From: Escherichia phage UP19
Length of the DNA stretch: 64,000 nucleotides
Sequence record: OX638288
Strand: one strand, 5' to 3'
Below are positions 1-64,000 of the stretch, one piece after another. Numbering within the stretch: the stretch's first letter is position 1; the number at the start of each line of letters is the position of its first letter. Below the pieces are notes generated by a model that saw only the letters and a program-made list of their open reading frames with translations, had not been told where the DNA came from and searched no databases. The position numbers and the translations under genes are program-made.

Positions 1-26
1 CCGTGAATACGCTAAAGAGGTTCAAA

Positions 27-380
27 ATGGAACGGCCTAGTCTTTCATCGCATGTTTATCAATTGGCTGAATATGATATTGCTATTTCCTTATTCACGGG
101 AATTGTCACAGGTATGCTCGGCGGTCTGGTTGGTCTGGTAATGACCACAGTTATGGCTGCAATCGAAGGAGTCATGCCTATTGAGATGGGTTTCTATATG
201 ATAATCGCTCCGGCTGTCGTGGCTTATTTTATCCCTCTTGTGTATGATATTTGCCATACAAATGCTTTGAATGCTCCCATCCGTAAGAGATATGCTTTAG
301 AGATGGCTAATTATAATGAGTATGTAAAACAAACCAAACGTAATGACCTTGAAACCTTTATTAAGGAATGTAAATCATGA
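27..380 (+). CDS. hypothetical membrane protein (117 aa); start uncertain, may be truncated at window edge
   Basis: ORF track 3..380 (GTG alt start); ATG at 27 after AGAGG; hydrophobic segments; C-terminus resembles that of ORF 4458..5045. Confidence 0.45.
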   Translation: MERPSLSSHVYQLAEYDIAISLFTGIVTGMLGGLVGLVMTTVMAAIEGVMPIEMGFYMIIAPAVVAYFIPLVYDICHTNALNAPIRKRYALEMANYNEYVKQTKRNDLETFIKECKS

Positions 381-667
381 ATAAAATTGAAATTGAAATC
401 CCTGAATACAACGACGAGAAATCTGCAGAAAAAGCTATCTATGCTCTTCTGAATAAAGTAGATACCATCGAACATGAATGTGAAGCTATTGCTGATAAGT
501 ACGGTATTCAATTCGGAACAGGTGATTATGGCTCAGGACGTACATACTACCCTGTTGGTTATGAATGCTCCCAGTGGTTTAAAGATGAAATTGAAAACAA
601 TGGTGGTGAAGTTGAAAATGGCGTCGTTACAGTTGGTGCCTGGATCTCCTCTTCAGCATTATGCTAA
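377..667 (+). CDS. small protein, member 1 of tandem W-x-SSS-x-x-C family (96 aa)
   Basis: ORF track; ATGA overlap with upstream stop; C-terminus AWISSSALC. Confidence 0.6.
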   Translation: MNKIEIEIPEYNDEKSAEKAIYALLNKVDTIEHECEAIADKYGIQFGTGDYGSGRTYYPVGYECSQWFKDEIENNGGEVENGVVTVGAWISSSALC

Positions 668-676
668 GGAAACGCT

Positions 677-958
677 ATGATGAATGATAATCATAACCAC
701 CCAGAGCTTCTGGCCGCAGTAAAAGAAATTCATGAAGCTATTCGTCGTGCCGAGGAAATTGCAGACAAATATGAGACTCATTTTAATATATACCCTGCTC
801 GCGGTATGGGCGGTGACTATTATTCTCCTGGCGCCCTGAAAGCTGACCTAGCCCACTGGGAAGAAGATGGTCATCCTGAATGGGCTATTGTTAATACTCA
901 TGACTATACAACTGACCTGGAAAATGGTGGTTGGGTGTCCTCTTCTTCTGAATGTTAA
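677..958 (+). CDS. small protein, member 2 of tandem W-x-SSS-x-x-C family (93 aa)
   Basis: ORF track; TAAGG stop/SD overlap 9 nt upstream; C-terminus GWVSSSSEC. Confidence 0.6.
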   Translation: MMNDNHNHPELLAAVKEIHEAIRRAEEIADKYETHFNIYPARGMGGDYYSPGALKADLAHWEEDGHPEWAIVNTHDYTTDLENGGWVSSSSEC

Positions 959-967
959 GGAAATATT

Positions 968-1165
968 ATGTCTCGTGAATTAGATTGTGCAATCCGTACT
1001 GCCGCCGCGGCTATTGAAAACGTTATCCAGATTTGCAAAGAAGAACGTGAAGAAGCTGATATCTATATCGATGGTGTTCGTGACCTGGAACGACATATCA
1101 CGCTTTACAATGGTTGTATTACAATTAGTGGTACCTCTTGGGTGTCCTCCTCTTACGAATGCTAA
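968..1165 (+). CDS. small protein, member 3 of tandem W-x-SSS-x-x-C family (65 aa)
   Basis: ORF track; TAAGG SD; C-terminus SWVSSSYEC. Confidence 0.6.
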   Translation: MSRELDCAIRTAAAAIENVIQICKEEREEADIYIDGVRDLERHITLYNGCITISGTSWVSSSYEC

Positions 1166-1174
1166 GGTAATAAA

Positions 1175-1387
1175 ATGACTATTGATGAAATTGAAAAACA
1201 AATCCGTGAATTAGTACGTAAAGGCCAGTCCGTGGCTGATGAAACAGGTGAAGAGTTCCATGTTTCCGGTCGTGGACAATACATTTCTCCAAAGAATCCG
1301 GAATATGATGATTACGAATGGGCCCGTGATGATTACGGTATCCCAGATGGTGAAGGTTTCTGGTTTACATCCTCTATGTCTTGCTAA
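1175..1387 (+). CDS. small protein, member 4 of tandem family (70 aa)
   Basis: ORF track; TAAGG SD; C-terminus FWFTSSMSC. Confidence 0.6.
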   Translation: MTIDEIEKQIRELVRKGQSVADETGEEFHVSGRGQYISPKNPEYDDYEWARDDYGIPDGEGFWFTSSMSC

Positions 1388-1396
1388 GGTGATAAA

Positions 1397-1621
1397 ATGT
1401 CTGATATTAATGAATTAGAAAAAGCTGCTCTTGAACTGGCTGCATTGTATAAGAAAGTAAAAGATATGGCTTCTGCTCAAAGTTTTGGTGTTGAGTTAGA
1501 CGATTACGATGGTGAAGTTCGTCTTGAAGATTGGTTGAATAGCTCTTGTTACGGCGAAGAAGCTGGTCGCACCTTCGTTGCTCGTTCCGATGGTAAAATC
1601 TGGTACCCGAGCTCATGCTAA
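1397..1621 (+). CDS. small protein, member 5 of tandem family (74 aa)
   Basis: ORF track; TAAGG SD; C-terminus IWYPSSC. Confidence 0.6.
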   Translation: MSDINELEKAALELAALYKKVKDMASAQSFGVELDDYDGEVRLEDWLNSSCYGEEAGRTFVARSDGKIWYPSSC

Positions 1622-1842
1622 AATTAAAGAAAAGATACATTCGTAAAATAAACGGTCTTCGCGATTATGCCAAAGGTTGGCCATTAAGTATTATTATGGC
1701 TGATAGACACCCACGTTATAATACTGAGATGACCTATTATAAAAAGTATGATTCATATTGTCGGTCTAAAGCAGGTCGTTTAGATGGTTCTTATGAAGAA
1801 TATTTTGGCAAAAAACCTACTCGTATTTCGTTAGGAAAATAA
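1615..1842 (+). CDS. hypothetical protein (75 aa), start uncertain
   Basis: ORF track; no clear SD. Confidence 0.4.
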   Translation: MLKLKKRYIRKINGLRDYAKGWPLSIIMADRHPRYNTEMTYYKKYDSYCRSKAGRLDGSYEEYFGKKPTRISLGK

Positions 1843-1872
1843 TTTAGCCACATGGACGTGGTAGGAGGACTT

Positions 1873-2202
1873 ATGCACAAAGATTCAGTATTCAAATATC
1901 TTTTGAAAACAGATAAAGAATTCTATATGAATGGGCAAGCTTTCTTGTTCGTTCGTGGTAAACGTGAGATGTTTTATAAATGCGACCTCTCAATGCACCA
2001 TCACATGTATCATACTCATGGTGAGCCTATACTAGGGTTCTCTGGTGACGAGACTAGACGCATAGCTATGTATTATGACCATTTTAAGCTCAATGACTGT
2101 GGTGACAACGCTTTGGTCTGGAATCCATCTTGGCGTCGTTGGGATACGGTAGACAACGATAAATTATTTTTAGAATATTGCAGAAGTGATGTACAACTCT
2201 AA
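1873..2202 (+). CDS. hypothetical protein (109 aa)
   Basis: ORF track 1852..2202 trimmed to ATG after AGGAGGA. Confidence 0.5.
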   Translation: MHKDSVFKYLLKTDKEFYMNGQAFLFVRGKREMFYKCDLSMHHHMYHTHGEPILGFSGDETRRIAMYYDHFKLNDCGDNALVWNPSWRRWDTVDNDKLFLEYCRSDVQL

Positions 2203-2245
2203 AAACTTGTGTTACTATTACCTTACACAAACATGAGGAGAACAT

Positions 2246-2485
2246 ATGTGGTATTACTCTCCATTGTCTGATAAGTCTGATGAGCCGGTACGAATTACTC
2301 GTGCCAAGTTTAAAAAGATTTATGGTTTTGCCTATAAGAAGTCTGATTATGGTGTTCGTTTTGAAGATGCTCACTGTATCAATGACCCTTATACAGAAGA
2401 AATCTCTAATGAGATAATTCCTATCATTAAGAATAATTCTGATGATATGTGGGAATTGCATAACGATTACGTTGCTGAAATTTAA
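2246..2485 (+). CDS. hypothetical protein (79 aa)
   Basis: ORF track; GAGGAGAA SD upstream. Confidence 0.5.
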   Translation: MWYYSPLSDKSDEPVRITRAKFKKIYGFAYKKSDYGVRFEDAHCINDPYTEEISNEIIPIIKNNSDDMWELHNDYVAEI

Positions 2486-2506
2486 GTTTACTCTGAGGAA
2501 AATATT

Positions 2507-3466
2507 ATGATGCTAGTTATTGGTTCTCGTGCACTGCACCATGCAGGTCTGATTGAAAGTAAGTATATAGAAAATTCTGATTGGGATTTCATTGCCGACC
2601 AAGGCTCGTGGAATCAATTTAAAGCCCGGATGTTCGGTGCTCACGTTCCTGTGGATAATCCAGATGTCCAGGCTTTTAAATGCATGTACAATGGTAAAGA
2701 AACCTATTTTGAAGCTTATATCGTTCGTGCTCTGACTAACGTACGAGAAATTACCGGTGAGCTTCAAGACGAAGATTTCACTTCAAGCTATCGTCTCCTG
2801 AAATATGCTGAAACCCATATTCAAAAGGACCGTCTTACTGGTTTCTATTGGGCAACCCCTGATATCTGTCTGGCTATCAAAATGAGCCATCGTTATTTGA
2901 AGAACAACCCGTTCTTTTTGAAGACGATGTCCCACATCAAATATCTTCGTAATAAAGGTGTAACCTTGAATGAAGAGCTCCAAGAAATCATGTTGCAACG
3001 TCAGAAAGAAACGTTGAGCTATTCTCATCCTAAATTGGATGTAAACAAATCATCATTCTTTAATGATACCATTTATACGCTAGACCATGACTCTATCCAC
3101 GAAGCTGTGGCATTGGCTGGACGCCCTGCATATACCTTTTATATGAAGGAAGGTTCTGAAGTCATGACCTCACGTGAGAAGTTTGAAGCTTTGCCTGAAG
3201 CTATTAAACTGGCTGGCGTATATGAAGAAACTTGTGTGTTGGCCCTAGAACGTTCACAGGTTCCTAACAACTTTAATATTTCACCGTCATTAAGTTTCTA
3301 TATGGCTCTTGAGAAAGTGTGTACCTCAATCACTTCAGGCTGGTTCCGTGAGTATGCCTGGGAAAACTACCAAGCTGTAGTGAATATGTATAAGACCCTA
3401 GGTGAAAATGACTACATCAAGCGGTTCCAAGATAACCATCATTTAATTCGTCCTTTCGAAAAATAA
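2507..3466 (+). CDS. hypothetical protein (319 aa) with possible Pol-beta-type nucleotidyltransferase motif
   Basis: ORF track; GAGGAAA SD; N-terminal VIGSRAL...NSDWDF resembles the GS...DxD nucleotidyltransferase signature (weak). Confidence 0.6.
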   Translation: MMLVIGSRALHHAGLIESKYIENSDWDFIADQGSWNQFKARMFGAHVPVDNPDVQAFKCMYNGKETYFEAYIVRALTNVREITGELQDEDFTSSYRLLKYAETHIQKDRLTGFYWATPDICLAIKMSHRYLKNNPFFLKTMSHIKYLRNKGVTLNEELQEIMLQRQKETLSYSHPKLDVNKSSFFNDTIYTLDHDSIHEAVALAGRPAYTFYMKEGSEVMTSREKFEALPEAIKLAGVYEETCVLALERSQVPNNFNISPSLSFYMALEKVCTSITSGWFREYAWENYQAVVNMYKTLGENDYIKRFQDNHHLIRPFEK

Positions 3467-3478
3467 TTGCATAAAACA

Positions 3479-3507
3479 GTATACAAGGTCTATAGGTGTG
3501 ATACTAT
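3479..3507 (+). promoter_or_regulatory. T4-type early promoter-like cassette (GTATAC -35, 17-nt spacer, TACTAT -10)
   Basis: matches the recurring GTTTAC/TAcTAT cassette; followed by 'tatagacctatcaa' leader. Confidence 0.5.
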
Positions 3508-3544
3508 AGACCTATCAAAACAACAGAGTGAAATGGAGAATAAA

Positions 3545-3757
3545 ATGAAACTTTCTAACCAAGCAATCAACATGTTAAACGAAGTTCGTGCAGCTGGTGC
3601 TAAATGTCTGATGGTTAACACTCGTGACGGTGACCTTCGTCAAGCATTTGGTGAATTGAAATCTGCTGACCTGGTTAAATGTTCAGTTGGTATCGGTAAC
3701 GCACTTCGTGTATCCTTATCCCCTAAAGGTAAAATGTACTTTTTCAACAAAAAGTAA
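3545..3757 (+). CDS. hypothetical protein (70 aa)
   Basis: ORF track 3467..3757 (TTG alt start) trimmed to ATG after GGAGA; in-frame ATG at 3533 also possible. Confidence 0.5.
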   Translation: MKLSNQAINMLNEVRAAGAKCLMVNTRDGDLRQAFGELKSADLVKCSVGIGNALRVSLSPKGKMYFFNKK

Positions 3758-3771
3758 TTGAGGAAAATATT

Positions 3772-4458
3772 ATGAACAGCCCGAAAACTTTTAATTCCAA
3801 AGCTCGTGCAGTGGGTAGTTTTGCCGGTAAAATTTCTAACGATAAAATCAAAAACGAAACTATGTTCTTCAACAGCTCATTGGCTTTCGCTTTTGATAAT
3901 GGTGGCCCTATTACTCGCAGCTTCATCATGAACCTGCCGGATGATTGGAACACTGACCAGGTTGTATTTGATTCTCGAGTTCATATGCTTATGCCTGGTT
4001 GGTATCCTGCTATCCCAGGTTATCACCATGATGATGTACCACGCCCGGATATTCCGGTTGGTCAACACTTTATTACCGCAGGGCAACCTGATTATGATAA
4101 TCCTCGATACCATTCTGAACATATTCTTGGTCTTGTTAACGCTGATGTGTGTCCTACTTATTTTGCAACCGGAACTGCACAATTTAGCCAGATTCCTGAA
4201 GGCGAACTTATCTATCGCCAGTGGCATAAAGAAGTTCTGGAAAAAATTGAGTCCAATGAATTAACCAAGTGGGATGCTCCTGACCGCACATTGCTCCAGT
4301 TTGATTGGCAGACGTGGCATACTGGTTCTCGTGCAGTAAGTAATGGCTGGCGCTGGTTTGGTCGTGTGTCCCGTAATACCGACCGTGTTAAAAAGATTAC
4401 AAATGAAATCCGCGTTAATGCTCAAGTATATCTGGAATTCCCTATGGAGGGCTGGTAA
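3772..4458 (+). CDS. hypothetical protein (228 aa)
   Basis: ORF track; GAGGAAA SD. Confidence 0.6.
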   Translation: MNSPKTFNSKARAVGSFAGKISNDKIKNETMFFNSSLAFAFDNGGPITRSFIMNLPDDWNTDQVVFDSRVHMLMPGWYPAIPGYHHDDVPRPDIPVGQHFITAGQPDYDNPRYHSEHILGLVNADVCPTYFATGTAQFSQIPEGELIYRQWHKEVLEKIESNELTKWDAPDRTLLQFDWQTWHTGSRAVSNGWRWFGRVSRNTDRVKKITNEIRVNAQVYLEFPMEGW

Positions 4459-5045
4459 TGGCCCTTTATGAACCTGGTTGCATGGGTGTTGATGTAAACT
4501 TCATCCGTCGGTCAGAAAATGCCGGAATCATTATCCCAAGTGGTGAACATATGATTATTAAAAAGTCCTGGCGAAATATTGATGATGGGGATGAAGGAAT
4601 TTCAGCCAGTACAATAGATTGGTCAGGTTGTACTGCTGAAATGAAACAACTTTTAATTGAGGAATATAAAATGGGCTATATCGTAAATGGTTGGCAACCA
4701 GAACCCCATAAAGAACAGACACCAGACCCATTGATTTGTTATAGCAAAAAATACGGCTTTCGTACATGGAGTGATGAATACGACAAATTAGTGAGTTCTA
4801 GGTTCTATGTTTGGATGGGGATATTATTTTTCCCACTCCTAGGGTTTTTCCTGACAACGGATAATGACTTACCTATTAGTGTGTTTGCTTCAGCGATGTC
4901 GGCGGCAATCTTAGGGCTTATTGCATCATTTTTATGGACTGCAGTTATTGAAGTACCTTTTCGTATTTCTAAAGTTAAAAAGGTGTATGACGATATCACT
5001 AAGAAAAATGCATTAAACTCTTTTATTGAGGAATGCCGTAAATGA
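4458..5045 (+). CDS. hypothetical membrane protein (195 aa)
   Basis: ORF track; TAATG overlap; C-terminal hydrophobic segments. Confidence 0.6.
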   Translation: MALYEPGCMGVDVNFIRRSENAGIIIPSGEHMIIKKSWRNIDDGDEGISASTIDWSGCTAEMKQLLIEEYKMGYIVNGWQPEPHKEQTPDPLICYSKKYGFRTWSDEYDKLVSSRFYVWMGILFFPLLGFFLTTDNDLPISVFASAMSAAILGLIASFLWTAVIEVPFRISKVKKVYDDITKKNALNSFIEECRK

Positions 5046-5278
5046 GTATTGCGATTTATATTAAATCCGAGTCATGCGATTCTTATCTGTATTCCTATGA
5101 CACCGGAACATCAGAAGAGAAAATCAAAGAAGATTTAGAAACCGACTTGGATATGTTCCGTCCTATTTCTGACTATATGGTCCAAGTGTCTGATAGTGAA
5201 AGCCCGTCATTAGAAAATAGACTTGAATTTTTAATGAGCGATATTTTTAACCAATCATGGAAACGTGATGATGAGTAA
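5042..5278 (+). CDS. hypothetical acidic protein (78 aa)
   Basis: ORF track; overlapping start with upstream stop. Confidence 0.5.
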   Translation: MSIAIYIKSESCDSYLYSYDTGTSEEKIKEDLETDLDMFRPISDYMVQVSDSESPSLENRLEFLMSDIFNQSWKRDDE

Positions 5279-5720
5279 GAAAGTTAAAGAACTATCAGCC
5301 GGTATTTTGTTCATGACTGTCGATAAAGAATTGGTTATGGGTCGTGTAACAGGTTCTCGTAATCCAGAGAATATGCGTCATAAATGGGACATTCCTAAAG
5401 GCCATGTCGAACCAGGTGAAGAGCCTATTCAAGCTGCTATGCGTGAAACCGAAGAAGAGATTGGATTCACTGCATATGACCCTGCGTTCCTGAAAGACCT
5501 AGGTGAGTTCAAATATTCTAGCAATAAGAATCTACATCTGTTCTTATATACTGTGCCTGTCGAACACGAGCAGTTCAAGGATTGCAAATGTACCGCTTAT
5601 CATACGTTCCCTGACGGCCGTACGATTCCTGAATTCGATGCCTTTGCCTTGATTAAACGTCCGCAATGGGAATATGTCATGGGCCCGTCGATGTTTAAGG
5701 TTTTAGATTCGCTCTTTTGA
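5265..5720 (+). CDS. nudE: Nudix hydrolase (NudE/e.1-like)
   Basis: Nudix box GHVEPGEEPIQAAMRETEEEIGF; located immediately upstream of e as in T4. Confidence 0.75.
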   Translation: MMMSKKVKELSAGILFMTVDKELVMGRVTGSRNPENMRHKWDIPKGHVEPGEEPIQAAMRETEEEIGFTAYDPAFLKDLGEFKYSSNKNLHLFLYTVPVEHEQFKDCKCTAYHTFPDGRTIPEFDAFALIKRPQWEYVMGPSMFKVLDSLF

Positions 5721-5748
5721 TATAAATACCTCCTATAATCAGGAGGTA
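5721..5748 (+). promoter_or_regulatory. late promoter TATAAATA (5721-5728) plus hairpin 5727-5748 sequestering the e RBS
   Basis: exact TATAAATA; arms TACCTCCT and AGGAGGTA are reverse complements; same arrangement described for T4 gene e. Confidence 0.6.
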
Positions 5749-5750
5749 TT

Positions 5751-6245
5751 ATGGATATTTTTGATATGTTACGTCAAGACGAAGGTCTTGATTTAAATCT
5801 TTATAAAGACACTGAAGGTTATTGGACTATTGGTATTGGCCAGTTAGTTACCAAGAACCCATCTAAAGATGTTGCTCGTGCCGAACTTGACAAACTTATG
5901 GGTCGGGTTTGCAATGGACGTATTACTATGGCTGAAGCTGAACAACTCTTTAACCGTTCAGTGGAAAATGCTCGTAGAGCTATAATGCGTAATCCTAAAT
6001 TGAAACCGGTTTATGATGTGCTGGACGAAGTTCGTCGTTGCGCGCTGATTAATATGGTCTTTCAAATGGGTGAAGCTGGTGTCGCTGGATTTACCAACTC
6101 TCTGCGTATGCTCCAGCAGAAACGTTGGGATGATGCCGCAGTTAACCTGGTGCAGTCCCGTTGGTATAAGCAGACTCCGAATCGCGCTAAGCGAGTTATC
6201 TCTACATTTAAAACAGGAACTTGGAAAGCATATGAAAACCTATAA
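5751..6245 (+). CDS. e: lysozyme (endolysin), T4 e-type, 164 aa
   Basis: protein [13 protein letters not shown]...[10 protein letters not shown] closely matches T4 lysozyme as recalled. Confidence 0.95.
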
Positions 6246-6501
6246 AGAATTTTTGGCCGAATCTCAACTGAACGAAAACACTGACCTAGACCGTATGACA
6301 TTCCTGGCTAAGAAAGGCGGCTTCGAATTTAAAGCCATTAAGAAAGTAAATGGGTATTCTTTTGAAGTCGGTGAATATACCTTTGGTAACAAGGGTGATG
6401 GCCAGTGGCAAATTGTTAAAAACGGCAAAGAAGTAGACTACCTTTTCGGTAAGAAACTTAGTGACATTGCTAAAATAATGGGCGAATATTCTAAAAAATA
6501 G
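6232..6501 (+). CDS. internal-protein-like, N-terminal capsid targeting sequence [10 protein letters not shown] (89 aa)
   Basis: ORF track 6070..6501 trimmed to ATG overlapping e stop; N-terminus matches T4 IP capsid-targeting consensus MKTYQEFIAE. Confidence 0.7.
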
Positions 6502-6529
6502 TTTACATCTCCTGTATGCATGATATTAT
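6501..6529 (+). promoter_or_regulatory. T4-type early promoter (GTTTAC 6501-6506, TATTAT 6524-6529) inside inverted repeat CTCCTGTA/TACAGGAG
   Basis: sequence read; inverted repeat 6509-6516 and 6542-6549 pairs the promoter region with the denV SD. Confidence 0.6.
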
Positions 6530-6557
6530 AGACCTATCAATTACAGGAGATTACAAA

Positions 6558-6974
6558 ATGACTCGTATCAACCTTACCTTAGTATCTGAATTGGCTGACC
6601 AACACTTAATGGCTGAATACCGTGAATTACCACGTGTTTTCGGTGCAGTTCGTAAGCATGTTGCTAACGGTAAACGTGTTCGTGATTTTAAAATCAGCCC
6701 TACTTTTATCCTTGGTACAGGCCATGTTACATTCTTTTATGATAAGCTTGAATTTTTACGTAAGCGACAAATTGAGCTTATAGCCGAATGTTTAAAACGT
6801 GGATTCAATATCAAGGATACTACTGTCCAAGACATTTCCGATATTCCACAGGAATTCCGTGGTGATTATATTCCTCACGAAGCTTCTATCGCTATTTCAC
6901 AAGCCCGTTTGGATGAAAAAATTGCACAGCGTCCTACCTGGTACAAATATTATGGTAAGGCTATTTACGCTTAA
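6558..6974 (+). CDS. denV: endonuclease V (pyrimidine dimer DNA glycosylase), 138 aa
   Basis: protein [31 protein letters not shown]... appears near-identical to T4 DenV as recalled. Confidence 0.95.
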
Positions 6975-7016
6975 TTAAATCCGTGATAGAATACTTCTAT
7001 CAACTTAAGGAATAAT

Positions 7017-7316
7017 ATGAAAACTTATCAAGAATTTATTACAGAAGCCAAAGCTCCTAAAGCATTCCAAATAGGTGTCCAAGGCACCTTAGACCAAGAA
7101 TATGTTGATGCTATTGTAGCAAGCCTCGGTAAACAGGGCGTACAAGTGGATTTGGTTGATTTTACTAAAGGTAATACTTTTAATATTGTTACATCTAAAG
7201 GCTCTTTAGCTAAAGTTAAAAAGGCCTTTGGTGTAGCCCAAGCATACGAAATCGACCACTCTGAATTAGAAAATAAAGGTCGCCAGAATACAATTAAAGG
7301 TTCTGGTTCTTTCTAA
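7017..7316 (+). CDS. internal-protein-like with capsid targeting sequence MKTYQEFITEA (99 aa)
   Basis: ORF track; N-terminus matches T4 internal-protein capsid-targeting sequence. Confidence 0.75.
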   Translation: MKTYQEFITEAKAPKAFQIGVQGTLDQEYVDAIVASLGKQGVQVDLVDFTKGNTFNIVTSKGSLAKVKKAFGVAQAYEIDHSELENKGRQNTIKGSGSF

Positions 7317-7476
7317 TAAAGGCAAGCCGACCCTCTCCTCATGAACGTCGCATCCTCTGAGTGATGGACCTTTCCCTACCTGTAATAAGGTCGAGCCCAA
7401 GTGCGGTAAAGGGTTTACATACGGATACATGGATGAATTATGTGCCAAGGAACGGCCCCACAACTAAGAGACCACT

Positions 7477-8004
7477 ATGAAATTTTTAACTCCCATTTAT
7501 CTAACCTTAATGCACGCCTTCGCTGAACGCGCCATTGAACGTTTAGACTCAGACCAATATACCTGGTACGAACCCACTTCAAGAATGCAAGAGTTTGGTA
7601 CTCTTCGACTTGACGGCGGGCGTCAAACAGGTAAAACAAGTGCCCTTGCCCAGTTCGCAGCTGATTGGGTTTCCAAGGGTAATGATGTGATTGTTATGTC
7701 AAGTTCTTCGCATCGCTCACGAGAAATCTGTAATATAATAAAAAGGGTTTCTAAGGCCCAACCACACCTTCAAGTAGAAGGTCCTGGGTTTGTTGTATAT
7801 GATACCATGCGTTCATTTTTAGACGAAGATAACTTCCATAAGTATCGTGGTCTATCAGTTACTCGATTATTGATTATTATCGAAGAGCCAATGCGCCTTC
7901 CATCGATGGATAAGTTCTATGAAGCTTACCAGGTAATGATTAACAAATTTATGTGCCAGGGTTCTAAACCTCTGCCACTGTTCTTTGTGATAGGAATGCA
8001 ATGA
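7477..8004 (+). CDS. P-loop NTPase-like protein (175 aa)
   Basis: Walker A GGRQTGKTS; Walker-B-like LLIIIEE. Confidence 0.55.
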   Translation: MKFLTPIYLTLMHAFAERAIERLDSDQYTWYEPTSRMQEFGTLRLDGGRQTGKTSALAQFAADWVSKGNDVIVMSSSSHRSREICNIIKRVSKAQPHLQVEGPGFVVYDTMRSFLDEDNFHKYRGLSVTRLLIIIEEPMRLPSMDKFYEAYQVMINKFMCQGSKPLPLFFVIGMQ

Positions 8005-8297
8005 TGACTGATGAAGAGCTTTTTGAGTTCTGCTATTTCTCACGTAAGGTTCGAAGAGAGGACCTTACTGCAAATTTCGAATATGCTTATTTCTATCCAT
8101 TAGAATATGTATTCATGACAGGGCCCTTTAAGGGCTCTCGTTTTAGATGTCATGCCCCAAGCATCCGATTAATGAAACAGGTTCCTTACTTCACTCTCGA
8201 GTTCATCTCAGGCCCGTGTAAGGGTATTATTACTCGCAGTCTCTTGACGTATGACCAAGAGATTCATATGATTTCTGACTGGAAAAAATATGTCTAA
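8001..8297 (+). CDS. hypothetical protein (98 aa)
   Basis: ORF track; ATGA overlap. Confidence 0.5.
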   Translation: MMTDEELFEFCYFSRKVRREDLTANFEYAYFYPLEYVFMTGPFKGSRFRCHAPSIRLMKQVPYFTLEFISGPCKGIITRSLLTYDQEIHMISDWKKYV

Positions 8298-8508
8298 ATT
8301 GACAATTGAAGGCTCTGATGCAGTCCTGAAAAGATTTGTTGAATGGTTTAATGGGCCGGGTGAACAAGACTTTCTGGAAGTCTGGAACGGTGGCCAGTGG
8401 AATGGTAAAGAAATAGTTTACCCGACTACTTATATCTCTGTATGTGGTGGGATCGACGGCCTTCGTTTGGTAGAATATGATATTGCAACAGGTGAGGAAG
8501 TGAAATGA
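8290..8508 (+). CDS. hypothetical protein (72 aa)
   Basis: ORF track. Confidence 0.5.
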   Translation: MSKLTIEGSDAVLKRFVEWFNGPGEQDFLEVWNGGQWNGKEIVYPTTYISVCGGIDGLRLVEYDIATGEEVK

Positions 8509-8783
8509 TTGAAGATATCAAAGGTTACAAGCCACATACCGACGATAAAATCGGTAAAGTGAATGCCATTAAAGATGCTGAAGTCCGATTAGGCTTAATC
8601 TTTAAAGCATTAGAAGAAGAATATGTTGAAGCCTTTACATGCTCAGGTGTTGATAAAATGAGTGATGAAGAATTCAACCTCACCCATGAACGCCTCGCCC
8701 AGATTCGTACGGCAATCGAACGCTTGAAAGAAGCTTCTATGTGGGCGTGTCGTTCCGTTTTCCAGCCCGAGGAAAAATACTAA
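8505..8783 (+). CDS. hypothetical protein (92 aa)
   Basis: ORF track; ATGA overlap. Confidence 0.5.
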   Translation: MIEDIKGYKPHTDDKIGKVNAIKDAEVRLGLIFKALEEEYVEAFTCSGVDKMSDEEFNLTHERLAQIRTAIERLKEASMWACRSVFQPEEKY

Positions 8784-8788
8784 AAGCA

Positions 8789-8817
8789 GTTTACATCTCC
8801 TGTAGACGTGGTACTAT
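8789..8817 (+). promoter_or_regulatory. T4-type early promoter (GTTTAC 8789-8794, TACTAT 8812-8817) within inverted repeat CTCCTGTAG/CTACAGGAG
   Basis: 17-nt spacer; arms at 8797-8805 and 8829-8837, the latter containing the regB SD. Confidence 0.6.
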
Positions 8818-8845
8818 AGACCTATCAACTACAGGAGATTACAAA

Positions 8846-9304
8846 ATGTCAGAAATTAATTCAGAAGTATTCATCCGCCGCAACAAATTACGTCGACAGT
8901 TCGAAACCGAATTTCGTGAACTTAACGCGTCCATCAAAAAAGCCGCCATTAAGAGTGGTGTCCCAGCTTTCTTTATTAAGTACTCTAATCACTTGTTGGA
9001 CCGTGCTATCCAACGTGAAATTGACGAAAAATATGTTTTCTCTTTGTTCAAGAAGCTCCACAATCATGTTAAAGAAATCCATGAATTTTTAATCCAGGAG
9101 CCTCTTCCTGACGTAGAATCTGAAATTGTCCCGGGTAAAGTGTATCGACCACTGCGTCTCGAGATTACCGATAAAACCTTATGGTTAGGTATGACCGTAG
9201 ATCGTAAACATCCTGATAAAGGATATTCATTAAAATGCCGTATGGCATTTGTTAACTCTAAACGTTTAGAAGGTAAAACCAGCACTAAAGTAATCTATCT
9301 TTAA
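8846..9304 (+). CDS. regB: RegB site-specific endoribonuclease (152 aa)
   Basis: ORF track 8741..9304 trimmed; EVFIRRNKLRR...LLDRAIQREIDE...RPLRLEITD matches T4 RegB as recalled. Confidence 0.85.
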   Translation: MSEINSEVFIRRNKLRRQFETEFRELNASIKKAAIKSGVPAFFIKYSNHLLDRAIQREIDEKYVFSLFKKLHNHVKEIHEFLIQEPLPDVESEIVPGKVYRPLRLEITDKTLWLGMTVDRKHPDKGYSLKCRMAFVNSKRLEGKTSTKVIYL

Positions 9305-9316
9305 TAATGAGGTCTC

Positions 9317-9856
9317 ATGAAAAAAGTATTAGCCACTTTACTATTGACAGTTAGTATGTCTGCCTATAGCGTAGAGCCTACTTTCAGTAATGAACAACTC
9401 GATAATTTACATTATGCGTATGCTTTCGGTGAACAATACCAAAAGTCGGGAAAGTTCAAAGAAAACCCTAATCAAAAAGGATTAGGATATATAATGGCCG
9501 GATTATTATGGCAGGAATCATCTGCTGGAATTAATCAAGGTTTAAATAAAGATAAGCACCATGCTTATGGCATGTTCCAAAATTACTTGCCTACGTTAAG
9601 AAGTCGTGTTCAACAGGTAGGTTGGAAGATGTCAGACAAAGAAATAATTCGTATGGTCCAAAAACGACAGAACAGTGCCTCTTGGGCCTACATTGAACTG
9701 TCTTATTGGATTGATGTTCACAAAGGTGACCTGAGAAAAGCGATTGCTTCTTATAATGCGGGCTGGAATGTCAAAGCAGGCAGTAAATATGCTTCCGAAG
9801 TTCTAGAAAAGGCCAATTACCTAAAATCTAAAAAGATGTTTGAGGCGGTATATTAA
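9317..9856 (+). CDS. secreted protein with lytic-transglycosylase-like motifs (179 aa)
   Basis: N-terminal signal peptide; WQESS and ASYNAG motifs resemble SLT domain. Confidence 0.6.
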   Translation: MKKVLATLLLTVSMSAYSVEPTFSNEQLDNLHYAYAFGEQYQKSGKFKENPNQKGLGYIMAGLLWQESSAGINQGLNKDKHHAYGMFQNYLPTLRSRVQQVGWKMSDKEIIRMVQKRQNSASWAYIELSYWIDVHKGDLRKAIASYNAGWNVKAGSKYASEVLEKANYLKSKKMFEAVY

Positions 9857-10213
9857 ATGATTAAACAGATGACTATAGCGCTTATGTTTATTGCTCCGGG
9901 AGTATTAGCATCACAGGTTGATGATACAAATAATTCAATTGTCGAGTATGCCACCCGTACAGCAAAAGATTATTGTCATCCGAGTAATACTGAATGTGTT
10001 ATTGAATTCAGTTCAAAAATAACAGCTGCTTTTAAAGATGGACAGAACGACGTCGAGCATCGCCGAATGAAAGAGAAAACTCTTTCTAAAAGATACGAGC
10101 AACGTCTAAACGTTACTGAATGTGTTCCATCTGATAAAAAGTACAAAGAAATGTGCGCGTCTATGGTAGACAGACTCGTTGACTCTTACAACCGAGGGCT
10201 AAACTCTAAATGA
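9857..10213 (+). CDS. hypothetical secreted protein (118 aa)
   Basis: ORF track; N-terminal signal-like segment. Confidence 0.55.
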   Translation: MIKQMTIALMFIAPGVLASQVDDTNNSIVEYATRTAKDYCHPSNTECVIEFSSKITAAFKDGQNDVEHRRMKEKTLSKRYEQRLNVTECVPSDKKYKEMCASMVDRLVDSYNRGLNSK

Positions 10214-10677
10214 TTATTGATTATATTAAGGGCGATATCGTCGCCCTGTTTCTTCAAGGCAATAATGTTGCACACGGGTGTAACTGCTTTCACACAATGG
10301 GTTCAGGTGTAGCAGGTCAATTGGCTAAGGCGTATCCACCTATTCTTGCTATCGATAAAACCACTTATTTAGGTGATATAGCAAAACTTGGAACATATAC
10401 CCAAGCCACAGGTAATAATGGACAAATTTGCTATAATTTATACACCCAATACGAACCAGGCCCTAATCTTGATTACGGTGCTTTAGTAAACTGTATGATA
10501 GAATTAAACCATACTTCAAAAGGTCTTTTGTTTAAACCGAGAATTTATATTCCTCGCATTGGCTGTGGTATTGCTGGTGGTGATTGGGACAAGGTTTATC
10601 AATTGATTAATTTGTTTACTCCTGATATTAATTTAGTGGTGGTAGATTATGAAAGCTCATTATCCGCATCCGTTTGA
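10210..10677 (+). CDS. macro-domain-like protein (155 aa)
   Basis: VAHGCNCFHTMGSGVAGQL and PRIGCGIAGG resemble macro-domain ADP-ribose-binding motifs. Confidence 0.6.
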   Translation: MIIDYIKGDIVALFLQGNNVAHGCNCFHTMGSGVAGQLAKAYPPILAIDKTTYLGDIAKLGTYTQATGNNGQICYNLYTQYEPGPNLDYGALVNCMIELNHTSKGLLFKPRIYIPRIGCGIAGGDWDKVYQLINLFTPDINLVVVDYESSLSASV

Positions 10678-10861
10678 CCCTAAAAACAAAGCGGAAATTA
10701 TTCGCCGCTGGACCGAAACCCGAGTAACTAAATGCCCTATAAAAAGTCATCACAATACTGATAAATGGTATATAGGTGAATATGTTGAATATACTTTTAT
10801 AGATAAAAATAAACGTAAACAGTATGTAGAAGAATACTGCTTAAAGGTGCAATGGTTATGA
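10649..10861 (+). CDS. hypothetical protein (70 aa)
   Basis: ORF track. Confidence 0.45.
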   Translation: MKAHYPHPFDPKNKAEIIRRWTETRVTKCPIKSHHNTDKWYIGEYVEYTFIDKNKRKQYVEEYCLKVQWL

Positions 10862-11064
10862 GCCAAACCCGAATTCTTAAAACGGCTAAATGTGAAAAAT
10901 GTGAATGGCCGGTAATCGCAGCTTTATGCAACGATGAAATGGAATGTGAATTTGATTACTGGTGGTACTGTTCTAATAAAGGATGTTCTAATCATAAGGG
11001 TGAAGGTTTTCATTCCGGTTATTGCGAACATCCTAAATTTGTGCGATATGGTGAACCTAAATGA
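10852..11064 (+). CDS. Cys-rich small protein, probable zinc-binding (70 aa)
   Basis: CEKCEW...C...C...C...C pattern. Confidence 0.5.
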   Translation: MVMSQTRILKTAKCEKCEWPVIAALCNDEMECEFDYWWYCSNKGCSNHKGEGFHSGYCEHPKFVRYGEPK

Positions 11065-11246
11065 GTTTAAGTATTAGTCAGAAAAGTAGATTGTTTGAGC
11101 TTATCCATGAGCTTTTGGATGAGCATACAGAAGCAAACGCTTTTTACGATGAATATGGCCCGCTATCTCCCGAACAGCAAGAAGAATTTGCTGATCGGTT
11201 TGATGAGAAAGAAAACGAATTAATAGCTTATGTGAATACGCTTTAA
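11061..11246 (+). CDS. hypothetical acidic protein (61 aa)
   Basis: ORF track; ATGA overlap. Confidence 0.45.
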   Translation: MSLSISQKSRLFELIHELLDEHTEANAFYDEYGPLSPEQQEEFADRFDEKENELIAYVNTL

Positions 11247-11255
11247 GAAGGTAAT

Positions 11256-11828
11256 ATGGCTCAACTTTATTTTCATTATGCGGCAATGAACTCAGGTAAG
11301 ACCGCTTCATTGCTAACGGCAGCTCATAACTACAAAGAACGCGGTATGAGCGTGCTCCTTTTAAAGCCTGCGATAGACAATAGAGAATCAAGCCATACCA
11401 TTTCGTCTCGTATAGGGATTAGTCAAGAGGCTAATGCGGTGACTCCGGATATGGACCTATACGAGTTCTATCGTTGGGCTGAATCTCAAAAAGATATCCA
11501 CTGTGTGTTTGTGGATGAAGCACAATTCTTAGAACCTGCACAGATAAAACAACTGGCAAAGATAGTAGACAATTATAATGTTCCAGTTATGTGTTATGGG
11601 CTAAGAACTGATTTTCAGGGTAAACTGTTTCCTGGTTCTGCTGAATTACTCGCTACGGCAGATAAACTCGTTGAGTACAAAGGTGTGTGCCATTGCGGCC
11701 GTAAAGCTACTATGACTGCTAGGGTCCAAGATGGTGTCGCAATTAAGGACGGAGCCCAAGTTTCTATAGGTGGCAACGATTCTTACGTGTCATTGTGCAG
11801 GAAGCACTGGATAGAAATAACGAGTTGA
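11256..11828 (+). CDS. tk: thymidine kinase (190 aa)
   Basis: P-loop MNSGKTASLL; thymidine-kinase-like throughout; C-terminal zinc ribbon CHCGRKAT...LCRKH. Confidence 0.9.
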   Translation: MAQLYFHYAAMNSGKTASLLTAAHNYKERGMSVLLLKPAIDNRESSHTISSRIGISQEANAVTPDMDLYEFYRWAESQKDIHCVFVDEAQFLEPAQIKQLAKIVDNYNVPVMCYGLRTDFQGKLFPGSAELLATADKLVEYKGVCHCGRKATMTARVQDGVAIKDGAQVSIGGNDSYVSLCRKHWIEITS

Positions 11829-11835
11829 GGGTACT

Positions 11836-12114
11836 ATGGACCTAAATTCAAAGATTTTAATTCTAGCGTTCGCTGTGGCCATCTCTTATATTGTTCTTTC
11901 GCCCATCATGGATGATGCGGCTTACAAAAGAGAGATAGAAGTTGTAGCAGCGACGTATAATGCTAATAATAAAGAATGCCCTAATAAAAATGGAATGGAT
12001 TTAATTAAAGCACATTATATGCTTTCCATTACCTCGCCTATACAGAGGAATTGGGTTGAATATAATTTTAACGACGTGTTCTATTCTTATTGTCGTAAGC
12101 TTAAAAAGCTATAA
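11836..12114 (+). CDS. hypothetical membrane-anchored protein (92 aa)
   Basis: ORF track; N-terminal hydrophobic segment. Confidence 0.5.
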   Translation: MDLNSKILILAFAVAISYIVLSPIMDDAAYKREIEVVAATYNANNKECPNKNGMDLIKAHYMLSITSPIQRNWVEYNFNDVFYSYCRKLKKL

Positions 12115-12117
12115 ATA
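12110..12117 (+). promoter_or_regulatory. late promoter motif TATAAATA
   Basis: exact TATAAATA about 90 nt upstream of rI-like gene. Confidence 0.35.
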
Positions 12118-12207
12118 GTAATACTAACCGTAGAGCTTTAGCTTTTGGTAATCGCTATCGGTTAAGGCCGAAAGGCAAATTCGTATAAAATAACAAAGGA
12201 CTTTTGT

Positions 12208-12501
12208 ATGGGTATTTTCCGTACAGTGGCTTGTATCCTTATGATTGGATGTTTAAGCCCAACATCTTCACTAGCAAACAAATCCGACCCTAAATTGATG
12301 GACGCCTTTGCTAGTAGTGCGATGCCAGTTTATGCGCAAATGAGTAAACCTAGTGTAAAGGCCTCCGAAGACTACTGGGCTTATGTAACTGCTTCTTGGA
12401 AAATTTCAAATTGCAATACAATAGAGTCTTGCTCGATTGAAGGTCAGGCTATCGGAGAACGATACGCTAAACTAATGAAGGTAGATGATGAAATTCAATG
12501 A
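12208..12501 (+). CDS. rI: lysis inhibition regulator RI-like periplasmic protein (97 aa)
   Basis: 97 aa, N-terminal signal anchor, two Cys, resembles T4 RI as recalled; located next to tk as in T4. Confidence 0.6.
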   Translation: MGIFRTVACILMIGCLSPTSSLANKSDPKLMDAFASSAMPVYAQMSKPSVKASEDYWAYVTASWKISNCNTIESCSIEGQAIGERYAKLMKVDDEIQ

Positions 12502-12871
12502 TTTCGTACTTAGTCGAGGGACTGAAGTAGATTCTTATATTGGTTGGCTGTTGGTTTCTTTAGCCTATTTTAAGTCAGCCCATTTGGAAACCAAAAGCTA
12601 TGCAAGACACAAAGCATATGACTTCTATTATACAGAAGTTCAAGGACCACTAGACCAGTTCAGTGAACAGTATTTAGGATTTAGTGGCAAAGAATATAAA
12701 GCATCACTACCATCTGCTTCAGAACTGCCTAAAGACCCCATAGATTTTCTTGATGAACTTATTAAAGCGTCTGATAAAATCTACAAAAATCTTCCTAAGG
12801 CCATCCAATCGACTTTGGACGACATCACTGGTGTCTTTTACCAGACTAAGTATTTGTTAACGTTAGAATAA
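12485..12871 (+). CDS. hypothetical protein (128 aa)
   Basis: ORF track. Confidence 0.5.
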   Translation: MMKFNDFVLSRGTEVDSYIGWLLVSLAYFKSAHLETKSYARHKAYDFYYTEVQGPLDQFSEQYLGFSGKEYKASLPSASELPKDPIDFLDELIKASDKIYKNLPKAIQSTLDDITGVFYQTKYLLTLE

Positions 12872-12875
12872 TCAA

Positions 12876-12902
12876 AGGTCTCACTTCGGTGGGACCTTTT
12901 TT
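12876..12902 (+). terminator. rho-independent terminator (stem with UUCG loop plus T-run)
   Basis: AGGTCTCAC-TTCG-GTGGGACCT followed by TTTTTT. Confidence 0.6.
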
Positions 12903-12911
12903 CGTTTTAGT

Positions 12912-12940
12912 GTTTACTTCCTCTAGGAACGTGATACTAT
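12912..12940 (+). promoter_or_regulatory. T4-type early promoter (GTTTAC 12912-12917, TACTAT 12935-12940)
   Basis: 17-nt spacer; followed by 'tatagacctatcaa'. Confidence 0.55.
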
Positions 12941-12968
12941 AGACCTATCAACTAATGAGGAGAACAGT

Positions 12969-13205
12969 ATGAAACTTACAAGTACTACGGTTTCATTGGA
13001 ATATGAAATCAATAACCGCCTCCTTGAGATTAAGATATTCGACGACCGAAGTATCTTTGCTGACTACCGAGGGTACAGAATTCGCCTAGAAAAGGACGAG
13101 CTCAAGGAACCACGGCTCCTTAAAGACACATTAAAGGGATGTGGGTGTAAGCTGAAGACCACTCAAGCCCAAGAATTAATTTCTACTATCAACAAATACT
13201 GGTGA
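12969..13205 (+). CDS. hypothetical protein (78 aa)
   Basis: ORF track; GAGGAGAA SD. Confidence 0.55.
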   Translation: MKLTSTTVSLEYEINNRLLEIKIFDDRSIFADYRGYRIRLEKDELKEPRLLKDTLKGCGCKLKTTQAQELISTINKYW

Positions 13206-13209
13206 TATT

Positions 13210-13392
13210 ATGTTAACTACTGAACAGATTGAGAAAATTATTAAACTCGCCCAGCATATTGAAAACGCATCCAATGACCTAGCTGTTGAATATTGCGAAG
13301 GTTATTCATATTCTGGAATAGAGCAGTGTAAACGAGATTTGGCTAACTCCAAAGCGGCCTTGGCTGAGTATCTTAATGAGTTGAAAGCATAA
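13210..13392 (+). CDS. hypothetical protein (60 aa)
   Basis: ORF track. Confidence 0.45.
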   Translation: MLTTEQIEKIIKLAQHIENASNDLAVEYCEGYSYSGIEQCKRDLANSKAALAEYLNELKA

Positions 13393-13649
13393 TGGCTGTT
13401 GGATTTGCTAAGGACGGAGCCGAACAGCTCGAAATGGAAGCGGTCGTTCAGGCCGCTATAGTACACGCCCGTAAGCAAGTAGCAGTTGAACGTGAATCGG
13501 CTAAATATTGTTTTGATTGTGATGAAGAGATTCCTGAAGCACGACGTCAAGCTATCAAAGGTGTGATATATTGTATAGGTTGTCAGTCAATGCATGATGA
13601 AATTTTTAAACGTGAGCCACGTAACTGTTGGCACAGGAGCATGAGATGA
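13392..13649 (+). CDS. DksA/TraR-type C4 zinc-finger protein (85 aa)
   Basis: CFDC-x17-CIGC spacing typical of TraR/DksA zinc fingers. Confidence 0.55.
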   Translation: MAVGFAKDGAEQLEMEAVVQAAIVHARKQVAVERESAKYCFDCDEEIPEARRQAIKGVIYCIGCQSMHDEIFKREPRNCWHRSMR

Positions 13650-13740
13650 TTTACTATCTTGAACCTTGGGCTTGGCTTACAATGCTTATTGGTCCAGTTT
13701 TAATAGGTTTATTCTTTTCATGGCTAGCGAGGAAACTGTA

Positions 13741-13938
13741 ATGTTATACGACCCAAGTGGTAATTCTGAAGACGGTATTATTGTCCTTTTGGCAGATGTT
13801 GAAGAGTCTGACGATGACATTTTTGTTAAAGATTGGGAAGAAAAAGGCGGAATCACGCTCCAACAAGAAAATGATATGATTTGTCTGAATGCGAGCCAAG
13901 TCGAAGAACTGTACAGTATTTTAAAACACAACCGTTGA
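13741..13938 (+). CDS. hypothetical acidic protein (65 aa)
   Basis: ORF track 13666..13938 (TTG alt start) trimmed to ATG after GAGGAAA. Confidence 0.45.
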   Translation: MLYDPSGNSEDGIIVLLADVEESDDDIFVKDWEEKGGITLQQENDMICLNASQVEELYSILKHNR

Positions 13939-13948
13939 GGAACAGAAA

Positions 13949-14509
13949 ATGATTATTGAAACAACTGAATTGTTTGGCGAACTGACCGCTGAAGTAGTTA
14001 ATAATGCAATTGAGCTTTGTCAAGAAGACGATAAAATCGTACTGACTATCCAAGATATTAAACCACTTTATGATTTAAAGGTTTTGGATAAAGATGGGTA
14101 TCTTGATGGACGCCATAGAGCATCGTTTGATATTAACGACGATGTATGGGCCCAGATTTATAAAAATGAAGACGGATTTAATATCGAAACTGATACTGAA
14201 TGTCTAAGCATTAGGAATTCTAGTAATTTCTTTAAATGTATTTTTAAACTGTTCCAGGAAGAATGCAAGCCAGAAGTTGAATGGAAAGTTCCAGGTCAAG
14301 ATGCAGTGATTCGTTCTAGTGAAACATTTGAAGGTGATGAAGAAGAACTGGATTATGATACCGAATTAACCGTGTATCAACACCAGGGTCGTGATTTGCT
14401 ATCCTTGACCCAAAGACACGACGGTGAAAATGAAGTGGTATTTACTAAAGACGAGCTAAAAGTTTTAGTCTCTTATCTGAACTCTGTTATCCCAACTATG
14501 AACCCTTAA
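13949..14509 (+). CDS. hypothetical acidic protein (186 aa)
   Basis: ORF track; GAGGA SD. Confidence 0.55.
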   Translation: MIIETTELFGELTAEVVNNAIELCQEDDKIVLTIQDIKPLYDLKVLDKDGYLDGRHRASFDINDDVWAQIYKNEDGFNIETDTECLSIRNSSNFFKCIFKLFQEECKPEVEWKVPGQDAVIRSSETFEGDEEELDYDTELTVYQHQGRDLLSLTQRHDGENEVVFTKDELKVLVSYLNSVIPTMNP

Positions 14510-14519
14510 GGAAAATATT

Positions 14520-14972
14520 ATGATTATCAATTCAAACTCTTGGCACGTTAAATTACACGACCGTTTTTATGACCGTCATTCTCGACCACACTCTTTGTGT
14601 GCTTATTTCTGGAAAATGGTTTGGGCTTGTTTTGCTTGTGCTGTTGTTGCAGGTAGTACGCTTTTTGGATTAACTGTTGCAGGAGCTGGTGTATTAGAGC
14701 ATTTCTTTGTATTAAGTACTCCTGTTCTGTTGAGTCTAGGGTTTGTTTTAGGGTTGATTGCAATAGCTCTTATTATTGCTCTATCCATTGGTTTGGCATT
14801 AGGTGCGATGAATTTACACGCGTGGTATGATGCACGTAGAGAAGAAAAGGAATGGCAACGTATTCAAGCTGAGCGTGAAGGCCGAGAAACTAAAGAAAAT
14901 ATCGTCGTCCAATACATTAAAGCTCGTAAATCTAAGATGTGTCCTGTAATTCACTTCGAGAACAAAGAATGA
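14520..14972 (+). CDS. hypothetical membrane protein (150 aa)
   Basis: ORF track; multiple hydrophobic helices. Confidence 0.55.
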   Translation: MIINSNSWHVKLHDRFYDRHSRPHSLCAYFWKMVWACFACAVVAGSTLFGLTVAGAGVLEHFFVLSTPVLLSLGFVLGLIAIALIIALSIGLALGAMNLHAWYDARREEKEWQRIQAEREGRETKENIVVQYIKARKSKMCPVIHFENKE

Positions 14973-14980
14973 GAACAGTT

Positions 14981-15979
14981 ATGAAAGGCTACTTCGGTAG
15001 CCATCTTTATGGAACAAGTACTCCGGAATCTGATGTCGATTTTAAAGAAATCTTTGTTCCACATCCGCGTGATATTCTGTTAGGTACGGCAATGAATCAT
15101 ACCAACCTGAACACGAATAACACTGCTTCCAAAAACACTAAAGATGATGTTGACCATGAGCTTTACAGCCTGAAATATTTCTTTAAACTGGCTGCTGAAG
15201 GCGAAACCGTTGCTCTGGATATGCTCCACACTCCGCCTGAAATGGTGGTTAAATCCGATTTACCTGATGTATGGAAATTTATCCAAGATAACCGTTCGCG
15301 TTTCTATACAACTAACATGAAAGCCTATTTAGGGTACGTTCGTAAGCAAGCTTCTAAATATGGTGTTAAGGGTTCTCGTCTGGCTGCTCTGCGTGGTGTA
15401 CTGGCTATCGTTAACCAGATTCCTGAACAGTGGGTTGATTATCAAGAAGATGGTTCTACTAAGCAACGACGTACTAAGGTAGAAGATATTAAGCACCGGC
15501 TCCCTGAAAACGAGTTCTGTGAATGGGTATTTCATAACCACGAGAAAACAGGTCCTCAAACGTTCTATACTGTCCTCGGACGTAAGTACCAAACTACTCT
15601 GTCATTGGTCGAGCTTAAGCAATCTCTGAATAAACTTGATGCAGAATATGGCGAACGTGCTCGTAAGGCTGAAGCTAATGAAGGTATTGACTGGAAAGCT
15701 CTGAGCCATGCTTATCGTGCTGGATATCAGTTGAAGGAAATCTATATGACCGGTGACCTTCAATATCCTTTACGAACAGCACCATTTATCCTTGAAATCA
15801 AACAGGGGCTACATGCTTTTAAAGATGTACAGGCTGAGCTCGAAGCTATAGTTGATGAAGTCGAAACCAATGCCATCTGGGCAGCTAAGAACGGTATGCC
15901 TGATAAGGTAGATATGAAGTTCTGGGACAAGTTCGTTGAGCAGGTTTACCTAGAAAACCATAACTCGTATTATAAATGA
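14981..15979 (+). CDS. Pol-beta-superfamily nucleotidyltransferase-like protein (332 aa)
   Basis: ORF track 14939..15979 trimmed; N-terminal GSHLYGTSTPESDVDF matches the GS-x(9-13)-DxD signature. Confidence 0.65.
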   Translation: MKGYFGSHLYGTSTPESDVDFKEIFVPHPRDILLGTAMNHTNLNTNNTASKNTKDDVDHELYSLKYFFKLAAEGETVALDMLHTPPEMVVKSDLPDVWKFIQDNRSRFYTTNMKAYLGYVRKQASKYGVKGSRLAALRGVLAIVNQIPEQWVDYQEDGSTKQRRTKVEDIKHRLPENEFCEWVFHNHEKTGPQTFYTVLGRKYQTTLSLVELKQSLNKLDAEYGERARKAEANEGIDWKALSHAYRAGYQLKEIYMTGDLQYPLRTAPFILEIKQGLHAFKDVQAELEAIVDEVETNAIWAAKNGMPDKVDMKFWDKFVEQVYLENHNSYYK

Positions 15980-15982
15980 TAA

Positions 15983-16002
15983 AAGGCCTTCGGGCCTTTT
16001 TT
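15983..16002 (+). terminator. rho-independent terminator
   Basis: AGGCC-TTCG-GGCCT followed by TTTTTT. Confidence 0.7.
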
Positions 16003-16022
16003 GGGTTTAGTGCAAAAAAGTA

Positions 16023-16051
16023 GTGTACATCTGCTTTAAACATGTTATTAT
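16023..16051 (+). promoter_or_regulatory. T4-type early promoter (GTGTAC, 17 nt, TATTAT)
   Basis: near-identical to the cassette at 16335-16363. Confidence 0.5.
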
Positions 16052-16101
16052 AGACCTATCAGCTAAAGAGCTGAAAACTTAAACCAAACGGAGATATAAA
16101 A

Positions 16102-16332
16102 ATGTACGCTATCAAAAATTACAAATACGGTTCTTACACTACTAACTTGATCGCTCTGGAAGATACCTTTAAAGCTGATCGTGCTGAAGAATATGAAATT
16201 ATTGAAGCTGTAACTAAAAACAAAGGTAAACAAGTTGTTATGCCTAATGGCCGTAAAGCTGCTCTTTATACAGTAAATGGTGAAACATGGGCCCGCTATA
16301 AAGATGGCTTCTGTGAAATTATTGCAAAATAA
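16102..16332 (+). CDS. hypothetical protein (76 aa)
   Basis: ORF track; GGAGA SD. Confidence 0.55.
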   Translation: MYAIKNYKYGSYTTNLIALEDTFKADRAEEYEIIEAVTKNKGKQVVMPNGRKAALYTVNGETWARYKDGFCEIIAK

Positions 16333-16334
16333 GT

Positions 16335-16363
16335 GTGTACATCCATTTCAAACATGTTATTAT
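16335..16363 (+). promoter_or_regulatory. T4-type early promoter (GTGTAC, 17 nt, TATTAT), duplicate of 16023-16051
   Basis: shared core 'gtgtacatc...aaacatgttattatagacctatca'. Confidence 0.5.
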
Positions 16364-16398
16364 AGACCTATCAAATCTACTGAGTGAAGGAGAATAAA

Positions 16399-17379
16399 AT
16401 GTTAACTATCAAAATCAACAAAGGTATCTATCGCGGTAATGAAATCTCTGGTACGTTCATGAGTTCAGGTAAAACCTGGTTCCCAAATAAAATTCATGAA
16501 TCTGAAGCTCACCTCGGTGATGGCAAGGTATTCGTGCAGATTGATGGTGTTGAACGTGGTGTATGGGTGTTCAAATGTGACGTTGAAATGGAAGGCGCTG
16601 AAGCTCCTGCAATGGTTACTGAATCCGCTGAAGAAATGAAACATCGTATCAACAAACGTTTTAAAGTAATGAACATGATGACTAACGGAATCATCGATGG
16701 TAAAATTCGTTCCCTTATCATCTCTGGTGCCGCAGGTATTGGTAAAACTTATTCTTTGGATAAAGCATTACAGAATGCCCACGAAAATGAAACTATCGAA
16801 TATAAATCAATCAACGGAAAGATTAGTGGAATCGGTCTTTACGAGCAGCTTTGGAATAACCGCGGCCCTAATAGTGTTCTTCTTATTGATGATGTTGATG
16901 TATTCTCTGACATGGATATTCTGAACCTTCTGAAAGCCGCATTGGATACCGGTGAGAAACGTAAGGTGTGCTGGAGCACTTCAAGTTCTTATCTCGATGA
17001 TAAAAATATCGATAAAGAATTCGAATACGAAGGCACCATCGTGTTCATCACCAACGTTGATATTGACCGTGAATTAGAGCGTGGAACTAAACTTGCTCCG
17101 CACCTCCAGGCTTTAGTATCTCGTTCAGTTTACTTAGACCTCGGAGTTCACTCTAACGAAGAGATTATGGTTCGTGTTGAAGACGTTATCCTGTCCACTG
17201 ATATGATGCAAAATCGAGGTCTGACCGATGCTGAGACTTATCAAGCACTGGCATGGATGAAGGCTAATGTATCTCGTCTTCGTAACGTATCATTACGTAC
17301 AGCTCTTTATCTGGCGGACTTCATTGCCACCGATAAAAATGACTGGAGCGAAATCGCTGAAGTTACACTTCTGAAATAA
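16399..17379 (+). CDS. AAA+/P-loop ATPase-like protein with N-terminal extra domain (326 aa)
   Basis: ORF track 16384..17379 (GTG) trimmed; Walker A GAAGIGKT, Walker B LLIDDVD. Confidence 0.65.
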   Translation: MLTIKINKGIYRGNEISGTFMSSGKTWFPNKIHESEAHLGDGKVFVQIDGVERGVWVFKCDVEMEGAEAPAMVTESAEEMKHRINKRFKVMNMMTNGIIDGKIRSLIISGAAGIGKTYSLDKALQNAHENETIEYKSINGKISGIGLYEQLWNNRGPNSVLLIDDVDVFSDMDILNLLKAALDTGEKRKVCWSTSSSYLDDKNIDKEFEYEGTIVFITNVDIDRELERGTKLAPHLQALVSRSVYLDLGVHSNEEIMVRVEDVILSTDMMQNRGLTDAETYQALAWMKANVSRLRNVSLRTALYLADFIATDKNDWSEIAEVTLLK

Positions 17380-17389
17380 AGGTGAAATT

Positions 17390-17731
17390 ATGTTTGAACA
17401 ATTTATTTACAATCTTTATAAAGCAGGTTTGGCCCATCGTAATGCCATGAAACAGTCCGTCGAGGACTATGATAAAGAAGTTATCGACGGATATACTAAT
17501 AGAGTTTATAAAACAGATTGTGAAGAAGGAGACTACAAGAGACTGCTCTTGGCTGCGAAGACTCAGGCCTTAATAAATCTAGACCGTAAGCAGGTAAAGT
17601 TGGCAGGCGACTTCCGAGGTGAACTCTGCGCCATCAGGAATGAATATCGCATTCGTATTGAACATCAACGGAAACCTAATACCCAATCAGCGTGGTTTAG
17701 TGGACATGCCGGTGAAAAAAGTTTCTATTAG
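17390..17731 (+). CDS. hypothetical protein (113 aa)
   Basis: ORF track. Confidence 0.5.
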   Translation: MFEQFIYNLYKAGLAHRNAMKQSVEDYDKEVIDGYTNRVYKTDCEEGDYKRLLLAAKTQALINLDRKQVKLAGDFRGELCAIRNEYRIRIEHQRKPNTQSAWFSGHAGEKSFY

Positions 17732-17733
17732 TT

Positions 17734-17762
17734 GTTTACATCTCCAGTAGAAATGATACTAT
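17734..17762 (+). promoter_or_regulatory. T4-type early promoter (GTTTAC 17734-17739, TACTAT 17757-17762) within inverted repeat CTCCAGTAG/CTACTGGAG
   Basis: arms at 17742-17750 and 17774-17782, the latter covering the SD. Confidence 0.6.
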
Positions 17763-17788
17763 AGACCTATCAACTACTGGAGGTTATC

Positions 17789-18313
17789 ATGAACGCTAAA
17801 GATATTTTTTCACTGATTAATTTTAACAATGGTAATTTCAAATCTGAAAAACAAAGCAAGTTCTTTAACGACGTTGCTTGTGGTAATGAGATTACCGTAT
17901 CTGGAGGAGAGATTTACAAAAGCCGTTGGAACTGGATTGCTGTCATTGATTCAGTTGGTATTGTAGAGCTCTATAAAAACACTAACAAAAAACGTACTCT
18001 TCACTGGAGTCGTGAAACCAATCAAGCTTATCAAGCTGAACGTAACAAACGTTTAATGCCTACTGAATCTGACCTGGCAAACGTTAAATCAGATATCGCT
18101 TATTTTGATAACTTGATTGCTGAACAACAAGCGGTTATTGATAAGTTTGATGAAATCAAAGCTTGTAAAGAGATTCCTGAATTCATGCGGGAATCAGTAA
18201 ACGAACAATACGCCCTCACTTCAGGTCGTATCGAACAGTACAAATCGCAACGAGCTGAACGCCAAGCTCTGCTTCAGAAATTTGAAGAGCGTTTAAAGAC
18301 GGTTCTCGCATAA
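17789..18313 (+). CDS. hypothetical protein with C-terminal coiled coil (174 aa)
   Basis: ORF track. Confidence 0.55.
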   Translation: MNAKDIFSLINFNNGNFKSEKQSKFFNDVACGNEITVSGGEIYKSRWNWIAVIDSVGIVELYKNTNKKRTLHWSRETNQAYQAERNKRLMPTESDLANVKSDIAYFDNLIAEQQAVIDKFDEIKACKEIPEFMRESVNEQYALTSGRIEQYKSQRAERQALLQKFEERLKTVLA

Positions 18314-18376
18314 ACGCTTTATACCAAGGATGGTATAATGGTTCTAGGTTCTTAATTACTTACTGAGGAAATTATT

Positions 18377-19222
18377 ATGTCACAGGCAATTAATCAAATT
18401 CGTTCTGAAGTTAAAAAAGTTATTAAATTTGGTCATATTCCGAGTTCCAAAGAAGTGGTTGAAAAGGTCCTATATATGATGTGGGACAAGTTCAATGTTT
18501 GTACTGTTAAAGATGACTTCACTAAAATCTTTGACAAGACTAAAGGTTCGTTTACCTTAGAAGACCGAGTCATGAAAACTCTTCGTAAAACAGGTATGTT
18601 GTCTCGTGCTAATGCCAAAATTATTCTTAAAAATTATAACAAAGGCTACGACCTCTATGGTCGTTTAATCCCGGCGATGTCATTTGACGAAGTGGTTAAA
18701 GACCTTAATACTAATCAACGTCGTCTACTGGCTCTTGGCGCTCGCCTTGCAAAAGGCCAAGATAAACAAATGACATTTAAGACTAATGGTTCAGGTGATT
18801 GGATTATCTTTAATATTGTTAACCACCCTAGAAATGAAAATGAGTATACCATTTCCCATTACAGTGGTTGCCAATACGACAACTGGAAGTTCCATCTCCG
18901 ATTAGCCTTGTCTGAATTAGAACAGCACGGTGTTCTTAGTTTTGGTGATGCCGAAACTGGAGTGGGTCAGCGTATTAAACTTTATAAAATTAAAGACCTG
19001 GCTGAAGAGCATCCAGAACAAGCTCCTAAAATGGAACCTGTACCAGTGCGCAGCAATGAGAAACATCAAGCCCAGATTGAGTATTTTAGCAATTTGATTA
19101 CTTGCTTGAATGTTACAATCCAACAACAAGATGATGAGATTTTCCGACTCTCTGGTCTGAATGCCAAAGCTAAGGCTGAACGCCAGAAATATATCGATAT
19201 CCTAAATCTTCTTAAGGGTTAA
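18377..19222 (+). CDS. hypothetical protein (281 aa)
   Basis: ORF track; shares upstream leader and N-terminus MSQAI with ORF 26197. Confidence 0.55.
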   Translation: MSQAINQIRSEVKKVIKFGHIPSSKEVVEKVLYMMWDKFNVCTVKDDFTKIFDKTKGSFTLEDRVMKTLRKTGMLSRANAKIILKNYNKGYDLYGRLIPAMSFDEVVKDLNTNQRRLLALGARLAKGQDKQMTFKTNGSGDWIIFNIVNHPRNENEYTISHYSGCQYDNWKFHLRLALSELEQHGVLSFGDAETGVGQRIKLYKIKDLAEEHPEQAPKMEPVPVRSNEKHQAQIEYFSNLITCLNVTIQQQDDEIFRLSGLNAKAKAERQKYIDILNLLKG

Positions 19223-19306
19223 TTATGGAATGGCTCGCTGTTCTTGGATATGTAATCGTAGCCACGGGTGTTCTGTGGCTAATTTTCTCAAACATTGTAG
19301 GTTAAT

Positions 19307-19522
19307 ATGGAAATCTTAGGTTTTATTCTCCTTTACTTTGTGCTAGGATTTATGACGACCTTTATCATTCATAAATCAGGTGATTGGAATCCAATCGAAA
19401 TTGAATCAAGCTATGATGCAGTATTCATTACACTAGTATGGCCCCTACTTTGGGTTGTTTTGGTCATTATGATGGTGTTTTGGCCTATTGCTAAATTCTA
19501 TGAAAAATTATTTGGACTTTAA
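19307..19522 (+). CDS. hypothetical membrane protein (71 aa)
   Basis: ORF track; two hydrophobic helices. Confidence 0.5.
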   Translation: MEILGFILLYFVLGFMTTFIIHKSGDWNPIEIESSYDAVFITLVWPLLWVVLVIMMVFWPIAKFYEKLFGL

Positions 19523-19523
19523 T

Positions 19524-20405
19524 ATGAACATTAAAACACGTAAAGAATACTCTATATACGACCATGACACGACTCGTCGTATCGCTATCGATCGGCTAGC
19601 CGACTTTGGCTATATTCGTAATGGTAATTATACTTATGGTGTAGGACGTAAAGGAACTTATATCGGTTCTTTGAACGATTATTGCCGTTGCCCAGCCCAC
19701 CTGTTTGGTGCAACATTGCGGGCTAATATCAAAGACCTCTTGGCTACCGCAGGACGTATTTCTACGGTTCCTGTTAATATCAAAAGTATTAATTTTACGG
19801 CTCGTAACCTAGTCATTAATATTCTGGCTGACGGTATTCAAGTTCGTTTCCGTCCTACCTCAAAAGGTAATAAGGCCCTTCGTGAAGCATTCGAAACCTT
19901 ATTCAGAGAAGCAATGACTCGTATTAAGGCCGTAGAATCATATAAAGTTACAACCGATGAATATGCTGATTGTTCTGGACGGGCTGATGCGGTGTATTTT
20001 AATGTTAAACTAACTCGTGAATATCTTTTGTCTTATGCCCCTTATCAATCCCAACAAAAGGACCCACAAATGGAACGTCGTATATCTATCGCTACCTCTA
20101 CAGTATCATGTGACAGTGTAGGCCAGTATGCAGCCTATGACAAATTCAAAACCACTGCTGTGCCTAGTCCATTCAATTCCGAACCATATCATTGGAAAAT
20201 TAAACCTGATAATTCTTTGGTTGTTACTAACCCTACGATGAAACCTATTGAGACCTATTATGCAGATAGCATTCAGGAATCAATCCACCGTTTAAATGGT
20301 CAGATTGAAGATGAGAAAAAGAGCATTCAAGACGTATTGACCCGCATCAAGAATATGGAAAACCAGCGTGACAAGCTCAGCGCGGCACTATTAGCTCTAA
20401 AATAG
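19524..20405 (+). CDS. hypothetical protein (293 aa)
   Basis: ORF track 19488..20405 trimmed to ATG after previous stop. Confidence 0.55.
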   Translation: MNIKTRKEYSIYDHDTTRRIAIDRLADFGYIRNGNYTYGVGRKGTYIGSLNDYCRCPAHLFGATLRANIKDLLATAGRISTVPVNIKSINFTARNLVINILADGIQVRFRPTSKGNKALREAFETLFREAMTRIKAVESYKVTTDEYADCSGRADAVYFNVKLTREYLLSYAPYQSQQKDPQMERRISIATSTVSCDSVGQYAAYDKFKTTAVPSPFNSEPYHWKIKPDNSLVVTNPTMKPIETYYADSIQESIHRLNGQIEDEKKSIQDVLTRIKNMENQRDKLSAALLALK

Positions 20406-20406
20406 T

Positions 20407-20436
20407 GTTTACATCCAAGGACGGATGGAGTATAAT
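20407..20436 (+). promoter_or_regulatory. T4-type early promoter (GTTTAC 20407-20412, TATAAT 20431-20436)
   Basis: 18-nt spacer. Confidence 0.55.
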
Positions 20437-20464
20437 CCTTTTATCAACTACTGAGGAGAATATC

Positions 20465-21475
20465 ATGACCCGTACTGAATACATCAATGCCTTTACTAAG
20501 TATATCACTGACAATACCCCTCCATTAACACCGTATGAGGTGATAGTTTCTAATATCAATAAATGGGTAGACCAAATTGATAAAGCATTATCCAATTGTT
20601 TCAAAGATGAAATCGAAAAGATTGCAGGCCGTTTGTTTATTTCTGATATCGTAGATACATTTAAAGGTTCTCGACTGCTTTCACGGTTGGTCAATAAGGA
20701 TATCCTTTCAGAGTTTGGCAAAGAGAAACACCCAGGTTCCAGCCACGTTGTTAGCTACCAATGGTTTGGTGATGTTTTAAAAAGCTATATCAAAATGAAA
20801 GGTACCGACCCTAAGGGCTTATTTCCTTTACGTTGGGCCGGTGAATTTAAGGCTAACTCCGCATTAATTCTAAAAGCAGCAACCAAAACCTTTGTAAAGG
20901 GTGATTGTCGTACTATCCACCCTATGGCTGATGGCATGATTAAAACAAACAACTATAAAGGGAAGGTGCTTATTTCTATTATTTGGTCGCCTAGTTGGAA
21001 ACCTAAAGAAGTTGAAGTTTCGAAATACCAAGATATTTCCTACAATACCCTGAATATTGTAGAACAAGCTTTAGCTTTGATGGATACAGTAGAGAAATAT
21101 GAGATTCAAGAAATCAACCACCACTTAGGCTGGAAAGGATATGAAGTTTTAGTAACAGTTCGCGAAATCAAATGCCCTGTTCCAAAAACCGACGCTGAAA
21201 TTTACCAAGAAAAATGTGAGGAAATTGTGAACACTGATAAAGAGCCTGCAACCTTAGAAGACTTGATTGATGAGCTGAATGGCCCAAGGCTACTGGCCTG
21301 TGCACCAATTACTAAATCCAAGCCGCCAGAAGTAGTTGTTCTGGAAAAAGCATATAAAGATGCCCTTGCTATCAACAAAAAACTGACCGGACAATATACT
21401 GCTGCCAAGAAACTTTGGGAAGAGTCTACCAATCGTCTGGATAAACTGGAACAAGCCCTGGAGCTGTTGAAATGA
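20465..21475 (+). CDS. hypothetical protein (336 aa)
   Basis: ORF track 20405..21475 (GTG) trimmed to ATG after GAGGAGAA. Confidence 0.55.
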   Translation: MTRTEYINAFTKYITDNTPPLTPYEVIVSNINKWVDQIDKALSNCFKDEIEKIAGRLFISDIVDTFKGSRLLSRLVNKDILSEFGKEKHPGSSHVVSYQWFGDVLKSYIKMKGTDPKGLFPLRWAGEFKANSALILKAATKTFVKGDCRTIHPMADGMIKTNNYKGKVLISIIWSPSWKPKEVEVSKYQDISYNTLNIVEQALALMDTVEKYEIQEINHHLGWKGYEVLVTVREIKCPVPKTDAEIYQEKCEEIVNTDKEPATLEDLIDELNGPRLLACAPITKSKPPEVVVLEKAYKDALAINKKLTGQYTAAKKLWEESTNRLDKLEQALELLK

Positions 21476-21693
21476 AATACCAATTAGCTGACGATATTGA
21501 CCAAACTATTCCTGATTGGAATGCTGTTATTAAAATTGTCGAACGTCGTGAAAAAGCTTCTAAGAATGTTCCAAACTGTCCTATGTGTGGAACTGAACAG
21601 GTCCAGTTGGTTCAATGGCGCCATAATCCGCTTCAGTATAAATGCCGCCATTGTAAACACCGATTTGAGCGAGACGAAAATGGCAAAGCGTAA
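21472..21693 (+). CDS. zinc-ribbon protein (73 aa)
   Basis: CPMCG...CRHCKH. Confidence 0.5.
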
Positions 21694-21916
21694 AGAATAT
21701 GTAGAGGCCGCCGATAAGGCGGTTCGTGAACTTACTCTGGCTTATTATAAAGAGCATGGTAAATTCCCGGACAGTTATTCAGTATTGAAATCTGCTTTAA
21801 CTCGTTCATATAATAATATGCGTTCAGAAGTTTATGATATTATGGACAAACATAAAGAACAAACCGGTCAATACCCGGATTATACTGAGACCTTCAAACA
21901 AGTATTAGGAATTTAA
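21677..21916 (+). CDS. hypothetical protein (79 aa)
   Basis: ORF track 21497..21916 trimmed to internal ATG. Confidence 0.45.
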
Positions 21917-21917
21917 A

Positions 21918-22181
21918 ATGTTTAAAATTTATGGTTATGATTCAAATATTCATCGTTGTGTTTTCTGTGATAATGCTAAACGTTTTTTGGATGTTAAGAA
22001 ACAACCTTACGAATTCATCAACGTTATGCCAGAAAAAGGTATGTTTGATGATGAGAAGATTGCTCAACTCCTGGCTGCACTTGGTCGCGAATCTCAAATC
22101 GGTTTGACCATGCCGCAAGTATTTGCCCCTGACGGAACTTCTATTGGTGGCTTTGACCAACTGCGAGCATATTTCAAATGA
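21918..22181 (+). CDS. nrdC: glutaredoxin/thioredoxin NrdC (87 aa)
   Basis: MFKIYGYDSNIHRCVFCDNAKR... matches T4 NrdC as recalled; CVFC active site. Confidence 0.9.
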   Translation: MFKIYGYDSNIHRCVFCDNAKRFLDVKKQPYEFINVMPEKGMFDDEKIAQLLAALGRESQIGLTMPQVFAPDGTSIGGFDQLRAYFK

Positions 22182-22339
22182 TTGAATTATCATTAGTTAT
22201 TTTGTATCTTATCATCGGTATTGGTTATGCTAAGACCCTAGCTAAATTGGATGATTCGGGTGATTTTTGTTGGTGGTTGACGTCTATGATTTGTTGGCCT
22301 TTATTTCTGGTTGGTGCTTCATTCTGGAACTTCAAATGA
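22178..22339 (+). CDS. small hydrophobic protein (53 aa), below ORF-track cutoff
   Basis: ATGA overlap with nrdC stop; translated by eye. Confidence 0.35.
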   Translation: MIELSLVILYLIIGIGYAKTLAKLDDSGDFCWWLTSMICWPLFLVGASFWNFK

Positions 22340-22512
22340 CCGAATTTGATACAGCTTATGAAACCTGCGCAGGAGAGTTTGATACTCCTGCCCCTAGTAA
22401 AGAAACCGTATTGGCAAATCTCCCGGTTTGGTTAAAAGAAGAAGCCAACGAATGGGGCTGGACTGATACCTGTGTACGTGACCAACTATTTGAATTTATG
22501 GCGGAGTTATGA
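22336..22512 (+). CDS. hypothetical acidic protein (58 aa)
   Basis: ORF track 22267..22512 trimmed to ATG. Confidence 0.45.
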   Translation: MTEFDTAYETCAGEFDTPAPSKETVLANLPVWLKEEANEWGWTDTCVRDQLFEFMAEL

Positions 22513-22817
22513 TTGAATTAAATGAACAGACTATTTTTCTAGGTGATGGTACTGAAGATGACCTGGAATATAAACTATACGAGTATATGGTTTGGTTGGC
22601 TAAAGCAGAAGGTATTGACTTTGTTGTGGCTAATCCATATGGCGAGAACACCGTTGTAATCGGTGGCACTGCTTATGAAGTCCAATGGCAATACGTTGGG
22701 CTTGAATCTGAAGAATTTGAAGAAGATGAACATGGTGATTGGCATCCGGTTGGTCCCTGGTTCTGGGAAGACGGTGAACCCGATTTTGAAGTATCAAGTT
22801 GGTGGCGTGACCATTAA
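22509..22817 (+). CDS. hypothetical acidic protein (102 aa)
   Basis: ORF track; ATGA overlap. Confidence 0.5.
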   Translation: MIELNEQTIFLGDGTEDDLEYKLYEYMVWLAKAEGIDFVVANPYGENTVVIGGTAYEVQWQYVGLESEEFEEDEHGDWHPVGPWFWEDGEPDFEVSSWWRDH

Positions 22818-22950
22818 GCCCTGGTATACCGCTCGATGGGAAACCGTCGAGCCAGAGGAACCGGTTTACAACGATTCCGAAATAGATTATAATGAACCTT
22901 CAAACAATGATTTAATCGATATGGAGTTTGGATATGAGTACCAAAATTGA
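22726..22950 (+). CDS. alternative-frame ORF overlapping 22509..22817; possible frameshifted continuation
   Basis: ORF track 22663..22950; frame stays open about 130 nt beyond the frame-0 stop. Confidence 0.3.
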   Translation: MNMVIGIRLVPGSGKTVNPILKYQVGGVTIKPWYTARWETVEPEEPVYNDSEIDYNEPSNNDLIDMEFGYEYQN

Positions 22951-23107
22951 AGTTGGCCGTCATAAAGGCCGTCTGATTGAACATTCACTTTACGAATTGT
23001 CGGATTCCCGTAAGTTACCTGATGAAGAATCTGCTTTAATTTTTGCTGCAGCCGATTATATTCATTGGCTTGAAGCTCAACTTCGCTTTTCCGATGAGGC
23101 CTTCTGA
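22934..23107 (+). CDS. small protein (57 aa), below ORF-track cutoff
   Basis: translated by eye; TGATG overlap with next gene. Confidence 0.35.
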   Translation: MSTKIEVGRHKGRLIEHSLYELSDSRKLPDEESALIFAAADYIHWLEAQLRFSDEAF

Positions 23108-23409
23108 TGAATTTATTTGAATTTGAAGGTAAAACTGTTCGTATTACTGAAGAAGATGTCGACCATTATGTTGACTGGCCTGAATTAAACGGCAATCGCG
23201 GTTTTGAGTCAGGCGAGCTCTGTGAAGGTGCTGAAGTTAAAATCTTGAAGGTGGAGATTTCTCCATGGGGCAATCCTGAAATCATTGGCGTAACTGCTAT
23301 CGAATTCAATGGTAAGGTATACGAATACACTAAAGAAATGTTTGAAGATACTAAAGCTTCATTCTGGTGTTTTTGGACTAACGATGATAATGAATTTGAG
23401 GTCGCATGA
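23107..23409 (+). CDS. hypothetical acidic protein (100 aa)
   Basis: ORF track. Confidence 0.5.
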   Translation: MNLFEFEGKTVRITEEDVDHYVDWPELNGNRGFESGELCEGAEVKILKVEISPWGNPEIIGVTAIEFNGKVYEYTKEMFEDTKASFWCFWTNDDNEFEVA

Positions 23410-23582
23410 AAACTGCATTAGTCTATACCGAAAAGTTAAATGGTGACAAAGTCTGGAAACTTCTTATTAAAGGAAGTCCTACCGACCAGTTTATGGCCAC
23501 CTGTATTGGATTGTATACTCGTCCTACTAAAAAGATGATTCGTCAATTTAAACGGTTGCATCGCTCATTTTATAATGTTTAA
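23406..23582 (+). CDS. small basic protein (58 aa), below ORF-track cutoff
   Basis: translated by eye; ATGA overlap. Confidence 0.4.
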   Translation: MKTALVYTEKLNGDKVWKLLIKGSPTDQFMATCIGLYTRPTKKMIRQFKRLHRSFYNV

Positions 23583-23617
23583 TAAATACCCTTATCTAAT
23601 ACAGGTAAGGGTTTATT
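23581..23617 (+). promoter_or_regulatory. late-promoter-like TAATAAATA plus hairpin sequestering gene 49 RBS
   Basis: arms AATAAATACCCTTA (23581-23594) and TAAGGGTTTATT (23606-23617) are near-complementary; same arrangement known for T4 gene 49. Confidence 0.5.
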
Positions 23618-24091
23618 ATGTTGTTGACTGGTAAATTATACAAAGAAGAAAAACAAAAACTTTATGATGCACAGGATGGTAAGTGTTTAATCTGTACCCG
23701 TGAATTAAACCCTGATGTTCAAAGCAACCACCTTGACCATGACCACGAATTAAACGGGCCAAAAGCTGGTAAGGTTCGTGGGTTACTATGCAACCTGTGT
23801 AATGCCGCAGAAGGACAAATGAAGCATAAGTTTAACCGCTCTGGTCTTAAAGGTCAAAACGTTGACTACCTCGAATGGTTAGAGAATTTGCTTGTCTATC
23901 TGAAATCTGATTATACTGAAAACAATATCCATCCTAATTTCGTTCCTGATAAAACCAAAGAGTTCAGTAGATTAGGTAAGGAAGAAATGATTGCTGAAAT
24001 GCTTTCACACGGAATGACTTATAATGAATCTGACACAAAGAAACAAATGGTCGATTCATTTAAAAAACAACTGAGGAAATCGCTTAAATGA
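23618..24091 (+). CDS. 49: endonuclease VII (Holliday junction resolvase), 157 aa
   Basis: MLLTGKLYKEEKQK...HLDHDHELNGPKAGKVRGLLCNLCN matches T4 gp49 as recalled. Confidence 0.95.
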   Translation: MLLTGKLYKEEKQKLYDAQDGKCLICTRELNPDVQSNHLDHDHELNGPKAGKVRGLLCNLCNAAEGQMKHKFNRSGLKGQNVDYLEWLENLLVYLKSDYTENNIHPNFVPDKTKEFSRLGKEEMIAEMLSHGMTYNESDTKKQMVDSFKKQLRKSLK

Positions 24092-24185
24092 TTAATTTTT
24101 ATGCCTTAACCGAATCTATGAACGATATTATCCGGCGCATGGGTGTTGAGTATCCTGCTCAATGGTTATTTGTTGTAACTAATAC

Positions 24186-24413
24186 ATGGACTATCGTATG
24201 AATAAATTTCGTAATGCTGCTTCTGATATCCTGGCCAATATTACATTTGTCCTGTTTATTGTGTGCCTTTTAATCCTGGTTATCCCATTTGGATTGCTGT
24301 TCGTTATTATTGGTGCATTGAGTACTGAAAAGGGTCTTGAAGGGACTGAGTTCGACAAACGAATCCAGGCTGTTCATAGTGTTATTTCTAAAATGATGAA
24401 GGTGAAAGAATGA
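24186..24413 (+). CDS. hypothetical membrane protein (75 aa)
   Basis: ORF track; hydrophobic core. Confidence 0.45.
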   Translation: MDYRMNKFRNAASDILANITFVLFIVCLLILVIPFGLLFVIIGALSTEKGLEGTEFDKRIQAVHSVISKMMKVKE

Positions 24414-24706
24414 AACGTTTTGAAGAGTATGTAGCTTTGAATTGGACCGCATGGGACAAGTTCGGTAATGACTGGTACTTCCATGACTGTGACCTGAACC
24501 CTGAATTCTTTAAAGGTAAGGAAGACGACCTTAAGGACATCTATGCTCTGTCAGAGATTCATGGTATTAAACCAACGGTTTATTTCTCTTTTGATGACAC
24601 TGGTTTCCTTATCCAGATTTACGTCCCATACGGAACTAATGAAGACGAAGTTATCAAAACTTGGGACTACCAAGGAGTTATTTCCTGTGGACCAAAAGTT
24701 AACTAA
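24410..24706 (+). CDS. hypothetical protein (98 aa)
   Basis: ORF track; ATGA overlap. Confidence 0.5.
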   Translation: MKRFEEYVALNWTAWDKFGNDWYFHDCDLNPEFFKGKEDDLKDIYALSEIHGIKPTVYFSFDDTGFLIQIYVPYGTNEDEVIKTWDYQGVISCGPKVN

Positions 24707-25004
24707 AATTGAGATTTACGGTATCCCTGAGACAGTCATGCGCTGTCCAGGGTGCATTGCAGTTCTATCGCTCCTAAATTCCCTTTCTATCCCACATACT
24801 TTCTATCCTGTGATTAACCAGACGCCGTCAGGCGCAGTATATGACAAGCCTCTTATAGTATCATTGGCCAAACGTGCCGGCTTCAAGAGCTTAGCTATAC
24901 GCTATCCTGTAATCTTTGTTGATAATAAGAAAATAGAAAATATTCCTGCCTTCAAATCCCTTTTGATTGAGCTTGGCTATGACCGAGATTTAATTGAAGA
25001 TTAG
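24687..25004 (+). CDS. thioredoxin-fold protein with CPGC motif (NrdH/glutaredoxin-like), GTG start (105 aa)
   Basis: ORF track 24543..25004 trimmed to GTG 9 nt after AAGGAG; KIEIYGIPETVMRCPGC. Confidence 0.45.
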   Translation: MDQKLTKIEIYGIPETVMRCPGCIAVLSLLNSLSIPHTFYPVINQTPSGAVYDKPLIVSLAKRAGFKSLAIRYPVIFVDNKKIENIPAFKSLLIELGYDRDLIED

Positions 25005-25005
25005 T

Positions 25006-25034
25006 ATTTACTTCCTCTCCTCACGTGTTATAGT
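25006..25034 (+). promoter_or_regulatory. T4-type early promoter-like (ATTTAC, 17 nt, TATAGT) with inverted repeat CTCCTCA/TGAGGAG
   Basis: arms 25017-25023 and 25051-25057. Confidence 0.45.
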
Positions 25035-25063
25035 CTATCCTATCAACACATGAGGAGAACATT

Positions 25064-25240
25064 ATGACTATCCAAGATAAAGAAATTAAAGTCAACCAGT
25101 ATTATTCAATCAACGGCAAAGCTGTTCTAGTAACTGAAATATCTAGCCTAGACGTGTGGTATACCATAATTGACCTTAATATTAAAACGATTTGTGACCG
25201 TGGTGTATTTTGTTCGATAGCTAAGGAAATTAAATTATGA
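25064..25240 (+). CDS. small protein (58 aa), below ORF-track cutoff
   Basis: translated by eye; GAGGAGAA SD. Confidence 0.4.
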   Translation: MTIQDKEIKVNQYYSINGKAVLVTEISSLDVWYTIIDLNIKTICDRGVFCSIAKEIKL

Positions 25241-25491
25241 GCCTGAAATTGCATTCAATGAAAAATGTCATCACCCTTAATCTGGATGATGAGCGCCTAA
25301 TTTTTCTCACCGTCACTGATAAGAATATTGAAATTGCAAATGGTCCTAAGACTTATTGCTGTCCTGTTAAGAATTGGAAGCATGTAACCTTTTTGACCCT
25401 GGCCGACCGTCTGAAAGACCTTAAGTTGGATTTGGATATCAAAGACATCCAGTACATTAAAAACCTTATTGGATACAAACTGTTGAGGTAA
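25237..25491 (+). CDS. hypothetical protein (84 aa)
   Basis: ORF track. Confidence 0.5.
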   Translation: MSLKLHSMKNVITLNLDDERLIFLTVTDKNIEIANGPKTYCCPVKNWKHVTFLTLADRLKDLKLDLDIKDIQYIKNLIGYKLLR

Positions 25492-25493
25492 CT

Positions 25494-25787
25494 ATGGGTA
25501 AAACTATCCGTCGTAAAGAATTGCCATCTAGAGATTTTAATTGCATTGCTAGACGTAAAGCACCTGATGGCGTATCGGAAGAAACTTTGAATGAAAATAT
25601 CTTCCGGTCAGATAAATGGAAACGCTTTAGCGGCGTTGATTCTGAAGTTAAGAATGAAATGAACCGCCAACTTCGTAAAGAAGTGAGAAAACTGAAAAAA
25701 GATGTTTACAGCGACGATGAACCTGATTACAATACTTCTCATCGAGTTGCAAAACGTAAATCAAACGAATGCTATCGTTACAGCTGA
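25494..25787 (+). CDS. hypothetical basic protein (97 aa)
   Basis: ORF track. Confidence 0.5.
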   Translation: MGKTIRRKELPSRDFNCIARRKAPDGVSEETLNENIFRSDKWKRFSGVDSEVKNEMNRQLRKEVRKLKKDVYSDDEPDYNTSHRVAKRKSNECYRYS

Positions 25788-25794
25788 GGAAAAT

Positions 25795-25926
25795 ATGAAT
25801 ATCAAACGTATGCTTTTTAAACAAGGATTATACACTTTAAATGTTACTCCAAAAGGCGATACGACTAAGTGGTCAGTAAATGACTGGATTAAATTTATTG
25901 ATGAAAACGGCAACTGGAAAATTTAA
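25795..25926 (+). CDS. small protein (43 aa)
   Basis: ORF track 25702..25926 trimmed to ATG after GAGGAAA. Confidence 0.4.
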   Translation: MNIKRMLFKQGLYTLNVTPKGDTTKWSVNDWIKFIDENGNWKI

Positions 25927-26127
25927 ATGAATCCTGAATCTAAATTATCACAACGAATTGCTGAAGCCCGTCGTCAGTTCTTTGAAAATATGATAGCTCA
26001 AGGTATTGATGACGAAGTTTTTCTAAACTGGTTTTGGAATAACAAATATTCAAAATGCGCAGGAGCAATATTAATATCAGCCGCAATGATGTATGAAGGT
26101 TGGAAAGGTGCATTAGCACAAAAATAG
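25927..26127 (+). CDS. hypothetical protein (66 aa)
   Basis: ORF track. Confidence 0.5.
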   Translation: MNPESKLSQRIAEARRQFFENMIAQGIDDEVFLNWFWNNKYSKCAGAILISAAMMYEGWKGALAQK

Positions 26128-26156
26128 TTTACAAACTCTTGGGACCAGAGTATAAT
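26127..26156 (+). promoter_or_regulatory. T4-type early promoter (GTTTAC 26127-26132, TATAAT 26151-26156) with -10 inside GGACC/GGTCC hairpin
   Basis: 18-nt spacer; hairpin arms flank the -10 hexamer. Confidence 0.55.
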
Positions 26157-26196
26157 GGTCCTACGGATTATAAATTTTTAAACTGAGGAAATTATT

Positions 26197-26526
26197 ATGT
26201 CACAAGCTATTAAAAACGTACTGAACTCTTTCGCTTTCGATAAAGTTAATGAACTGATGAAAACTGGCTTTGTAACTCCTCAGGTTCTTGACCAATGGGT
26301 TGCTGAACTGTTACCAATCATGCACTCTAAAGACCAAAAAATTGGTAAGAACGGTATTCGTGAAATCCTGGTTCAATATATTCTCGACGAGTTTGATGTG
26401 GCCGCCTTTGGTGTCGAATCTAAAGCTTGGCAGCCAGGTGAAATCACAGACAAAACCATCCGTCGTATGAAGAATCAACGTAAGAAAAAATTCGTTGACC
26501 TGAAAATTGTTAAGGCAGCTAAATGA
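26197..26526 (+). CDS. hypothetical protein (109 aa)
   Basis: ORF track; leader and first codons shared with ORF 18377. Confidence 0.55.
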   Translation: MSQAIKNVLNSFAFDKVNELMKTGFVTPQVLDQWVAELLPIMHSKDQKIGKNGIREILVQYILDEFDVAAFGVESKAWQPGEITDKTIRRMKNQRKKKFVDLKIVKAAK

Positions 26527-26771
26527 GTAATTTGCCTGAAGATGTATCGGTTATAATAGTCCTTAAAGCTTTAGCCGGTTTCCAACGTACCCCTATGATG
26601 AATAATAGTGAAACCATTATAAAAGCGGCTAATATGCTAAGTGGAAGTCATCGCGATTTCAGGATATTTCCTATAAGCTCTAAGACCACTTATATGAAAA
26701 TGCCCGATCCTAAAATAGCTTGGGACGAAGGCATGACATTAAATGAATTTGAGGATTATTTAAATGATTAA
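26523..26771 (+). CDS. hypothetical protein (82 aa)
   Basis: ORF track. Confidence 0.5.
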   Translation: MSNLPEDVSVIIVLKALAGFQRTPMMNNSETIIKAANMLSGSHRDFRIFPISSKTTYMKMPDPKIAWDEGMTLNEFEDYLND

Positions 26772-27030
26772 AATAAAACTCTCTAATTACGATAAAAACT
26801 TGGAAATGATTGCTATGAAAGAAGAACTCCTGAATGATGTCCGCTTTACAGGTTATGCAGTCCAATTTAATGGTGATGGGGCTCTCCAGATTGAAGGTGA
26901 CCACTTTATTATCGAATATGAATTTAAACGGTACTGGCTATACGCTAAAGATGAAGTTGGCGGTATTGATTACGTCGATGAGTTTGATAATCTTGATGAT
27001 GCATTAGAAGGAGCTCGATTCCTACAATGA
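26764..27030 (+). CDS. hypothetical protein (88 aa)
   Basis: ORF track. Confidence 0.5.
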   Translation: MIKIKLSNYDKNLEMIAMKEELLNDVRFTGYAVQFNGDGALQIEGDHFIIEYEFKRYWLYAKDEVGGIDYVDEFDNLDDALEGARFLQ

Positions 27031-27290
27031 AACCCATATCCACCACCCTCGCTTATGAAGGTCTCGGATTTTTCTTAATAGATAACTGTATGGATGTTGA
27101 GTTTGTTTGTGGTGAGACTTCTTTAGTATGGAAGTCTCATATTTCCAAATACAACCATCGGGATTATCCGGAACTTTTTAAAGAATTTTGCGGATATATG
27201 TCCGAACATGGATGTACTGATACAATTTCTTATCCCGAGTTCATACAAATCCTTGAAACAGTATTTCAGGCTTATTGCTTACTCCGTTGA
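27027..27290 (+). CDS. hypothetical protein (87 aa)
   Basis: ORF track. Confidence 0.5.
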   Translation: MKPISTTLAYEGLGFFLIDNCMDVEFVCGETSLVWKSHISKYNHRDYPELFKEFCGYMSEHGCTDTISYPEFIQILETVFQAYCLLR

Positions 27291-27317
27291 TGCTTTAAAC
27301 GGGTCTCCAAATACTAT
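27291..27317 (+). promoter_or_regulatory. candidate MotA-dependent middle promoter (TGCTTTA box 27291-27297, -10 TACTAT)
   Basis: MotA-box-like heptamer about 13 nt upstream of a -10-like hexamer, upstream of gene 55. Confidence 0.35.
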
Positions 27318-27356
27318 GATATAATAGACCTATGATTTGAGTTATCTGAGGTAACA

Positions 27357-27914
27357 ATGACCGAAATTAAACTGACTAAAAATAACTATGTAAATAATAA
27401 GGAGCTTCTGAAAGCCATTACCCAGTGGAAAACAGAACTCCGAGAAAATACCGACCCTAATAAAATAGTTCGTCAGAACGACGTTATCGGCTTGGCTATT
27501 ATGCTCATTGCTGAAGGCCTTTCTAAGCGTTTCAACTTCTCCGGATATACCCAATCTTGGAAGCAAGAAATGATTGCTGATGGAATCGAAGCCTCTATTA
27601 AAGGTCTTCATAACTTCGACGAAACAAAATACGACAACCCACATGCATATATCACTATGGCTTGTTTTAATGCCTTTGTTCAGCGTATCAAGAAAGAACG
27701 TAAAGAAATGGCAAAGAAATACAGCTACTTCGTCCATAACGTTTATGACGCCAATGACGACGACATGGTAGGTATCGCAGATGAAACTTTTATCCAGGAT
27801 ATTTACGACAAAATGACTCAGTATGAAACCTCTTTAGTTAAAGCGCCAGGGTCTGATAAGAGCGCCGAATCTAAAGTTGGTGAGCTGGATTTTTTATATG
27901 GAACTCAAGATTAA
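27357..27914 (+). CDS. 55: late-transcription sigma factor gp55 (185 aa)
   Basis: YVNNKELL...[55 protein letters not shown] matches T4 gp55 as recalled. Confidence 0.92.
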
Positions 27915-28125
27915 CCTGGTAGGCCTTTTAGAAGAAGTAGATGGAGAGTATTCGGCAATTCCTTATGTTCTTAAAATGTACCTTAAGGATATTGCCAAGC
28001 TTCCTATTGTAATAGACCCAAAACACCCTGATTCAGTAGAAATTAAAGCTGAAAAAGGAACATTAACTTATAACTATCACGTTACCGACGAAGATTTTTA
28101 TATAAAACTGAATTACAAGGATTAA
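27898..28125 (+). CDS. hypothetical protein (75 aa)
   Basis: ORF track 27877..28125 trimmed to ATG. Confidence 0.5.
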
Positions 28126-28126
28126 T

Positions 28127-28438
28127 ATGCAAAGCACCGACATTTCTCAATTGACCGAAGAGCAAATTGAAGAAGCCCAGAAGCGTTTAGAAGAGAATAA
28201 TGCTAAAGAAGCCGCTTCTCAAGCTGCCAAAATTCTTAAAAAGAATGCCCGTGAAATTAAGCGTCTTAATACACATGCTCAGGGCGCTGTTCTCGAAAAC
28301 AATTTCGAAGCTTACAAATATGCTATAATTAAATTACGTGGTATTTACCGTCAACCGACTACTGACGAAATCGTTAGAGTTATGTGGGAAACTACGCGTA
28401 AACAGATTTGGGAAATTATCAATGGCGCTAGTAAATAA
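28127..28438 (+). CDS. hypothetical protein (103 aa)
   Basis: ORF track. Confidence 0.5.
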   Translation: MQSTDISQLTEEQIEEAQKRLEENNAKEAASQAAKILKKNAREIKRLNTHAQGAVLENNFEAYKYAIIKLRGIYRQPTTDEIVRVMWETTRKQIWEIINGASK

Positions 28439-28622
28439 ACCCTTTAAACGGCTTCTTATTGGAGCCGCCTTCAGACTTCGCTCATACGGTAATATTTGTA
28501 TTAAGCAGACTGAAACCGAATATAAAATGATTGGGCAGTATTCCGATGAAATTTTTCGGATTGAGCCTGTAGCCAAGGTTTGGGTGGATTCACATCAACT
28601 TAAGAAGTGGTGGCAACGATGA
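28425..28622 (+). CDS. hypothetical basic protein (65 aa)
   Basis: ORF track 28338..28622 trimmed to ATG. Confidence 0.4.
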   Translation, partial: ALVNKPFKRLLIGAAFRLRSYGNICIKQTETEYKMIGQYSDEIFRIEPVAKVWVDSHQLKKWWQR

Positions 28623-28710
28623 TAACATGGACAGGTGGCTAATGAAAGACGAACATCCGGATTTTTAAGCTATGAATGACGAATACGAAAAAGTTTAAGA
28701 GGTTTTATGA

Positions 28711-28884
28711 ATGACGAATTCGATGGATTTTGATAAGATTAAATCTGACAAAAATGAGATGATACTTAAATTTGAAGCTGCTCGTATTAAAGCGGAAAAT
28801 GAAGGTACTATTACCTATAAGCCTATCAAGTTCAGGTCTTCTCATGAACCTCTGTATGGCGTATTAATTGGTAAAGGAGCTTAG
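28711..28884 (+). CDS. small protein (57 aa), below ORF-track cutoff
   Basis: translated by eye; AAGAGG SD 8 nt upstream. Confidence 0.4.
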   Translation: MTNSMDFDKIKSDKNEMILKFEAARIKAENEGTITYKPIKFRSSHEPLYGVLIGKGA

Positions 28885-28895
28885 GCTCCTTTTTT
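28874..28895 (+). terminator. rho-independent terminator
   Basis: GGAGC-TTAG-GCTCC followed by TTTTTT. Confidence 0.6.
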
Positions 28896-28938
28896 GCTTT
28901 ATATTCGGATGATAAAATGAACCAACTGAGGAGAACAT

Positions 28939-29082
28939 ATGGAATTACTTTTAGGATATGTCGTGTTATTCATGGCATTCTACACATTCACACGAGCCTG
29001 TTGGATAGGATTCTTTTCTACTCCTGATGGGTTCATCTCAATAATTTTATTTTGCATTGCGATAACGGTGCTCGGCTTATGA
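28939..29082 (+). CDS. small membrane protein (47 aa)
   Basis: translated by eye; GAGGAGA SD; ATGA overlap with gene 47 start. Confidence 0.45.
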   Translation: MELLLGYVVLFMAFYTFTRACWIGFFSTPDGFISIILFCIAITVLGL

Positions 29083-30101
29083 AAATATTAAACACAGGTG
29101 ACTGGCACCTTGGAGTGAAGGCCGATGATGTGTGGGTACAAAATATCCAACGTCAAGGTATCCAAGACGCTATCAATTATTCTAAAGCAAATGGTATTAC
29201 CGTGTGGATTCAATACGGTGATATCTTTGACGTTCGTAAAGCAATTACCCATAAGTGTATGGAATTCGCTCGCGAAATCTCTGATTTGCTTAAAGCTAAT
29301 GGCATTACCATGTATACCATTGTTGGTAATCATGATATGCACTACAAAAATACCTTGACTCCTAACGCAGCTTCTGAAGTTCTGGGTAAATATGACCATA
29401 TCAAGGTTATTGAGAAACCTACTACGGTTAACTTTGATGGCACCGAAATTGATTTGATTCCATGGATGTGTGAAGAAAACACGACTGATATCATGGACCA
29501 TATCAAAAATACCACAGCAGATTTCTGTATTGGACATTGGGAATTAAATGGTTTCTATTTCTATAAAGGAATGAAATCTCATGGTTTAGAACCTGATTTC
29601 CTTAAAAAGTATAAGCAAGTTTGGTCAGGCCACTTCCACACTATTTCTGATGCAGCAAACGTCAAGTACATTGGTACTCCATGGACCCTTACTGCAGGCG
29701 ATGAGAACGACCCTCGTGGTTTCTGGATTTTCGATACCGAAACTCATAAAATGGATTTCATCATTAATGAAACCTGTTGGCATCGTAAGATTCATTATCC
29801 TAACGAGACTATCGATTACAAAGATTTTACAAATATCGCAGTTCGTGTTATAGTCGATAAAATCGATGACGGTCTTACTAAGTTCGAATCAGAGCTTGAA
29901 AAGGTTGTTCACTCTTTACGTATTGTGTCTAAGGTAGATAATAGTGTTGATATCGATGATTCTGAAGAGGAAGACGAAGTTAAATCCCTCTTGGATATGA
30001 TGTATGATTATATCGATGCCCTTCCTGATGGCCACACTGAAGCCGATGTTAAAGCCCTTAAGACTATGGCTGCACAACTTTATAATGAGGTTACACGATG
30101 A
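29079..30101 (+). CDS. 47: recombination nuclease subunit gp47 (SbcD/Mre11-like), 340 aa
   Basis: ORF track 29052..30101 trimmed; MKILNTGDWHLGVKADD... matches T4 gp47 as recalled. Confidence 0.93.
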   Translation: MKILNTGDWHLGVKADDVWVQNIQRQGIQDAINYSKANGITVWIQYGDIFDVRKAITHKCMEFAREISDLLKANGITMYTIVGNHDMHYKNTLTPNAASEVLGKYDHIKVIEKPTTVNFDGTEIDLIPWMCEENTTDIMDHIKNTTADFCIGHWELNGFYFYKGMKSHGLEPDFLKKYKQVWSGHFHTISDAANVKYIGTPWTLTAGDENDPRGFWIFDTETHKMDFIINETCWHRKIHYPNETIDYKDFTNIAVRVIVDKIDDGLTKFESELEKVVHSLRIVSKVDNSVDIDDSEEEDEVKSLLDMMYDYIDALPDGHTEADVKALKTMAAQLYNEVTR

Positions 30102-30361
30102 CTTTAGATGAATTCAAAAAATCGGGACTTGAACTGGAACACGACTGTATAGTTATTGATGATGATGGTCAACCTAGTACAATTAAGTTCTGGTTTGAAG
30201 CCGTGAGCACTCGTGATACCGGCGAGCTTATTAAAGTTTATGTTGCTACCGATTGGGCTGTAGAATTTAGCTTTAATGTAATGGTAGATGATACTCCAGA
30301 AACATTAATTCATATGGCTGAATCATGCATCAAGGATGCTTATAACGATGAAGACTTTTAA
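30098..30361 (+). CDS. hypothetical protein (87 aa)
   Basis: ORF track; ATGA overlap. Confidence 0.5.
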   Translation: MTLDEFKKSGLELEHDCIVIDDDGQPSTIKFWFEAVSTRDTGELIKVYVATDWAVEFSFNVMVDDTPETLIHMAESCIKDAYNDEDF

Positions 30362-32030
30362 GTTAAAGAAAGTAACGTATAAAAATATTATGTCGGTCGG
30401 GCAGCAGCCCATTACAATCCAACTTGATAAGGTCCAAAAGACCTTAGTCACTGGTAAAAATGGTGCAGGGAAATCAACATTCCTTGAAGCTGTAACATTT
30501 GCTCTGTTCGGTAAGCCTTTTCGTGATGTTAAGAAAGGGCAGTTGATTAACTCAAGTAACAAGAAAGACCTTTTGGTCGAACTGTGGATGGAATATGATG
30601 GCAAAGAATACTATATCAAACGCGGGCAAAAACCCAACGTTTTTGAAATCTCTTGTGACGGTGAACGTCTTGATGAATCTGCCAGCAGTAAAGACTTCCA
30701 AGCGGAATTTGAACAGCTTATCGGAATGTCCTATGCAAGCTTCAAACAAATTGTCGTACTCGGCACAGCTGGATATACCCCTTTTATGGGCCTATCCACT
30801 CCTGCAAGAAGAAAACTCGTCGAAGACCTCTTAGAGGTTTCTGTATTGGCGGATATGGATAAGTTAAACAAATCTTTGATTCGTGAGACCAATAGCCAAA
30901 TCCAAGTAATAGACGTTAAGCAAGATTCTATTACCCAACAAATTAAAATTTATAATGACAACGAAGAACGTCAACGTAAATTATCTGGCGAAAACGCTGC
31001 CCGTCTACAATTAATGTATGATGAGCTCGTTAAAGAAGCCAGGACTGCGAAGGCGAGCATAGAATCCCTGACTGATGAATTACTCAATGTTATCGTAGAT
31101 GATGACCCTAGCGATTCCATGAGTGACCTGAGTAATAAAGGATTTGCAATCAAAAATGATATGGCAACCTTTACAAAGGTGGTTAAGTTATACGAAACCG
31201 GTGGTCACTGCCCTACGTGTATGCAAGGGTTAGAAGAGAATGGTAATATCCTTACTAAAATTAAGGATAAAAACTTTGAGCTTCAAAAATCTTTGGATAA
31301 GATTAATGAGCAATACCAAGAGCTCAAGCTCATTAAAGACCAAGTAACCGAACAACGCAATAAAGCGTTGGCTATTAAATCTCAGATAGCTACTCATAAG
31401 CAGCAAGCCATTACTGCTGTAGAGAAAGCCAAAAAGGTTAAGGTATTAATTGACCAAGCGGCAGCTGAGTTCGTAAGTAATGCCGAAGAGATTGCTGCGC
31501 TTCAAGCAGAGCTTGATAAAATCGTCTCTACCAAATCGTCCTTGGTAATGGAAAAATATCATCGTGGAATTCTGACAGAAATGTTGAAGGATACAGGTAT
31601 TAAAGGTTCCATTATTAAGAAATACATTCCTATCTTTAATAAGCAGATTAATTCTTATTTGAAGATGTTAGAGGCGGATTATAGTTTTTCTCTTGACGAA
31701 GAGTTCAATGAGACGATTAAGTCGCGTGGACGCGAAGACTTTAGTTATGCTTCATTTAGTGAAGGTGAAAAGTCTAGAATAGATGTGGCTCTGTTATTTA
31801 CCTGGCGAGATATTGCTTCAAAGGTTTCAGGCATTAATATATCTACTCTTATTCTTGATGAGGTCTTTGATGGAAGTTTTGATGCAGAAGGTATTAAAGG
31901 TGTATCAAATATTATAAATTCTTTGGAAGATTCTAATGTCTTTATAATTTCACACAAAGACCATGACCCACAATCGTATGGACAACATTTACAAATGAAG
32001 AAGGTTGGCCGCTTTACAGTATTAGAATAA
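30348..32030 (+). CDS. 46: recombination nuclease ATPase subunit gp46 (SbcC/Rad50-like), 560 aa
   Basis: ORF track 30336..32030 trimmed; MKTFKLKKVTYKNIMSVGQ...GKNGAGKST matches T4 gp46 as recalled. Confidence 0.93.
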   Translation: MKTFKLKKVTYKNIMSVGQQPITIQLDKVQKTLVTGKNGAGKSTFLEAVTFALFGKPFRDVKKGQLINSSNKKDLLVELWMEYDGKEYYIKRGQKPNVFEISCDGERLDESASSKDFQAEFEQLIGMSYASFKQIVVLGTAGYTPFMGLSTPARRKLVEDLLEVSVLADMDKLNKSLIRETNSQIQVIDVKQDSITQQIKIYNDNEERQRKLSGENAARLQLMYDELVKEARTAKASIESLTDELLNVIVDDDPSDSMSDLSNKGFAIKNDMATFTKVVKLYETGGHCPTCMQGLEENGNILTKIKDKNFELQKSLDKINEQYQELKLIKDQVTEQRNKALAIKSQIATHKQQAITAVEKAKKVKVLIDQAAAEFVSNAEEIAALQAELDKIVSTKSSLVMEKYHRGILTEMLKDTGIKGSIIKKYIPIFNKQINSYLKMLEADYSFSLDEEFNETIKSRGREDFSYASFSEGEKSRIDVALLFTWRDIASKVSGINISTLILDEVFDGSFDAEGIKGVSNIINSLEDSNVFIISHKDHDPQSYGQHLQMKKVGRFTVLE

Positions 32031-32713
32031 TGAGACATCTTGTTTACAAAATAATAAATTTAGTTAATAATAAGTACTATGTAGGGATACATAGTACTGA
32101 AAATATTAAAGATTCGTATATGGGCTCTGGTTTATATATTAAAGCTTCTATTAAAAAATATGGTTTGGAAAATCATAGAAAGGAAATACTTTATAATTTT
32201 GATACCAGAGAAGAGGCTATCCAAATGGAAAGAATTATAGTCAATGAGGAATTTATAAAGAACCCTCTTACATATAATATTTCTTTAGGAGGTAATGCCG
32301 CACCTTTTATAAAAGAGGAAACCAGACTTAAACAGAGTATAGCTGCTAAAAATAGACCGTATTCATTTTATGAAAACCTTTTTAAAACTAGAAAGAAATC
32401 TAAATGCCTAGAGCTAAGAAATAAATCTAAAGAACATATAGAAAAAATTCGTCAGAGTAATATAAGAAATGGTACATATTTGCCTGAGAACAACCCTATG
32501 TTCGGAAAAACTCATAGCCAAGAAACAAGGGATAAAATTTCTATAGCCCTTAATTCTAGGTCTGACGAAGCAAAACAGGCTATGAAAAGCAAACAATCTG
32601 CAAAAGCTAAAAGCAGACCAACTGTAAAGTGCCCATATTGTGATAAAATTGGCTCTAACAACATTATGAAACGATGGCACTTTGATAATTGTAAATTAAA
32701 GGATGCTTCATAA
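32030..32713 (+). CDS. GIY-YIG homing endonuclease (Seg-like), 227 aa
   Basis: GIY-YIG motif 'VYKIINLVNNKYYVGIHST'; AT-rich codon usage; inserted between 46 and rpbA. Confidence 0.8.
   Translation: MRHLVYKIINLVNNKYYVGIHSTENIKDSYMGSGLYIKASIKKYGLENHRKEILYNFDTREEAIQMERIIVNEEFIKNPLTYNISLGGNAAPFIKEETRLKQSIAAKNRPYSFYENLFKTRKKSKCLELRNKSKEHIEKIRQSNIRNGTYLPENNPMFGKTHSQETRDKISIALNSRSDEAKQAMKSKQSAKAKSRPTVKCPYCDKIGSNNIMKRWHFDNCKLKDAS
32030..32713 (+). mobile_element. free-standing homing endonuclease gene
   Basis: GIY-YIG ORF between conserved genes; markedly more AT-rich than flanks. Confidence 0.55.
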
Positions 32714-32904
32714 TGAGTGATTTTATAACAGGCCAGCATTTGTTGGCCGTTCCAGAAATAAAGAGATATGTTTTAGTTAACAACTTCTCTGGAGACGAAC
32801 ATCTTGTTACTGAAGATTATCTCCAAAATGCTTTTAAGTCAGAATATGTTACAATCATGTCAAATAGAAATCCAGCATGGTTTGTCTATGAGTACTTTGA
32901 TTAA
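32713..32904 (+). CDS. hypothetical protein (63 aa)
   Basis: ORF track; TAATG overlap. Confidence 0.5.
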   Translation: MSDFITGQHLLAVPEIKRYVLVNNFSGDEHLVTEDYLQNAFKSEYVTIMSNRNPAWFVYEYFD

Positions 32905-32960
32905 ATTGCTTTAAAATATTGATTTATAATACATTTACCAACTAAATGAGAGAAAATATT

Positions 32961-33380
32961 ATGTTTGCTACTTCTAATGGCGTTACCGTTAAAGATATCC
33001 AAGTTAAAACCATCCGTACTGATTCCAACCCACATAATCAGAACCGTATCCGTAAATCATGGGTACTGAATATTGATACCGACTCTGCACGCCGACTGCA
33101 GTCTCTTCCACAAGAAACCAAGTTTATGCTGTACAGTATCATCGATAATGATGTATCTGATAAGTGGATTGAAATCATGCGTAAACACTTTAAAGATTCT
33201 TTGGCTGCAGGTGCTAAACTTGTTATCGACCGCGACGGTTCTGAACGTTTAGAAGACGATTATTGCGTCGACCCTGATGAGCAGTTGCTTGAAGCCGGTT
33301 CTATTATTGCTTCCAAGATTCCAGAGTATATTGAATCTCTGCCTGAATCAATCCGTAAACAAATGATCGTAATTGCTTAA
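32961..33380 (+). CDS. rpbA: RNA polymerase binding protein RpbA-like (139 aa)
   Basis: ORF track 32946..33380 trimmed; position upstream of gene 45 and similarity to T4 RpbA as recalled. Confidence 0.65.
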   Translation: MFATSNGVTVKDIQVKTIRTDSNPHNQNRIRKSWVLNIDTDSARRLQSLPQETKFMLYSIIDNDVSDKWIEIMRKHFKDSLAAGAKLVIDRDGSERLEDDYCVDPDEQLLEAGSIIASKIPEYIESLPESIRKQMIVIA

Positions 33381-33405
33381 TAATTTGACTTGATAAGGAA
33401 ACATT

Positions 33406-34104
33406 ATGAAATTCTCTAAAGAAACCCTGAACATTCTTAAAAACTTCTCTGGTATTAACCCAGGCATTATGCTTAAACCAGGTAACACCATTCTGACCCG
33501 ATCTGTTACCGGTGCAAGTTATGGTGAAGCTACTGTAAGTGATACCTTCGATATCGAAGCAGCAATCTATGATTTGAATGGCTTCTTAAGTATTCTGTCT
33601 TTGGTATCGGAAAGTGCTGAAGTTTCGGTAAGTGAAGACCAAACAACATTAATTATTAAAGACCAACGTTCAACAATTAAGTGGCCTATTGCCGACCCAA
33701 GCACAATCGCATTCCCAAGTAAAGCTATTCCGTTCCCTGTGGCCGAAGTTATTTTCGACCTGAAAGCCGAAGATTATCAACAGTTGATGCGTGTGTCCTC
33801 TGGTCTGAGTATTGATACATTTGCAATCACTGTAGACGATGGTAAAATTGTTATCAACGGTTATAAACAAGTCGACGATAAAGAATTAACTCGCCCATTG
33901 TATTCTCTGGTCGTGGCCGACCATGATGGTCCTGACTTTAAGTTCATCATTAACAAAACCAATATGAAAATGATGCCTGCTGATTATCATGTGTTGTTAT
34001 GGGCGCGCGGTGAAGGTCAGGATGCTCGATTTGCAGCTAAGTTTGAAGGTACACAAGCTTCTTATGTATTAGCTATGGAAGCAGGCTCAAGCCACTCGTT
34101 CTAA
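33406..34104 (+). CDS. 45: sliding clamp gp45 (232 aa)
   Basis: MKFSKETLNILKNF...AIYDLNGFLSILSL matches T4 gp45 as recalled. Confidence 0.93.
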   Translation: MKFSKETLNILKNFSGINPGIMLKPGNTILTRSVTGASYGEATVSDTFDIEAAIYDLNGFLSILSLVSESAEVSVSEDQTTLIIKDQRSTIKWPIADPSTIAFPSKAIPFPVAEVIFDLKAEDYQQLMRVSSGLSIDTFAITVDDGKIVINGYKQVDDKELTRPLYSLVVADHDGPDFKFIINKTNMKMMPADYHVLLWARGEGQDARFAAKFEGTQASYVLAMEAGSSHSF

Positions 34105-34110
34105 AGCATA

Positions 34111-34127
34111 GGGAGGAATTTCCTCCC
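34111..34127 (+). promoter_or_regulatory. GC-rich hairpin in 45-44 intercistronic region
   Basis: GGGAGG-AATTT-CCTCCC, followed by TATAAT-like hexamer. Confidence 0.35.
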
Positions 34128-34165
34128 TTGGAGTATAATGTAAAAACAAACCTGAGGAAATTAAT

Positions 34166-35125
34166 ATGCTTACAGTAAATAATAATGAATTCATGTGGGA
34201 ACAGAAATATCGTCCAGGTACTTTATCTGAATGTATTCTGCCTGCTCATGATAAAGAAACTCTCCAAGCCATTGTTAATAAGGGCCTAATCCCTAACATT
34301 ATCCTAGTCTCTGCTTCACCAGGCACAGGTAAAACTACCGTGGCTAAAGCATTGTGTGCTGATACAAATTCAGACATGTTGTTTGTTAACGGTTCCGACT
34401 GTCGTATTGATTTCGTTCGTAACGAACTTACTCGTTTTGCATCTTCTAAATCTATCGAAGGTAAACGTAAGGTAATTGTTATTGACGAATTCGACCGTGC
34501 TGGTGTTGCTGAAGCTCAACGCCACCTTCGTTCATTCTTAGAGGCCTATTCCTCAAACTGTTCTGTAATTATTACAGCAAACAATATTGATGGTATCATC
34601 GGTCCACTTCAATCCCGTTGTCGTGTAATTAAATTTGGTGAAGCCACTCCAGCTGACCAAACAGCCATGATGAAAGAAATGATTCATCGTGCCGTAGCAA
34701 TTTGTAAAAACGAAAATATCGAAGTCGAAGACCTTAAAGTTATTGCGGCTTTAGTTAAACAAAACTTCCCTGACTTCCGTAAAACAGTTAACCAACTGGA
34801 CCGTTATTCCTCAAGTGGTAAAATCGATACAGGCATTTTGAGTATTGTAATGAATACCAATTCGCCTATTGATGAAGTAGTGGCTGCACTGAAAGATAAA
34901 AACTTTAAAGAACTCCGTGCATTAGCTCCTCGCCATGTCAATGATTATGCCAACTTTATTATGGCATTGGCTAACGAACTCTATGGTAAATTGCCTGGAC
35001 CAAGCATTGTTAGAATGTATGAAATCGTCGGTGAAAATAACCAATACCACGGTATTGCTGCTAACCCAGAAATTCACCTGACTTATCTGTTTATCCAACT
35101 TGCTCTGGAGCTCCAATGGCTATAA
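34166..35125 (+). CDS. 44: clamp loader large subunit gp44 (319 aa)
   Basis: Walker A SPGTGKTT; matches T4 gp44 as recalled. Confidence 0.95.
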   Translation: MLTVNNNEFMWEQKYRPGTLSECILPAHDKETLQAIVNKGLIPNIILVSASPGTGKTTVAKALCADTNSDMLFVNGSDCRIDFVRNELTRFASSKSIEGKRKVIVIDEFDRAGVAEAQRHLRSFLEAYSSNCSVIITANNIDGIIGPLQSRCRVIKFGEATPADQTAMMKEMIHRAVAICKNENIEVEDLKVIAALVKQNFPDFRKTVNQLDRYSSSGKIDTGILSIVMNTNSPIDEVVAALKDKNFKELRALAPRHVNDYANFIMALANELYGKLPGPSIVRMYEIVGENNQYHGIAANPEIHLTYLFIQLALELQWL

Positions 35126-35688
35126 GTCTTTTTGATGATGACGTTGAACTGAATGAACATGAAGTTGCTTGGAAACAACGTAACGACGCTGCTATTCAAG
35201 CCTTGGCCGATTCATTTAAAGAAAAGGCTGAAAATGAATTGTTCGCCATTATGAACGATATCACGTACGGTAAAAAACAACGTAACCTGGCTCAATCAGA
35301 AAACTATAATCAATTCTGGCTCGATAATAGTTTGAGCCAGCACGTAGATTGCATTATGCAAGCTGCAATGGTTAACTGTCTTAAACTTGACGACCAAAGT
35401 CACTTCAATTATCTTTTACATGCTGTTCCTAAGGGTAAGAGATTTGGTAAATGGGCTAAGGCCCATGATGATGAAGTTAGTGTAGTTTTTATTACTCGTT
35501 TATTGATGAAATACCATTCAATTAATAATGATGACGCTTATCGTTATCTCGAGACTTATAAAATTAAAGGCCATCTTCCAGCAATGCTTAAGAAGATGAA
35601 AGGGTTGGTTACGGACGAGTTCCTGAAATCCGTAACCAAAAATGTGAAAGAACAAAAAGACTTGAAAAAGAAAGCATTGGAATGGTAA
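35116..35688 (+). CDS. 62: clamp loader small subunit gp62 (190 aa)
   Basis: matches T4 gp62 as recalled; overlaps gene 44 end. Confidence 0.9.
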   Translation: MAISLFDDDVELNEHEVAWKQRNDAAIQALADSFKEKAENELFAIMNDITYGKKQRNLAQSENYNQFWLDNSLSQHVDCIMQAAMVNCLKLDDQSHFNYLLHAVPKGKRFGKWAKAHDDEVSVVFITRLLMKYHSINNDDAYRYLETYKIKGHLPAMLKKMKGLVTDEFLKSVTKNVKEQKDLKKKALEW

Positions 35689-35694
35689 ATTAAA

Positions 35695-36057
35695 ATGATT
35701 GAAATTACTCTGAAGCAACCTGAAGACTTCCTAAAAGTGAAAGAGACCCTGACTCGTATGGGTATCGCCAATAATAAAGAAAAGAAACTATATCAGTCCT
35801 GTCACATTTTGCAAAAGCAAGGACGATATTATATTGTCCACTTTAAAGAGATGTTGCGTATGGACGGGCGCCAGGTAGATATCGATGGTGAAGACTACCA
35901 ACGTCGTGATTCTATCGCCCAGCTTCTTAAGGATTGGGGACTTATTGATATAGTAGACGATTCTGAATTGTTCGAAATTACTAATAATTTCCGTGTCATT
36001 TCCTTTAAACAGAAAAATGACTGGGAACTATTGTCTAAGTATACGATTGGTAATTAA
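35695..36057 (+). CDS. regA: translational repressor RegA (120 aa)
   Basis: MIEITLKQPEDFLKVKETLTRMGIANNKEK... matches T4 RegA as recalled. Confidence 0.92.
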   Translation: MIEITLKQPEDFLKVKETLTRMGIANNKEKKLYQSCHILQKQGRYYIVHFKEMLRMDGRQVDIDGEDYQRRDSIAQLLKDWGLIDIVDDSELFEITNNFRVISFKQKNDWELLSKYTIGN

Positions 36058-36058
36058 T

Positions 36059-36274
36059 ATGATTCTTGAAATTGAAACGTGTGAACGTCTTAAAGAGGTG
36101 TATGGGCTTTCACCAACTCAAACTGTTTTTGACCTTTCCGAAGAGCTCCAAATAGAATTTCAAAAGGACCTCCATAAGTTACTACATCCAGGTCAGCAAG
36201 TCTTCCAGGCTATGATTAAAACTAAAGACGAAGATGGCAATCCGACTATTAAACGCTTGACAATAGAAATTTAA
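36059..36274 (+). CDS. hypothetical protein (71 aa) between regA and 43
   Basis: ORF track 35993..36274 trimmed to ATG. Confidence 0.5.
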   Translation: MILEIETCERLKEVYGLSPTQTVFDLSEELQIEFQKDLHKLLHPGQQVFQAMIKTKDEDGNPTIKRLTIEI

Positions 36275-36278
36275 GCAA

Positions 36279-36298
36279 AGGGACTTCGGTCCCTTTTT
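36279..36298 (+). terminator. rho-independent terminator
   Basis: AGGGAC-TTCG-GTCCCT followed by TTTTT. Confidence 0.7.
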
Positions 36299-36326
36299 GG
36301 AGTATAATGATTCATCAACAAACAAA

Positions 36327-36350
36327 AGACAATCACTCGTCTATAAAGGA
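36327..36350 (+). promoter_or_regulatory. candidate gp43 translational operator hairpin abutting SD
   Basis: AGAC-AATCACTC-GTCT; 8-nt loop resembles the T4 gene 43 operator loop as recalled; immediately 5' of AAGGA SD. Confidence 0.45.
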
Positions 36351-36356
36351 AATGAA

Positions 36357-39068
36357 ATGCAAGAATTCTATTTGACAGTCGAACAAATCGGTGATAATAT
36401 TCTCGAACGTTACATCGATAAAAATGGTAACGAACGTAGTCGTGAAGTTCCTTACAAGCCTACAATGTTTATGCACGCTAACCCAGAGCAAGCCGTAAAA
36501 TATATTGACATCTACGGTAAGGGTTGTGTTAAGAAAGAATTCGATTCAATGCGCGATGCTTCTCAGTGGATGAAGCGCATGGACGATATGGGTCTCGAAG
36601 CCCTTGGTATGGACGACTATAAATTAGCCTATTTGTCTGATACCTATCGTAAAGAAATCAAGTATGATTCTTCCAAGATTCGTATTGCAAACTTCGACAT
36701 CGAGGTAACATCCCCTGATGGATTCCCTGAACCTGCCCAGGCTAAACATCCTATCGATGCCATTACTCACTACGACTCGATTGATGATAAATTCTATGTA
36801 TTTGACCTTTTAGTTTCACCTTATGGTACGGTCGAAGAGTGGTCGATTAAAATCGCTGAGAAACTCCAAGACGAAGGTGGCGACGAAGTTCCACAAGAAA
36901 TCATTGACAAAATCGTTTATCTTCCGTTTAATTCTGAAGAAGAAATGATGCTTGAGTATCTGAATTTCTGGCAACAGAAAACTCCTGTGATTTTGACTGG
37001 ATGGAACGTTGAATCATTTGACGTGCCATACGTTTATAACCGTCTGAAAAATCTGTTTGGTGAGAACACTGCTAAGCGATTAAGCCCACATCGTAAGACT
37101 CGTGTTAAAGTTATCGAGAATATGTACGGTGTTCGCGAAATTATTACACTGTTCGGTATCTCTGTTCTGGATTATATCGACCTTTATAAAAAATTCAGCT
37201 TTACTAACCAGCCTTCTTATTCTCTGGATTATGTTTCTGAATATGAATTGAAAGTAGGTAAGTTGAAATATGATGGTCCTATCTCCAAGTTACGTGAGAC
37301 GAACCACCAACGATATATTTCCTATAACATTATCGACGTATATCGTGTTGTGCAGATTGATATGAAACGCCAGTTCATTCTTCTTAGTCTGGACATGGGT
37401 TACTATGCCAAGATGCAGATTCAGTCGGTGTTCAGTCCAATTAAGACTTGGGACGCTATTATCTTTAATAGCCTTAAAGAACAGGGTAAAGTTATTCCTC
37501 AGGCCAAATCGCATGCGGTTCAACCTTATCCAGGTGCTTTCGTTAAGGAACCTATTCCTAACGCGTACAAATATGTAATGAGTTTCGACCTTACATCTCT
37601 GTACCCGAGTATCATTCGACAAGTGAATATAAGCCCAGAGACCATCGCAGGGACATTCGCCAACGCACCGATACATGAATATATTGCCGGAACTGCTCCG
37701 CGTCCTAGCGACACCTACAGTTGCTCTCCTAACGGCATGATGTACTATAAAGACCGTGATGGTGTGATTCCTACAGAAATCACGAAGGTGTTCTTACAGC
37801 GTAAAGAACATAAAGGTTATATGCTTGCAGCTCAACGTAATGGTGAGTTAATTAAAGAAGCATTAGAAAATCCTAATCTGTCTGTTGATAGTCCACTGGA
37901 TATCGATTATCGTTTCGACTTCTCTGACGAAATCAAAGCTCAGATTAAAAAATTGTCAGCATCTTCTTTAAAAGAAATGTTGTTCAAAGCCGAACGTACT
38001 GAAGTCGCAGGTATGACTGCTCAGATTAACCGTAAGTTGCTTATCAACTCCCTTTATGGTGCACTTGGTAACGTATGGTTCCGTTACTATGACCTCAGGA
38101 ACGCAACTGCAATCACATTGTTTGGTCAAATGGCCCTCCAATGGATTGAACGTAAGGTTAACGAATATCTGAATGGCGTGTGCAAGACTGAAAACCAGAA
38201 GTTCGTGCTCTATGGTGATACTGACTCCATTTATGTTAAGGCTGACGCAATCATCAATAAAGTAGGCGAAGACAAATTCCGTGATACTAACCACTGGGTT
38301 GACTTCTTAGATAAATTTGCACGTGAACGTATGGAACCGGCTATTGATGCAGGCTTCCGTGAGATGTGCGAATACATGAACAACAAACAGCACTTGATGT
38401 TCATGGACCGAGAAGCTATCGCTGGTCCTCCGCTTGGTTCTAAAGGTCTTGGTGGATTCTGGACAGGCAAGAAACGTTATGCACTGAACGTTTGGGACAT
38501 GGAAGGTACTCGTTATGCCGAACCACACTTGAAAATCATGGGTCTCGAAACTCAGAAATCAAGTACGCCTAAAGCGGTTCAGAAAGCACTGAAAGAATGT
38601 ATCCGTCGTATGCTTCAAGAAGGCGAGGCTTCTTTGCAAGAATATTTCAAACAGTTTAATAAGGAATTTAACGAATTAGACTATGTAAGCATTGCTGCAG
38701 TATCCAGTGCTAACAACATCGAGAAATATAATGAAGGCGGATTCCCTGGTTCTAAATGCCCGTACCACATCAAAGGTTGCTTAGCTTACATGCGTGCTTC
38801 TGCTGGTGATTTGACTATGCCTCGTATCGTTGATGGTGAAAAGGTATATGTACTGCCACTTAAAGAAGGCAACCCGTTCGGTGAAGCTTGTATGGCGTGG
38901 CCGTCAGGTATTGAACTTCCGATTCAGATTCGTGACCAAGTCCTCCGTTGGATGGACTACAACGTACTGTTCCAAAAGACCTTTATCAAACCTCTAACCG
39001 GTTTTACTGAGTCTGCTAAAATCGACTACGAGAAAAAAGCAACATTATTTGACATGTTTGACTTTTAA
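36357..39068 (+). CDS. 43: DNA polymerase gp43 (family B), 903 aa
   Basis: ORF track 36297..39068 (TTG alt start) trimmed to ATG; strong similarity to T4/RB69 gp43 as recalled, closer to RB69-type. Confidence 0.97.
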   Translation: MQEFYLTVEQIGDNILERYIDKNGNERSREVPYKPTMFMHANPEQAVKYIDIYGKGCVKKEFDSMRDASQWMKRMDDMGLEALGMDDYKLAYLSDTYRKEIKYDSSKIRIANFDIEVTSPDGFPEPAQAKHPIDAITHYDSIDDKFYVFDLLVSPYGTVEEWSIKIAEKLQDEGGDEVPQEIIDKIVYLPFNSEEEMMLEYLNFWQQKTPVILTGWNVESFDVPYVYNRLKNLFGENTAKRLSPHRKTRVKVIENMYGVREIITLFGISVLDYIDLYKKFSFTNQPSYSLDYVSEYELKVGKLKYDGPISKLRETNHQRYISYNIIDVYRVVQIDMKRQFILLSLDMGYYAKMQIQSVFSPIKTWDAIIFNSLKEQGKVIPQAKSHAVQPYPGAFVKEPIPNAYKYVMSFDLTSLYPSIIRQVNISPETIAGTFANAPIHEYIAGTAPRPSDTYSCSPNGMMYYKDRDGVIPTEITKVFLQRKEHKGYMLAAQRNGELIKEALENPNLSVDSPLDIDYRFDFSDEIKAQIKKLSASSLKEMLFKAERTEVAGMTAQINRKLLINSLYGALGNVWFRYYDLRNATAITLFGQMALQWIERKVNEYLNGVCKTENQKFVLYGDTDSIYVKADAIINKVGEDKFRDTNHWVDFLDKFARERMEPAIDAGFREMCEYMNNKQHLMFMDREAIAGPPLGSKGLGGFWTGKKRYALNVWDMEGTRYAEPHLKIMGLETQKSSTPKAVQKALKECIRRMLQEGEASLQEYFKQFNKEFNELDYVSIAAVSSANNIEKYNEGGFPGSKCPYHIKGCLAYMRASAGDLTMPRIVDGEKVYVLPLKEGNPFGEACMAWPSGIELPIQIRDQVLRWMDYNVLFQKTFIKPLTGFTESAKIDYEKKATLFDMFDF

Positions 39069-39070
39069 GT

Positions 39071-39100
39071 GTTTACATACCACATGGAACGTGGTAGTAT
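39071..39100 (+). promoter_or_regulatory. T4-type early promoter (GTTTAC 39071-39076, TAGTAT 39095-39100) with hairpin TACCAC/GTGGTA in spacer
   Basis: 18-nt spacer; hairpin 39078-39096. Confidence 0.5.
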
Positions 39101-39130
39101 CCTTCCTATCAACTACATGAGGAAATTATA

Positions 39131-39367
39131 ATGGAAGCTTTAATCGTTAGTGCTGGTGTTTTAGGATTCGGTTCTCTGGTTATTATGTTCATTGGTTACT
39201 TTTTACCATGGATTCTGGCCCTTCTGCGAGGCACTCGTAGCAATGTTGGAATCTTCTTCCTTAATCTCCTGTTAGGGTGGACGATGATTGGTTGGGTAGT
39301 GGCTTTAATCTGGGCTATCGTCGCTGAACGTAAATCAAACGCACAAATCATTATCGTTAAACAATGA
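39131..39367 (+). CDS. imm: small two-helix membrane protein, Imm-like by position (78 aa)
   Basis: position immediately downstream of gene 43; two transmembrane segments. Confidence 0.5.
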   Translation: MEALIVSAGVLGFGSLVIMFIGYFLPWILALLRGTRSNVGIFFLNLLLGWTMIGWVVALIWAIVAERKSNAQIIIVKQ

Positions 39368-39501
39368 AGATAATTATTTTATTTCTTATAATGGCTGCCT
39401 TTACCGTTTATTGGGCAGTGGCAATTCCTCCAATGATTCCAACATTAATCATGGGATGGATTATTCTTATAGCACAAATTAAGTATAACTGTTTTAATTG
39501 A
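39364..39501 (+). CDS. small hydrophobic protein (45 aa), below ORF-track cutoff
   Basis: translated by eye; ATGA overlap with imm-like stop. Confidence 0.4.
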   Translation: MKIIILFLIMAAFTVYWAVAIPPMIPTLIMGWIILIAQIKYNCFN

Positions 39502-39508
39502 GGATATT

Positions 39509-40009
39509 ATGAAAAAGTTAATTATCGCAATGAGTATGCTCCTATCAGGTTGCGCAGTCCAATACGGTGATGCAGTTTCTGCTGATGAAGTTGGTAAAGC
39601 TCGTATCGCAGCTGAACAGAAACAATTCGACGGCGAAATGAAATTCCGTGCCGGTTCTGGACTTGTGTACACCCGAGCTAATAATCAATGTGGTAATAAC
39701 TGTGCAAAATATGCTCAAGGGGAAATCGAATTCCAACGTGAACAAGAGTCTAAGCGTGAAGCGGTACTAGCCAAACACCAGGCAGAAATGAAGCGCCAAG
39801 ATGATTTGTACAAAAAGCAGAAACTGTATGCCATGTGTGTAAACCATATCAATCTACAGATTTCTGTCCACGAGGCTCGTTATTACGAAATGCTCGAAAC
39901 CGAGAGCTTCGATAAGGCTCGTGATTATAAGAAACAAATCAACAAGCTTAAGACCAAAGTGCCTGCTGCAGTAGAACAGTGCATGGAATACGGTAAAGAT
40001 AAGATTTAA
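39509..40009 (+). CDS. lipoprotein (166 aa)
   Basis: signal peptide with lipobox LSGC; charged coiled-coil-like C-terminal half. Confidence 0.6.
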   Translation: MKKLIIAMSMLLSGCAVQYGDAVSADEVGKARIAAEQKQFDGEMKFRAGSGLVYTRANNQCGNNCAKYAQGEIEFQREQESKREAVLAKHQAEMKRQDDLYKKQKLYAMCVNHINLQISVHEARYYEMLETESFDKARDYKKQINKLKTKVPAAVEQCMEYGKDKI

Positions 40010-40069
40010 GCAATAGAAATTTATTAAAAATAGTGTATAATGTACCTACATTCACTTGAGGAACAGATA

Positions 40070-41743
40070 ATGAAAAAGGTTGTTATTTTAGGCGCAGGTC
40101 TTGGCTCACGGTTGTATCCAATTACTAACGAAATCCCAAAGGTATTGGTTAACTACAAACAACATACGGTATTAAAACATTTGTATGATTTGTATAGTAA
40201 CCAATCAGATGAAATTATTCTGGTTATTCACAGCAAATTTAACGACCTCGTTAAAGGCTATATTAAATCCATTAACATGATTACTGGTGATAAGCCTAAA
40301 TTCACTATTCGTAACGTTGATGTTGCTAATGGTTCAGCTCATGCTATCGATTGCATTGCCGAAGATATCATTGGCCATAATGTCCTGTTTAACTGGTGTG
40401 ACATCATTCCTATCGGTCATAAAGTTGAATGGGGTAACGACTATTGTTATACCTATGGAACTGACTGTCGCTTTACATTTGAAGAACCGTACTTACGTGA
40501 AATTGGTACCGGTGGCGGTGTAGTTGGTTTGTATCAGGTAGCCAATTGGACAGGTTTCGACCGTTCTAATTATGGCGAAGACCTTGCTGATAACCTGGAT
40601 TCAATGGTCTATTTGACTGAACGTAAACTGGATTTTGTAGTTGATGTCGGTGACAAATTGAAACTTGCCAAGGCCCATGAAGATTCTGAAATTAACCGTG
40701 AATTTAATAAATTAGAGTTCACCGAGAATCTGGCTATTAAAGTACCAACTAACGAATTAGGTAAAGAAATTCAATCTAAAGAAATCAATTGGTATAATTC
40801 TATTGATTCTGAATTCGTTCCTAGCATTGTAGACTTTTCTCCAGGCGAATTCATTAAAATGGAACGTATCTTTGGTCGTACCATGGCAGATGCCTACCGG
40901 TTTATGTCCAAAGAAACTAAAGTCCTCATGGTTTATAAGGTCATTAGTGCATTACGTTCATTCGGTGGAACTATCGATAATCCGTCCGATGAGCAATGGT
41001 ATTCCGATGTTAAGAAAGAAGTGTTGGACAAGGTCCTTATTCGTAATGCTTCTATTGCCGGATTGATTGAAGGCTTTGCTCCACAGGGCATTACCCATGT
41101 TAACGATTTCAAAGTAGGCGACCCCGAAAAACTTCTCCGCCATGCACTAGAAATTCTGTCTGAACATAAAGAACCGTACCAACTTATTCATGGCGACCCG
41201 CACTACAGTAATATTATGCTGTCGGACGAAGGTGATATTAAAATCATCGACCCACGTGGTTATTTCGGTAATAGTTCTAAAGGCCCTGCGATTTATGATG
41301 AAGCTAAGGTGCTTTATTCTATCGATGGCTATGACAAATTTAACTCAGACCCTCTATGGGGTGGATTAACTCGTAACGGAACTCGTGTATTCGTTGATAT
41401 CGAAAAGGTTATGCCTTTAGACGATATTCCTATGTGCACATTTAAGCACAAGCTCTGGATTGCTGTTATTTGGATGGCGCTGGCAGGTTACTTTAAGAAT
41501 AACCCTCTGAAAGCTCTGGGTGCTTATTATAACGGTTTGTATCAACTGAGTGTGCTGCTGAAGCGGCATCCTCGTAAGCGTAAGCTTATTACTGGTGAAT
41601 TTGTCGATGAAGTTCGTGACCCTATCACGGCTCAAATTATTACTCGTTGTCCTGATAAGTGGGTTTTGCTTGACCAGGAAACTGGTGTAAAATATAAACC
41701 TACAGGTTCTACTGAGCTCCACAAACAATGGAAGAAAATTTAA
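40070..41743 (+). CDS. bifunctional nucleotidyltransferase/kinase-like protein (557 aa)
   Basis: ORF track 40040..41743 trimmed; N-terminal ILGAGLGSRLYPITNEIPKVLV; C-terminal HGDPHYSNIM and IIDPRG. Confidence 0.75.
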   Translation: MKKVVILGAGLGSRLYPITNEIPKVLVNYKQHTVLKHLYDLYSNQSDEIILVIHSKFNDLVKGYIKSINMITGDKPKFTIRNVDVANGSAHAIDCIAEDIIGHNVLFNWCDIIPIGHKVEWGNDYCYTYGTDCRFTFEEPYLREIGTGGGVVGLYQVANWTGFDRSNYGEDLADNLDSMVYLTERKLDFVVDVGDKLKLAKAHEDSEINREFNKLEFTENLAIKVPTNELGKEIQSKEINWYNSIDSEFVPSIVDFSPGEFIKMERIFGRTMADAYRFMSKETKVLMVYKVISALRSFGGTIDNPSDEQWYSDVKKEVLDKVLIRNASIAGLIEGFAPQGITHVNDFKVGDPEKLLRHALEILSEHKEPYQLIHGDPHYSNIMLSDEGDIKIIDPRGYFGNSSKGPAIYDEAKVLYSIDGYDKFNSDPLWGGLTRNGTRVFVDIEKVMPLDDIPMCTFKHKLWIAVIWMALAGYFKNNPLKALGAYYNGLYQLSVLLKRHPRKRKLITGEFVDEVRDPITAQIITRCPDKWVLLDQETGVKYKPTGSTELHKQWKKI

Positions 41744-42126
41744 TGTCGCATCGAGTAGAAAATAAGCCACATTTATGTTTTGATATCGATAACACAATCA
41801 CGATTTGGAACCATGACCGTGATTATGAGAACTTTAAACCGGACACCGAAATGGTGTCCATGATTAATAAGCTTTATGATGAAGGGTACGAGATTACATT
41901 ATTCACTGCCCGTGGCATGACTTCATGTGGCCCAGGTCGAATCTTGGTTGAAGTAGTTCCTGCATTGGTTAAGAACCTTGAAAAGATTGGATTGAAATAT
42001 CATAATCTGCTTACGCATAAGCCGAGTTATACTTTTATCATCGATGACCGAGCAATCCGTCCTGACCACTTTAAAGAAATGGTTCGTGAAGGAACTCTTG
42101 ATAGTTATAAGGCCTATCATCCATGA
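41743..42126 (+). CDS. HAD-superfamily phosphatase-like protein (127 aa)
   Basis: ORF track 41728..42126 trimmed to TAATG-overlap ATG; HAD motif I FDIDNTIT. Confidence 0.65.
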   Translation: MSHRVENKPHLCFDIDNTITIWNHDRDYENFKPDTEMVSMINKLYDEGYEITLFTARGMTSCGPGRILVEVVPALVKNLEKIGLKYHNLLTHKPSYTFIIDDRAIRPDHFKEMVREGTLDSYKAYHP

Positions 42127-42659
42127 ATCCAAAAATCATTGTTATAGACGGCCCGGATAATTCCGGGAAGTCCACTTTAATTAAAAATCTGTTATCCAAT
42201 AAGAAATACCGCCTTATTGATTTTCCTAAAAAGATTAATGGCAAGTGTATTTCATTAGGAACTGATAACGATAAGGCTTTAGTTGAAACTCTGTATAAGT
42301 TTTTAGACCCTAATTTCGTTTATATCCTTGACCGTGGTTATCCAAGTAATATTGTTTACTCAGGATTCCTTCGTGGTGAAATGGACCCTTATGTAGAACT
42401 GGAAGATTGGAAAGGGTTTAAATCCGAATTTAACGTTATCGAGGTTATTTTAACTCGCAATCCATTAGACGAAGACTTCGAAGACGACCTTATTAAATTA
42501 ACCAAAGATGAGTTCAACCTAACTATCCGGCAATACGAAACATGTTTTGAAAACGTGTTTAAAATCTTAAATCATGACGGCCATAATAATTTGCTTAATG
42601 TTGATATGGTAGAATTAAAACGTCTGAACGAATATATTGAAAATAAGGTGAATAAATGA
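42123..42659 (+). CDS. P-loop (d)NMP-kinase-like protein (178 aa)
   Basis: Walker A IVIDGPDNSGKST resembles thymidylate/deoxynucleotide kinase family. Confidence 0.65.
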   Translation: MNPKIIVIDGPDNSGKSTLIKNLLSNKKYRLIDFPKKINGKCISLGTDNDKALVETLYKFLDPNFVYILDRGYPSNIVYSGFLRGEMDPYVELEDWKGFKSEFNVIEVILTRNPLDEDFEDDLIKLTKDEFNLTIRQYETCFENVFKILNHDGHNNLLNVDMVELKRLNEYIENKVNK

Positions 42660-43354
42660 AACACATTACCGCTGTTAGTTTTGAAAATGCATTTAAACAA
42701 ATGAACGAAGAAATCCTGGAAGCTCCACAGTTTGCAGTTGATTCTCGTATCGGACGTTGTTATGAAATTGGTTCTGCTTCGGTAGAAGTACTGGATGCAA
42801 GCACCTATAAATTCACCGACCCACGTATCAATCGTATTAGTTATGAATATGCCGAATCCTTTTGGAAATTTATGATTTCTGGTGGTACTGACGCTGCCGA
42901 AGCATTTAAGGAATACCCTAATGTTGCTAAGTTCATTGATAAGCCGAAAAGTGATGTATTGCCTGCAAACTTCAACACTTTCTATGGACCTCGAATTGTG
43001 GCCCAACTCCCAGCCCTACTTAAAGAGCTTAAAGAAAAGGCTAACTCGCGAAGAGTTGTGTTCCAGATTCTCCAAGAACAAGACCAAGCCCTCCTTGATT
43101 CTGACGAATCCTTAGAATATCCTTGCACCGATTCGGTAACGTATTATATTCGTGACGGACGTTTGTATGCACACACCCATATGCGTTCACAAAACTGCGC
43201 CGTTGTTATGCAGCTGGATTTCTATCTGCAGGGTAAACTGATGGCATTTATTGCTGAACAGTGTGGTGTCGGTTTAGGTACATATTCCCACACCATGGTA
43301 AGTGCACACGTGTTTGAACGTGATTTTGACTACGTCCGAGGTTTCCTGAAATGA
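42656..43354 (+). CDS. 42: thymidylate-synthase-fold pyrimidine hydroxymethylase (gene 42 position), divergent from T4 gp42 (232 aa)
   Basis: NSRRVVFQI, EYPCTDSVTYYIRDGRLYAHTHMRSQNCA and SAHVFERDF align with T4 gp42 motifs as recalled. Confidence 0.7.
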   Translation: MKHITAVSFENAFKQMNEEILEAPQFAVDSRIGRCYEIGSASVEVLDASTYKFTDPRINRISYEYAESFWKFMISGGTDAAEAFKEYPNVAKFIDKPKSDVLPANFNTFYGPRIVAQLPALLKELKEKANSRRVVFQILQEQDQALLDSDESLEYPCTDSVTYYIRDGRLYAHTHMRSQNCAVVMQLDFYLQGKLMAFIAEQCGVGLGTYSHTMVSAHVFERDFDYVRGFLK

Positions 43355-44244
43355 GTTTGTTTATCGTTCCTATTTTCAGTATGCGTAGTTACGAAACAGG
43401 TGAATATGCCGTCCTTAAGGACGGCAATTTTCAACTCCATTTAAATCGTGCTCGTCCAGGTGATTATCTGGCTTATCCTAGAAATTCGAGCGATATCAAA
43501 GAATGCATTGAATTATTCCCAGAACTGAATTTCGTACCACTTTGGTATAAAGAAAATGCTTATGAAACCCGTAAACATTTCTGGTCTGAAAATGAGTTTG
43601 TAGTCGATTCACTAATCGAATACTATGATTGCTCAGGACTGGTGACCGATATCACCGGTTATGATGGTGCTCATACTGTACAATTCAACTTTAATATCAC
43701 AATGGACCCTGAAGTTCCTCGTTATTATATCGACGAGTTCATTGATATTGATGTGGCTTCAGTTGAACGTTCACTTTATACTACAGTCTTGAATCAATGC
43801 CAGAAAGACGTCCTGGTGTCACGAGGTGCATCCTCTGATAAGATTTTTGTAGACCAAAAGGTAATTAATCCTGCAGTAATTGAGCGTTACTCTGAAGGTC
43901 TAGCGCCTATTAAAATTGATGGTATTTTCCATCCATTCCGTATTTCGGATAAGTGTTATCAATTCGAAAGAGTTGTAGACCAAGCTGCCGCTGAAGGTGC
44001 TCGTCTTTATATCACCGACCCTAATGATTCATTTAAGCGCGAAGACTATCGTCCTGATGTAGAGATTATTAAATTCAAACCGAGTAAGGTTGAATATTAT
44101 CAAATTCTGAAATCAAGACCACATATCATTTATCATGAGAACCCAGGTTTAGTATTCCATCCTGGTCTGGCTGAATTCATTTATTTTGGTGCCAATATTC
44201 ATTCTGAATACGAAATGCCACGTTATGAGGACGTAGTATGCTAG
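43351..44244 (+). CDS. hypothetical protein in beta-glucosyltransferase position; candidate DNA-modifying transferase (297 aa)
   Basis: ORF track; positional replacement of T4 beta-gt between 42 and uvsX; no recognisable similarity to T4 beta-gt as recalled. Confidence 0.6.
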   Translation: MSLFIVPIFSMRSYETGEYAVLKDGNFQLHLNRARPGDYLAYPRNSSDIKECIELFPELNFVPLWYKENAYETRKHFWSENEFVVDSLIEYYDCSGLVTDITGYDGAHTVQFNFNITMDPEVPRYYIDEFIDIDVASVERSLYTTVLNQCQKDVLVSRGASSDKIFVDQKVINPAVIERYSEGLAPIKIDGIFHPFRISDKCYQFERVVDQAAAEGARLYITDPNDSFKREDYRPDVEIIKFKPSKVEYYQILKSRPHIIYHENPGLVFHPGLAEFIYFGANIHSEYEMPRYEDVVC

Positions 44245-44369
44245 GTCCTCTATTGCTTTTTATAGGTTTGTTATTATTCTCTTTCGGAGGCTTGCTATTA
44301 TTAGTGTGGCTCGAGAAACGAGAAGTTCGGAAGATAGTCGATAAGGCTATCAACCGAGGAATTAAGTAA
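44238..44369 (+). CDS. small hydrophobic protein (43 aa), below ORF-track cutoff
   Basis: translated by eye; overlaps preceding stop. Confidence 0.3.
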   Translation: MLGPLLLFIGLLLFSFGGLLLLVWLEKREVRKIVDKAINRGIK

Positions 44370-44446
44370 TGCTGTAGCTGTGAAGTGATATAATTACCCT
44401 ATCTTAAAACGTGAGAAAAATATAATGATGCCTATGGAAAAATATA

Positions 44447-45619
44447 ATGTCTGATTTAAAATCCCGTTTGATTAAAGCTTCTACTTCTAAAATGACTGCC
44501 GACCTGACCAAATCTAAATTGTTTAATGGTCGTGACGAAGTTCCTACTCGTATTCCTATGCTTAATATTGCATTGGGTGGTGCGTTGAATGCAGGCTTAC
44601 AATCAGGTTTGACAATCTTTGCTGCACCGTCTAAACACTTTAAAACGTTGTTTGGATTAACTATGGTTGCGGCATATATGAAGAAATATCCAGACGCAAT
44701 TTGCTTGTTCTATGACTCTGAGTTCGGTGCTTCAGAATCTTATTTCCGTTCAATGGGTGTTGACCTGGAACGTGTGGTTCATACGCCAATCCAGTCAGTC
44801 GAACAACTGAAGGTTGACATGACCAACCAATTAGAAGAAATTACTCGTGGTGAAAAGGTTATTATCTTTATCGACTCCATCGGTAACACTGCTTCTAAGA
44901 AAGAAACCGAAGATGCTTTGAACGAGAAAGTTGTAGGTGATATGACTCGTGCTAAGTCTCTGAAATCTCTGTTCCGTATCGTAACACCTTATCTGACTAT
45001 CAAGGATATTCCTTGCGTAGCAATTAACCATACGGCTATGGAAATTGGTGGAATGTATCCTAAAGAGATTATGGGTGGTGGTACTGGTATTCTGTACTCT
45101 GCTTCTACCGTATTCTTTATCTCTAAACGTCAGGTTAAAGATGGTACCGAGCTCACTGGTTATGACTTCACCCTGAAGGCCGAAAAATCTCGTACTGTTA
45201 AAGAGAAATCAACGTTCCCAATTACTGTGAACTTTGAAGGTGGTATCGACCCGTTTAGTGGTCTGCTCGAAATGGCTACTGATATTGGCTTTGTCGTGAA
45301 ACCTAAAGCTGGTTGGTATAATCGTGCATTCCTTGACGAAACCACGGGTGAAATGGTTCAAGAAGAAAAATCATGGCGTGCTAAAGCTACCGATTGTGTC
45401 GAGTTCTGGGGACCACTGTTTAAACATGCTCCATTCCGTGAAGCAATCGAGAATAAGTATAAGCTCGGTGCAATTAATTCTATTAAAGAAGTCGATGATG
45501 CAGTGAACGACCTTATTAACTCTCGTGTCTCTAAGAACGTTGCAGTTAAATTGAGCGGTGACACTCAAAGCGCTGCTGATATCGAAAACGATTTAGAAGA
45601 GATGGATTTAGATGACTGA
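44447..45619 (+). CDS. uvsX: recombinase UvsX (RecA-like), 390 aa
   Basis: MSDLKSRLIKASTSK...FAAPSKHFKT matches T4 UvsX as recalled. Confidence 0.95.
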   Translation: MSDLKSRLIKASTSKMTADLTKSKLFNGRDEVPTRIPMLNIALGGALNAGLQSGLTIFAAPSKHFKTLFGLTMVAAYMKKYPDAICLFYDSEFGASESYFRSMGVDLERVVHTPIQSVEQLKVDMTNQLEEITRGEKVIIFIDSIGNTASKKETEDALNEKVVGDMTRAKSLKSLFRIVTPYLTIKDIPCVAINHTAMEIGGMYPKEIMGGGTGILYSASTVFFISKRQVKDGTELTGYDFTLKAEKSRTVKEKSTFPITVNFEGGIDPFSGLLEMATDIGFVVKPKAGWYNRAFLDETTGEMVQEEKSWRAKATDCVEFWGPLFKHAPFREAIENKYKLGAINSIKEVDDAVNDLINSRVSKNVAVKLSGDTQSAADIENDLEEMDLDD

Positions 45620-45941
45620 TTTATCTGATTTAGATAATTTTGTTAAAGATACTGAAGAGGGTCCTAGTGACCCTCGGTATTATGAGAAATCGTTAGATAT
45701 AATCCGTAAGTCAATGGGTTCTGTTAAGCAGGAAATTATGCTTACATTACCTGATGGCACTGCTCACATCGTTTATGTGATGAATATTGTTATTGAGAAA
45801 GATGGAAAAGTGTCGGTTGATTTCGGAACGCCTTCCGAAGACCGAAAAGAAGAGCTAGCGCTTCATGTAGAAAAATGTGTTACAATGCAAATACAAGAAG
45901 AACTGGATAAAATTAAATCTAAGAGGTGGTGGAAGTGGTAG
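45612..45941 (+). CDS. 40: gene 40-like protein by position (109 aa)
   Basis: ORF between uvsX and 41 as in T4; sequence identity not verified. Confidence 0.45.
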   Translation: MTDLSDLDNFVKDTEEGPSDPRYYEKSLDIIRKSMGSVKQEIMLTLPDGTAHIVYVMNIVIEKDGKVSVDFGTPSEDRKEELALHVEKCVTMQIQEELDKIKSKRWWKW

Positions 45942-47365
45942 AAACTATTTTGGCTCAACTGCTAGGCAATAGTGATTATTTCACTAAGGTCTGGCCTTAT
46001 ATGAATGATTCTTATTTTGACCAGGGTCCGGCAAAGACCCTTTTCAAAGAAATCAAAAAACATGTCAATGAATATAATGCGGTGCCTTCTAAAAATGCTT
46101 TGAGTATTGCATTAGATAACAGCACCCTTTCAGAAGTTGAACATCAAGGAGCTAAAGAGCTTTTAAATTCTCTGAATGCAGGCCCTGAAGACCAAGAATG
46201 GTTGGTTAAAGAGACAGAGAAATATGTTCAGAAGGCAGCGATGTATAATGCCACTTCAAAAATTATTGAAATTCAAACTAATGCAGACCTTCCGGTTGAG
46301 CAACAAAATAGAAAACTCCCAGGTATTGGTGCTATTCCAGATATCATGCGTGATGCATTATCGATTTGTTTCGATTCTGAATTAGGCCATGACTGGATGG
46401 ATGACTATGAAGAACGTTTTAAAAGTTATTCTGATAAAGCCCGTAAGGTTCCATTCCGACTTAATATTCTGAATAAGATTACTAAGGGTGGAGCAGAGTT
46501 TGGTACTGAAAACGTATTGTTGGCAGGGACAAACGTAGGTAAGTCTCTTGGACTATGTTCATTGGCTGCTGATTACCTTCAATCCGGTTATGATGTTCTT
46601 TATATCTCCATGGAGATGGCAGAGGAAGTATGTGCTAAGCGTATCGATGCTAACCTTCTGGATGTATCACTGGATGATATCGATGATGGTCACGTCTCAT
46701 GGCCTGAATATAAAGCTAAGATGGATAAATGGCGTTCAACTGCTACTTTAGGTCGTTTAAAGATTAAACAGTATCCTACTGGTGGCGCGAATGCCGATAC
46801 ATTCCGTGCATTGTTAAACGAATACAAGCTCAAACAAAACTTTGTCCCACAGGTCGTTATCGTCGACTACTTGGCTATCTGTGCTTCATCCCGTACGAAA
46901 GTTTTCTCTGAAAACAGTTATGGATTGATTAAGATGGTTGCCGAAGAACTACGTGGACTTGCAGTAGAGAAGAAATTATTGTTGTGGACTGCAGCCCAGA
47001 CTACTCGTGGTGCGAACGTTGCCGCCGAAATCGATATGGCTGATATCGCTGAATCCTTTGGTATTGCACATACTGCAGACTTCATGTTAGGTGTGGTCGA
47101 GACAGAAGAGTTTGCTCAGATGGGTATGCAGATGGTTAAGCAGCTTAAATCTCGTTATGGTGATAAGAGCTACTACAACAAATTTAAGATTGGTGTTAAG
47201 AAAGGAAACCAGCGTTGGTATGAAGTTGAAGACGATTCTAACCCAGGTCCAGTGAACACTGTTCGTGAGGCTACAGGTGAAATGAACCGCCAAGCAGAGG
47301 TCAATCGCCAGTCGCGTGTTAATAGAAGTGATTTAGACGATTTAGCAGCATCTATCAAATTTTAA
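45935..47365 (+). CDS. 41: replicative DNA helicase gp41 (DnaB-like), 476 aa, GTG start
   Basis: ORF track 45926..47365 trimmed to GTG 8 nt after AAGAGG giving MVETIL...; Walker A GTNVGKS; matches T4 gp41 as recalled. Confidence 0.93.
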   Translation: MVETILAQLLGNSDYFTKVWPYMNDSYFDQGPAKTLFKEIKKHVNEYNAVPSKNALSIALDNSTLSEVEHQGAKELLNSLNAGPEDQEWLVKETEKYVQKAAMYNATSKIIEIQTNADLPVEQQNRKLPGIGAIPDIMRDALSICFDSELGHDWMDDYEERFKSYSDKARKVPFRLNILNKITKGGAEFGTENVLLAGTNVGKSLGLCSLAADYLQSGYDVLYISMEMAEEVCAKRIDANLLDVSLDDIDDGHVSWPEYKAKMDKWRSTATLGRLKIKQYPTGGANADTFRALLNEYKLKQNFVPQVVIVDYLAICASSRTKVFSENSYGLIKMVAEELRGLAVEKKLLLWTAAQTTRGANVAAEIDMADIAESFGIAHTADFMLGVVETEEFAQMGMQMVKQLKSRYGDKSYYNKFKIGVKKGNQRWYEVEDDSNPGPVNTVREATGEMNRQAEVNRQSRVNRSDLDDLAASIKF

Positions 47366-47385
47366 GGAGCTTCGGCTCCTTTTTT
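47366..47385 (+). terminator. rho-independent terminator
   Basis: GGAGC-TTCG-GCTCC followed by TTTTTT. Confidence 0.7.
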
Positions 47386-47394
47386 GTTTTAAGG

Positions 47395-47423
47395 GTTTAC
47401 ATCTCCTATAGGCATGATACTAT
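47395..47423 (+). promoter_or_regulatory. T4-type early promoter (GTTTAC 47395-47400, TACTAT 47418-47423)
   Basis: 17-nt spacer; followed by 'tatagacctatcaa'. Confidence 0.6.
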
Positions 47424-47447
47424 AGACCTATCAACTTGGAGAACAAA

Positions 47448-47765
47448 ATGAAAACCATCGACTGTAAAGCAGAATATAAAGTGTATTATCACGGAAGTTG
47501 TAGTGTTGCTAATATTGGTAATATGCTTTGTCCTCCTGAGGAAACAGGAGTTCTGTCTGAAACTGGTCGTAAGAAAAACCTAAATCGTGTGTTCTTTACT
47601 GAAGATATCGGTTTGGCTAAGATTTATGCTGGACGAGCTGCTCGTTCAGTGGGAGGAGAACCTCGTCTTTATCGTGTAATTGCTCCGGTAGATGTGGTTT
47701 GTTTAAATGATACTAAAGGCGCCACGGTTTATCATGCTGAATGGGCCTTCTGTGAGGAAATCTAA
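47448..47765 (+). CDS. hypothetical protein (105 aa)
   Basis: ORF track 47436..47765 (TTG) trimmed to ATG after GGAGA. Confidence 0.5.
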   Translation: MKTIDCKAEYKVYYHGSCSVANIGNMLCPPEETGVLSETGRKKNLNRVFFTEDIGLAKIYAGRAARSVGGEPRLYRVIAPVDVVCLNDTKGATVYHAEWAFCEEI

Positions 47766-47766
47766 A

Positions 47767-47973
47767 ATGCGTAAATTAGAAGAGATCGTAGTGTTTATTG
47801 GTTGGTTTGAAAATGGTAATATGTTTACCAAAGAAACTGCGCTGGATGTTAGTGACCAAAAAATGATTGAATGGGTTACAGTGCAGTATGCAGAAGTGAA
47901 TAATGCACTGGTGAAAGCCTTTGTTAATGACAATAAAGTTTTTGAATATGATGCCCGCATTGAGGAAATCTAA
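47767..47973 (+). CDS. hypothetical protein (68 aa)
   Basis: ORF track 47707..47973 trimmed to ATG after GAGGAAA. Confidence 0.5.
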   Translation: MRKLEEIVVFIGWFENGNMFTKETALDVSDQKMIEWVTVQYAEVNNALVKAFVNDNKVFEYDARIEEI

Positions 47974-48114
47974 ATGGAAGAGGTTGAATGTGTAGTATGT
48001 GGTTGTTCGGTATGTGAAGACCAGGCGGTATTTGATGCTTGGGACAACGCAACTTGTTTAGACTGCGATAGCGAATACGAAGAAATTGCTCATAAACATG
48101 AAGACGAGGAATAA
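47974..48114 (+). CDS. small Cys-rich zinc-binding protein (46 aa), below ORF-track cutoff
   Basis: translated by eye; CVVCGCSVC...C...C. Confidence 0.4.
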   Translation: MEEVECVVCGCSVCEDQAVFDAWDNATCLDCDSEYEEIAHKHEDEE

Positions 48115-48378
48115 ATGAATATTCAAATTATGAAGCCTGTTAAAAGTGGCTTTTGGGACCGGTCTTTCGGTAAGCATAAGATTTATGCAGATCGTATTAA
48201 CAGTCGCTGGGAACTTGTCCTTTCTCAGGAAACTAAAGGTGAAATGGATTTTGTAGAGTTCTACGAATTTACTGTTCGTCCTACTAAGCGCCAGATTCGT
48301 CAGTGCAAAAAAGCTTTTCGTGCTTATGTCGGCGGTGAGGTTCTCCGTCGTCAACGTCGTCTGATAATGGAATCATAG
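48115..48378 (+). CDS. hypothetical basic protein (87 aa); paralogue of 49200..49421
   Basis: shared motif VRPTKRQ(I/L)R...KKA.R. Confidence 0.5.
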   Translation: MNIQIMKPVKSGFWDRSFGKHKIYADRINSRWELVLSQETKGEMDFVEFYEFTVRPTKRQIRQCKKAFRAYVGGEVLRRQRRLIMES

Positions 48379-48413
48379 TTAGTAACTTTAGATTACGCTA
48401 AAGTAAAATAAGT

Positions 48414-48443
48414 GTTTACAACGGTCTATGGTAATGATACTAT
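48414..48443 (+). promoter_or_regulatory. T4-type early promoter (GTTTAC 48414-48419, TACTAT 48438-48443)
   Basis: 18-nt spacer. Confidence 0.55.
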
Positions 48444-48471
48444 GGACCTATCAACTAACTAGGAGTTAAAA

Positions 48472-48765
48472 ATGAAAAAGTTATTAATCGCAGCAATCCT
48501 TACAGTAGCATCATGTGGCACGGCTCCGGTAACGGCCGGTTATGACGCAGACCTTTGTGAGTGGTCTATGACTGCCGATCAAGAAGCAGTTGAGCATCAG
48601 ATTTATGCCGATATCATGAACATCACTAAACGTGACCGTCCTGATATGGTTAAAGAAGTATCTGACCAATTGGCTTCTAGCGGTGTTATGCAGTATAACT
48701 ATGTTCTGTACTGTGATGCTAATTTCGATAACAAAAATATCGTTAAAGAGGTGACAGGTGAATAA
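48472..48765 (+). CDS. sp: Spackle periplasmic superinfection-exclusion protein (97 aa)
   Basis: signal peptide; GYDADLCEWSMTADQ...VMQYNYVLYCD matches T4 Sp as recalled; located between 41 and 61. Confidence 0.85.
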   Translation: MKKLLIAAILTVASCGTAPVTAGYDADLCEWSMTADQEAVEHQIYADIMNITKRDRPDMVKEVSDQLASSGVMQYNYVLYCDANFDNKNIVKEVTGE

Positions 48766-49198
48766 GATTAACAGAAATTTGGTTATCAAAAAACTTCGTT
48801 GTAAAAATCCAAATGCCCAGGCATACAGAATGTATTGGAGCGACGACCACCAGTACCTGGGCTATTTTCTTGTTGATAGTGATGATAGGATTGTATTTGC
48901 CCATAAACTTCTTAATAGAGAATTAAATCACTGGCAAGAACTTATTGCTGTTAAGTCTAAATTATTTTCGCGCAATACAATACACCAATTGGTTTATTTT
49001 TTCGCTGATGGTTTTCCTGACAAGGTTGAATTTGAAGGATTCGAATTTAAAGATATCCTCCCGGACAACGAATTGAACGACTGCGTTAATATGGATATCC
49101 CTAGCAAGTATATCAAAAATAGCCTGTTGAAAATTCTGGAAGCCCCAGTTTATTCAATTGACGACCAGATTTTTAATGCCTTTATGAATCGAGGTTGA
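48758..49198 (+). CDS. hypothetical protein (146 aa)
   Basis: ORF track. Confidence 0.55.
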   Translation: MNKINRNLVIKKLRCKNPNAQAYRMYWSDDHQYLGYFLVDSDDRIVFAHKLLNRELNHWQELIAVKSKLFSRNTIHQLVYFFADGFPDKVEFEGFEFKDILPDNELNDCVNMDIPSKYIKNSLLKILEAPVYSIDDQIFNAFMNRG

Positions 49199-49199
49199 T

Positions 49200-49421
49200 A
49201 TGTTTGTTTTAACTCAATTCTCTAAAGCGGTATATGGTTACTCCTGCCAGTGGGAAGTCTTTATTGATTCTCCTTCACCTAAGTATGGTGTTTTTGGACG
49301 AGTAACTACTCAAGCTTATGTTGTACGGCCAACTAAGCGCCAGCTTCGTAAACTTAAAAAGGCCCATCGTAAACTGATTAAAAGAAGGGAACAATATGAG
49401 TGCAATGTGTACGGGCTCTAA
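49200..49421 (+). CDS. hypothetical basic protein (73 aa); paralogue of 48115..48378
   Basis: shared VRPTKRQLRKLKKAHR motif. Confidence 0.5.
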   Translation: MFVLTQFSKAVYGYSCQWEVFIDSPSPKYGVFGRVTTQAYVVRPTKRQLRKLKKAHRKLIKRREQYECNVYGL

Positions 49422-49587
49422 GATTTCTGTATTCGAGTTGTTCGAAGAATATGAAATCGTATCAAAAGACCAAGAAGCTATCCATGTTATTGCTGATGAT
49501 GGTGTGACCTGGATTATCCCACTTTACCACGAAGATACGTACGAAGTCACTGACGCCAACGGTGACAAAGCTATTTTCGTAATATAA
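49396..49587 (+). CDS. hypothetical acidic protein (63 aa)
   Basis: ORF track. Confidence 0.45.
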   Translation: MSAMCTGSKISVFELFEEYEIVSKDQEAIHVIADDGVTWIIPLYHEDTYEVTDANGDKAIFVI

Positions 49588-49590
49588 ATA
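49583..49590 (+). promoter_or_regulatory. late promoter motif TATAAATA
   Basis: exact TATAAATA overlapping upstream stop, 14 nt before AGGAG SD. Confidence 0.45.
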
Positions 49591-49603
49591 AGGCCAGGAG
49601 CCT

Positions 49604-49786
49604 ATGAAATCTTTTAAAGAAGTTATGAACGAAGATATGGTCGCAGGCGATGCAGGTGGAAACCCATCTAATATTGCCTCCGGAACTACCTCAGGTGCAG
49701 TTGTCAACAAAGGGCCTGAACAAATCCCATCTAAAAAGCGTAAAGAAAATCCGAAAACGAATGATATAATGGCTCTATTAATTTAG
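49604..49786 (+). CDS. hypothetical low-complexity protein (60 aa)
   Basis: ORF track; AGGAG SD. Confidence 0.45.
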   Translation: MKSFKEVMNEDMVAGDAGGNPSNIASGTTSGAVVNKGPEQIPSKKRKENPKTNDIMALLI

Positions 49787-49802
49787 AGCCCAAGGAAAAA
49801 TA

Positions 49803-50831
49803 ATGTCATATGTCGATAGAGAATTTGCTGTACGTGCCTTGAATTACCAACCTAAATTCAGACAAGTAACCGGTAGTGATTTTAAATTAAATTGTCGTTG
49901 TCGTGTGTGTGGTGACTCACAAAAAGATGAGAACAAAGCTCGTTTTTGGGCCTATCCGGCCAATGACGGCTCTGTAATGCTACACTGTTTTAACTGTGAT
50001 TATTCGGCAGGAATTAAGAAGTACCTATACGAATATGAGCCTGATTTATATCGCGAATATATTCTTGAGAAACATAAAGAGCAATCGTTTGGGAGACAAG
50101 CTGCACCTAAGGTGGAGATATCTGAAAAAATTAAAGCTAAGATGCCTGTCATTGAAAAGCTTAATTTCTGTGAACGATTAGATAGAATGCCGAAAGACCA
50201 TCCTATTATTAAGTATGTAACTCTGCGGTGCATTCCTGAAAATAAATGGAATCGGTTATGGTTTACTAAAGAATGGCCTGCATTGGTGAATTCTGTTAAT
50301 CCGGGGACCTATTCCAAAGAAATGCCTGAACCACGTTTGGTTATTCCAATTTTCAATAAGAATAAACAAATTGAAAGTTTTCAGGGCCGAGCCTTGCGTA
50401 AAGATGCTCCACAAAAATATATTACAATAAAAGCTCATGACCAAGCTACAAAAATATATGGAATGGATACAGTTGACGAACGTCAATTGGTGTGGGTAAT
50501 GGAAGGTCCTATTGATTCATTATTCGTACCTAATGCAATAGCAATTACTGGTGGGTCGTTGGACTTGGCTATGGTTCCATGTAAAGAAACTCGTGCTTGG
50601 GTAATGGACAATGAACCCCGTCATCCTGACACAATTAAGCGTATGCAACGATTAGTTGATGCCGGCGAAAGGGTTCTATTCTGGGACAAGGCTCCATGGC
50701 CTTCTAAAGATATAAATGATATGGTTATGAAAGATAAAGCTGATATAAATGATGTATTGGCATATATGAAAGCTAATATAGCCCAAGGGTTAATGGCAAA
50801 AATGAGGCTTTCAAAATATTCTAAAATTTAG
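49803..50831 (+). CDS. 61: DNA primase gp61 (342 aa)
   Basis: zinc ribbon CRCRVCGDSQKDENKAR; matches T4 gp61 as recalled. Confidence 0.93.
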   Translation: MSYVDREFAVRALNYQPKFRQVTGSDFKLNCRCRVCGDSQKDENKARFWAYPANDGSVMLHCFNCDYSAGIKKYLYEYEPDLYREYILEKHKEQSFGRQAAPKVEISEKIKAKMPVIEKLNFCERLDRMPKDHPIIKYVTLRCIPENKWNRLWFTKEWPALVNSVNPGTYSKEMPEPRLVIPIFNKNKQIESFQGRALRKDAPQKYITIKAHDQATKIYGMDTVDERQLVWVMEGPIDSLFVPNAIAITGGSLDLAMVPCKETRAWVMDNEPRHPDTIKRMQRLVDAGERVLFWDKAPWPSKDINDMVMKDKADINDVLAYMKANIAQGLMAKMRLSKYSKI

Positions 50832-51028
50832 ACAGGAACTCCGCTAAAGAATCCAATTATGCTTAATACGTGTTCCATTGTAACCGCTGGTAAAATTACC
50901 CCTTGGCTAGCGGCTACAGGAACTACTAAAAGATTCCAAAGGAATACGTCTAGCGCAAGAAAACCTAACATCATTTTCTTGTCTTTCTTTTCAGCCAATT
51001 TCCAGATTTGGTAAAAAATACTACCCAT
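50828..51028 (-). CDS. small membrane protein (66 aa), only convincing minus-strand gene
   Basis: ORF track; perfect AGGAGG SD 6 nt upstream on minus strand; convergent with gene 61. Confidence 0.6.
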   Translation of the reverse strand: MGSIFYQIWKLAEKKDKKMMLGFLALDVFLWNLLVVPVAASQGVILPAVTMEHVLSIIGFFSGVPV

Positions 51029-51122
51029 GTTATCCTCCTGTTAAATTAATATTTATTCGCTTTAATCTAGCAGTTTATAATTATCTAACTTACTAACAAA
51101 TGAATTGATAAGGAAAAATATA

Positions 51123-51644
51123 ATGGCTCATTTTAATGAATGTTCTCAACTTATTGCCGGTGCCGATAAAGCTGAAGAAGCTTATTTTAATGCTCTGATT
51201 CACGAAGATAAAGACCCTCTACAGGTTATGCTTGATATGCAGAAATCTTTGCAGGTTCGTTTAGCTAAAGATAAGCCTGAATATAATCGTCATCCTGATG
51301 ATTTGGCCACTGCGGGTGAAGTTGTCGATTGGCTTCGCAACCAGAAAGATTATATTGATGACGAATTCCGTGAACTTCTGACTTCTCTTGGTGGTATGAG
51401 CAATGGTGAAAAAGATGCATCTGCAGTATGGAAGCCTTGGAAAGCTCAACATGCTGAACGTCGTGAAACCCTGATTAACGATTTGTCTCCTGAAGACCAG
51501 CTCGAAATTAAATTCGAAATGATTGATATTCTGCACTTTGTTCTGAATATGTTCCAGGGTCTTGGACTGACCGCTGAAGAAATCTTTAAACTGTATTACC
51601 TGAAAAATGCCGAGAACTTTGCTCGTCAAGACCGAGGTTATTAA
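51123..51644 (+). CDS. 56: dCTPase/dUTPase gp56 (173 aa)
   Basis: ORF track 51105..51644 trimmed; MAHFNEC...DPLQVMLDMQ...FRELLTSLG matches T4 gp56 as recalled. Confidence 0.9.
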   Translation: MAHFNECSQLIAGADKAEEAYFNALIHEDKDPLQVMLDMQKSLQVRLAKDKPEYNRHPDDLATAGEVVDWLRNQKDYIDDEFRELLTSLGGMSNGEKDASAVWKPWKAQHAERRETLINDLSPEDQLEIKFEMIDILHFVLNMFQGLGLTAEEIFKLYYLKNAENFARQDRGY

Positions 51645-51646
51645 GT

Positions 51647-51654
51647 TATAAATA
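51647..51654 (+). promoter_or_regulatory. late promoter TATAAATA upstream of soc
   Basis: exact TATAAATA 32 nt upstream of soc ATG. Confidence 0.6.
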
Positions 51655-51685
51655 CACCTGTAATTAAACAACAAAGGAGTTAATT

Positions 51686-51919
51686 ATGGGTGGTTTCGTT
51701 AATATCAAAACCTTTACGCATCCAGCTGGTGAAGGTAAAGAAGTTAAAGGTACTGAGGTTTCAGTTCCGTTTGAAATCTATTCAAATGAGCATCGTATTG
51801 CCAATGCTCATTATCAGACTTTCCCTTCGGCCGTTGCAGCCTATACTACTGTAGTGACTGATGCAGCCGATTGGCGAACTAAGAACGCGGCGATGTTTAC
51901 GCCAACTGATATTGTTTAA
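51686..51919 (+). CDS. soc: small outer capsid protein Soc (77 aa)
   Basis: GFVNIKTF...AHYQTFPS matches T4 Soc as recalled. Confidence 0.85.
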   Translation: MGGFVNIKTFTHPAGEGKEVKGTEVSVPFEIYSNEHRIANAHYQTFPSAVAAYTTVVTDAADWRTKNAAMFTPTDIV

Positions 51920-51925
51920 TTATAA

Positions 51926-51946
51926 GGAACCTTCGGGTTCCTTTTT
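51926..51946 (+). terminator. rho-independent terminator
   Basis: GGAACC-TTCG-GGTTCC followed by TTTTT. Confidence 0.7.
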
Positions 51947-51956
51947 CGTTTTAAGG

Positions 51957-51994
51957 GTTTACTTTATAGGAGGGTTATGATAAGATGGTCTTAT
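51957..51994 (+). promoter_or_regulatory. early-promoter-like GTTTAC followed by palindrome ATAAGA-TGG-TCTTAT
   Basis: GTTTAC at 51957-51962; -10 not canonical. Confidence 0.35.
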
Positions 51995-52012
51995 CTTATA
52001 GAGGAGAACACT

Positions 52013-52222
52013 ATGTTAAATCGTTGGATTAAACCAAATAAAACTTTGGATGAAATTATCGCTAATCACGTATTGAAAAAGTACTTCTATACTCCTTGGT
52101 ATACCGAAGTTATTGTCCATTCATTTATGATGCATGAAGACGGTTCTATCGAATTTAATGCCGAAATCCGTCACGAGACTGATGATATTGATAAGGTCGA
52201 ATTTAAACGAGGTTTCCTATGA
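52013..52222 (+). CDS. hypothetical protein (69 aa)
   Basis: ORF track 51977..52222 trimmed to ATG after GAGGAGA. Confidence 0.5.
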   Translation: MLNRWIKPNKTLDEIIANHVLKKYFYTPWYTEVIVHSFMMHEDGSIEFNAEIRHETDDIDKVEFKRGFL

Positions 52223-52554
52223 TTCGTTGGCTTAAGAATTTTTTCAAGACCACTCCTGGTGAAGGTGTAGTTCCTATCTCAGGCCCGAAGGAATATGTTT
52301 ATGTAGGCGACGGTATGATGGAAGAAGTTATCCGTCAGCCTGAAAAAGCAGGCAATGTTGGGTCTCACGCTTCGAGCTTAAATGCCGACGAATTAAAAGC
52401 CCGTTTAGAAAAATTAAAAGACGAGCGAGCGCAAAGGCAAAATTATATTGATACCACTCCTATTGTAGTAGCGGCTGCCGTTAGTTCTTGGACCGGCGAT
52501 TCGTCTTATTCTGACTCAGGAAGCTGTGACTCATCGTCCGGCTCGTGTGATTAA
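52219..52554 (+). CDS. hypothetical protein with Ser/Cys/Asp-rich C-terminal tail (111 aa)
   Basis: ORF track; C-terminus SSYSDSGSCDSSSGSCD. Confidence 0.5.
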   Translation: MIRWLKNFFKTTPGEGVVPISGPKEYVYVGDGMMEEVIRQPEKAGNVGSHASSLNADELKARLEKLKDERAQRQNYIDTTPIVVAAAVSSWTGDSSYSDSGSCDSSSGSCD

Positions 52555-52754
52555 TGAAACCTTTATCATGGCTTAAAGATTGGCTAGACCGTCCCGGTGA
52601 TTATCTTGATGACGGTTGGTTAGACCAAGCTAATGCAGAAATGAAACGTGAATCCGAGGAATGGATTCTTAAAGGCATCCGTGACGAACGCGAAAAGAAA
52701 TTAGAACGCGAGGCCCTTAGGATTATGCGTGATATCTATGGGGATAAATCATGA
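52554..52754 (+). CDS. hypothetical protein (66 aa)
   Basis: ORF track. Confidence 0.45.
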
Positions 52755-52918
52755 CTATTGAAGAAGCTGAAGCACGTACTAAAGAGGCAATGGATTTGCT
52801 TCTTAAAATTGGTAGTAAAATGATGGAAGAAAACGAGAAATACATCCAGGAAAATAAAATTCCGGACGGTCCTTTAGTAGGTAAACTAAAAAGAGGAAAA
52901 CATAATGAAAGTCTATGA
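52751..52918 (+). CDS. small protein (55 aa), below ORF-track cutoff
   Basis: translated by eye; overlaps preceding stop. Confidence 0.3.
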
Positions 52919-53396
52919 ACTCGAATTCCATGTACGTGATTCATCAGGCCAAACGCGTCCTTATGATGCTACGGCGTGTCTTATCTTTGTCGACAATGGT
53001 ATGAATTCTATAACCCAGTTAGAAACACGATTAAAAGATATTAAGCTGCCAGAAAATATTCTGATGAAGGCTTACCATAACAAAAATGTTGATGTCGCTG
53101 AGGGGTGCCCTTTTAGTGTGGCTCAAGCCTTGCATATCAAAGGCTATCGTTACCCGGCAGACCCGTATGCCGATGGAACAATGGATATTTTCTATAAAGA
53201 TAGAGATAGAATGGCTACTGAACGTCTTAAAGGTCGTACTTATCTGATTTCTACCGTCGAAGACCTGACGGAGGTAGAATGTCAGATTTGGAAACACTTT
53301 GATATTGGTTTGCGTTTTACCCCGACCGAAGAAGCTATTCGTGATGCTAAGTTACGAGCTCGTATGTATGGTTATGGTCCTATCGGTGGTTACTAA
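52905..53396 (+). CDS. hypothetical protein (163 aa)
   Basis: ORF track; GAGGAAA SD. Confidence 0.55.
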
Positions 53397-53572
53397 TGGA
53401 CTTATTTGATATGTTCGATGCTCCTGAAACAACTCAGGAGCCGCCTATTGACCTTGTCAACGAACTTGATATGATTATACAGAAGCATGGTTTTAAGTTG
53501 CCTAAAGAGGTTCTTATTGACCTAGCTTCTTATTACTTAGACCCTCCACCATGGGCACCTTGGGTAAAATAA
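53396..53572 (+). CDS. small acidic protein (58 aa), below ORF-track cutoff
   Basis: translated by eye; TAATG overlap. Confidence 0.35.
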   Translation: MDLFDMFDAPETTQEPPIDLVNELDMIIQKHGFKLPKEVLIDLASYYLDPPPWAPWVK

Positions 53573-53805
53573 TGAATTGGCTAACTAATATACCTACATC
53601 GGCGTTGGATATCGACCGTAAACAAGCTCGTAAGGAAACCGAGCAAAAAAATATTCAGGCAAAAGCTCCTAAGATTGAAGCTGAGAAGCCAGAAACAAAA
53701 AGCTCTTATGAATCAAAAAGCTCCTATACTTCATATACCCAATCCTCATTAGGCATGGCTGCCGACATTGCAGTGTTTGGCGTCCCACTTGGTGTGTTTA
53801 AGTAG
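53572..53805 (+). CDS. hypothetical protein (77 aa)
   Basis: ORF track 53551..53805 trimmed to TAATG-overlap ATG. Confidence 0.45.
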   Translation: MNWLTNIPTSALDIDRKQARKETEQKNIQAKAPKIEAEKPETKSSYESKSSYTSYTQSSLGMAADIAVFGVPLGVFK

Positions 53806-53833
53806 TTTACACCCCCTCCCTTCATGTTATAAT
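53805..53833 (+). promoter_or_regulatory. T4-type early promoter (GTTTAC 53805-53810, TATAAT 53828-53833) followed by RBS hairpin TGACCTC/GAGGTCA
   Basis: 17-nt spacer; hairpin 53833-53856 overlaps the SD. Confidence 0.6.
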
Positions 53834-53857
53834 GACCTCTAAATCACTGGAGGTCAT

Positions 53858-54427
53858 ATGAACATCGAACAAAAATGTCTTTATCAAGACCGAATCAATT
53901 CTAAATTTTCAAAATCTGAACAAGCGTTATTAGAGAAATGTCTAGACGCCAAAAAAGACCCTAACTTCCATTACGACCTCGACAAACTGGTTCGCAAGCA
54001 TGTTACTTCAGCGGTTCCAGTAGAGTTGTATCGTGGGATTACCACCAGAGAACTTGAGCAATTAGAGCTCCTTTCAGTAGGGTATCAATGGTCTCCTGGT
54101 CGAGTTACTTCTTTTAGTACACAATACTCTCAGGCTCGTCAGTTCGCAGGGGCATGGGAGTATGGAACCAAAACCATTTTAAGTCTCAGGAATGCACCGT
54201 TCATTTTCGACTACTACAATCATGCTATCGACCTTGTTCTTGCAGGGAATGTGGATGAGCTTGAAATAGATGAATCTCGTATCGACCTCTATGATATGGT
54301 TGAAACTGAATGCGAGTTCATGGTCTCTAGTCTATCGCGATTTGAGATTGTTGCAATCGAAACCGTCAAAAGGGATCCATACGAAATCGAGTATAAAACA
54401 ATTCATTTAAAAATGTTAGATTTTTAG
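53858..54427 (+). CDS. ADP-ribosyltransferase, Mod-type (ModB-like by position), 189 aa
   Basis: R-S-E-type motifs LYRGIT, SFSTQYS, ECEF; paralogue of next gene; position between soc and srd as for T4 mod genes. Confidence 0.65.
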   Translation: MNIEQKCLYQDRINSKFSKSEQALLEKCLDAKKDPNFHYDLDKLVRKHVTSAVPVELYRGITTRELEQLELLSVGYQWSPGRVTSFSTQYSQARQFAGAWEYGTKTILSLRNAPFIFDYYNHAIDLVLAGNVDELEIDESRIDLYDMVETECEFMVSSLSRFEIVAIETVKRDPYEIEYKTIHLKMLDF

Positions 54428-54456
54428 TTTACAGGCAAGGAAGCTTGTGGTACTAT
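54427..54456 (+). promoter_or_regulatory. T4-type early promoter (GTTTAC 54427-54432, TACTAT 54451-54456)
   Basis: 18-nt spacer. Confidence 0.55.
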
Positions 54457-54481
54457 CTTTCTATCAACTGAGGAGAATAAT

Positions 54482-55096
54482 ATGTTATATCCAAGCCATA
54501 AATTAGCAGAATTTATCAACAATGTCAAATGCGATGATTTCCGTGAGAATACCCAGATAGAAATTGATGAGGTGTATTCTGATTTAGAACAGAGCACGCT
54601 CTGGCAGTGTATGGAAAATAAACCTGATTCTATCCAGGAAACTCTGAACAAAATTATTCGTAAGAACCTGACTTCTGTAGTGCCTGATAAGCTCTATCGC
54701 GGTATATCTAAAAAGACCCTGAAGTATCTAGAGTCCACAATGTGTGTGGGTGCGGTAATTGAATTCGACCGTGTGATGAGCTTCTCTAAAGACTTCAACG
54801 TAGCAAGGAATTTCGCATCTTATAACTTCTACGGCACATTTAATATCTTTTGTATTAATGATGCGCCATTTGTGTACAATTATCAGGAAGAAATCTTTAA
54901 AATGTTATGTGCTGCGCCCCCTGAAGAGTTCCCAGGCGCATTTCCTGAATCTACACGTGTAGCAAACTTACAATTAATTAATGATGAAGATGAGATGATG
55001 TTCCCTGCGGGAACTACGCTGCGCGTAGACTCTATTGAGAGAAATCCTAAATGGAATAATTACACCATTTGGAATCTTTCCGTTCTTTCTTACTGA
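54482..55096 (+). CDS. ADP-ribosyltransferase, Mod-type (ModA-like by position), 204 aa
   Basis: LYRGIS motif; paralogue of 53858..54427. Confidence 0.65.
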   Translation: MLYPSHKLAEFINNVKCDDFRENTQIEIDEVYSDLEQSTLWQCMENKPDSIQETLNKIIRKNLTSVVPDKLYRGISKKTLKYLESTMCVGAVIEFDRVMSFSKDFNVARNFASYNFYGTFNIFCINDAPFVYNYQEEIFKMLCAAPPEEFPGAFPESTRVANLQLINDEDEMMFPAGTTLRVDSIERNPKWNNYTIWNLSVLSY

Positions 55097-55165
55097 ACCA
55101 CCCGGTTTAATTGAAAGGCAAAGTCCTTGATTCATTATACCGTTGAAAATTTAAAGCAAAAAAGT

Positions 55166-55194
55166 GTTTACTTTATCAAGCAACATGATACTAT
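55166..55194 (+). promoter_or_regulatory. T4-type early promoter (GTTTAC 55166-55171, TACTAT 55189-55194)
   Basis: 17-nt spacer; followed by 'tatagacctatcaa'. Confidence 0.6.
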
Positions 55195-55234
55195 AGACCT
55201 ATCAACTAATCGTCCGTAAGATGAGAAAAATATC

Positions 55235-55984
55235 ATGCCTACTATTAAAACTAACGATGAATTTGAGTTAAAGGTTTACAACCGCCGCAAACACACCAAA
55301 GCTTCTGCTTATAAACGTGGTAAGGACTTCAATCTGTCTAGTAAATATGTTCGTAGACTTCTCGAACAAAAAGTGTGCGCTTATTCAGGCGAGTACTTTG
55401 ATGAAAATTCAGTTAATGATAAGATTTCATTTGAACGTTTTAACAACGATATCGGCTATATTGAGGGTAATGTAATCCCAGTTAAAGTTAAGTATAACAG
55501 CTTACGTGCCGATTTGTCCCTTGATGAACTGAAACGTGCTCAGACTCGTTTAGCAGTTCGTATTTCAGGTAGTTCTAAAATGCCTAATAGTTTTAAAGTT
55601 ACCCCTGATAATTATTATAAAATCCGTAAAATCGTTAAAAATATAAAAGATACCCAAAGAGGTCTTAAAAAACGTGAAAAACGTCTTAAAGACCTTATTA
55701 AATCAGGAGCTACTGATAAGACTCCTTCTGTTATCGCAGTTAAGGCCTGTATCCACGGTTCTAATGCTTCAATCGGTACTATGGAAAAAGGTCTTAAATC
55801 TTTAATTGGTGGACCTGACTGGCGTGTCAAGTTTAAATTGTCTGAAGCAGAAACGCGTTACGATATGTATGATAAAATTATTCAAGGTCTGGAGCGTTTA
55901 GAACACCTTTCTTTTATTGACAAATTGAAGTTGAAAAAAGGTCTTCCGCTGAATGCTTCAATTTTTTCACTGATTAGAGGTTAA
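55235..55984 (+). CDS. srd: Srd-like protein by position (249 aa)
   Basis: size and position between mod genes and dda as in T4; sequence identity not verified. Confidence 0.5.
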   Translation: MPTIKTNDEFELKVYNRRKHTKASAYKRGKDFNLSSKYVRRLLEQKVCAYSGEYFDENSVNDKISFERFNNDIGYIEGNVIPVKVKYNSLRADLSLDELKRAQTRLAVRISGSSKMPNSFKVTPDNYYKIRKIVKNIKDTQRGLKKREKRLKDLIKSGATDKTPSVIAVKACIHGSNASIGTMEKGLKSLIGGPDWRVKFKLSEAETRYDMYDKIIQGLERLEHLSFIDKLKLKKGLPLNASIFSLIRG

Positions 55985-55988
55985 CGTG

Positions 55989-56285
55989 ATGTACTATGCA
56001 TACGTATTGGTTCACAAGGACAAAGACGGGTATGAAATTCCGTTAGAAGATGCCGGTGAAGTGACTTTGTATTCGACAAAGATTGGGGCTGACACTGCTT
56101 TAGAGGCTTATGAAATCTCAACAAAAAGATATCTTCGGCTTGGACGCCTTGAAACAGTGTGCACGCCAAGAAAGTGGTGGTTTGATAAGTGGGAAACTAA
56201 AACAGTTTTTCCTACCAAAGAACGGGCCCGAGAATTAAAATTGATTTTAGACACTTTATATGTTAAGCGAGTAAAATTGGCATGA
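55989..56285 (+). CDS. hypothetical protein (98 aa)
   Basis: ORF track 55986..56285 (GTG) trimmed to adjacent ATG. Confidence 0.5.
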   Translation: MYYAYVLVHKDKDGYEIPLEDAGEVTLYSTKIGADTALEAYEISTKRYLRLGRLETVCTPRKWWFDKWETKTVFPTKERARELKLILDTLYVKRVKLA

Positions 56286-57613
56286 TTACATTTGAAGACT
56301 TGAATATTGGGCAACGGACGGCCTTTAAAGAAATCATTGAAGCTATTAAACGACGTAAGGGCGAATGGATTACATTGAATGGTCCTGCGGGTACAGGTAA
56401 AACGACCCTTACTAAATTTATCCTTGACCACTTAGTCAAGAATGGCGAACTCGGAGTTATTTTGACCGCACCTACACACGCGGCCAAGAAGGTATTGTCG
56501 AAACTCGCAGGCCAAGAAGCATCGACAATCCACCGAATCTTAAAGATTAACCCGACTACATACGAAGACCAGGATATTTTTGAACAACGTGAAGCTCCTG
56601 ACTTGAGCAAATGTAATGTTCTTGTGGTCGACGAAGGCTCAATGATTGACGGCAAGCTGTTTAAGATTATCGAAGCTTCGGTTCCACCATGGTGCACTGT
56701 ACTAGGGATTGGCGACCGAGCACAGTTACAACCTGTAGAACCAGGAAGTGATGGAAGCCCTCAGTTGTCTCCATTCTTTACTCATCCTAAAATTAAACAG
56801 CTGCACCTTACTGAAGTAATGCGTAGTAATGCTCCCATCATTGAGGTTGCTACTGAAATCCGTAATGGTGGATGGTTCCGAGATTGTATATTCGAAGGTC
56901 ACGGTGTCCATGGTTTTAAATCTCAAACGGCTTTAAAAGATTTTATGATGAATTATTTTTCCATCGTAAAAGATGCCGATGCCTTGTTTGAGAATAGGAT
57001 GTTTGCTTATACAAATAAATCAGTTGAAAAACTGAATAGTATTATTCGTAAAAAGCTTTATGAAACCGATGCGCCTTATATCAAGGGCGAAATCCTCGTG
57101 ATGCAAGAGCCTTTTATTAAGGAACTTGAATACGACGGTAAGAAATTCTCTGAAACCATTTTTAATAACGGCCAGATGGTTCGTATTTTAGATGTGAACC
57201 ACACCTCATTGTTTTTGTCTGCCAAGGATGTAGGCACTCGCCAGATGATTAATTACTGGGACCTCCAGGTTGAATCTGTTGATGAGGATGACGAGTACTA
57301 TGTAGAACACTTGAAAGTTATTGATGAGGCTTCAGTTGAGAAGTTCCATTATTTCTTGGCTAAGGTGGCTACTGAGTACAAGGCTATGCGTGGAACTGGT
57401 AAGAAACCTAAGTGGGCTGATTTCTGGAAAGCTAAGCGAATGTTCACTAAGGTTCGAGCTCTTCCGGTGAGCACTGTTCATAAATCACAGGGTCTTACTG
57501 TCCAAAACAGTTTCATCTATACTCCGTGCATGCACATGGCAGATGCCAATTTAGCTTCACAGCTGGCTTATGTTAGTATTACCCGTGCTCGTACTGATGC
57601 CTATTATGTTTGA
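56282..57613 (+). CDS. dda: Dda DNA helicase (SF1), 443 aa
   Basis: Walker A GPAGTGKTT; LTAPTHAAKK; matches T4 Dda as recalled. Confidence 0.93.
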   Translation: MITFEDLNIGQRTAFKEIIEAIKRRKGEWITLNGPAGTGKTTLTKFILDHLVKNGELGVILTAPTHAAKKVLSKLAGQEASTIHRILKINPTTYEDQDIFEQREAPDLSKCNVLVVDEGSMIDGKLFKIIEASVPPWCTVLGIGDRAQLQPVEPGSDGSPQLSPFFTHPKIKQLHLTEVMRSNAPIIEVATEIRNGGWFRDCIFEGHGVHGFKSQTALKDFMMNYFSIVKDADALFENRMFAYTNKSVEKLNSIIRKKLYETDAPYIKGEILVMQEPFIKELEYDGKKFSETIFNNGQMVRILDVNHTSLFLSAKDVGTRQMINYWDLQVESVDEDDEYYVEHLKVIDEASVEKFHYFLAKVATEYKAMRGTGKKPKWADFWKAKRMFTKVRALPVSTVHKSQGLTVQNSFIYTPCMHMADANLASQLAYVSITRARTDAYYV

Positions 57614-57620
57614 GGAAAAT

Positions 57621-57860
57621 ATGATTAAAGTAACTAAAGACCAATTTTATAAGTTGAAATTCGAGACGGAATATATTATTAAGGTCAACCCAGACGATAC
57701 AAATATCCGTGGCAAGGCTCATAAGGTCTTGCATTCACTTAAAGAGATTGAAAGTGATTTTATTGCAGTGCAAAAACTGATGGACGACAATATCTCTTCG
57801 GTTTATATTGAAGACTATACTGTTGGCCAAATCCGAGACCTTATGAGGTACGTTAAATGA
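57621..57860 (+). CDS. hypothetical protein (79 aa)
   Basis: ORF track 57570..57860 trimmed to ATG after GAGGAAA. Confidence 0.5.
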   Translation: MIKVTKDQFYKLKFETEYIIKVNPDDTNIRGKAHKVLHSLKEIESDFIAVQKLMDDNISSVYIEDYTVGQIRDLMRYVK

Positions 57861-58531
57861 AAGATATAATTATTGACTTCGAAACCTTTGCCACTACCCA
57901 AAATGCAGCAGTTATAGACCTCGCCGTAATTGCTTATGACCCCAATCCAGAGGTAGTAGAATCGTTTGAAGAGCTTACTCAACGCGGCCTTCGTATTAAA
58001 TTCGATTTGGCTTCTCAACGCGATAAACGTCTGTTCTCTAAAAGCACATTGCAGTGGTGGAAAGAACAAGGACCTGAAGCACGTAAAAACCTGGCTCCGT
58101 CCGAAATTGATGTGAGTACTTCTATCGGCATTGGTAATTTCCTGGAATACTGCCGTAAAAACGAAGTGGACCAATGGAAATCGCAGATGTGGTGCCGTGG
58201 GATGTCCTTTGACTTTCCAATCTTAGTGGACCTTATTCGCGATGCTTATCGTTCTGAAGGTGTTCCTGAGAACGAAATCGATACCACTAAGTTGGAACCG
58301 GTTAAATTCTGGAACCAACGTGATATCCGCACGGCCATTGAAGCCTATTCACTGACGCGTGGATTAAGCATGTGCCCTCTGCCTAACGGAACATTGAATG
58401 GCTTTGTAGCCCATGACTCTATCCATGACTGTGCTAAGGATATCTTGATGCTGAAATATGCCCAACGATATGCTTTAAACCTGGAAGATGTTCCTGAGAA
58501 TCCAGACCCATTAAGTGTAAAAAATCGATAA
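57857..58531 (+). CDS. dexA: exonuclease A DexA (DEDDh 3'-5' exonuclease), 224 aa
   Basis: IIDFETF exonuclease motif; position next to dda as in T4. Confidence 0.85.
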   Translation: MKDIIIDFETFATTQNAAVIDLAVIAYDPNPEVVESFEELTQRGLRIKFDLASQRDKRLFSKSTLQWWKEQGPEARKNLAPSEIDVSTSIGIGNFLEYCRKNEVDQWKSQMWCRGMSFDFPILVDLIRDAYRSEGVPENEIDTTKLEPVKFWNQRDIRTAIEAYSLTRGLSMCPLPNGTLNGFVAHDSIHDCAKDILMLKYAQRYALNLEDVPENPDPLSVKNR

Positions 58532-58535
58532 AAGT

Positions 58536-58564
58536 GTTTACTTCTCCTCATGACATGATATTAT
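58536..58564 (+). promoter_or_regulatory. T4-type early promoter (GTTTAC 58536-58541, TATTAT 58559-58564) within 10-bp inverted repeat TCTCCTCATG/CATGAGGAGA
   Basis: arms 58543-58552 and 58577-58586, the latter covering the SD. Confidence 0.6.
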
Positions 58565-58591
58565 CTACCCTATCAACATGAGGAGAACAAA

Positions 58592-59101
58592 ATGAAAATT
58601 TATCGAGTTGAGTCATCGTTCAGTATCTTAGATGATGGAAACGCTATCACAATACGACGAGACCTCTGTACCCAAATGACCCCGTATAGAAGTACAACAG
58701 ACTCATGGAGTGAAGGCTGGTTATTAGAAGTAGGTTTAGACAGACCTATTTTTAGACATCATCATAGCATTAATAAAAATATCCCACTACCAAGTCAAGA
58801 TAAGTTGCTGGTAGAAAATTCTAATAAAACCATTAGAACTAAGTGGAAACGGCCTGATTATGAAGGCTGCGACGATTATATTCCAGGCTGGTTTGTTAAC
58901 CTCTACCATTTTGCTTTTGCCAGTGAGTATGATATGATGCGCTGGTTCACTCGTGAAGAGCGTAAAGAATTATCTTCTAAAGGATTCTATCTTGCTGTTT
59001 ACGAAATACCAGAAGATGAGGTTGTCATCGGTGGCCGCCAAGTAATGTTCCGCAAATCTTATGCCGAACTCGTAGATTTTATTGAATTGAGAACAATATG
59101 A
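58592..59101 (+). CDS. hypothetical protein (169 aa)
   Basis: ORF track. Confidence 0.55.
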   Translation: MKIYRVESSFSILDDGNAITIRRDLCTQMTPYRSTTDSWSEGWLLEVGLDRPIFRHHHSINKNIPLPSQDKLLVENSNKTIRTKWKRPDYEGCDDYIPGWFVNLYHFAFASEYDMMRWFTREERKELSSKGFYLAVYEIPEDEVVIGGRQVMFRKSYAELVDFIELRTI

Positions 59102-59646
59102 AATTTAATTACAACCCTAAATATACCCCGAATCCGGCAGCTAAACTGATTGATTTTGATGTTTTAAGCACTTATGTATGCCCTGTTAAACCACTGGAAA
59201 TTAAGGAAACCACTATGACTACTCAGACTATCGAAATCGGCAAAACCTACAAACTGGTTGAACCTGAAATTAAAATTAAGGCCTTGATTTCTGGTTATAA
59301 AACTCTGACTGATGTTTTTGGCGAAGGCGAATTTATTGTTGAAGAATTCGCCAAAAGTGAGTGGTTTGACAAATCTTACGTCATCCACGGCCGCCGGTTA
59401 GATAATAACAAAATAGAGAAAAACCTGGTTTATGAAGATGAGTTCATCCTGTTCCAAGAAGTTGAAGAACAAGGCCCTACCGACCTGTTGTGTGCTGCTG
59501 TGGCTATCCGTCGTCCTTTTGATAATCCTATCTGTGGTTGGGTAACAGACCAGTGGATTGAAGATGGTGTTGAACTCCTGAACGTTGTACATGCTGGTGA
59601 TTTTAGCATAGTACCTCGTAGTGCAGTGGTTAATGTATTGAATTAA
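59098..59646 (+). CDS. hypothetical protein (182 aa); paralogue of 59720..60271
   Basis: shared C-terminal motif TDQW(I/V)E.GV.L.N(V/I)V. Confidence 0.55.
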   Translation: MKFNYNPKYTPNPAAKLIDFDVLSTYVCPVKPLEIKETTMTTQTIEIGKTYKLVEPEIKIKALISGYKTLTDVFGEGEFIVEEFAKSEWFDKSYVIHGRRLDNNKIEKNLVYEDEFILFQEVEEQGPTDLLCAAVAIRRPFDNPICGWVTDQWIEDGVELLNVVHAGDFSIVPRSAVVNVLN

Positions 59647-59648
59647 TA

Positions 59649-59677
59649 GTTTACTTTATCGAGAGCCATGTTATAAT
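59649..59677 (+). promoter_or_regulatory. T4-type early promoter (GTTTAC 59649-59654, TATAAT 59672-59677) with -10 inside hairpin AGAGCCAT/ATGGCTCT
   Basis: 17-nt spacer; hairpin 59662-59683 has the -10 hexamer in its loop. Confidence 0.6.
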
Positions 59678-59719
59678 GGCTCTTATGGATTATAATCCTT
59701 TAACCAAGAGAGAAAAATT

Positions 59720-60271
59720 ATGATTACTATCGGTGAAATTGTTCGTGTATCCAAAGAATCTCGCTCAAAAGCCGCAGGTCGTTTTGTTGAAGTTGCAGGT
59801 ATTCGTACCAATTTAGTAGGTGGAATTAAAGAAGTTAAAGTGCGTATTATTCCTAAAAATGGCCAGACCGAAACCGAATTTGCTTATGTTCGCCCTAAAT
59901 TTTTAAAATCGACTGAATTTACCGGATACATCGCTCCTGTAGTTGAAGAAGTTGAATCCCATGATGGGTATGTATGTGAAAGCAATGATATCCGTGGCGT
60001 AGTAGCTCAAGACGTTGAAACTATTGACCAATCTCATGTCGGCGTTGATTTCAAATGGAAATTAGGTCGAGGAGTGTGTTTTAATACTCCTAAACCGTTC
60101 AAATATGTTGACGAACCTTTTGGTACTTACGAAACCAGTAGCATGTCTGGTTACATCACAGACCAGTGGGTTGAAGGTGGCGTTAAGCTCTATAACATCG
60201 TGTTCCTTGGAACCTTTAAGGTTGTTCCTGAAAGCTTTATTGTTGAATATGCTAACATTCACCGTGCATAA
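59720..60271 (+). CDS. hypothetical protein (183 aa); paralogue of 59098..59646
   Basis: ORF track; shared C-terminal motif. Confidence 0.55.
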   Translation: MITIGEIVRVSKESRSKAAGRFVEVAGIRTNLVGGIKEVKVRIIPKNGQTETEFAYVRPKFLKSTEFTGYIAPVVEEVESHDGYVCESNDIRGVVAQDVETIDQSHVGVDFKWKLGRGVCFNTPKPFKYVDEPFGTYETSSMSGYITDQWVEGGVKLYNIVFLGTFKVVPESFIVEYANIHRA

Positions 60272-60284
60272 AGTTTAAAAAACA

Positions 60285-60320
60285 GTATACAATACGGTAG
60301 GGTAGTGATAAGATTACCCT
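60285..60320 (+). promoter_or_regulatory. early-promoter-like cassette (GTATAC) with hairpin AGGGTA/TACCCT; duplicate of cassette at 3479
   Basis: downstream leader matches 3517-3547. Confidence 0.4.
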
Positions 60321-60352
60321 ATCAAAACAAATGAGTGAAATGGAGAATAAAA

Positions 60353-60421
60353 ATGTTTGCACCTTATATTATGATTGCAGTTATCGTTATCTGTCTGTAT
60401 CTTTTAATTAAAGCTTGTTAA
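60353..60421 (+). CDS. tiny hydrophobic peptide (22 aa), speculative
   Basis: translated by eye; ATG after GGAGA in duplicated leader. Confidence 0.25.
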   Translation: MFAPYIMIAVIVICLYLLIKAC

Positions 60422-60432
60422 GGAGATTTAAA

Positions 60433-60654
60433 ATGACTACTAAAATCACTGCAAACTCGACTCGTGAAGAATTTGAAGATGTTCTGTTCAACCCTGATTT
60501 AATCGTGGTTCAAAAGGAACATTCTGATACGTTTTCTCATTTATCGTCGGTTTATGTATACGAAAATCAAGGTGATAAAAACCCTATCTATGCAGTGTTC
60601 CGTGAAATCACTGCTGAAGGCACCGACTTCTGGAAGGAAACTTACAATGCTTAA
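60433..60654 (+). CDS. hypothetical protein (73 aa)
   Basis: ORF track 60415..60654 trimmed to ATG after GGAG. Confidence 0.5.
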   Translation: MTTKITANSTREEFEDVLFNPDLIVVQKEHSDTFSHLSSVYVYENQGDKNPIYAVFREITAEGTDFWKETYNA

Positions 60655-61084
60655 TCAAGAACTCGAATTTGAAAAGGGTAAATGGTACTATTTTAAAGAT
60701 GATGCTGCAGAAGCTGAATTCCGTAAGCTGAATTCCCATAATATTAGGACTCCTAATAATTCTTCTATAGCAGATATTATTGTCAATTCTGAAGGTTTTT
60801 GCCCTGTTAGAGTAACGGCTGGATATGTATTTAATGCAGACTTGGCTTATGGCGATAACATTGATATGGTTTTATATCCAAGCGAGCGTAAATTCTTTAC
60901 GGAAATGGTTGTAGTTGACAGTGAAGACGAATGGGCCGAAGATGGTTTTTCTGAAGACGAAGACCAGTCTGAAGACGCGGCCCCATCTGAACCGAGTGAT
61001 TTCCCTTTGACTAAAATCACTATCTCCAATAATTCTGAAGCCTGGACCGTTTACCAGATGTTGAAAGCCCACTTTAAGGAATAA
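60647..61084 (+). CDS. hypothetical protein with acidic C-terminal region (145 aa)
   Basis: ORF track 60554..61084 trimmed to ATG. Confidence 0.5.
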   Translation: MLNQELEFEKGKWYYFKDDAAEAEFRKLNSHNIRTPNNSSIADIIVNSEGFCPVRVTAGYVFNADLAYGDNIDMVLYPSERKFFTEMVVVDSEDEWAEDGFSEDEDQSEDAAPSEPSDFPLTKITISNNSEAWTVYQMLKAHFKE

Positions 61085-61085
61085 T

Positions 61086-61262
61086 ATGCCACTTTATGAT
61101 TACAAATGCCAATCCGAAGACTGTGCAAAAGAATACGAAAAAATCAAGAAAATCTCTGAAAGAGATAATGATGTTTGCCCTGATTGCCATCGGCTGGCTG
61201 TTCGGTTAGTTTCAGCTCCTAAACATGTTAACGGCGGGTTCTATGACCTGCTAACTAAGTGA
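61086..61262 (+). CDS. FmdB-like zinc-ribbon protein (58 aa), below ORF-track cutoff
   Basis: translated by eye; MPLYDYKC...C...CPDC. Confidence 0.45.
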   Translation: MPLYDYKCQSEDCAKEYEKIKKISERDNDVCPDCHRLAVRLVSAPKHVNGGFYDLLTK

Positions 61263-61268
61263 GAAATT

Positions 61269-61529
61269 ATGAAATATGTTAATCGTTCTATTGCAGCTCT
61301 TGTACTAGCAGTTTCGTTGGTTGGTTGTACTGATGCCGATAATGCTACCCGTGTATTGGATGCAAATGGCTACGAACAAATCCAAATCACAGGATACAAC
61401 TTATTTGGCTGTTCTGAAGATGATTTCCAACGTACAGGCTTTATTGCTGTAGGGCCGACAGGTAAAAGGGTTGAAGGAACAGTTTGTTCTGGGTTATTCT
61501 TTAAAAAGTCAACCATTCGATTTGATTAA
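61269..61529 (+). CDS. lipoprotein (86 aa)
   Basis: signal peptide with lipobox LVGC. Confidence 0.55.
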   Translation: MKYVNRSIAALVLAVSLVGCTDADNATRVLDANGYEQIQITGYNLFGCSEDDFQRTGFIAVGPTGKRVEGTVCSGLFFKKSTIRFD

Positions 61530-61545
61530 GGGCTTCGGCCCTTTT
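61529..61545 (+). terminator. candidate rho-independent terminator (short T-run)
   Basis: AGGGC-TTCG-GCCCT followed by TTTT. Confidence 0.45.
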
Positions 61546-61595
61546 ATGCTTTAAGTGAAATGGGATAATATTCTCCTACTACATGAGGAAATAAC

Positions 61596-63413
61596 ATGAT
61601 TAAGAATGAAATTAAAGTACTGTCCGACATTGAACATATCAAAAAACGTAGTGGGATGTATATTGGCTCAAGTGCTAATGAAGCCCACGGTCGATTCCTG
61701 TTCGGTAATTTTACCCAGGTGAACTATGTTCCTGGACTGGTTAAATTAATTGACGAAATCATTGATAACTCTGTCGATGAGGCTATTCGTACCAATTTTA
61801 AATTCGCAAATAAAATTGATGTTCAAATTAAGAATAACCAGGTTTCGGTTTCTGATAATGGCCGTGGTATTCCTCAAGCAATGGTTACTGACCAAAACGG
61901 TGAACAAATTCCAGGTCCTGTAGCTGCATGGACTATTCCAAAGGCCGGTGGTAACTTTGGAGATGACGCTGAGCGTAAGACAGGCGGCATGAACGGTGTT
62001 GGTAGTAGTTTAACTAATATCTTCTCTGTTTTGTTCACAGGCATCACCTCTGATGGTGAGAATGAGATTACTGTTAACTGTTCCAATGGAATGGAAAACA
62101 AAGGTTGGTCTACTAAGAAATCTAAAGGTAAGGGTACTTCGGTTATATTCACCCCAGACTTTAACCATTTCGAAGAAAATAGTCTGTCCCAAATTTATCT
62201 GGATATTACATTAGACCGTCTTCAAACACTGGCCGTAATTTATCCAGATATCCAATTTACTTTTAATGGTAAAAAAGTAGATGGTAACTTTAAAAAGTAT
62301 GCTAAGCAATTTGGTGAAGACTTTGTAATCCAAGAAACTGATAATGTTTCGATGGCATTTACTCCTTCTCCGGACGGGTTCCGTCAACTGACGTATGTAA
62401 ACAATATCCATACCAAGAATGGTGGCCACCACGTTGAATGTGTGTTTGATGATATTTGTGAGCACCTTCTGCCTGGTATTAAAAAGAAATATAAAGGAAT
62501 CGAAGTAACTAAGGCTCGTGTTAAAGAATGCCTTACTATGGTAATGTTCATTCGTGATATGAGCAATATGCGTTTTGATTCACAGACTAAAGAGCGATTA
62601 ACCTCTCCGTTTGGTGAGATTCGTAACCATATCCAAATTGATGCTAAGAAAATTGCAACGGCTATTCTTAAGGTCGATGGGTTGATTATGCCTATTGTCG
62701 AAGCCGCTTTAGCACGTAAACTCGCTGCTGAAAAAGCCGCCGAAACAAAAGCTGCTAAGAAAGCTTTGAAAGCCAAGGTCCATAAGCATATTAAAGCCAA
62801 TATGTATGGCAAAGACGCTGATACGACTTTATTCCTTACGGAAGGTGATTCTGCAATGGGTCCTTTCATTGAAGTTCGTAATAAAGACCTCCAAGGTGGT
62901 TATCCGTTACGCGGAAAGGTTATGAATACCTGGGGTATGACTGCTGCCGATATCATGAAGAACAAAGAATTGTTTGATATCTGTGCAATCACTGGACTGG
63001 TTATTGGTGAACCTGCAGATAAAACCAACTACCGAAATATCGCTATCATGACTGACGCCGATGTGGATGGTACTGGTTCGATTTATCCTTCGTTATTAGC
63101 TTTCTTTAGTCAGTGGCCGGAATTGTTTGAACAGGGACGAATTCGTTTCTGTAAGACTCCTGTAATTATTGCCCAGATTGGTAAAGAACAAGAATGGTTT
63201 TATGACGTTCCTAGTTATACCAAAGTCAAGGACTCTCTACCAAAACATTCTATTCGATATATCAAAGGTCTCGGTTCTCTTGAGAAAGCTGAATACCGTC
63301 GAATGATTCAGGACCCTAAATTTGATGTGGTTCAATTGCCTGAAGATTGGAAAGAACAGTTCGAAATGCTCCTTGGAAACGACCCTCAACTCCGTAAGGC
63401 TTGGATGTCGTAA
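61596..63413 (+). CDS. 39: DNA topoisomerase II large (ATPase, GyrB-like) subunit gp39 (605 aa)
   Basis: GyrB ATPase motifs; matches T4 gp39 as recalled. Confidence 0.95.
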   Translation: MIKNEIKVLSDIEHIKKRSGMYIGSSANEAHGRFLFGNFTQVNYVPGLVKLIDEIIDNSVDEAIRTNFKFANKIDVQIKNNQVSVSDNGRGIPQAMVTDQNGEQIPGPVAAWTIPKAGGNFGDDAERKTGGMNGVGSSLTNIFSVLFTGITSDGENEITVNCSNGMENKGWSTKKSKGKGTSVIFTPDFNHFEENSLSQIYLDITLDRLQTLAVIYPDIQFTFNGKKVDGNFKKYAKQFGEDFVIQETDNVSMAFTPSPDGFRQLTYVNNIHTKNGGHHVECVFDDICEHLLPGIKKKYKGIEVTKARVKECLTMVMFIRDMSNMRFDSQTKERLTSPFGEIRNHIQIDAKKIATAILKVDGLIMPIVEAALARKLAAEKAAETKAAKKALKAKVHKHIKANMYGKDADTTLFLTEGDSAMGPFIEVRNKDLQGGYPLRGKVMNTWGMTAADIMKNKELFDICAITGLVIGEPADKTNYRNIAIMTDADVDGTGSIYPSLLAFFSQWPELFEQGRIRFCKTPVIIAQIGKEQEWFYDVPSYTKVKDSLPKHSIRYIKGLGSLEKAEYRRMIQDPKFDVVQLPEDWKEQFEMLLGNDPQLRKAWMS

Positions 63414-63455
63414 TAAATACGTACGGTACATGAGTACCGTATAAAAGGAGACTTT

Positions 63456-63617
63456 ATGAGAAAGTACTGGGTTACGCTCGTCACAGGTGAATATGGTTAT
63501 CTCTGGACAGATACACGTCCTCTTTTTGCAGAGTACGTTACTATCACAGTTGAAACATGGGACGGCGAAGTTTACCAAACCCGTGGTCAAGTTTATAGAG
63601 TCGATTCAAGCAACTAA
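63456..63617 (+). CDS. small protein (53 aa), below ORF-track cutoff
   Basis: translated by eye; strong AAAAGGAG SD; preceded by hairpin ACGGTAC/GTACCGT. Confidence 0.45.
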   Translation: MRKYWVTLVTGEYGYLWTDTRPLFAEYVTITVETWDGEVYQTRGQVYRVDSSN

Positions 63618-63620
63618 TCA

Positions 63621-63639
63621 AGGGCCTTCGGGCCCTTTT
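63621..63639 (+). terminator. rho-independent terminator
   Basis: GGGCC-TTCG-GGCCC followed by TTTT. Confidence 0.65.
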
Positions 63640-63643
63640 CGGG

Positions 63644-63673
63644 GTTTACAACAGATTAAAAGTGTGATACGAT
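63644..63673 (+). promoter_or_regulatory. T4-type early promoter (GTTTAC 63644-63649, TACGAT 63668-63673)
   Basis: 18-nt spacer. Confidence 0.5.
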
Positions 63674-63691
63674 TCTCTAAGAGGTGAGAAT

Positions 63692-64000
63692 ATGATTATG
63701 CAAGATAATAGTATAGTGAACACTGATAACTTGGCTTTGTCCTTTATGGAGACCGCAATTCGCAATTGTAAAGACGAAGGAGTAGTGATTACAAGCGGCA
63801 AGGGACTAGAATATCTCAAGGCTGTAAAATCTATTGCCTTAAAGATTAAAGATAACCAGGAGCTCTCTCCTGTTGTCCAGGAAAAGGTTTTAGAGATAAT
63901 GTATCGCCACAGAGAGCATAAAAGTACAATGGGTTCTATGAGAAGAATTCTGGCTGAACTGGGTTCTACCAGAGAATATGTTCAACATGAGGTAGTTAAA
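63692..64000 (+). CDS. hypothetical protein, 3'-truncated by window end
   Basis: ATG after GAGGTGAGAA; open frame runs to window end. Confidence 0.5.
   Translation, partial: MIMQDNSIVNTDNLALSFMETAIRNCKDEGVVITSGKGLEYLKAVKSIALKIKDNQELSPVVQEKVLEIMYRHREHKSTMGSMRRILAELGSTREYVQHEVVK

Follow-up and report, generated by a model that had tools for sequence, protein, structure and literature searches.

A HAD phosphatase gene and a thymidylate-kinase-fold gene in the predicted 5-hydroxycytosine arabinosylation cluster of Escherichia phage UP19

Results

Gene organization of the locus

The analysed window is a stretch of 64,000 nucleotides from Escherichia phage UP19 (OX638288). The part from 39000 to 44400 shares 99.6 % identity with Dhakavirus IME281 (5.4 kb compared), and by this comparison the window is assigned to a Dhakavirus genome. 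Its nearest relatives are the coliphages JS98 and JS10. The features considered here are the following:

40070-41743, + strand: AfhE-like bifunctional fusion enzyme (557/567-aa ORF; alternative upstream ATG at 40040)
41743-42126, + strand: HAD-superfamily phosphatase, 127 aa, orthologue of AfhF / RB69 gp51
42123-42659, + strand: thymidylate-kinase-fold P-loop kinase, 178 aa, orthologue of RB69 gp45 / DLP3 gp78
42656-43354, + strand: thymidylate-synthase-fold dCMP 5-hydroxylase (5hodCMP synthase), 232 aa, orthologue of RB69 gp48
43351-44244, + strand: first DNA glycosyltransferase, 297 aa, orthologue of RB69 gp46:47, labelled arabinosyltransferase 1
51123-51641, + strand: gp56 dCTPase/dUTPase homologue (99.4 % identity to IME281 gp56, tblastn)

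The translational coupling to both neighbours that was originally predicted for the phosphatase and kinase genes can be read directly in the sequence. The stop codon of the fusion ORF (TAA, 41741-41743) overlaps the start codon of the HAD gene (ATG, 41743-41745) as TAATG. The HAD stop codon (TGA, 42124-42126) and the kinase start codon (ATG, 42123-42125) overlap as ATGA, as do the kinase stop codon (TGA, 42657-42659) and the ATG of the ThyA-like ORF at 42656. The ORF starting at 43351 joins the ThyA-like ORF by a fourth overlap, again ATGA. Identical gene calls are annotated in the RefSeq genome NC_055740.1 (99.6 % identity), which also includes the gp56 homologue. This homologue can be regarded as an accessory of the pathway that supplies dCMP and removes dCTP. 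A longer alternative reading of the HAD gene (132 aa) begins at the ATG at 41728; the start at 41743 is the annotated one and the one producing the TAATG overlap. For the fusion gene, the start at 40070 appears more likely than that at 40040 because a GAGGA Shine-Dalgarno sequence precedes it and the alignment with phrog_4098 begins at residue 11.

Correspondence to the 5-hydroxycytosine arabinosylation system

All five clustered genes have orthologues in RB69, which places the phosphatase and kinase genes inside a DNA-modification cluster, as had been proposed. The identity to the RB69 proteins is 80 % for the hydroxylase, 66-70 % for the glycosyltransferase, 61-62 % for the HAD phosphatase, 41-44 % for the fusion enzyme (RB69 gp52:53) and 38 % for the kinase. 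The AfhE-like fusion, the AfhF-like HAD and the first glycosyltransferase were all found between gp43 and uvsX. The cluster corresponds to the system for 5-hydroxycytosine arabinosylation described in the literature (He 2026; Mahler 2025; Lee 2026) and not to a hydroxymethylcytosine system. Dhakaviruses are listed by Lee et al. among the arabinosylating clades with a syntenic cluster (PMC13326640).

The neighbouring gene had been described as a gene 42 homologue encoding a divergent hydroxymethylase, a description that is replaced here. Its product matched the PDB entries 9IQU/9IQC/9IR2 (E 2e-125, 80.1 % identity), and 9IQU itself is 98.7 % identical to the verified hydroxylase RB69 gp48. By this similarity, the ThyA-like protein is assigned as a flavin-dependent dCMP 5-hydroxylase. 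It carries the catalytic Cys157 and Glu154 (L143E), and its stretch RSQN180...QLD188 is the same as in the RB69/9IQU enzyme. The RB69 hydroxylase bears the published D169N/N177D signature (PMC13326640); for the E. coli ThyA numbering of these residues, the register was taken from the published alignment, as the Smith-Waterman alignment placed a gap there. The glycosyltransferase also matched phrog_3891 (3e-159). In Rhizobium phage AF3, the gene located after the hydroxylase gave a match to it with 24 % identity (271 aa aligned, E 2e-9).

The fusion enzyme consists of an N-terminal sugar-1-phosphate nucleotidyltransferase and a C-terminal kinase of the APH/choline-kinase fold (Pfam NTP_transferase 3.4e-8, APH 1.2e-5; phrog_4098 4.7e-268). 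Following the role given by Lee et al. (PMC13326640), it would convert arabinose-5-phosphate to arabinofuranose-1,5-bisphosphate, and arabinofuranose-1-phosphate with UTP to UDP-arabinofuranose. A tblastn search with the arabinose-5-phosphate isomerase RB69 gp55 gave no match in the window or in the whole IME281 genome. The isomerase is also absent from the other clusters of this type, here called type B, in Klebsiella phages, Proteus phage Pm5461 and Providencia phage PSTCR6. The fusion enzymes of type B clusters share 72-100 % identity among themselves and no more than 41-46 % with the characterised type. Arabinose is given here only as the presumed sugar because of this low identity and the absence of a phage isomerase. 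The literature searched contained no chemical analysis of Dhakavirus DNA, and no second DNA transferase was found in Dhakavirus; mono-arabinosylation is presumed.

The HAD phosphatase

The assignment of the 127-aa protein as a HAD phosphatase agrees with its motifs and profile matches. Motif I reads D14-I-D16-N-T18 (DxDx[TV]), and the residues of motif II (T55, FTAR), motif III (K93, HKP) and motif IV (D101-D102, IIDD) are all identical at the aligned positions in PDB 9IQW. This structure was matched with an E-value of 7e-54 and 62.4 % identity over 125 aa, and is in turn 99.2 % identical to RB69 gp51. Given this near-identity and the neighbouring PDB codes, 9IQW presumably represents AfhF. 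Further matches were 1XPJ (4e-12), phrog_1238 (5e-41) and TIGR01689 (1e-14), the last scoring 54.5 bits where the cut-off is 162. In the loci surveyed, the gene lies directly 3' of the fusion gene throughout type B and in most of type A; a few have an insert between the two (L043). The RefSeq name of the protein, phosphoheptose isomerase, is a mis-annotation.

The AfhE/AfhF mechanism of He et al. is given here as relayed by Lee et al. (PMC13326640), according to whom AfhF of coliphage HY126 is a Mg-dependent phosphatase that converts arabinofuranose-1,5-bisphosphate to arabinofuranose-1-phosphate on the way to UDP-arabinofuranose. The UP19 protein resembles AfhF / RB69 gp51 in length class, HAD motifs and position after the kinase/pyrophosphorylase gene. 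It differs from them in 38 % of its residues, in the low identity of its fusion partner and in the lack of a phage isomerase. On sequence grounds, it is very likely a Mg-dependent 5-phosphatase acting on arabinofuranose-1,5-bisphosphate and releasing arabinofuranose-1-phosphate. The earlier suggestion that the phosphatase trims a phosphorylated intermediate was thus essentially correct, as far as the relayed AfhF mechanism applies. A similar logic is found in the small HADs EcbF/BcbF of TIGR01689 and in GmhB, which strip a phosphate from a sugar bisphosphate or phosphosugar around nucleotide activation; Lee et al. draw the analogy to GmhB, the heptose-1,7-bisphosphate phosphatase, which removes the distal phosphate of a sugar bisphosphate (PMC13326640). 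Unlike these capsule-biosynthesis HADs and GmhB, the UP19 protein is placed in a pathway for another sugar and lies outside the curated TIGR01689 subfamily.

Fold and family of the kinase

The second part of the original assignment, a thymidylate-kinase-like P-loop kinase of 178 aa, agrees with motifs, profiles and fold. The AlphaFold model (pLDDT 93.9) adopts a thymidylate-kinase fold, and the best match of the family profile was the prophage protein YorR, the closest solved relative (9e-18), with thymidylate kinases matched at 4e-12 to 1e-10. These alignments include the motifs GxDxxGK[ST], FPx[RK] and DRxxxSxxxY. In the UP19 protein, the Walker A motif G10-P-D12-N-S-G15-K16-S-T aligns with EGxDxxGKTT of thymidylate kinases, and G10, D12 and K16 do not vary among 46 homologues and are at least 90 % conserved in a set of 63. 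The invariant Asp12 is in register with the acidic P-loop residue of thymidylate kinases, and D70-R71-G-Y-P-S75-N76-I-V-Y79 aligns to DRYxxSxxAY of the yeast, vaccinia and S. aureus enzymes.

Unlike bacterial, eukaryotic and poxviral thymidylate kinases, the protein is short, a conserved DFxDDLI hairpin appears to take the place of the arginine-rich LID, and the curated cut-offs are missed (PF02223, 15.6 bits with a cut-off of 27; TIGR00041, 18.3 bits with a cut-off of 83.25). After strand 4, only R112 is conserved, and the LID region contains the family-specific D-F-x-D121-D122-L-I. A conserved Arg was not seen in the helix that aligns, by sequence alignment only, with the base-binding helix of thymidylate kinases. 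Judging from the model, the assignment as a divergent thymidylate-kinase-like enzyme is sound at the level of the fold.

Neither sequence nor structure similarity was found to T4 gp1 (1DEK); both are P-loop kinases, and the gp1 step from modified dCMP to dCDP is analogous. The 5-HMUDKs likewise are P-loop kinases next to a thymidylate synthase homologue that creates a hydroxyl handle on a pyrimidine, and in some cases an HhH-fold DNA enzyme is their fusion or pairing partner. In hhalign comparisons with M6 gp54, SP10 gp186 and ViI gp67, only 21-30 P-loop columns were aligned, with probabilities of 28-91 %. Membership in the 5-HMUDK family was ruled out, as no alignment extends beyond Walker A.

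RB69 gp45 and DLP3 gp78 are orthologous to the UP19 kinase (38 % identity, phrog_761), are part of the same cluster and share with it the thymidylate-kinase/YorR structural neighbours that had been reported for them. Unlike these two, which follow glycosyltransferase 1, the UP19 kinase is encoded between the HAD and the hydroxylase. They are labelled as nucleotide kinases with no function given (PMC13326640, Table 1), while a legend in the preprint of Lee et al. calls them cognate dNMP kinases. In PMC8056088, the name is putative thymidylate kinase.

Genomic context and distribution of the kinase

The kinase and the hydroxylase co-occur at nearly 1:1 by genus across 343 phage records, with tblastn record counts of 176/176 in Escherichia, 57/57 in Acinetobacter, 15/15 in Shigella and 9/9 in Serratia phages. 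Mosigvirus, Winklervirus, Lazarusvirus and Jiangsuvirus share a conserved arrangement in which the hydroxylase is followed by glycosyltransferase 1 and then by the kinase. The phosphatase and the kinase had been described as a pair. They do not form a functional one; their adjacency is positional, as most relatives place the kinase after the hydroxylase and glycosyltransferase 1, and phage Acj9 has the two modules permuted as blocks. In Pootjesviridae, a weakly similar kinase-like gene also follows the hydroxylase and the glycosyltransferase, and a metagenome fragment (L011) encodes the transferase and then the kinase. The stop of glycosyltransferase 1 and the start of the kinase overlap by 13 nt in three genera, which hints at a role of the kinase at the DNA level or linked to the transferase.

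More distant relatives occur in other contexts. Contigs of non-T4 phages encode a module of a dUTPase_2-like NTPase, a kinase homologue, a ThyA-like protein and Pol III alpha, an arrangement that may mirror the T4 logic of a dNTPase, a modifying thymidylate synthase homologue and a kinase. One relative (P0066) is fused to a ThyA-like domain. In eight metagenomic relatives, the kinase is joined to a C-terminal HhH-GPD glycosylase domain that resembles MBD4 (E 4e-20) and keeps the catalytic Asp, and their kinase halves match the kinase family at an hhalign E-value of 5e-34. One of these fusions, in L010, overlaps a downstream gene with the N-terminal transferase motif FSMRSY, a homology that consists of a 27-residue match only. 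In Morganella phage MP1, a kinase homologue with all motifs intact lies between gp43 and uvsX; hydroxylase, glycosyltransferase, HAD and fusion were not found in the 150 of 163 kb searched. The kinase protein therefore does not need 5-hydroxycytosine. PSTCR6 encodes two tandem kinase paralogues.

A homologue of gene 1 is present in the near-identical IME281 genome, and Straboviridae and Pootjesviridae have genes of both the gp1-like and the thymidylate-kinase-like type. The gp1-type enzymes RB69 gp159 and DLP3 gp169 are credited with the conversion of 5hodCMP to 5hodCDP, and co-expression of the hydroxylase and a gp1-type kinase allows 5hodC to enter E. coli DNA (PMC13326640). The cluster kinase would therefore be redundant for this step. 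For the same reason, it is a weak argument, and one contradicted by these data, to conclude from the presence of a dedicated kinase that its substrate is beyond the reach of gp1-type kinases.

Discussion

The phosphatase and the kinase are probably both parts of the arabinosyl-5-hydroxycytosine hypermodification of T4-like phages, one in each branch of the pathway. E. coli makes its own arabinose-5-phosphate for Kdo synthesis. In the sugar branch, the host enzymes KdsD/GutQ would supply this compound to the Dhakavirus pathway, and the C-terminal kinase of the fusion enzyme would phosphorylate it at C1 to arabinofuranose-1,5-bisphosphate. The 127-aa HAD would then take off the 5-phosphate, and the N-terminal nucleotidyltransferase of the fusion would form UDP-arabinofuranose from arabinofuranose-1-phosphate and UTP. 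In the base branch, the gp56 dCTPase would provide dCMP, which the thymidylate-synthase-like enzyme would convert to 5-hydroxy-dCMP. A monophosphate kinase would yield the diphosphate and host Ndk the triphosphate, which the gp43 polymerase would incorporate. The 297-aa glycosyltransferase would finally arabinosylate the 5-OH on the DNA. For the UP19 genes, the present analysis establishes orthology and distribution, gene order, the fold and the integrity of the catalytic motifs; for the orthologues, hydroxylase, AfhE and AfhF activities have been demonstrated according to Lee et al. (PMC13326640). The presence of both genes is largely explained by an already known pathway, and in this respect the finding is ordinary.

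Two alternatives concern the chemistry of the cluster. According to the original prediction, the phage makes a hydroxymethylcytosine derivative, the kinase is needed because gp1 fails on it, and the phosphatase trims an intermediate of the same branch. The ThyA-like gene indeed lies where gene 42 is found, between gp43 and uvsX, is translationally coupled to the kinase and encodes a protein weakly similar to T4 dCMP hydroxymethylase (1B49, E 1.5e-4). However, the 80 % identity to a proven 5-hydroxylase with an identical active-site stretch, the gp1 homologue in IME281 together with the ability of the RB69 gp1-type enzyme to handle 5hodCMP, and the affiliation of the phosphatase with the sugar-nucleotide branch make this model highly improbable. 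It is also improbable, though less so, that the type B module activates a sugar or pentose other than D-arabinose and that the phosphatase substrate differs from that of AfhF. Such a deviation would fit the lack of an isomerase, the separate group formed by the type B fusions and the absence of published chemistry for the Dhakavirus-type clade from the literature searched. It is opposed by the similarity of the HAD (62 %) and glycosyltransferase 1 (66-70 %) to the RB69 arabinose enzymes, by the arabinose-5-phosphate that the host itself makes, and by the placement of Dhakaviruses with the arabinosylating clades (PMC13326640).

The role of the kinase is the more difficult question. Tentatively, and with a likelihood slightly short of even, it may be a pyrimidine dNMP kinase for 5-hydroxy-dCMP that works in parallel to the gp1-type kinase. 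The family profile, the ThyA-like neighbours and fusion, the counts per genus and the preprint wording speak for a nucleotide kinase, whereas gp1 in IME281, the missed family cut-offs, the altered LID, MP1 and the MBD4-like fusions speak against it. It seems unlikely that the protein instead works with glycosyltransferase 1 or on DNA, be it as an NTP-dependent partner or loader that presents or flips 5-hydroxycytosine, as a UDP/UMP recycler that would relieve product inhibition, or as a kinase acting on the cytosine 5-OH. The conserved gene order shared with Pootjesviridae and the metagenome fragment, the 13-nt overlap and the eight glycosylase fusions, one overlapping the FSMRSY gene, would suit such a role, as would the coexistence of gp1-like and thymidylate-kinase-like genes, which argues against simple redundancy. 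Yet phosphorylation is chemically unneeded, as UDP-arabinofuranose can be transferred straight to the 5-OH, and the known DNA-base kinases are similar only at the P-loop. MP1 has the kinase without transferase or hydroxylase, the dNMP-type motifs of thymidylate kinases are kept, a domain fusion may mean a shared pathway and not a shared substrate, and the transferase match downstream of one fusion is short. There is a similarly small chance that the protein is a general (deoxy)nucleotide kinase for dCMP/CMP, dTMP or UMP that merely resides in the hypervariable gp43-uvsX region. Its solitary occurrence with intact motifs at the same locus in MP1, its fold with a prophage protein as nearest solved relative and the tandem paralogues of PSTCR6 could be explained in this way, but not readily the near 1:1 occurrence with the hydroxylase, the constant location within the cluster with translational coupling to cluster genes, or the ThyA-like genes that adjoin even distant homologues.

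With arabinosylated 5-hydroxycytosine, phage DNA is protected against CRISPR as well as restriction enzymes, and the sensitivity to modification-dependent defences is altered. Knowing the required genes therefore matters for choosing or engineering therapy phages. Dhakavirus would represent a minimal version with five genes, reliant on arabinose-5-phosphate from the host. Within the cluster, the thymidylate-kinase-fold protein stands out as the one member for which no biochemical assignment was found in the literature searched. If it is a second 5hodCMP kinase, its role is routine; should it act on DNA or together with the glycosyltransferase, pyrimidine hypermodification would gain a new step. 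In practical terms, the finding is of modest value; among other things, it corrects the database labels phosphoheptose isomerase, thymidylate kinase and hydroxymethylase.

Gene organization of the cluster

Five plus-strand ORFs lie between gp43 and uvsX, downstream of imm and a 166-aa ORF, and are chained by four stop/start overlaps. The ORF boundaries read in the window, together with the TAATG and ATGA overlaps, show that the coordinates, lengths and overlaps originally predicted for the HAD phosphatase (127 aa) and the P-loop kinase (178 aa) are correct.

Genes of the cluster and its flanks, in window coordinates
36297-39068, gp43 DNA polymerase
40070 (or 40040)-41743, plus strand, fusion protein (AfhE-like)
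41743-42126, plus strand, HAD protein, TAATG overlap
42123-42659, plus strand, P-loop kinase, ATGA overlap
42656-43354, plus strand, thymidylate-synthase-like protein, ATGA overlap
43351-44244, plus strand, 297-aa protein (glycosyltransferase 1), ATGA overlap
44447-45619, uvsX

The segment 39000-44400 shares 99.6% identity with Dhakavirus IME281 (NC_055740.1) and about 98% with JS98 and JS10, and the RefSeq gene boundaries are those read in the window. For the fusion enzyme, the mechanical ORF start is 40040 and the annotated IME281 start is the equivalent of 40070; a GAGGA Shine-Dalgarno sequence precedes the ATG at 40070, where the PHROG alignment also starts. A sigma-70-like promoter site (10/12 match) was found ahead of this gene at 40014-40041. 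The promoter and terminator scan of 38900-44600 gave counts no higher than in shuffles and no convincing internal terminator.

Two further ORFs mark the cluster edge. On the plus strand between imm and the 166-aa ORF, a 36-codon ORF (39391-39498) shares 53% identity with RB69 ORF054c, whose small hydrophobic product is encoded between the isomerase and fusion genes of RB69; based on this identity, the ORF is kept at the cluster edge in both genera. The 166-aa ORF itself (39509-40009, plus strand), which separates imm from the modification cluster, belongs to phrog_1754 (function unknown). Its N-terminus resembles a lipoprotein signal (MKKLIIAMSMLLSGC), and no Pfam domain was found above threshold.

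Identity of the modification system

Earlier publications describe the modification system and name Dhakaviruses as carriers: Lee et al. list them among the clades with the syntenic cluster (PMC13326640). RB69 and its relatives make arabinosylated 5-hydroxycytosine, not arabosyl-hydroxymethylcytosine, and the thymidylate-synthase homologue of RB69-type clusters is a flavin-dependent dCMP 5-hydroxylase (PMC13326640). Each of the five window genes has an orthologue in RB69, with identities of 80% for the hydroxylase, 66-70% for glycosyltransferase 1, 61-62% for the HAD protein, 41-44% for the fusion enzyme and 38% for the kinase. The original prediction of a divergent hydroxymethylase next to the kinase was therefore wrong, since the ThyA-like enzyme is the 5-hydroxylase.

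The window hydroxylase matches PDB entries 9IQU, 9IQC and 9IR2 (E 2e-125), of which 9IQU is 98.7% identical to RB69 gp48. The catalytic Cys and the L143E-equivalent Glu are present, and the RSQN...QLD stretch is that of the RB69 enzyme, for which a D169N/N177D signature has been published (PMC13326640). In the pairwise alignment with E. coli ThyA (a sequence self-consistent at L143, C146, D169 and N177), a 2-residue gap shifts the D169/N177 mapping, so assignment of the signature relies on the published alignment together with the identity shared with the RB69 enzyme.

IME281 encodes neither an isomerase nor a U32-like gene, and its genome has no second arabinosyltransferase. The lack of the isomerase and the second transferase suggests that the Dhakavirus cluster depends on host arabinose-5-P and carries out mono-arabinosylation.

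Gene order and the module junction

By tblastn, 343 phage records match the kinase and 379 match the hydroxylase, with nearly equal counts per genus. Two gene orders occur. Type A, seen in Mosigvirus, Winklervirus, Lazarusvirus, Jiangsuvirus and others, reads isomerase, fusion, HAD, [U32], hydroxylase, glycosyltransferase 1, kinase, [further transferases]. Type B, seen in Dhakavirus, some Klebsiella phages, Proteus phage Pm5461 and Providencia phage PSTCR6, reads fusion, HAD, kinase, [U32], hydroxylase, glycosyltransferase 1, and the isomerase is absent. In three type A genera, the end of the glycosyltransferase 1 gene contains the kinase start codon within an overlap of the same length, 13 nt (Serratia, Acinetobacter and Pseudomonas T4-like phages; L015 8998-9010, L016 8998-9010 and L017 8992-9004). 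In Acj9, the block of hydroxylase, transferase 1 and kinase is swapped with the block of isomerase, fusion, HAD and transferases. This block swap shows that the kinase belongs to the base module, whereas the HAD gene moves as part of the sugar module. The adjacency of the two genes in the window, previously described as a pair, is thus a module junction and not a functional pairing.

Two tandem kinase paralogues, which share 41% and 37% identity with the window kinase, lie 3' of the HAD gene in PSTCR6 (L007, 4356-4916 and 5001-5600).

Function of the HAD phosphatase

According to He et al. (Nat Chem Biol 2026), as reported by Lee et al. (NAR 2026, PMC13326640), AfhE of phage HY126 combines two activities, arabinose-5-P 1-kinase and UDP-arabinofuranose pyrophosphorylase, and AfhF is a Mg-dependent HAD phosphatase converting Araf-1,5-P2 to Araf-1-P. 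The window HAD protein has all four HAD motifs (D14xD16, T55, K93, D101-D102) and aligns without gaps to the solved structure 9IQW at 62.4% identity, 9IQW being 99.2% identical to RB69 gp51. Among the surveyed loci, its gene lies immediately 3' of the fusion gene in all type B and most type A cases; an insert separates the two in a few type A loci, e.g. L043. From the motifs, the structural match and this adjacency, removal of the 5-phosphate from arabinofuranose-1,5-bisphosphate is the best-supported predicted function. The original proposal that the phosphatase trims a phosphorylated intermediate was right, but the best-supported candidate for that intermediate is a sugar bisphosphate rather than a nucleotide.

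Fold and family of the kinase

The window kinase is a member of phrog_761 and falls well under the threshold of curated thymidylate-kinase models. A simpler homologue search gave nine close relatives and an exhaustive profile search 473. The family profile matches YorR (9e-18) and thymidylate kinases (about 1e-11), with the motifs GxDxxGK[ST], FPx[R/K] and DRxxxSxxxY in register. Two features are specific to the family: R112, which is conserved, and a D-F-x-D-D-L-I motif at the LID position of thymidylate kinases. An AlphaFold model built from a 63-sequence alignment is confident (pLDDT 93.9). These profile matches, motifs, sub-threshold scores and the model identify the protein as a divergent enzyme of the thymidylate-kinase fold, in which the ATP site is intact and the second site is of the NMP type.

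Several other assignments were rejected. Sequence comparison ruled out a gp1-type kinase. The 5-hmdU DNA kinases (5-HMUDK) M6 gp54, SP10 gp186 and ViI gp67 align to the kinase profile at the P-loop only, and the ViI 'dnk' gene (Vi01_059c) has no similarity to the window kinase. Kinase-like proteins of Pootjesviridae, AF3 gp209 (Rhizobium; L012 10636-11277) and phiM9 gp268 (Sinorhizobium; L013 2396-3007), were not accepted as orthologues, as the match is weak (hhalign 93%, E 3e-7, 87 columns). They have a GKD[TS] Walker A where GK[ST] is expected, 'AR' or 'TR' at the position of 'DR', and the DFxDD motif is missing; the gene with this degenerate Walker A follows the hydroxylase and transferase genes, and a gp1-like kinase is encoded upstream. 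The protein may be inactive or belong to a separate lineage.

In eight metagenomic relatives of 314-357 aa (P0041, P0042, P0044, P0048, P0053, P0057, P0058 and P0060), the kinase is joined to a C-terminal MBD4-like HhH-GPD DNA glycosylase domain. The kinase halves match the window kinase family (hhalign E 5e-34), and the glycosylase domain matches MBD4 (E 4e-20) and retains the GxGKYxxDS catalytic motif. Viral-contig scans for the fusion context with P0041 and alignment A4 gave no match; a single metagenome scan returned two loci. In soil contig Ga0105249_10003448 (L010), the fusion (70-1092) lies on the contig end, which places its upstream neighbours outside the contig. It overlaps a 349-aa ORF beginning 'MRILMIPSFSMRSY', followed by a family-A DNA polymerase, a methyltransferase and a DnaB helicase. 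This ORF has no match in PHROG or Pfam, and its 27-residue N-terminal blastp match to the window glycosyltransferase is a hint.

Two IMG/VR contigs of non-T4 phages with Pol III alpha (L044 6633-11116 and L045 6176-8467) encode a dUTPase_2-like NTPase, a kinase homologue and a ThyA-like enzyme, and L044 also a sugar nucleotidyltransferase, a UDG-superfamily protein and a 362-aa ORF. These modules are probably uncharacterised pyrimidine hypermodification systems.

Substrate of the kinase

The original interpretation held for the phosphatase, failed for the base chemistry and was weak in its rationale for the kinase, namely that a dedicated enzyme implies a substrate which gp1-type kinases do not handle: phosphorylation of 5hodCMP was demonstrated with the gp1-type RB69 gp159, which is enough in RB69 (PMC13326640). 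A gp1 gene is also present in the IME281 genome, beyond the window; the suggested check for a gene 1 homologue is thus positive for IME281. The published version names RB69 gp159 and DLP3 gp169, both gp1-type, for in vivo 5hodC incorporation and calls the kinase orthologues RB69 gp45 and DLP3 gp78 just 'nucleotide kinase' (PMC13326640), whereas the Figure 3 legend of the preprint gives DLP3 gp78 and RB69 gp45 as the co-expressed 'cognate dNMP kinases' (bioRxiv 10.1101/2025.06.16.659550). Either a corrected label or a changed construct may lie behind this difference in naming, and the identity of the proteins in each experiment bears directly on the function of the kinase.

Phosphorylation of 5hodCMP or another pyrimidine dNMP is tentatively put first, at slightly below an even chance. 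The thymidylate-kinase-type motifs, the homologue within the NTPase, ThyA-like and Pol III alpha modules of non-T4 contigs, and one relative joined to a ThyA-like domain argue for such a nucleotide-level role. Evidence against 5hodCMP phosphorylation as its simple or sole role comes from gp1 in IME281 and RB69 and from a homologue in the T4-like Morganella phage MP1 (NC_031020.1; L038 6995-7525, L055 20500-21030). This homologue, 38% identical and with all motifs intact, lies at the gp43-uvsX locus of a phage in which the hydroxylase, glycosyltransferase, HAD and fusion genes were not found in 1-150 kb of the 163 kb genome. A housekeeping role is kept as a live rival, as is a role linked to the transferase or to DNA; the MBD4-like fusions, the transferase-like neighbour motif, the PSTCR6 paralogues and the Pootjesviridae gene arrangement hint at another role than dNMP phosphorylation.

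Annotation errors

The IME281 RefSeq record calls the kinase 'thymidylate kinase' and gives the HAD protein as 'phosphoheptose isomerase'. Mis-annotations have been propagated in NC_055740.1, in other RefSeq phage records and at L008 16686-17249, L009 17383-19296 and L014 18204-18866: AfhF-like HAD proteins appear as 'phosphoheptose isomerase' or 'capsule biosynthesis protein', and the hydroxylase as 'thymidylate synthase' or 'dCMP hydroxymethylase'. For M6, SP10 and ViI, whose 5-hmdU DNA kinases have been proven by experiment, these enzymes carry the label 'terminase small subunit'.

Follow-up and report, generated by a model that had tools for sequence, protein, structure and literature searches.

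A probable 5-hydroxy-dCMP synthase in the gene 42 slot of a Dhakavirus and its predicted DNA arabinosylation module

We analysed a stretch of 64,000 nucleotides from Escherichia phage UP19 (OX638288), hereafter the window. The thymidylate synthase (TS)-fold enzyme encoded at 42656–43354 (plus strand; 232 aa, ATG start) is most likely a 5-hydroxy-dCMP synthase and not a hydroxymethylase, a reading to which we assign a probability of about 0.9 from its homology to RB69 gp48 and its signature residues. RB69 gp48 makes 5hodC in vivo, 18O from 18O2 is incorporated, and FMN co-purifies with the enzyme (PMC13326640); a homolog from phage HY126 has likewise been reported to turn dCMP into 5hodCMP with flavin and O2, as summarised in PMC13326640. 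The window is 99.6% identical to the Dhakavirus genome IME281 and 98.5% identical to JS98, and is thus Dhakavirus DNA. Both the enzyme family and its carriage by Dhakaviruses are already known: the biology was published in 2025–2026, and Dhakaviruses were named, by synteny, among the genera with the cluster (Lee et al., NAR 2026, PMC13326640).

Divergence from T4 gp42 and similarity to RB69 gp48

The initial annotation described the enzyme in the gene 42 slot as strongly divergent from T4 gp42 among conserved neighbours. This is borne out by blastp, in which the ORF and T4 gp42 share only 24.5% identity across 159 aa, whereas the products of neighbouring genes are 59–71% identical to their T4 counterparts (gp43, 61%; UvsX, 67%; gp41, 65%; gp56, 68% over 173 aa; gp46, 70%; gp47, 71%; gp44, 67%; gp45, 59%). 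Likewise, T4 gp42 (PDB 1b49) is found by phmmer as a PDB match of the ORF at only 24.9 bits (E 1.5e-4). The gene order in T4 is 43 - imm.1 - imm - 42 - beta-gt - segA - uvsX, and in the window it is 43 - imm - ... - TS homolog - glycosyltransferase - uvsX; T4 gp42 and the synthase ORF therefore share a genomic slot that is followed by a DNA glycosyltransferase gene.

Comparison with both T4 and RB69 had been proposed as a check, which took the RB69 enzyme to be a gp42 of the T4 type. That premise does not hold. The alignment yields no ordinary identity to T4 gp42, and the RB69 slot enzyme, gp48, is 79.7% identical to the ORF over its full length. This value is in line with those of neighbouring proteins compared with RB69 (gp43, 84%; UvsX, 90%; gp41, 68%). 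The ORF is therefore far removed from its T4 counterpart yet unexceptional beside that of RB69, and it is not a fast-evolving gp42.

A similarly close match is found among solved structures. The ORF is identical to PDB 9iqu at 185 of 231 positions (80.1%, E 2e-125), and the chains of 9iqu, 9iqc and 9ir2 are in turn identical to RB69 gp48 at 228 of 231. These three entries are deposited as 'Thymidylate synthase' and probably represent the enzyme that He et al. (Nat Chem Biol 2026) described from E. coli phage HY126. Nearly half of the 46 substitutions that separate the ORF from 9iqu (22/46) lie within the first 53 residues, and none of the 46 affects a position that aligns with one of the ThyA active-site residues given by Lee et al. 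A solved structure and an experimentally studied homolog, each at about 80% identity, thus establish the family to which the ORF belongs.

Fold, signature residues and phylogeny

The ORF has TS-fold homology, as indicated by Pfam and by phmmer searches of the PDB, which return MilA and many thymidylate synthases. The Pfam Thymidylat_synt match (PF00303, E 3.6e-13) covers only residues 114–229. All of the motifs quoted in the initial annotation are present in the ORF as given there: SRRVVFQI (131–138), PCTDS (156–160), YIRD (164–167), HMRSQN (175–180) and SAHVFERDF (216–224).

Lee et al. (2026, PMC13326640) proposed D169N (E. coli ThyA numbering) as the diagnostic residue of 5-hydroxy-dCMP synthases, and further features of the family are the catalytic Cys146, an N177D exchange that specifies cytosine, and an acidic residue in place of L143. 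All four are found in the ORF, as Cys146, L143E, N177D and D169N. In the alignment, its C157, E154, D188 and N180 correspond to ThyA C146, L143, N177 and D169, with N180 lying inside HMRSQN; the ORF thus has D188/E154/N180 and not the Asn177/Leu143/Asp169 of ThyA, and it ends ~45 residues before the ThyA C-terminus, without the folate-closing segment found there in ThyA. Asn is present at position 169 in all five clade members aligned, including the Serratia 92A1, Acinetobacter Stupor and Rhizobium LG08 homologs, while Asp169 is kept in T4 gp42, PG7 gp42, MilA, PW916 and three thymidylate synthases. The same signature and the same slot between gp43 and uvsX are shared by RB69 gp48 and Acinetobacter phage DLP3 gp80, both 5-hydroxy-dCMP synthases (PMC13326640). 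The earlier suggestion of an altered product or modification chemistry is in agreement with these observations, since the family makes 5-hydroxy-dCMP instead of 5-hydroxymethyl-dCMP and the ORF has D169N; the label 'hydroxymethylase' is not appropriate for an ORF ~80% identical to 5-hydroxy-dCMP synthases.

Phylogenetic support was computed directly as bipartition frequencies from neighbor-joining (NJ) bootstraps. The D169N clade is recovered in 100% of bootstraps, and its grouping with gp42 in only 13%. In reciprocal PDB searches, ordinary thymidylate synthases are at least as close to gp42 and to the synthase family as these two are to one another, and the best non-self PDB matches of gp42 are bacterial thymidylate synthases, not members of the synthase family. 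Direction and donor aside, these sequence data are consistent with replacement by a non-orthologous member of the TS superfamily, an explanation of the divergence that the initial annotation had raised. The GC content of the synthase ORF (0.43–0.44) is slightly richer than that nearby (0.34–0.42), but an argument for recent transfer from GC was rejected, as this shift in base composition is too weak.

Could the ORF nevertheless encode a true gp42 ortholog that has diverged rapidly while continuing to turn dCMP and methylene-THF into 5-hydroxymethyl-dCMP? Its slot and orientation are those of gene 42, like gp42 it retains the catalytic Cys, the Arg residues that bind phosphate, Asp at 177 and Glu at 143, both proteins belong to phrog_160 in PHROGs, and many GenBank records label the gene dCMP hydroxymethylase. 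We nevertheless consider this very improbable, given 80% identity to enzymes making 5hodC and not 5hmdC, an Asn in place of the Asp169 found in gp42 and every folate-dependent relative, an identity to RB69 that matches that of the neighbours and so speaks against fast evolution, the infrequent bootstrap grouping with gp42, and an arabinose-activation module in place of glucosyltransferases. A different pyrimidine, which the initial annotation had also entertained, is less probable still. Under this explanation the enzyme would act on dUMP, as a thymidylate synthase or a dUMP hydroxymethylase/hydroxylase, giving modified thymine or uracil and not cytosine, in keeping with the TS fold and with the 'thymidylate synthase' of many RefSeq and GenBank records. 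The best NCBIfam match is indeed an archaeal thymidylate synthase model, but at 61.6 bits against a cutoff of 174.55, and NCBIfam thymidylate synthase models as a whole score far below their cutoffs. Moreover, Asp188 stands at the ThyA Asn177 position, where it switches preference to cytosine, dCMP is the demonstrated substrate of the family (PMC13326640), and the annotation of IME281, which is nearly identical, places a conventional thymidylate synthase (Asn177, Asp169) at another locus. The presence of gp56 dCTPase, Alc and DenB also points to cytosine replacement. Assignment as a 5-hydroxy-dCMP synthase is accordingly preferred over both.

The 5-hydroxy-dCMP synthase assignment can be set against three known enzymes. 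T4 gp42 (1b49/1b5e) has in common with the ORF the TS fold, the dCMP substrate, the catalytic Cys, Asp at N177 and an acidic residue at L143. It differs in having Asp169 and folate-dependent hydroxymethylation, in contrast to the Asn and flavin/O2 hydroxylation of the synthase family, whose product lacks the methylene carbon of the gp42 product, so that an ether bond joins the sugar straight to C5. The best-scoring characterised PDB relative outside the family is MilA (5jnh/5b6d; E 4e-13), the CMP 5-hydroxymethylase of mildiomycin biosynthesis, which aligns over ORF residues 5–226 and carries Asp at the N177 position as well as at L143. Unlike the synthase family, MilA keeps Asp169 and uses folate; it acts on the ribonucleotide CMP in bacterial secondary metabolism and has an extra C-terminal region. 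ThyA shares the fold, the catalytic Cys and equivalents of Arg166/Ser167, Arg126/Arg127, Tyr94 and His207, but is only 15–21% identical to the ORF and differs at N177D, L143E and D169N; the ORF lacks, or does not conserve, the Trp80 region that contacts folate and the last ~45 residues of ThyA.

A putative arabinosylation gene module

The synthase gene lies within a co-oriented module of five plus-strand genes (40040–44244) joined by four consecutive start/stop overlaps. The first gene (40040–41743; likely start near 40070) encodes a homolog of the bifunctional sugar kinase/sugar-1-phosphate nucleotidyltransferase AfhE (RB69 gp52:53), with NTP_transferase (aa 13–110, 3.4e-8) and APH kinase (aa 356–427, 1.2e-5) domains in Pfam, a phrog_4098 match at 5e-268, and 44% and 41% identity to RB69 ORF053 and ORF052. 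By analogy with HY126 AfhE, as summarised in PMC13326640, it is predicted to be a UDP-arabinose kinase/pyrophosphorylase. It is followed, through a TAATG overlap at 41741–41745, by a HAD-family sugar phosphatase (41728–42126; likely true start ATG 41743) homologous to AfhF and RB69 gp51, which is 62% identical to RB69 ORF051 and matches the NCBIfam capsule biosynthesis phosphatase model TIGR01689 (1.3e-14). According to the summary in PMC13326640, AfhF converts Araf-1,5-P2 to Araf-1-P in HY126, and the same role is predicted for the window phosphatase.

The third gene (42123–42659) encodes a Tmk-like P-loop nucleotide kinase, which matches phrog_761 'thymidylate kinase' at 1.5e-39 and is 38% identical to RB69 ORF045; its counterparts in RB69, DLP3 and RL38J1 are listed as 'nucleotide kinase' (Lee et al., PMC13326640). 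Its start and its stop each overlap a neighbour as ATGA, the synthase ATG being part of these overlaps. Another ATGA joins the synthase stop to the start of the fifth gene (43351–44244), a DNA arabinosyltransferase 1 homolog in the position of beta-gt in T4. Over 296 aa, this protein shares 67% identity with fused RB69 ORF047+ORF046, a single arabinosyltransferase gene split by sequencing error (Lee et al., PMC13326640); it matches phrog_3891 (3e-159, function unknown in PHROGs) and has no Pfam match. With these overlaps, kinase/pyrophosphorylase, HAD phosphatase, Tmk-like kinase, synthase and arabinosyltransferase form a translationally coupled module.

The core cluster between gp43 and uvsX known from RB69, DLP3 and HY126 is therefore present, with its transferase at 67%, phosphatase at 62% and kinase/pyrophosphorylase at 41–44% identity; across all partners, identity to the RB69 arabinosylation genes is 38–67%. 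The kinase/nucleotidyltransferase, HAD phosphatase, Tmk-like kinase and arabinosyltransferase 1 are shared with both RB69 and DLP3, although the Tmk-like kinase is upstream of the synthase in the window and downstream of the transferase in RB69.

Several other components differ. RB69 has an arabinose-5-phosphate isomerase (ORF055), a U32-like ORF050, ORF049 and the second arabinosyltransferase ORF003, and no counterpart of these four was found in the window or IME281; the isomerase is present in DLP3 too, and transferases beyond the first serve di- or tri-arabinosylation in clusters of this type. Within the window, tblastn gave no isomerase match, and homologs of ORF003, alpha-gt and beta-gt were not detected in sequence searches. 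In IME281, the alpha-gt slot is empty, and the interval from topoisomerase to rIIA.1, which holds ORF003 in RB69, contains only a 53-aa ORF. Outside the window, the absence of the isomerase and of a second transferase is based on the IME281 annotation and Pfam scans of its unassigned ORFs: no SIS-domain protein is found among those of at least 158 aa, and no unassigned ORF reaches 300 aa. As transferase 1 itself has no Pfam match, a novel transferase could escape such a scan.

Predicted pathway and sugar

The following steps are predicted from homology to RB69, DLP3 and HY126, with the chemistry taken from the literature on close homologs. The gp56 dCTPase/dUTPase (51105–51644, plus strand; likely start ~18 nt downstream of the listed TTG), annotated as a dCTPase in IME281, is predicted to convert dCTP to dCMP, thereby supplying dCMP and stripping dCTP from the pool. 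The synthase would then hydroxylate C5 of dCMP to give 5hodCMP, using flavin and O2 rather than methylene-tetrahydrofolate. Conversion of 5hodCMP to 5hodCTP would fall to a dNMP kinase of the phage, whose gene lies outside the window, and to the NDP kinase of the host, and the gp43 polymerase would incorporate 5hodCTP in place of C; Alc and DenB, annotated in IME281, fit such complete cytosine replacement. The kinase/pyrophosphorylase and the HAD phosphatase would produce UDP-arabinose from arabinose 5-phosphate, and the transferase would ether-link arabinofuranose, taken from UDP-arabinose, to the 5-hydroxyl groups of the DNA.

Arabinose 5-phosphate is available in E. coli, where KdsD and GutQ produce it as a precursor of Kdo, and a phage isomerase is therefore probably dispensable. 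From the missing isomerase and the missing second arabinosyltransferase, we infer that the arabinose 5-phosphate is probably host-made and that the Dhakavirus product is probably mono-arabinosyl-5-hydroxycytosine. Mono-arabinosyl-5hoC built from host arabinose 5-phosphate alone is a likely product but would be only mildly new, since mono-arabinosylated forms have already been reported in other phages. No chemical or nucleoside analysis of any Dhakavirus DNA was found in the searchable literature.

A reduced cluster might alternatively place a non-arabinose sugar on the 5-hydroxyl made by the synthase, or leave it largely bare. Such an outcome would fit the lack of a detected phage isomerase, U32-like protein or second transferase, the low identity of the kinase/nucleotidyltransferase to that of RB69, and the hexoses used by the 5hoC phage RL38J1 (Lee et al., PMC13326640). 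We regard it as unlikely, because the transferase and phosphatase are close to the RB69 arabinose enzymes, the kinase/nucleotidyltransferase retains its domain architecture, and KdsD and GutQ can stand in for a phage isomerase. Only slightly less doubtful is the idea that the minimal cluster installs another pentose, or a single sugar linked differently from that in RB69, DLP3 and HY126: with a diverged kinase/pyrophosphorylase and no isomerase, the sugar could in principle differ. If true, it would be a new member of the 'glycodiverse' 5hoC derivatives. Arabinose is thus the preferred sugar, and the modification is predicted to consist of one arabinose and to depend on KdsD/GutQ of the host.

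Implications and minor observations

In this enzyme family, a TS scaffold that otherwise depends on folate has come to serve as a flavin/O2 hydroxylase, and the resulting ether-linked arabinosyl-cytosine phage DNA resists restriction enzymes and CRISPR, as shown for RB69, DLP3, HY126 and relatives. The assignment corrects the common database labels 'dCMP hydroxymethylase', 'thymidylate synthase' and 'hypothetical protein', and suggests that the DNA of JS98-like candidates for phage therapy probably contains arabinosyl-5-hydroxycytosine and not glucosyl-hmC.

A scan of 39000–44600 revealed no excess of promoters (16 vs 19.0±5.1 in shuffles) or terminators (4 vs 3.6±2.0), and no transcription unit is proposed on this basis. 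Antisense ORFs within the synthase gene, such as 42572–43006 on the minus strand, were rejected as by-products of the coding frame. The sequence AAGGTG is located 9 nt upstream of the synthase start ATG.

Divergence of the gene 42-position ORF from T4 gp42

The ORF in the gene 42 position lies at 42656-43354 on the + strand (232 aa), exactly where the initial annotation placed it, and all of the motifs quoted there are present: SRRVVFQI (residues 131-138), PCTDS (156-160), YIRD (164-167), HMRSQN (175-180) and SAHVFERDF (216-224). A match to the Pfam thymidylate synthase family is confined to residues 114-229 (E 3.6e-13). When window proteins were compared by blastp with those of the T4 region, the ORF was 24.5% identical to gp42 over 159 aa, whereas its neighbours were 59-71% identical to their T4 counterparts (gp43, 61%; UvsX, 67%; gp41, 65%; gp56, 68%; gp44, 67%; gp45, 59%; gp46, 70%; gp47, 71%). 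The claimed differential divergence is both large and real. In a PDB search with the ORF, T4 gp42 (1b49) is matched at 24.9 bits (E 1.5e-4).

Over the 5 kb surrounding the ORF, the window shares 99.6% identity with Enterobacteria phage vB_EcoM_IME281 and 98.5% with JS98 and JS10 (genus Dhakavirus). The top PDB matches of the ORF are 9iqu, 9iqc and 9ir2 (E 2e-125), which were deposited under the name 'Thymidylate synthase'; 185 of 231 residues (80.1%) are shared with 9iqu. These chains are identical to RB69 gp48 (RB69ORF048c) at 228 of 231 positions, and RB69 gp48 is itself 79.7% identical to the ORF over its full length, so that RB69 had been wrongly treated as T4-like. Since the ORF is as conserved relative to RB69 as its neighbours are (gp43, 84%; UvsX, 90%; gp41, 68%), it is not a fast-evolving gene. 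The ORF and T4 gp42 belong to different ortholog groups.

Homologues of the ORF at 60% identity or more were found by tblastn in 342 records, which come from T4-like phages (Straboviridae) infecting Escherichia, Klebsiella, Enterobacter, Serratia, Erwinia, Proteus and Acinetobacter. Below this group there is a gap, with the next matches, in Rhizobium phages, at ~30-34%. GenBank/RefSeq labels for the gene conflict ('hypothetical protein', 'thymidylate synthase', 'dCMP hydroxymethylase' and 'deoxycytidylate 5-hydroxymethyltransferase'), and NCBIfam release 20 holds no model for the 5-hydroxy-dCMP (5hodCMP) synthase family.

Assignment to the 5hodCMP synthase family

A study that explains the ORF is already in the literature and mentions Dhakaviruses by name (Lee et al., Nucleic Acids Res 2026, PMC13326640). 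In that study, RB69 gp48 and DLP3 gp80 convert dCMP to 5hodCMP, the oxygen derives from 18O2 in labelling, FMN co-purifies with the protein, and 5hodC enters E. coli DNA when the synthase is co-expressed with a phage dNMP kinase. Dhakaviruses were included by synteny, among eleven other groups. The proposed diagnostic residue is an Asp169-to-Asn change (E. coli ThyA numbering), alongside N177D (cytosine specificity) and L143E/D, and nine further D169N homologues were validated (PMC13326640). He et al. (Nat Chem Biol 2026) are credited there with a crystal structure of the HY126 homologue with bound flavin and with its reconstitution in vitro. Independently, mono- and di-arabinosyl-dC were reported in a Mosigvirus, and the older 'arabinosyl-hmC' assignment for RB69 was called erroneous (PMC13390438).

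Residues were mapped with MAFFT alignments of the ORF with E. coli ThyA, T4 gp42 and RB69 gp48, and of twelve superfamily members. C157, R177 and S178 of the ORF correspond to ThyA C146, R166 and S167, while E154, D188 and N180 replace L143, N177 and D169, respectively. Besides the window enzyme, those of RB69, Serratia 92A1, Acinetobacter Stupor and Rhizobium LG08 have Asn in the 169 column; Asp is retained in T4 and PG7 gp42, MilA, PW916 and the three thymidylate synthases aligned, one of which is the conventional td of IME281. The ORF differs from 9iqu at 46 positions, none of them aligned with a ThyA active-site residue. The ORF, which shows every family feature that can be read from sequence, is a predicted 5hodCMP synthase. 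Of the altered enzyme that the initial annotation proposed, a different modification chemistry and a non-orthologous enzyme are both supported, but the label 'hydroxymethylase' is wrong; the suggestion of a different pyrimidine was also wrong, as D188 is the cytosine-specifying residue at the N177 position.

Two further columns were recorded in these alignments. In thymidylate synthase, the residue at ThyA Tyr209 makes contact with the 3'-OH of deoxyribose. The aligned residue of the ORF is F220 (codon ~43313-43315); the RB69, Serratia and Acinetobacter enzymes likewise have Phe, and Tyr is found in T4 and PG7 gp42, MilA, the thymidylate synthases and the D169N homologue from Rhizobium. A Pseudoxanthomonas phage PW916 protein (712-1527 of the analysed locus), annotated as 'deoxyuridylate hydroxymethyltransferase', has Asp rather than Asn in the N177 column of the twelve-member alignment. 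By the usual rule this would suggest a cytosine substrate, and there may be an error in the annotation or in the alignment.

In the PDB search with the ORF, gp42 scores below MilA (52.9 bits) and below some fifty thymidylate synthases. In the reciprocal search, gp42 has its best non-self matches in Bacillus ThyA (43.4 bits) and then E. coli ThyA, with 9iqu at 29.9 bits and MilA at 19.8 bits. In a small-sample neighbour-joining tree (217 trimmed columns, bipartitions counted directly), support is 100% for the D169N clade and likewise for the gp42 pair; only 13% of replicates unite the two, and deeper branches are weakly supported (55-56%). At the same slot, T4 carries gene 42 and beta-gt, whereas the window carries the synthase and an arabinosyltransferase. 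This pattern fits cassette-level replacement at the gene 42 slot, for which the small tree gives neither direction nor timing.

A reduced modification cluster between gp43 and uvsX

The module lies between gp43 (36297-39068), followed by imm (39131-39367), and uvsX (44447-45619). It comprises a 567-aa protein in which a sugar-1-phosphate nucleotidyltransferase is fused to an APH-type kinase (44% and 41% to RB69 ORF053 and ORF052), a TIGR01689-like HAD phosphatase (62% to RB69 ORF051), a Tmk-like P-loop kinase (42123-42659, +; 38% to RB69 ORF045), the synthase, and a 297-aa homologue of arabinosyltransferase 1 (67% to fused RB69 ORF047+046). These last five genes, from fusion kinase to transferase, are linked by TAATG or ATGA start/stop overlaps (41741-45, 42123-26, 42656-59 and 43351-54). 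The gp56 dCTPase lies at 51105-51644, and no alpha-gt or beta-gt homologues were found in the window. The sugar-enzyme functions are those of HY126 AfhE and AfhF, in a scheme running from arabinose 5-phosphate through Araf-1,5-P2 and Araf-1-P to UDP-Araf, as summarised in PMC13326640, where 5hodCMP is phosphorylated by a separate gp1-type dNMP kinase.

The Tmk-like kinase is the least conserved member of the module here (38% to RB69), and counterparts are retained across all 5hoC clusters (RB69 gp45, DLP3 gp78, RL38J1 gp214). The HAD phosphatase gene is labelled 'phosphoheptose isomerase' in public records. Between imm and the sugar-activation gene, a 166-aa ORF (39509-40009, +) has a lipoprotein-type signal (MKKLIIAMSMLLSGC), matches phrog_1754, a group of unknown function, and has a single weak Pfam match that falls short of the curated threshold (MTBP_mid, E 0.007); it has no counterpart at the RB69 locus and might, like the adjacent imm, have a part in superinfection exclusion. 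A very hydrophobic 43-aa ORF (MLGPLLLFIGLLLFSFGGLLLLVWLEK...; 44238-44369, +) overlaps the arabinosyltransferase gene end and occupies the ~200-nt gap before uvsX. It is without annotation in IME281 and may be spurious.

Compared with the RB69 and IME281 loci, the Dhakavirus cluster (window 36297-44447) is a reduced version of that in RB69. A tblastn search of the window gave no homologue of RB69 arabinose-5-phosphate isomerase (ORF055), the second arabinosyltransferase (ORF003), U32-like ORF050 or ORF049, and the larger unassigned ORFs of the window have no glycosyltransferase or isomerase domain. Outside the window, absence was judged from IME281 annotation and Pfam: every ORF of at least 300 aa has a T4-type assignment, the eight unassigned ORFs of 158-216 aa have no SIS domain, and a 53-aa ORF is all that occupies the topoisomerase-to-rIIA.1 interval, where RB69 has ORF003. 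The isomerase occurs in 276 phage records versus 342 for the synthase, consistent with some lineages being without it. Gene order also differs, with the Tmk-like kinase upstream of the synthase in Dhakavirus but downstream of the transferase in RB69. From the reduced gene set we predict mono-arabinosylation using host-made arabinose 5-phosphate; we infer that host KdsD/GutQ would supply this substrate and that the DNA would carry a single arabinose per cytosine.

Mobile endonuclease content

Directly after gp46, the window encodes a 227-aa ORF (32030-32713, +) with a NUMOD3 motif, which is typical of homing endonucleases, whereas IME281 carries a minus-strand homing endonuclease (138117-138833) at the same site. 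Mobile endonuclease content differs between these otherwise near-identical sequences.

What the first reader, a model, noticed from the sequence alone, without database searches (positions are those of the whole stretch)
43351..44244. 297-aa ORF occupying the beta-glucosyltransferase slot without recognisable beta-gt similarity
It sits exactly where T4 beta-gt lies (between 42 and uvsX) and is translationally coupled to the hydroxymethylase (ATGA overlap). It is a natural candidate for the transferase that attaches the activated moiety to hydroxymethyl-pyrimidine in DNA.
Basis: inference. Interest (0 to 1): 0.7.

Follow-up and report, generated by a model that had tools for sequence, protein, structure and literature searches.

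The report
Putative first sugar transferase for 5-hydroxycytosine DNA

Summary
The ORF is real: 43351-44244, 297 aa, ATGA overlap with the upstream gene, in T4's beta-gt slot, with no similarity to beta-gt. The window is a Dhakavirus, and the protein is 100% identical to JS98 gp038. It is the orthologue of RB69 gp47+gp46, DLP3 gp79 and Thanatos TH1_063, named "arabinosyltransferase 1" in NAR 2026 (PMC13326640), which lists Dhakaviruses as carrying the cluster.

The upstream "hydroxymethylase" is 80% identical to RB69 gp48, a verified flavin-dependent 5-hydroxy-dCMP synthase, and carries its D169N signature. The acceptor is therefore 5-hydroxycytosine, not hydroxymethylcytosine.

JS98 lacks the second transferase (gp3 type), the arabinose-5-phosphate isomerase and the U32-like gene. 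That predicts a single sugar per base.

Still open: transfer activity has not been shown in any paper I could read, the acceptor could be DNA or the free nucleotide, and the Dhakavirus sugar is unmeasured. I also found metagenomic relatives fused to the cluster's TMPK-like kinase.

The parts
43351..44244 (+). Target: GT-B-fold protein of 297 aa, orthologue of RB69 gp47+gp46 / DLP3 gp79 / Thanatos TH1_063 / HY126 XAN60474 (putative base-proximal arabinosyltransferase, 'GT1')
42656..43354 (+). 5-hydroxy-dCMP synthase (thymidylate-synthase homologue, flavin-dependent hydroxylase type): Cys157, Asn180 (= ThyA D169N), Asp188 (= N177D), Glu154 (= L143E)
   Evidence: Pfam Thymidylat_synt, E 3.6e-13. 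80% identity to RB69 gp48. PDB 9iqu/9iqc, E 2e-125. Signature alignment. Function of the orthologues shown in PMC13326640.
42123..42659 (+). TMPK-like nucleotide kinase (RB69 gp45 homologue) with P-loop GPDNSGKST
   Evidence: PHROG 761 thymidylate kinase, E 1.5e-39. 38% identity to RB69 gp45. Weak cmk/dTMP-kinase NCBIfam hits. Next to GT1 in 46 of 51 loci. Fused to GT1 in some metagenomic relatives (hhalign probability 95%).
41728..42126 (+). HAD-family sugar-phosphate phosphatase (RB69 gp51 / HY126 AfhF type)
   Evidence: 62% identity to RB69 gp51. NCBIfam capsule-biosynthesis phosphatase TIGR01689, E 1.3e-14. AfhF role described in PMC13326640.
40040..41743 (+). Bifunctional sugar-1-phosphate nucleotidyltransferase (N-terminal) plus sugar kinase (C-terminal), RB69 gp53:52 / HY126 AfhE type. 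The true start is probably the ATG at 40070.
   Evidence: Pfam NTP_transferase, E 3.4e-8, and APH, E 1.2e-5. 44% and 41% identity to RB69 gp53 and gp52. The PHROG 4098 alignment starts at residue 11, and the JS98 annotation is 557 aa.
44238..44369 (+). 43-aa hydrophobic ORF whose start overlaps the target's stop codon. Whether it belongs to the pathway is uncertain.
   Evidence: ORF. 93-98% conserved in JS98 and 4 of 6 Dhakavirus loci, and about 33% in two Mosigvirus-like loci. Not annotated in JS98.
51105..51644 (+). gp56 dCTPase/dUTPase, which supplies dCMP and removes dCTP (the annotated start corresponds to 51123)
   Evidence: 100% identical over 173 aa to JS98 gp56. Role as in T4 (established knowledge).

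Best explanation
The ORF encodes the single, base-proximal glycosyltransferase of the phage pathway that replaces cytosine with glycosylated 5-hydroxycytosine. The proposed sequence is as follows. (1) gp56 makes dCMP. (2) The upstream ThyA homologue hydroxylates dCMP to 5-hydroxy-dCMP. (3) The NT/kinase and the HAD phosphatase turn a pentose phosphate into a UDP-pentose; in RB69 and HY126 this is D-arabinose-5-P going to Araf-1,5-P2, then Araf-1-P, then UDP-Araf. Here arabinose-5-P would have to come from the host enzymes KdsD or GutQ. (4) The target, a GT-B enzyme, binds the UDP-sugar in its C-terminal domain (invariant R197, K246, H270-P-G and E275) and transfers the sugar to the 5-OH of 5-hydroxycytosine, probably with retention of configuration (alpha linkage). 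Because Dhakaviruses have no gp3-type second transferase, the product should carry one sugar per base. Shown here: orthology, fold, gene context, the hydroxylase signature, and the absence of other transferases. Shown by others for orthologues: steps 2 and 3, and the chemical structure of the base in RB69 and DLP3. Inferred: the transfer step itself, the donor, the stereochemistry, and whether the acceptor is DNA (the T4 paradigm) or the nucleotide.
Against: No paper I could read shows transfer activity for this family. PMC13326640 saw no arabinosylation by individual DLP3 transferases on 5hoC-DNA with UDP-Araf or UDP-Arap. The Thanatos study saw no transfer, but tested only unmodified acceptors, and it reported UDP-xylose formation by TH1_063 instead. 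No family member matches any Pfam glycosyltransferase model (0 of 58), and there is no profile similarity to RB69 gp3 or T4 beta-gt. The canonical GT4 E-x7-E motif is absent. Foldseek ranks UDP-GlcNAc 2-epimerases first. The Dhakavirus NT/kinase belongs to a separate subtype that never co-occurs with a phage isomerase, so the sugar may not be arabinose. No chemical analysis of Dhakavirus DNA was found. He et al. 2026 and Mahler et al. 2025 could not be read.
Confidence: 0.77

Rival explanations
1. Same enzyme and same chemistry, but the acceptor is the free nucleotide. The target would glycosylate 5-hydroxy-dCMP before replication. The adjacent TMPK-like kinase would then phosphorylate the glycosylated dNMP, and the phage polymerase would incorporate the already glycosylated dCTP analogue.
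For: The trio of ThyA homologue, GT1 and TMPK-like kinase is the conserved core; the kinase is adjacent in 46 of 51 loci, and the trio is all that remains in an environmental clade. About eight distant members have GT1 fused to a homologue of this kinase (hhalign probability 95.2%, E 2.8e-8, controls below 1%; Pfam Thymidylate_kin E 1.2e-4). These fusions sit in T4-like contigs beside an isomerase, an NT/kinase and a U32-like gene. The family is strongly acidic: median pI 5.2, target net charge -17, against T4 beta-gt pI 9.05. The GT1 orthologue was inactive on 5hoC-DNA, and the authors say nucleotide versus DNA is unresolved. A separate gp1-type kinase already phosphorylates 5hodCMP, which leaves the second kinase without a role. 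From established knowledge, bare 5-hydroxycytosine in DNA is a substrate of host endonuclease III and Nei-type repair.
Against: All characterised phage DNA sugar transferases act after replication, including DLP3 gp76 and gp77 on RB69 DNA. 5hodC is incorporated into DNA when only the synthase and the gp1-type kinase are expressed. T4 alpha-gt is also mildly acidic (pI 6.1). A fusion could simply reflect membership of one multi-enzyme complex. The fused kinase domains have a deviant P-loop (GKD in place of GK[ST]).
Confidence: 0.25
2. The protein is a sugar-1-phosphate uridylyltransferase that makes the UDP-pentose, as reported for its Thanatos orthologue TH1_063, and is not the transferase.
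For: AEM 2025 (PMC12838424) detected UDP-xylose by LC-MS/MS from UTP plus xylose-1-P with His-purified TH1_063 and not without enzyme. TH1_063 is 52% identical to the target.
Against: The fold is GT-B, not the nucleotidyltransferase fold, and there is no NTP_transferase signal. The cluster already encodes an NTP_transferase domain at 40040-41743, whose HY126 orthologue AfhE is reported to be the UDP-arabinose pyrophosphorylase. The only control was a no-enzyme reaction, so a co-purified E. coli uridylyltransferase is not excluded (my inference). This reading would leave Dhakaviruses and Thanatos with no transferase at all.
Confidence: 0.06
3. The protein is a GT-B-like NDP-sugar epimerase or another non-transferring NDP-sugar enzyme that tailors the donor sugar.
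Confidence: 0.04
4. One reading: a beta-gt replacement that transfers an activated group onto 5-hydroxymethyl-pyrimidine in DNA.
For: The beta-gt slot and coupling to a gene-42 homologue. RB69 was originally reported as arabinosyl-hmC (PMC6024577).
Against: The gene-42 homologue carries D169N and is 80% identical to a verified 5hodCMP synthase. The RB69 structure was revised to arabinosyl-5-hydroxycytosine by NMR and MS (PMC13326640; PMC13390438). JS98's only other ThyA homologue is an ordinary td gene with Asp at that position.
Confidence: 0.03

Closest known systems
RB69 gp46:47, DLP3 gp79 and HY126 XAN60474 ('arabinosyltransferase 1' of the arabinosyl-5-hydroxycytosine pathway; PHROG 3891)
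   Different: In Mosigvirus and Acinetobacter phages it works alongside one or two gp3-type transferases, a phage arabinose-5-P isomerase and (in Mosigvirus) a U32-like gene. In this window it stands alone with a minimal five-gene module, the kinase gene lies upstream and not downstream, and the NT/kinase is of a different subtype.
Shewanella phage Thanatos TH1_063
   Same: 52% identical over the full length. Same gene order: NT/kinase, HAD, ThyA homologue, GT1. It is the only GT-fold protein in a phage reported as mono-glycosylated.
   Different: It has been assayed: reported to form UDP-xylose from UTP and xylose-1-P, with no transfer to unmodified acceptors. Thanatos keeps the U32-like gene and an RB69-type NT/kinase.
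RB69 gp3 / HY126 glycosyltransferase (PDB 9iqz, 9ir0) / DLP3 gp76 and gp77 (second and third arabinosyltransferases, GT4-like)
   Different: No detectable sequence or profile similarity. They are about 366 aa with a recognisable GT4 N-terminal domain. They act on already arabinosylated DNA. They are absent from Dhakaviruses.
T4 beta-glucosyltransferase (and alpha-glucosyltransferase)
   Different: No sequence similarity. The acceptor is 5-hydroxymethylcytosine in DNA and the donor is UDP-glucose. Beta-gt is basic (pI 9.05), whereas the target is acidic (pI 4.9).
Rhizobium phage RL38J1 gp215 ('galactosyltransferase 1')
   Same: A predicted GT-B-like transferase encoded next to a D169N 5hodCMP synthase and a thymidylate-kinase-like gene, proposed to add the base-proximal sugar to 5hoC.
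   Different: A different phage family (Pootjesviridae) and a hexose (galactose) donor. Homology to the target was not tested here.

Membership tests
Phage 'arabinosyltransferase 1' family (RB69 gp46:47 / DLP3 gp79 / TH1_063; PHROG 3891) | Full-length sequence homology to the named members | tested here: met
   PHROG 3891, E 3e-159, residues 1-296. RB69 gp47 70% and gp46 65%. HY126 67%. TH1_063 52%, E 3e-99. BFVD RB69 ORF047c and ORF046c at TM 0.96 each.
Phage 'arabinosyltransferase 1' family (RB69 gp46:47 / DLP3 gp79 / TH1_063; PHROG 3891) | Encoded immediately downstream of a ThyA homologue with the 5hodCMP-synthase signature (D169N, N177D, L143E) | tested here: met
   Window protein has MRSQN, D188 and E154. 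The same arrangement is seen in 47 of 49 informative loci.
Phage 'arabinosyltransferase 1' family (RB69 gp46:47 / DLP3 gp79 / TH1_063; PHROG 3891) | Clustered with NDP-pentose activation genes (bifunctional NT/kinase, HAD phosphatase) | tested here: met
   40040-41743 and 41728-42126 lie in the same overlapping chain. The isomerase present in RB69 is missing.
Phage 'arabinosyltransferase 1' family (RB69 gp46:47 / DLP3 gp79 / TH1_063; PHROG 3891) | Transfers arabinofuranose from UDP-Araf to 5-hydroxycytosine | not testable with these tools
   Not shown for any member in the papers I could read; negative in vitro for DLP3 transferases tested singly.
Phage 'arabinosyltransferase 1' family (RB69 gp46:47 / DLP3 gp79 / TH1_063; PHROG 3891) | The phage's virion DNA contains glycosylated 5-hydroxycytosine | not testable with these tools
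   No chemical analysis of Dhakavirus DNA found; only a synteny-based inference in PMC13326640.
GT-B glycosyltransferases of GT4 type (Pfam Glycos_transf_1 / Glyco_trans_4) | Two Rossmann-like domains with an inter-domain cleft (GT-B fold) | tested here: met
GT-B glycosyltransferases of GT4 type (Pfam Glycos_transf_1 / Glyco_trans_4) | Significant match to the family's sequence models | tested here: not met
   0 of 58 members hit any glycosyltransferase Pfam model at E up to 1, apart from one chance-level Galactosyl_T hit at E 0.11. No NCBIfam hit. hhalign against RB69 gp3 gives probability 0.2%.
GT-B glycosyltransferases of GT4 type (Pfam Glycos_transf_1 / Glyco_trans_4) | E-x7-E motif in the C-terminal domain | tested here: not met
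   The corresponding region reads V268-F-H270-P-G-L-A-E275. Only the second Glu is present, with His270 invariant in place of a first Glu.
GT-B glycosyltransferases of GT4 type (Pfam Glycos_transf_1 / Glyco_trans_4) | Conserved Arg/Lys for the diphosphate and Glu for the ribose of the NDP-sugar (alpha-gt R204 and E311; ORF003c R207 and E281, per PMC6024577) | tested here: inconclusive
   Invariant R197 (loop after the first strand of the C-domain), K246 and E275 (helix N-terminus) sit at fitting positions. No residue-level superposition was available.
T4 beta-glucosyltransferase family | Sequence or profile similarity to T4 beta-gt | tested here: not met
T4 beta-glucosyltransferase family | Partnered with a dCMP hydroxymethylase that provides hmC as acceptor | tested here: not met
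   The partner enzyme has the hydroxylase signature D169N and is 80% identical to RB69 gp48.
Sugar-1-phosphate nucleotidyltransferases (function claimed for TH1_063) | Nucleotidyltransferase fold or NTP_transferase domain | tested here: not met
   No NTP_transferase hit, and the fold is GT-B. That domain is present instead in 40040-41743.
UDP-GlcNAc 2-epimerase-like GT-B enzymes | Closest structural and sequence match to Epimerase_2 family members | tested here: inconclusive

The most novel reading that the evidence does not exclude
The first sugar is added before replication. This acidic GT-B enzyme would glycosylate free 5-hydroxy-dCMP, and the always-adjacent (sometimes fused) TMPK-like kinase would be the dedicated kinase for the glycosylated nucleotide. 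The phage polymerase would then incorporate a ready-made glycosyl-dCTP analogue. This would be the first case of nucleotide-level glycosylation in phage DNA hypermodification. A second, independent possibility is that the Dhakavirus-type NT/kinase, which never co-occurs with an arabinose-5-P isomerase, activates a different pentose, so that JS98-type DNA carries a sugar other than arabinose.
Probability: 0.25. Interest if true: 0.75.

Novelty: already known. Interest (0 to 1): 0.33.

Why it matters
Glycosylated 5-hydroxycytosine is a recently recognised phage DNA hypermodification that blocks many restriction enzymes and alters sensitivity to CRISPR and type IV systems. JS98-type Dhakaviruses have been used as therapeutic coliphages, so knowing what base they carry has practical value. 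The target family is the universal transferase candidate of this pathway, found in 352 sequenced phages. It is also the one step that has not been reconstituted in any paper I could read. Dhakaviruses offer the simplest natural version of the pathway for doing that: five genes, one transferase, no isomerase. For this scan, the lesson is that the "hydroxymethylase plus unknown transferase" pattern is now explained, and the gene-42 homologue should be read by its D169 residue.

Tried and rejected
1. Sequence-level assignment to a glycosyltransferase family failed at every level: Pfam on the target, Pfam on all 58 alignment members, NCBIfam, a profile search of PDB sequences, and hhalign against RB69 gp3 and T4 beta-gt. 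Only fold comparison is informative.

2. Reading the two primary papers most likely to contain an assay failed by DOI and by PubMed id. These are He et al., Nat Chem Biol 2026, and Mahler et al., Cell Host Microbe 2025. Searches for HY126 'Afh' gene names found nothing else.

3. The transposon-mutagenesis preprint gave only the LC53 and Bas46 modification types, with no gene-level data.

4. Single-sequence phmmer of the window's kinase and HAD proteins against the fusion proteins found nothing; profile-profile comparison was needed.

5. The roughly 185-aa N-terminal extensions of a second fusion group could not be assigned. The Pfam HAD hits are weak (E 0.004-0.007) and hhalign against the cluster's HAD family was negative.

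6. No ThyA homologue was found near the GT1-kinase fusions.

7. Promoter and terminator scans gave no more sites than shuffled sequence, so they say nothing about the operon.

8. Net charge as a DNA-binding indicator is not decisive, because T4 alpha-gt is also mildly acidic.

9. Rejected: a beta-gt homologue, a nucleotidyltransferase and an hmC acceptor (see rival explanations).
Full report
OBSERVATION. The ORF is exactly as described: 43351-44244 on the + strand, 297 aa, with an ATG that overlaps the TGA of the upstream ORF in the sequence ATGA. It is the fifth member of a chain of overlapping ORFs: 40040-41743, 41728-42126, 42123-42659, 42656-43354 and 43351-44244. A 43-aa ORF (44238-44369) follows, and then uvsX at 44447. 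The T4 record shows the gene order 43, imm.1, imm, 42, b-gt, segA, uvsX, so the ORF does occupy the beta-gt slot. It has no similarity to T4 beta-gt: BLASTP E 0.65 and hhalign probability 0.3%. It is a real, conserved gene. It matches PHROG 3891 over its full length at E 3e-159, has tblastn hits in 352 phage records, and belongs to a family of 241 representative clusters found by an exhaustive profile search.

WHERE THE WINDOW COMES FROM. The 6.7 kb around the ORF is 98-99% identical to Dhakavirus genomes (IME281, JS10, JS98). The protein is 100% identical to JS98 gp038, which the depositors annotated as 'RB69 orf047c-like'.

WHAT IT IS. Local tblastn shows that the target equals RB69 gp47 (residues 1-179, 70% identity) plus gp46 (residues 184-296, 65%). 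In HY126, a close RB69 relative, the gene is one intact 299-aa ORF that is 67% identical to the target. This agrees with the statement in NAR 2026 (PMC13326640) that the RB69 split is a sequencing error.

That paper, together with PMC13390438, revised the RB69 modification from arabinosyl-hmC to arabinose linked by an ether bond to 5-hydroxycytosine. It showed that the ThyA homologues RB69 gp48 and DLP3 gp80 are flavin-containing 5-hydroxy-dCMP synthases. It named RB69 gp46:47 and DLP3 gp79 'arabinosyltransferase 1' on the basis of fold and synteny. It lists Dhakaviruses among the genera with the syntenic cluster. The target's family and proposed role are therefore already published.

INDEPENDENT TESTS DONE HERE.

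(2) Sequence. None of the 58 members matches a Pfam glycosyltransferase or epimerase model, and there is no profile similarity to RB69 gp3. The family is a sequence orphan. Its invariant residues form N-domain motifs (SMRS, KDGN, ENAxETR, NFNIT) and a C-domain set: FxPFR197ISD, TDPN, K246xxYY and VxH270PGxxE275. R197 and E275 sit where GT-B enzymes place the beta-phosphate Arg and the ribose Glu (T4 alpha-gt R204 and E311, as summarised in PMC6024577). I could not superpose residues, and the canonical E-x7-E motif is absent.

(3) The partner enzyme. The upstream protein is 80% identical to RB69 gp48 and matches the HY126 enzyme structures 9iqu and 9iqc at E 2e-125. It has Asn at the ThyA D169 position (MRSQN). 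T4 gp42 has MRSND, and JS98 td and E. coli ThyA also have Asp. D169N is the experimentally validated marker of 5hodCMP synthases.

(4) Neighbourhoods. I fetched 51 viral-contig loci holding a target homologue. In 47 of the 49 with enough upstream sequence, a ThyA homologue lies immediately upstream. The D169 position is Asn in 46 of them and Ser in 1.

(5) The other pathway genes. 40040-41743 is the NTP-transferase plus kinase protein (AfhE type). 41728-42126 is the HAD phosphatase (AfhF type). 42123-42659 is a TMPK-like kinase. The gp56 dCTPase is at 51105-51644.

(6) What is missing. RB69 gp3 (second transferase), gp55 (arabinose-5-P isomerase), gp50 (U32-like) and gp49 have no homologue in the window or anywhere in JS98. 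JS98 has no alpha-gt or beta-gt. Across 50,697 phage records, the gp3 type is confined to Mosigvirus-type coliphages (one copy), Acinetobacter phages (two places per record) and one Tegunavirus. The target type is also present in Klebsiella, Serratia, Yersinia, Proteus, Enterobacter, Pseudomonas and Shewanella phages. Copy number of the gp3 type tracks the reported di- and tri-arabinosylation. Phages reported as mono-arabinosylated (Thanatos, LC53) come from groups that have only the target type. This is the best comparative argument that the target adds the base-proximal sugar. It predicts one sugar per base in Dhakaviruses.

MECHANISM. The most likely course is as follows. dCMP from gp56 is hydroxylated to 5hodCMP. 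The NT/kinase and HAD phosphatase make a UDP-pentose; in HY126 this is UDP-arabinofuranose made from arabinose-5-P through the 1,5-bisphosphate. The target then transfers the sugar to the 5-OH of 5-hydroxycytosine. Retention of configuration is likely, because the base-proximal arabinose is alpha-linked and the nearest folds are retaining GT4 enzymes; this step is my inference. With no phage isomerase, arabinose-5-P would have to come from the host enzymes KdsD or GutQ (established E. coli Kdo metabolism; inference).

WHAT REMAINS UNCERTAIN.

(a) Activity. PMC13326640 saw no arabinosylation by single DLP3 transferases on 5hoC-DNA. The Thanatos study tested only unmodified acceptors and reported UDP-xylose formation by TH1_063. 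I consider a contaminating uridylyltransferase more likely, given the GT-B fold and the presence of a dedicated NTP-transferase in the cluster.

(b) Acceptor level. The authors state that nucleotide versus DNA is unresolved. I found that about eight distant family members (519-599 aa) carry a C-terminal domain homologous to the cluster's TMPK-like kinase: hhalign probability 95.2%, E 2.8e-8, cross-controls below 1%, and a Pfam Thymidylate_kin hit at E 1.2e-4. These fusions sit in T4-like contigs next to an isomerase, an NT/kinase and a U32-like gene. The kinase is almost always adjacent to the target, the family is acidic, and a gp1-type kinase already handles 5hodCMP. Together these make a pre-replicative, nucleotide-level glycosylation a live alternative, which I rate at about 25%.

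(c) Sugar identity. All 21 loci with a phage isomerase have an NT/kinase at most 46% identical to the window's. All 10 loci without one have an NT/kinase at least 71% identical. I found no chemical analysis of Dhakavirus DNA.

(d) Two primary papers could not be read. They may already settle (a) and (b) for the HY126, Bas46 or LC53 orthologues.

VERDICT. The gene belongs to a published family with a published, still putative, role, so it counts as already known and interest is modest. The residual value lies in three things: the unassayed first transfer step, the kinase-fusion clue about the acceptor, and the minimal Dhakavirus module with its distinct NT/kinase subtype.

Noticed in passing
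window 44238-44369 (+): An unannotated 43-aa hydrophobic ORF (MLGPLLLFIGLLLFSFGGLLLLVWLEKREVRKIVDKAINRGIK) whose ATG overlaps the target's stop codon. It is 93-98% conserved in JS98 and 4 of 6 Dhakavirus loci and about 33% in two Mosigvirus-like loci at the same place before uvsX. It is probably a small single-pass membrane protein.
   Followed up: partly
window 39000-45700; JS98 genome L003-L006: The Dhakavirus modification module is minimal. There is no arabinose-5-P isomerase, U32-like protein, gp49 or gp3-type second transferase anywhere in the genome. The kinase gene lies upstream of the ThyA homologue, whereas in RB69 it lies downstream of the transferase.
   Followed up: yes
window 40040-41743; loci L009-L059: The NT/kinase comes in two subtypes that correlate perfectly with the presence of a phage isomerase. 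Where the isomerase is present, identity to the window's protein is at most 46% (21 loci). Where it is absent, identity is at least 71% (10 loci: Dhakavirus, a Klebsiella-type group and one Proteus-type phage). The Dhakavirus subtype might activate a different sugar phosphate.
   Followed up: partly
P0205, P0209, P0214, P0225, P0243, P0245, P0247, P0202; loci L062-L065: Metagenomic T4-like phages encode the target-type domain fused to a TMPK-like kinase domain with a deviant P-loop (GKD). The fusion gene is followed by SIS isomerase, NT/kinase and U32-like genes. No ThyA homologue was detected in the 15 kb fetched.
   Followed up: partly
P0131, P0145, P0148, P0153, P0168, P0170, P0213: A second fusion group has an N-terminal extension of about 185 aa in front of the target-type domain. 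It gives only weak Pfam HAD hits (E 0.004-0.007) and no profile match to the cluster's HAD family.
   Followed up: partly
loci L035-L050: An environmental clade (38-42% identical to the target) keeps only the trio of ThyA homologue (D169N), transferase and kinase, with no sugar-activation genes within 8 kb. These phages may use a host NDP-sugar.
   Followed up: no
loci L054, L057, L058: Distant members (25-29% identity) are atypical. L057's ThyA homologue has Ser at the D169 position (MRSQS). L054 and L058 have a U32-like neighbour but no detectable ThyA homologue.
   Followed up: no
window 40040 versus 40070: The longest ORF starts at 40040, but the PHROG alignment and the JS98 annotation (557 aa) point to the ATG at 40070 (MKKVVILGAG...), which places the nucleotide-binding Gly-rich loop at the very N-terminus.
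   Followed up: partly
window 39509-40009 (+): A 166-aa ORF between imm and the NT/kinase begins MKKLIIAMSMLLSGC, which looks like a lipoprotein signal peptide with a lipobox. It is JS98 orf43, sits where RB69 has its isomerase, and has no informative Pfam hit.
   Followed up: no
L001 (RB69 NC_004928) 24597-25497 and 28094-29780: The RB69 reference record still splits both the transferase (p046/p047) and the NT/kinase (p052/p053) into two CDSs. HY126 and all other relatives have single ORFs. The HY126 record labels every pathway gene except the isomerase as 'hypothetical protein'.
   Followed up: yes
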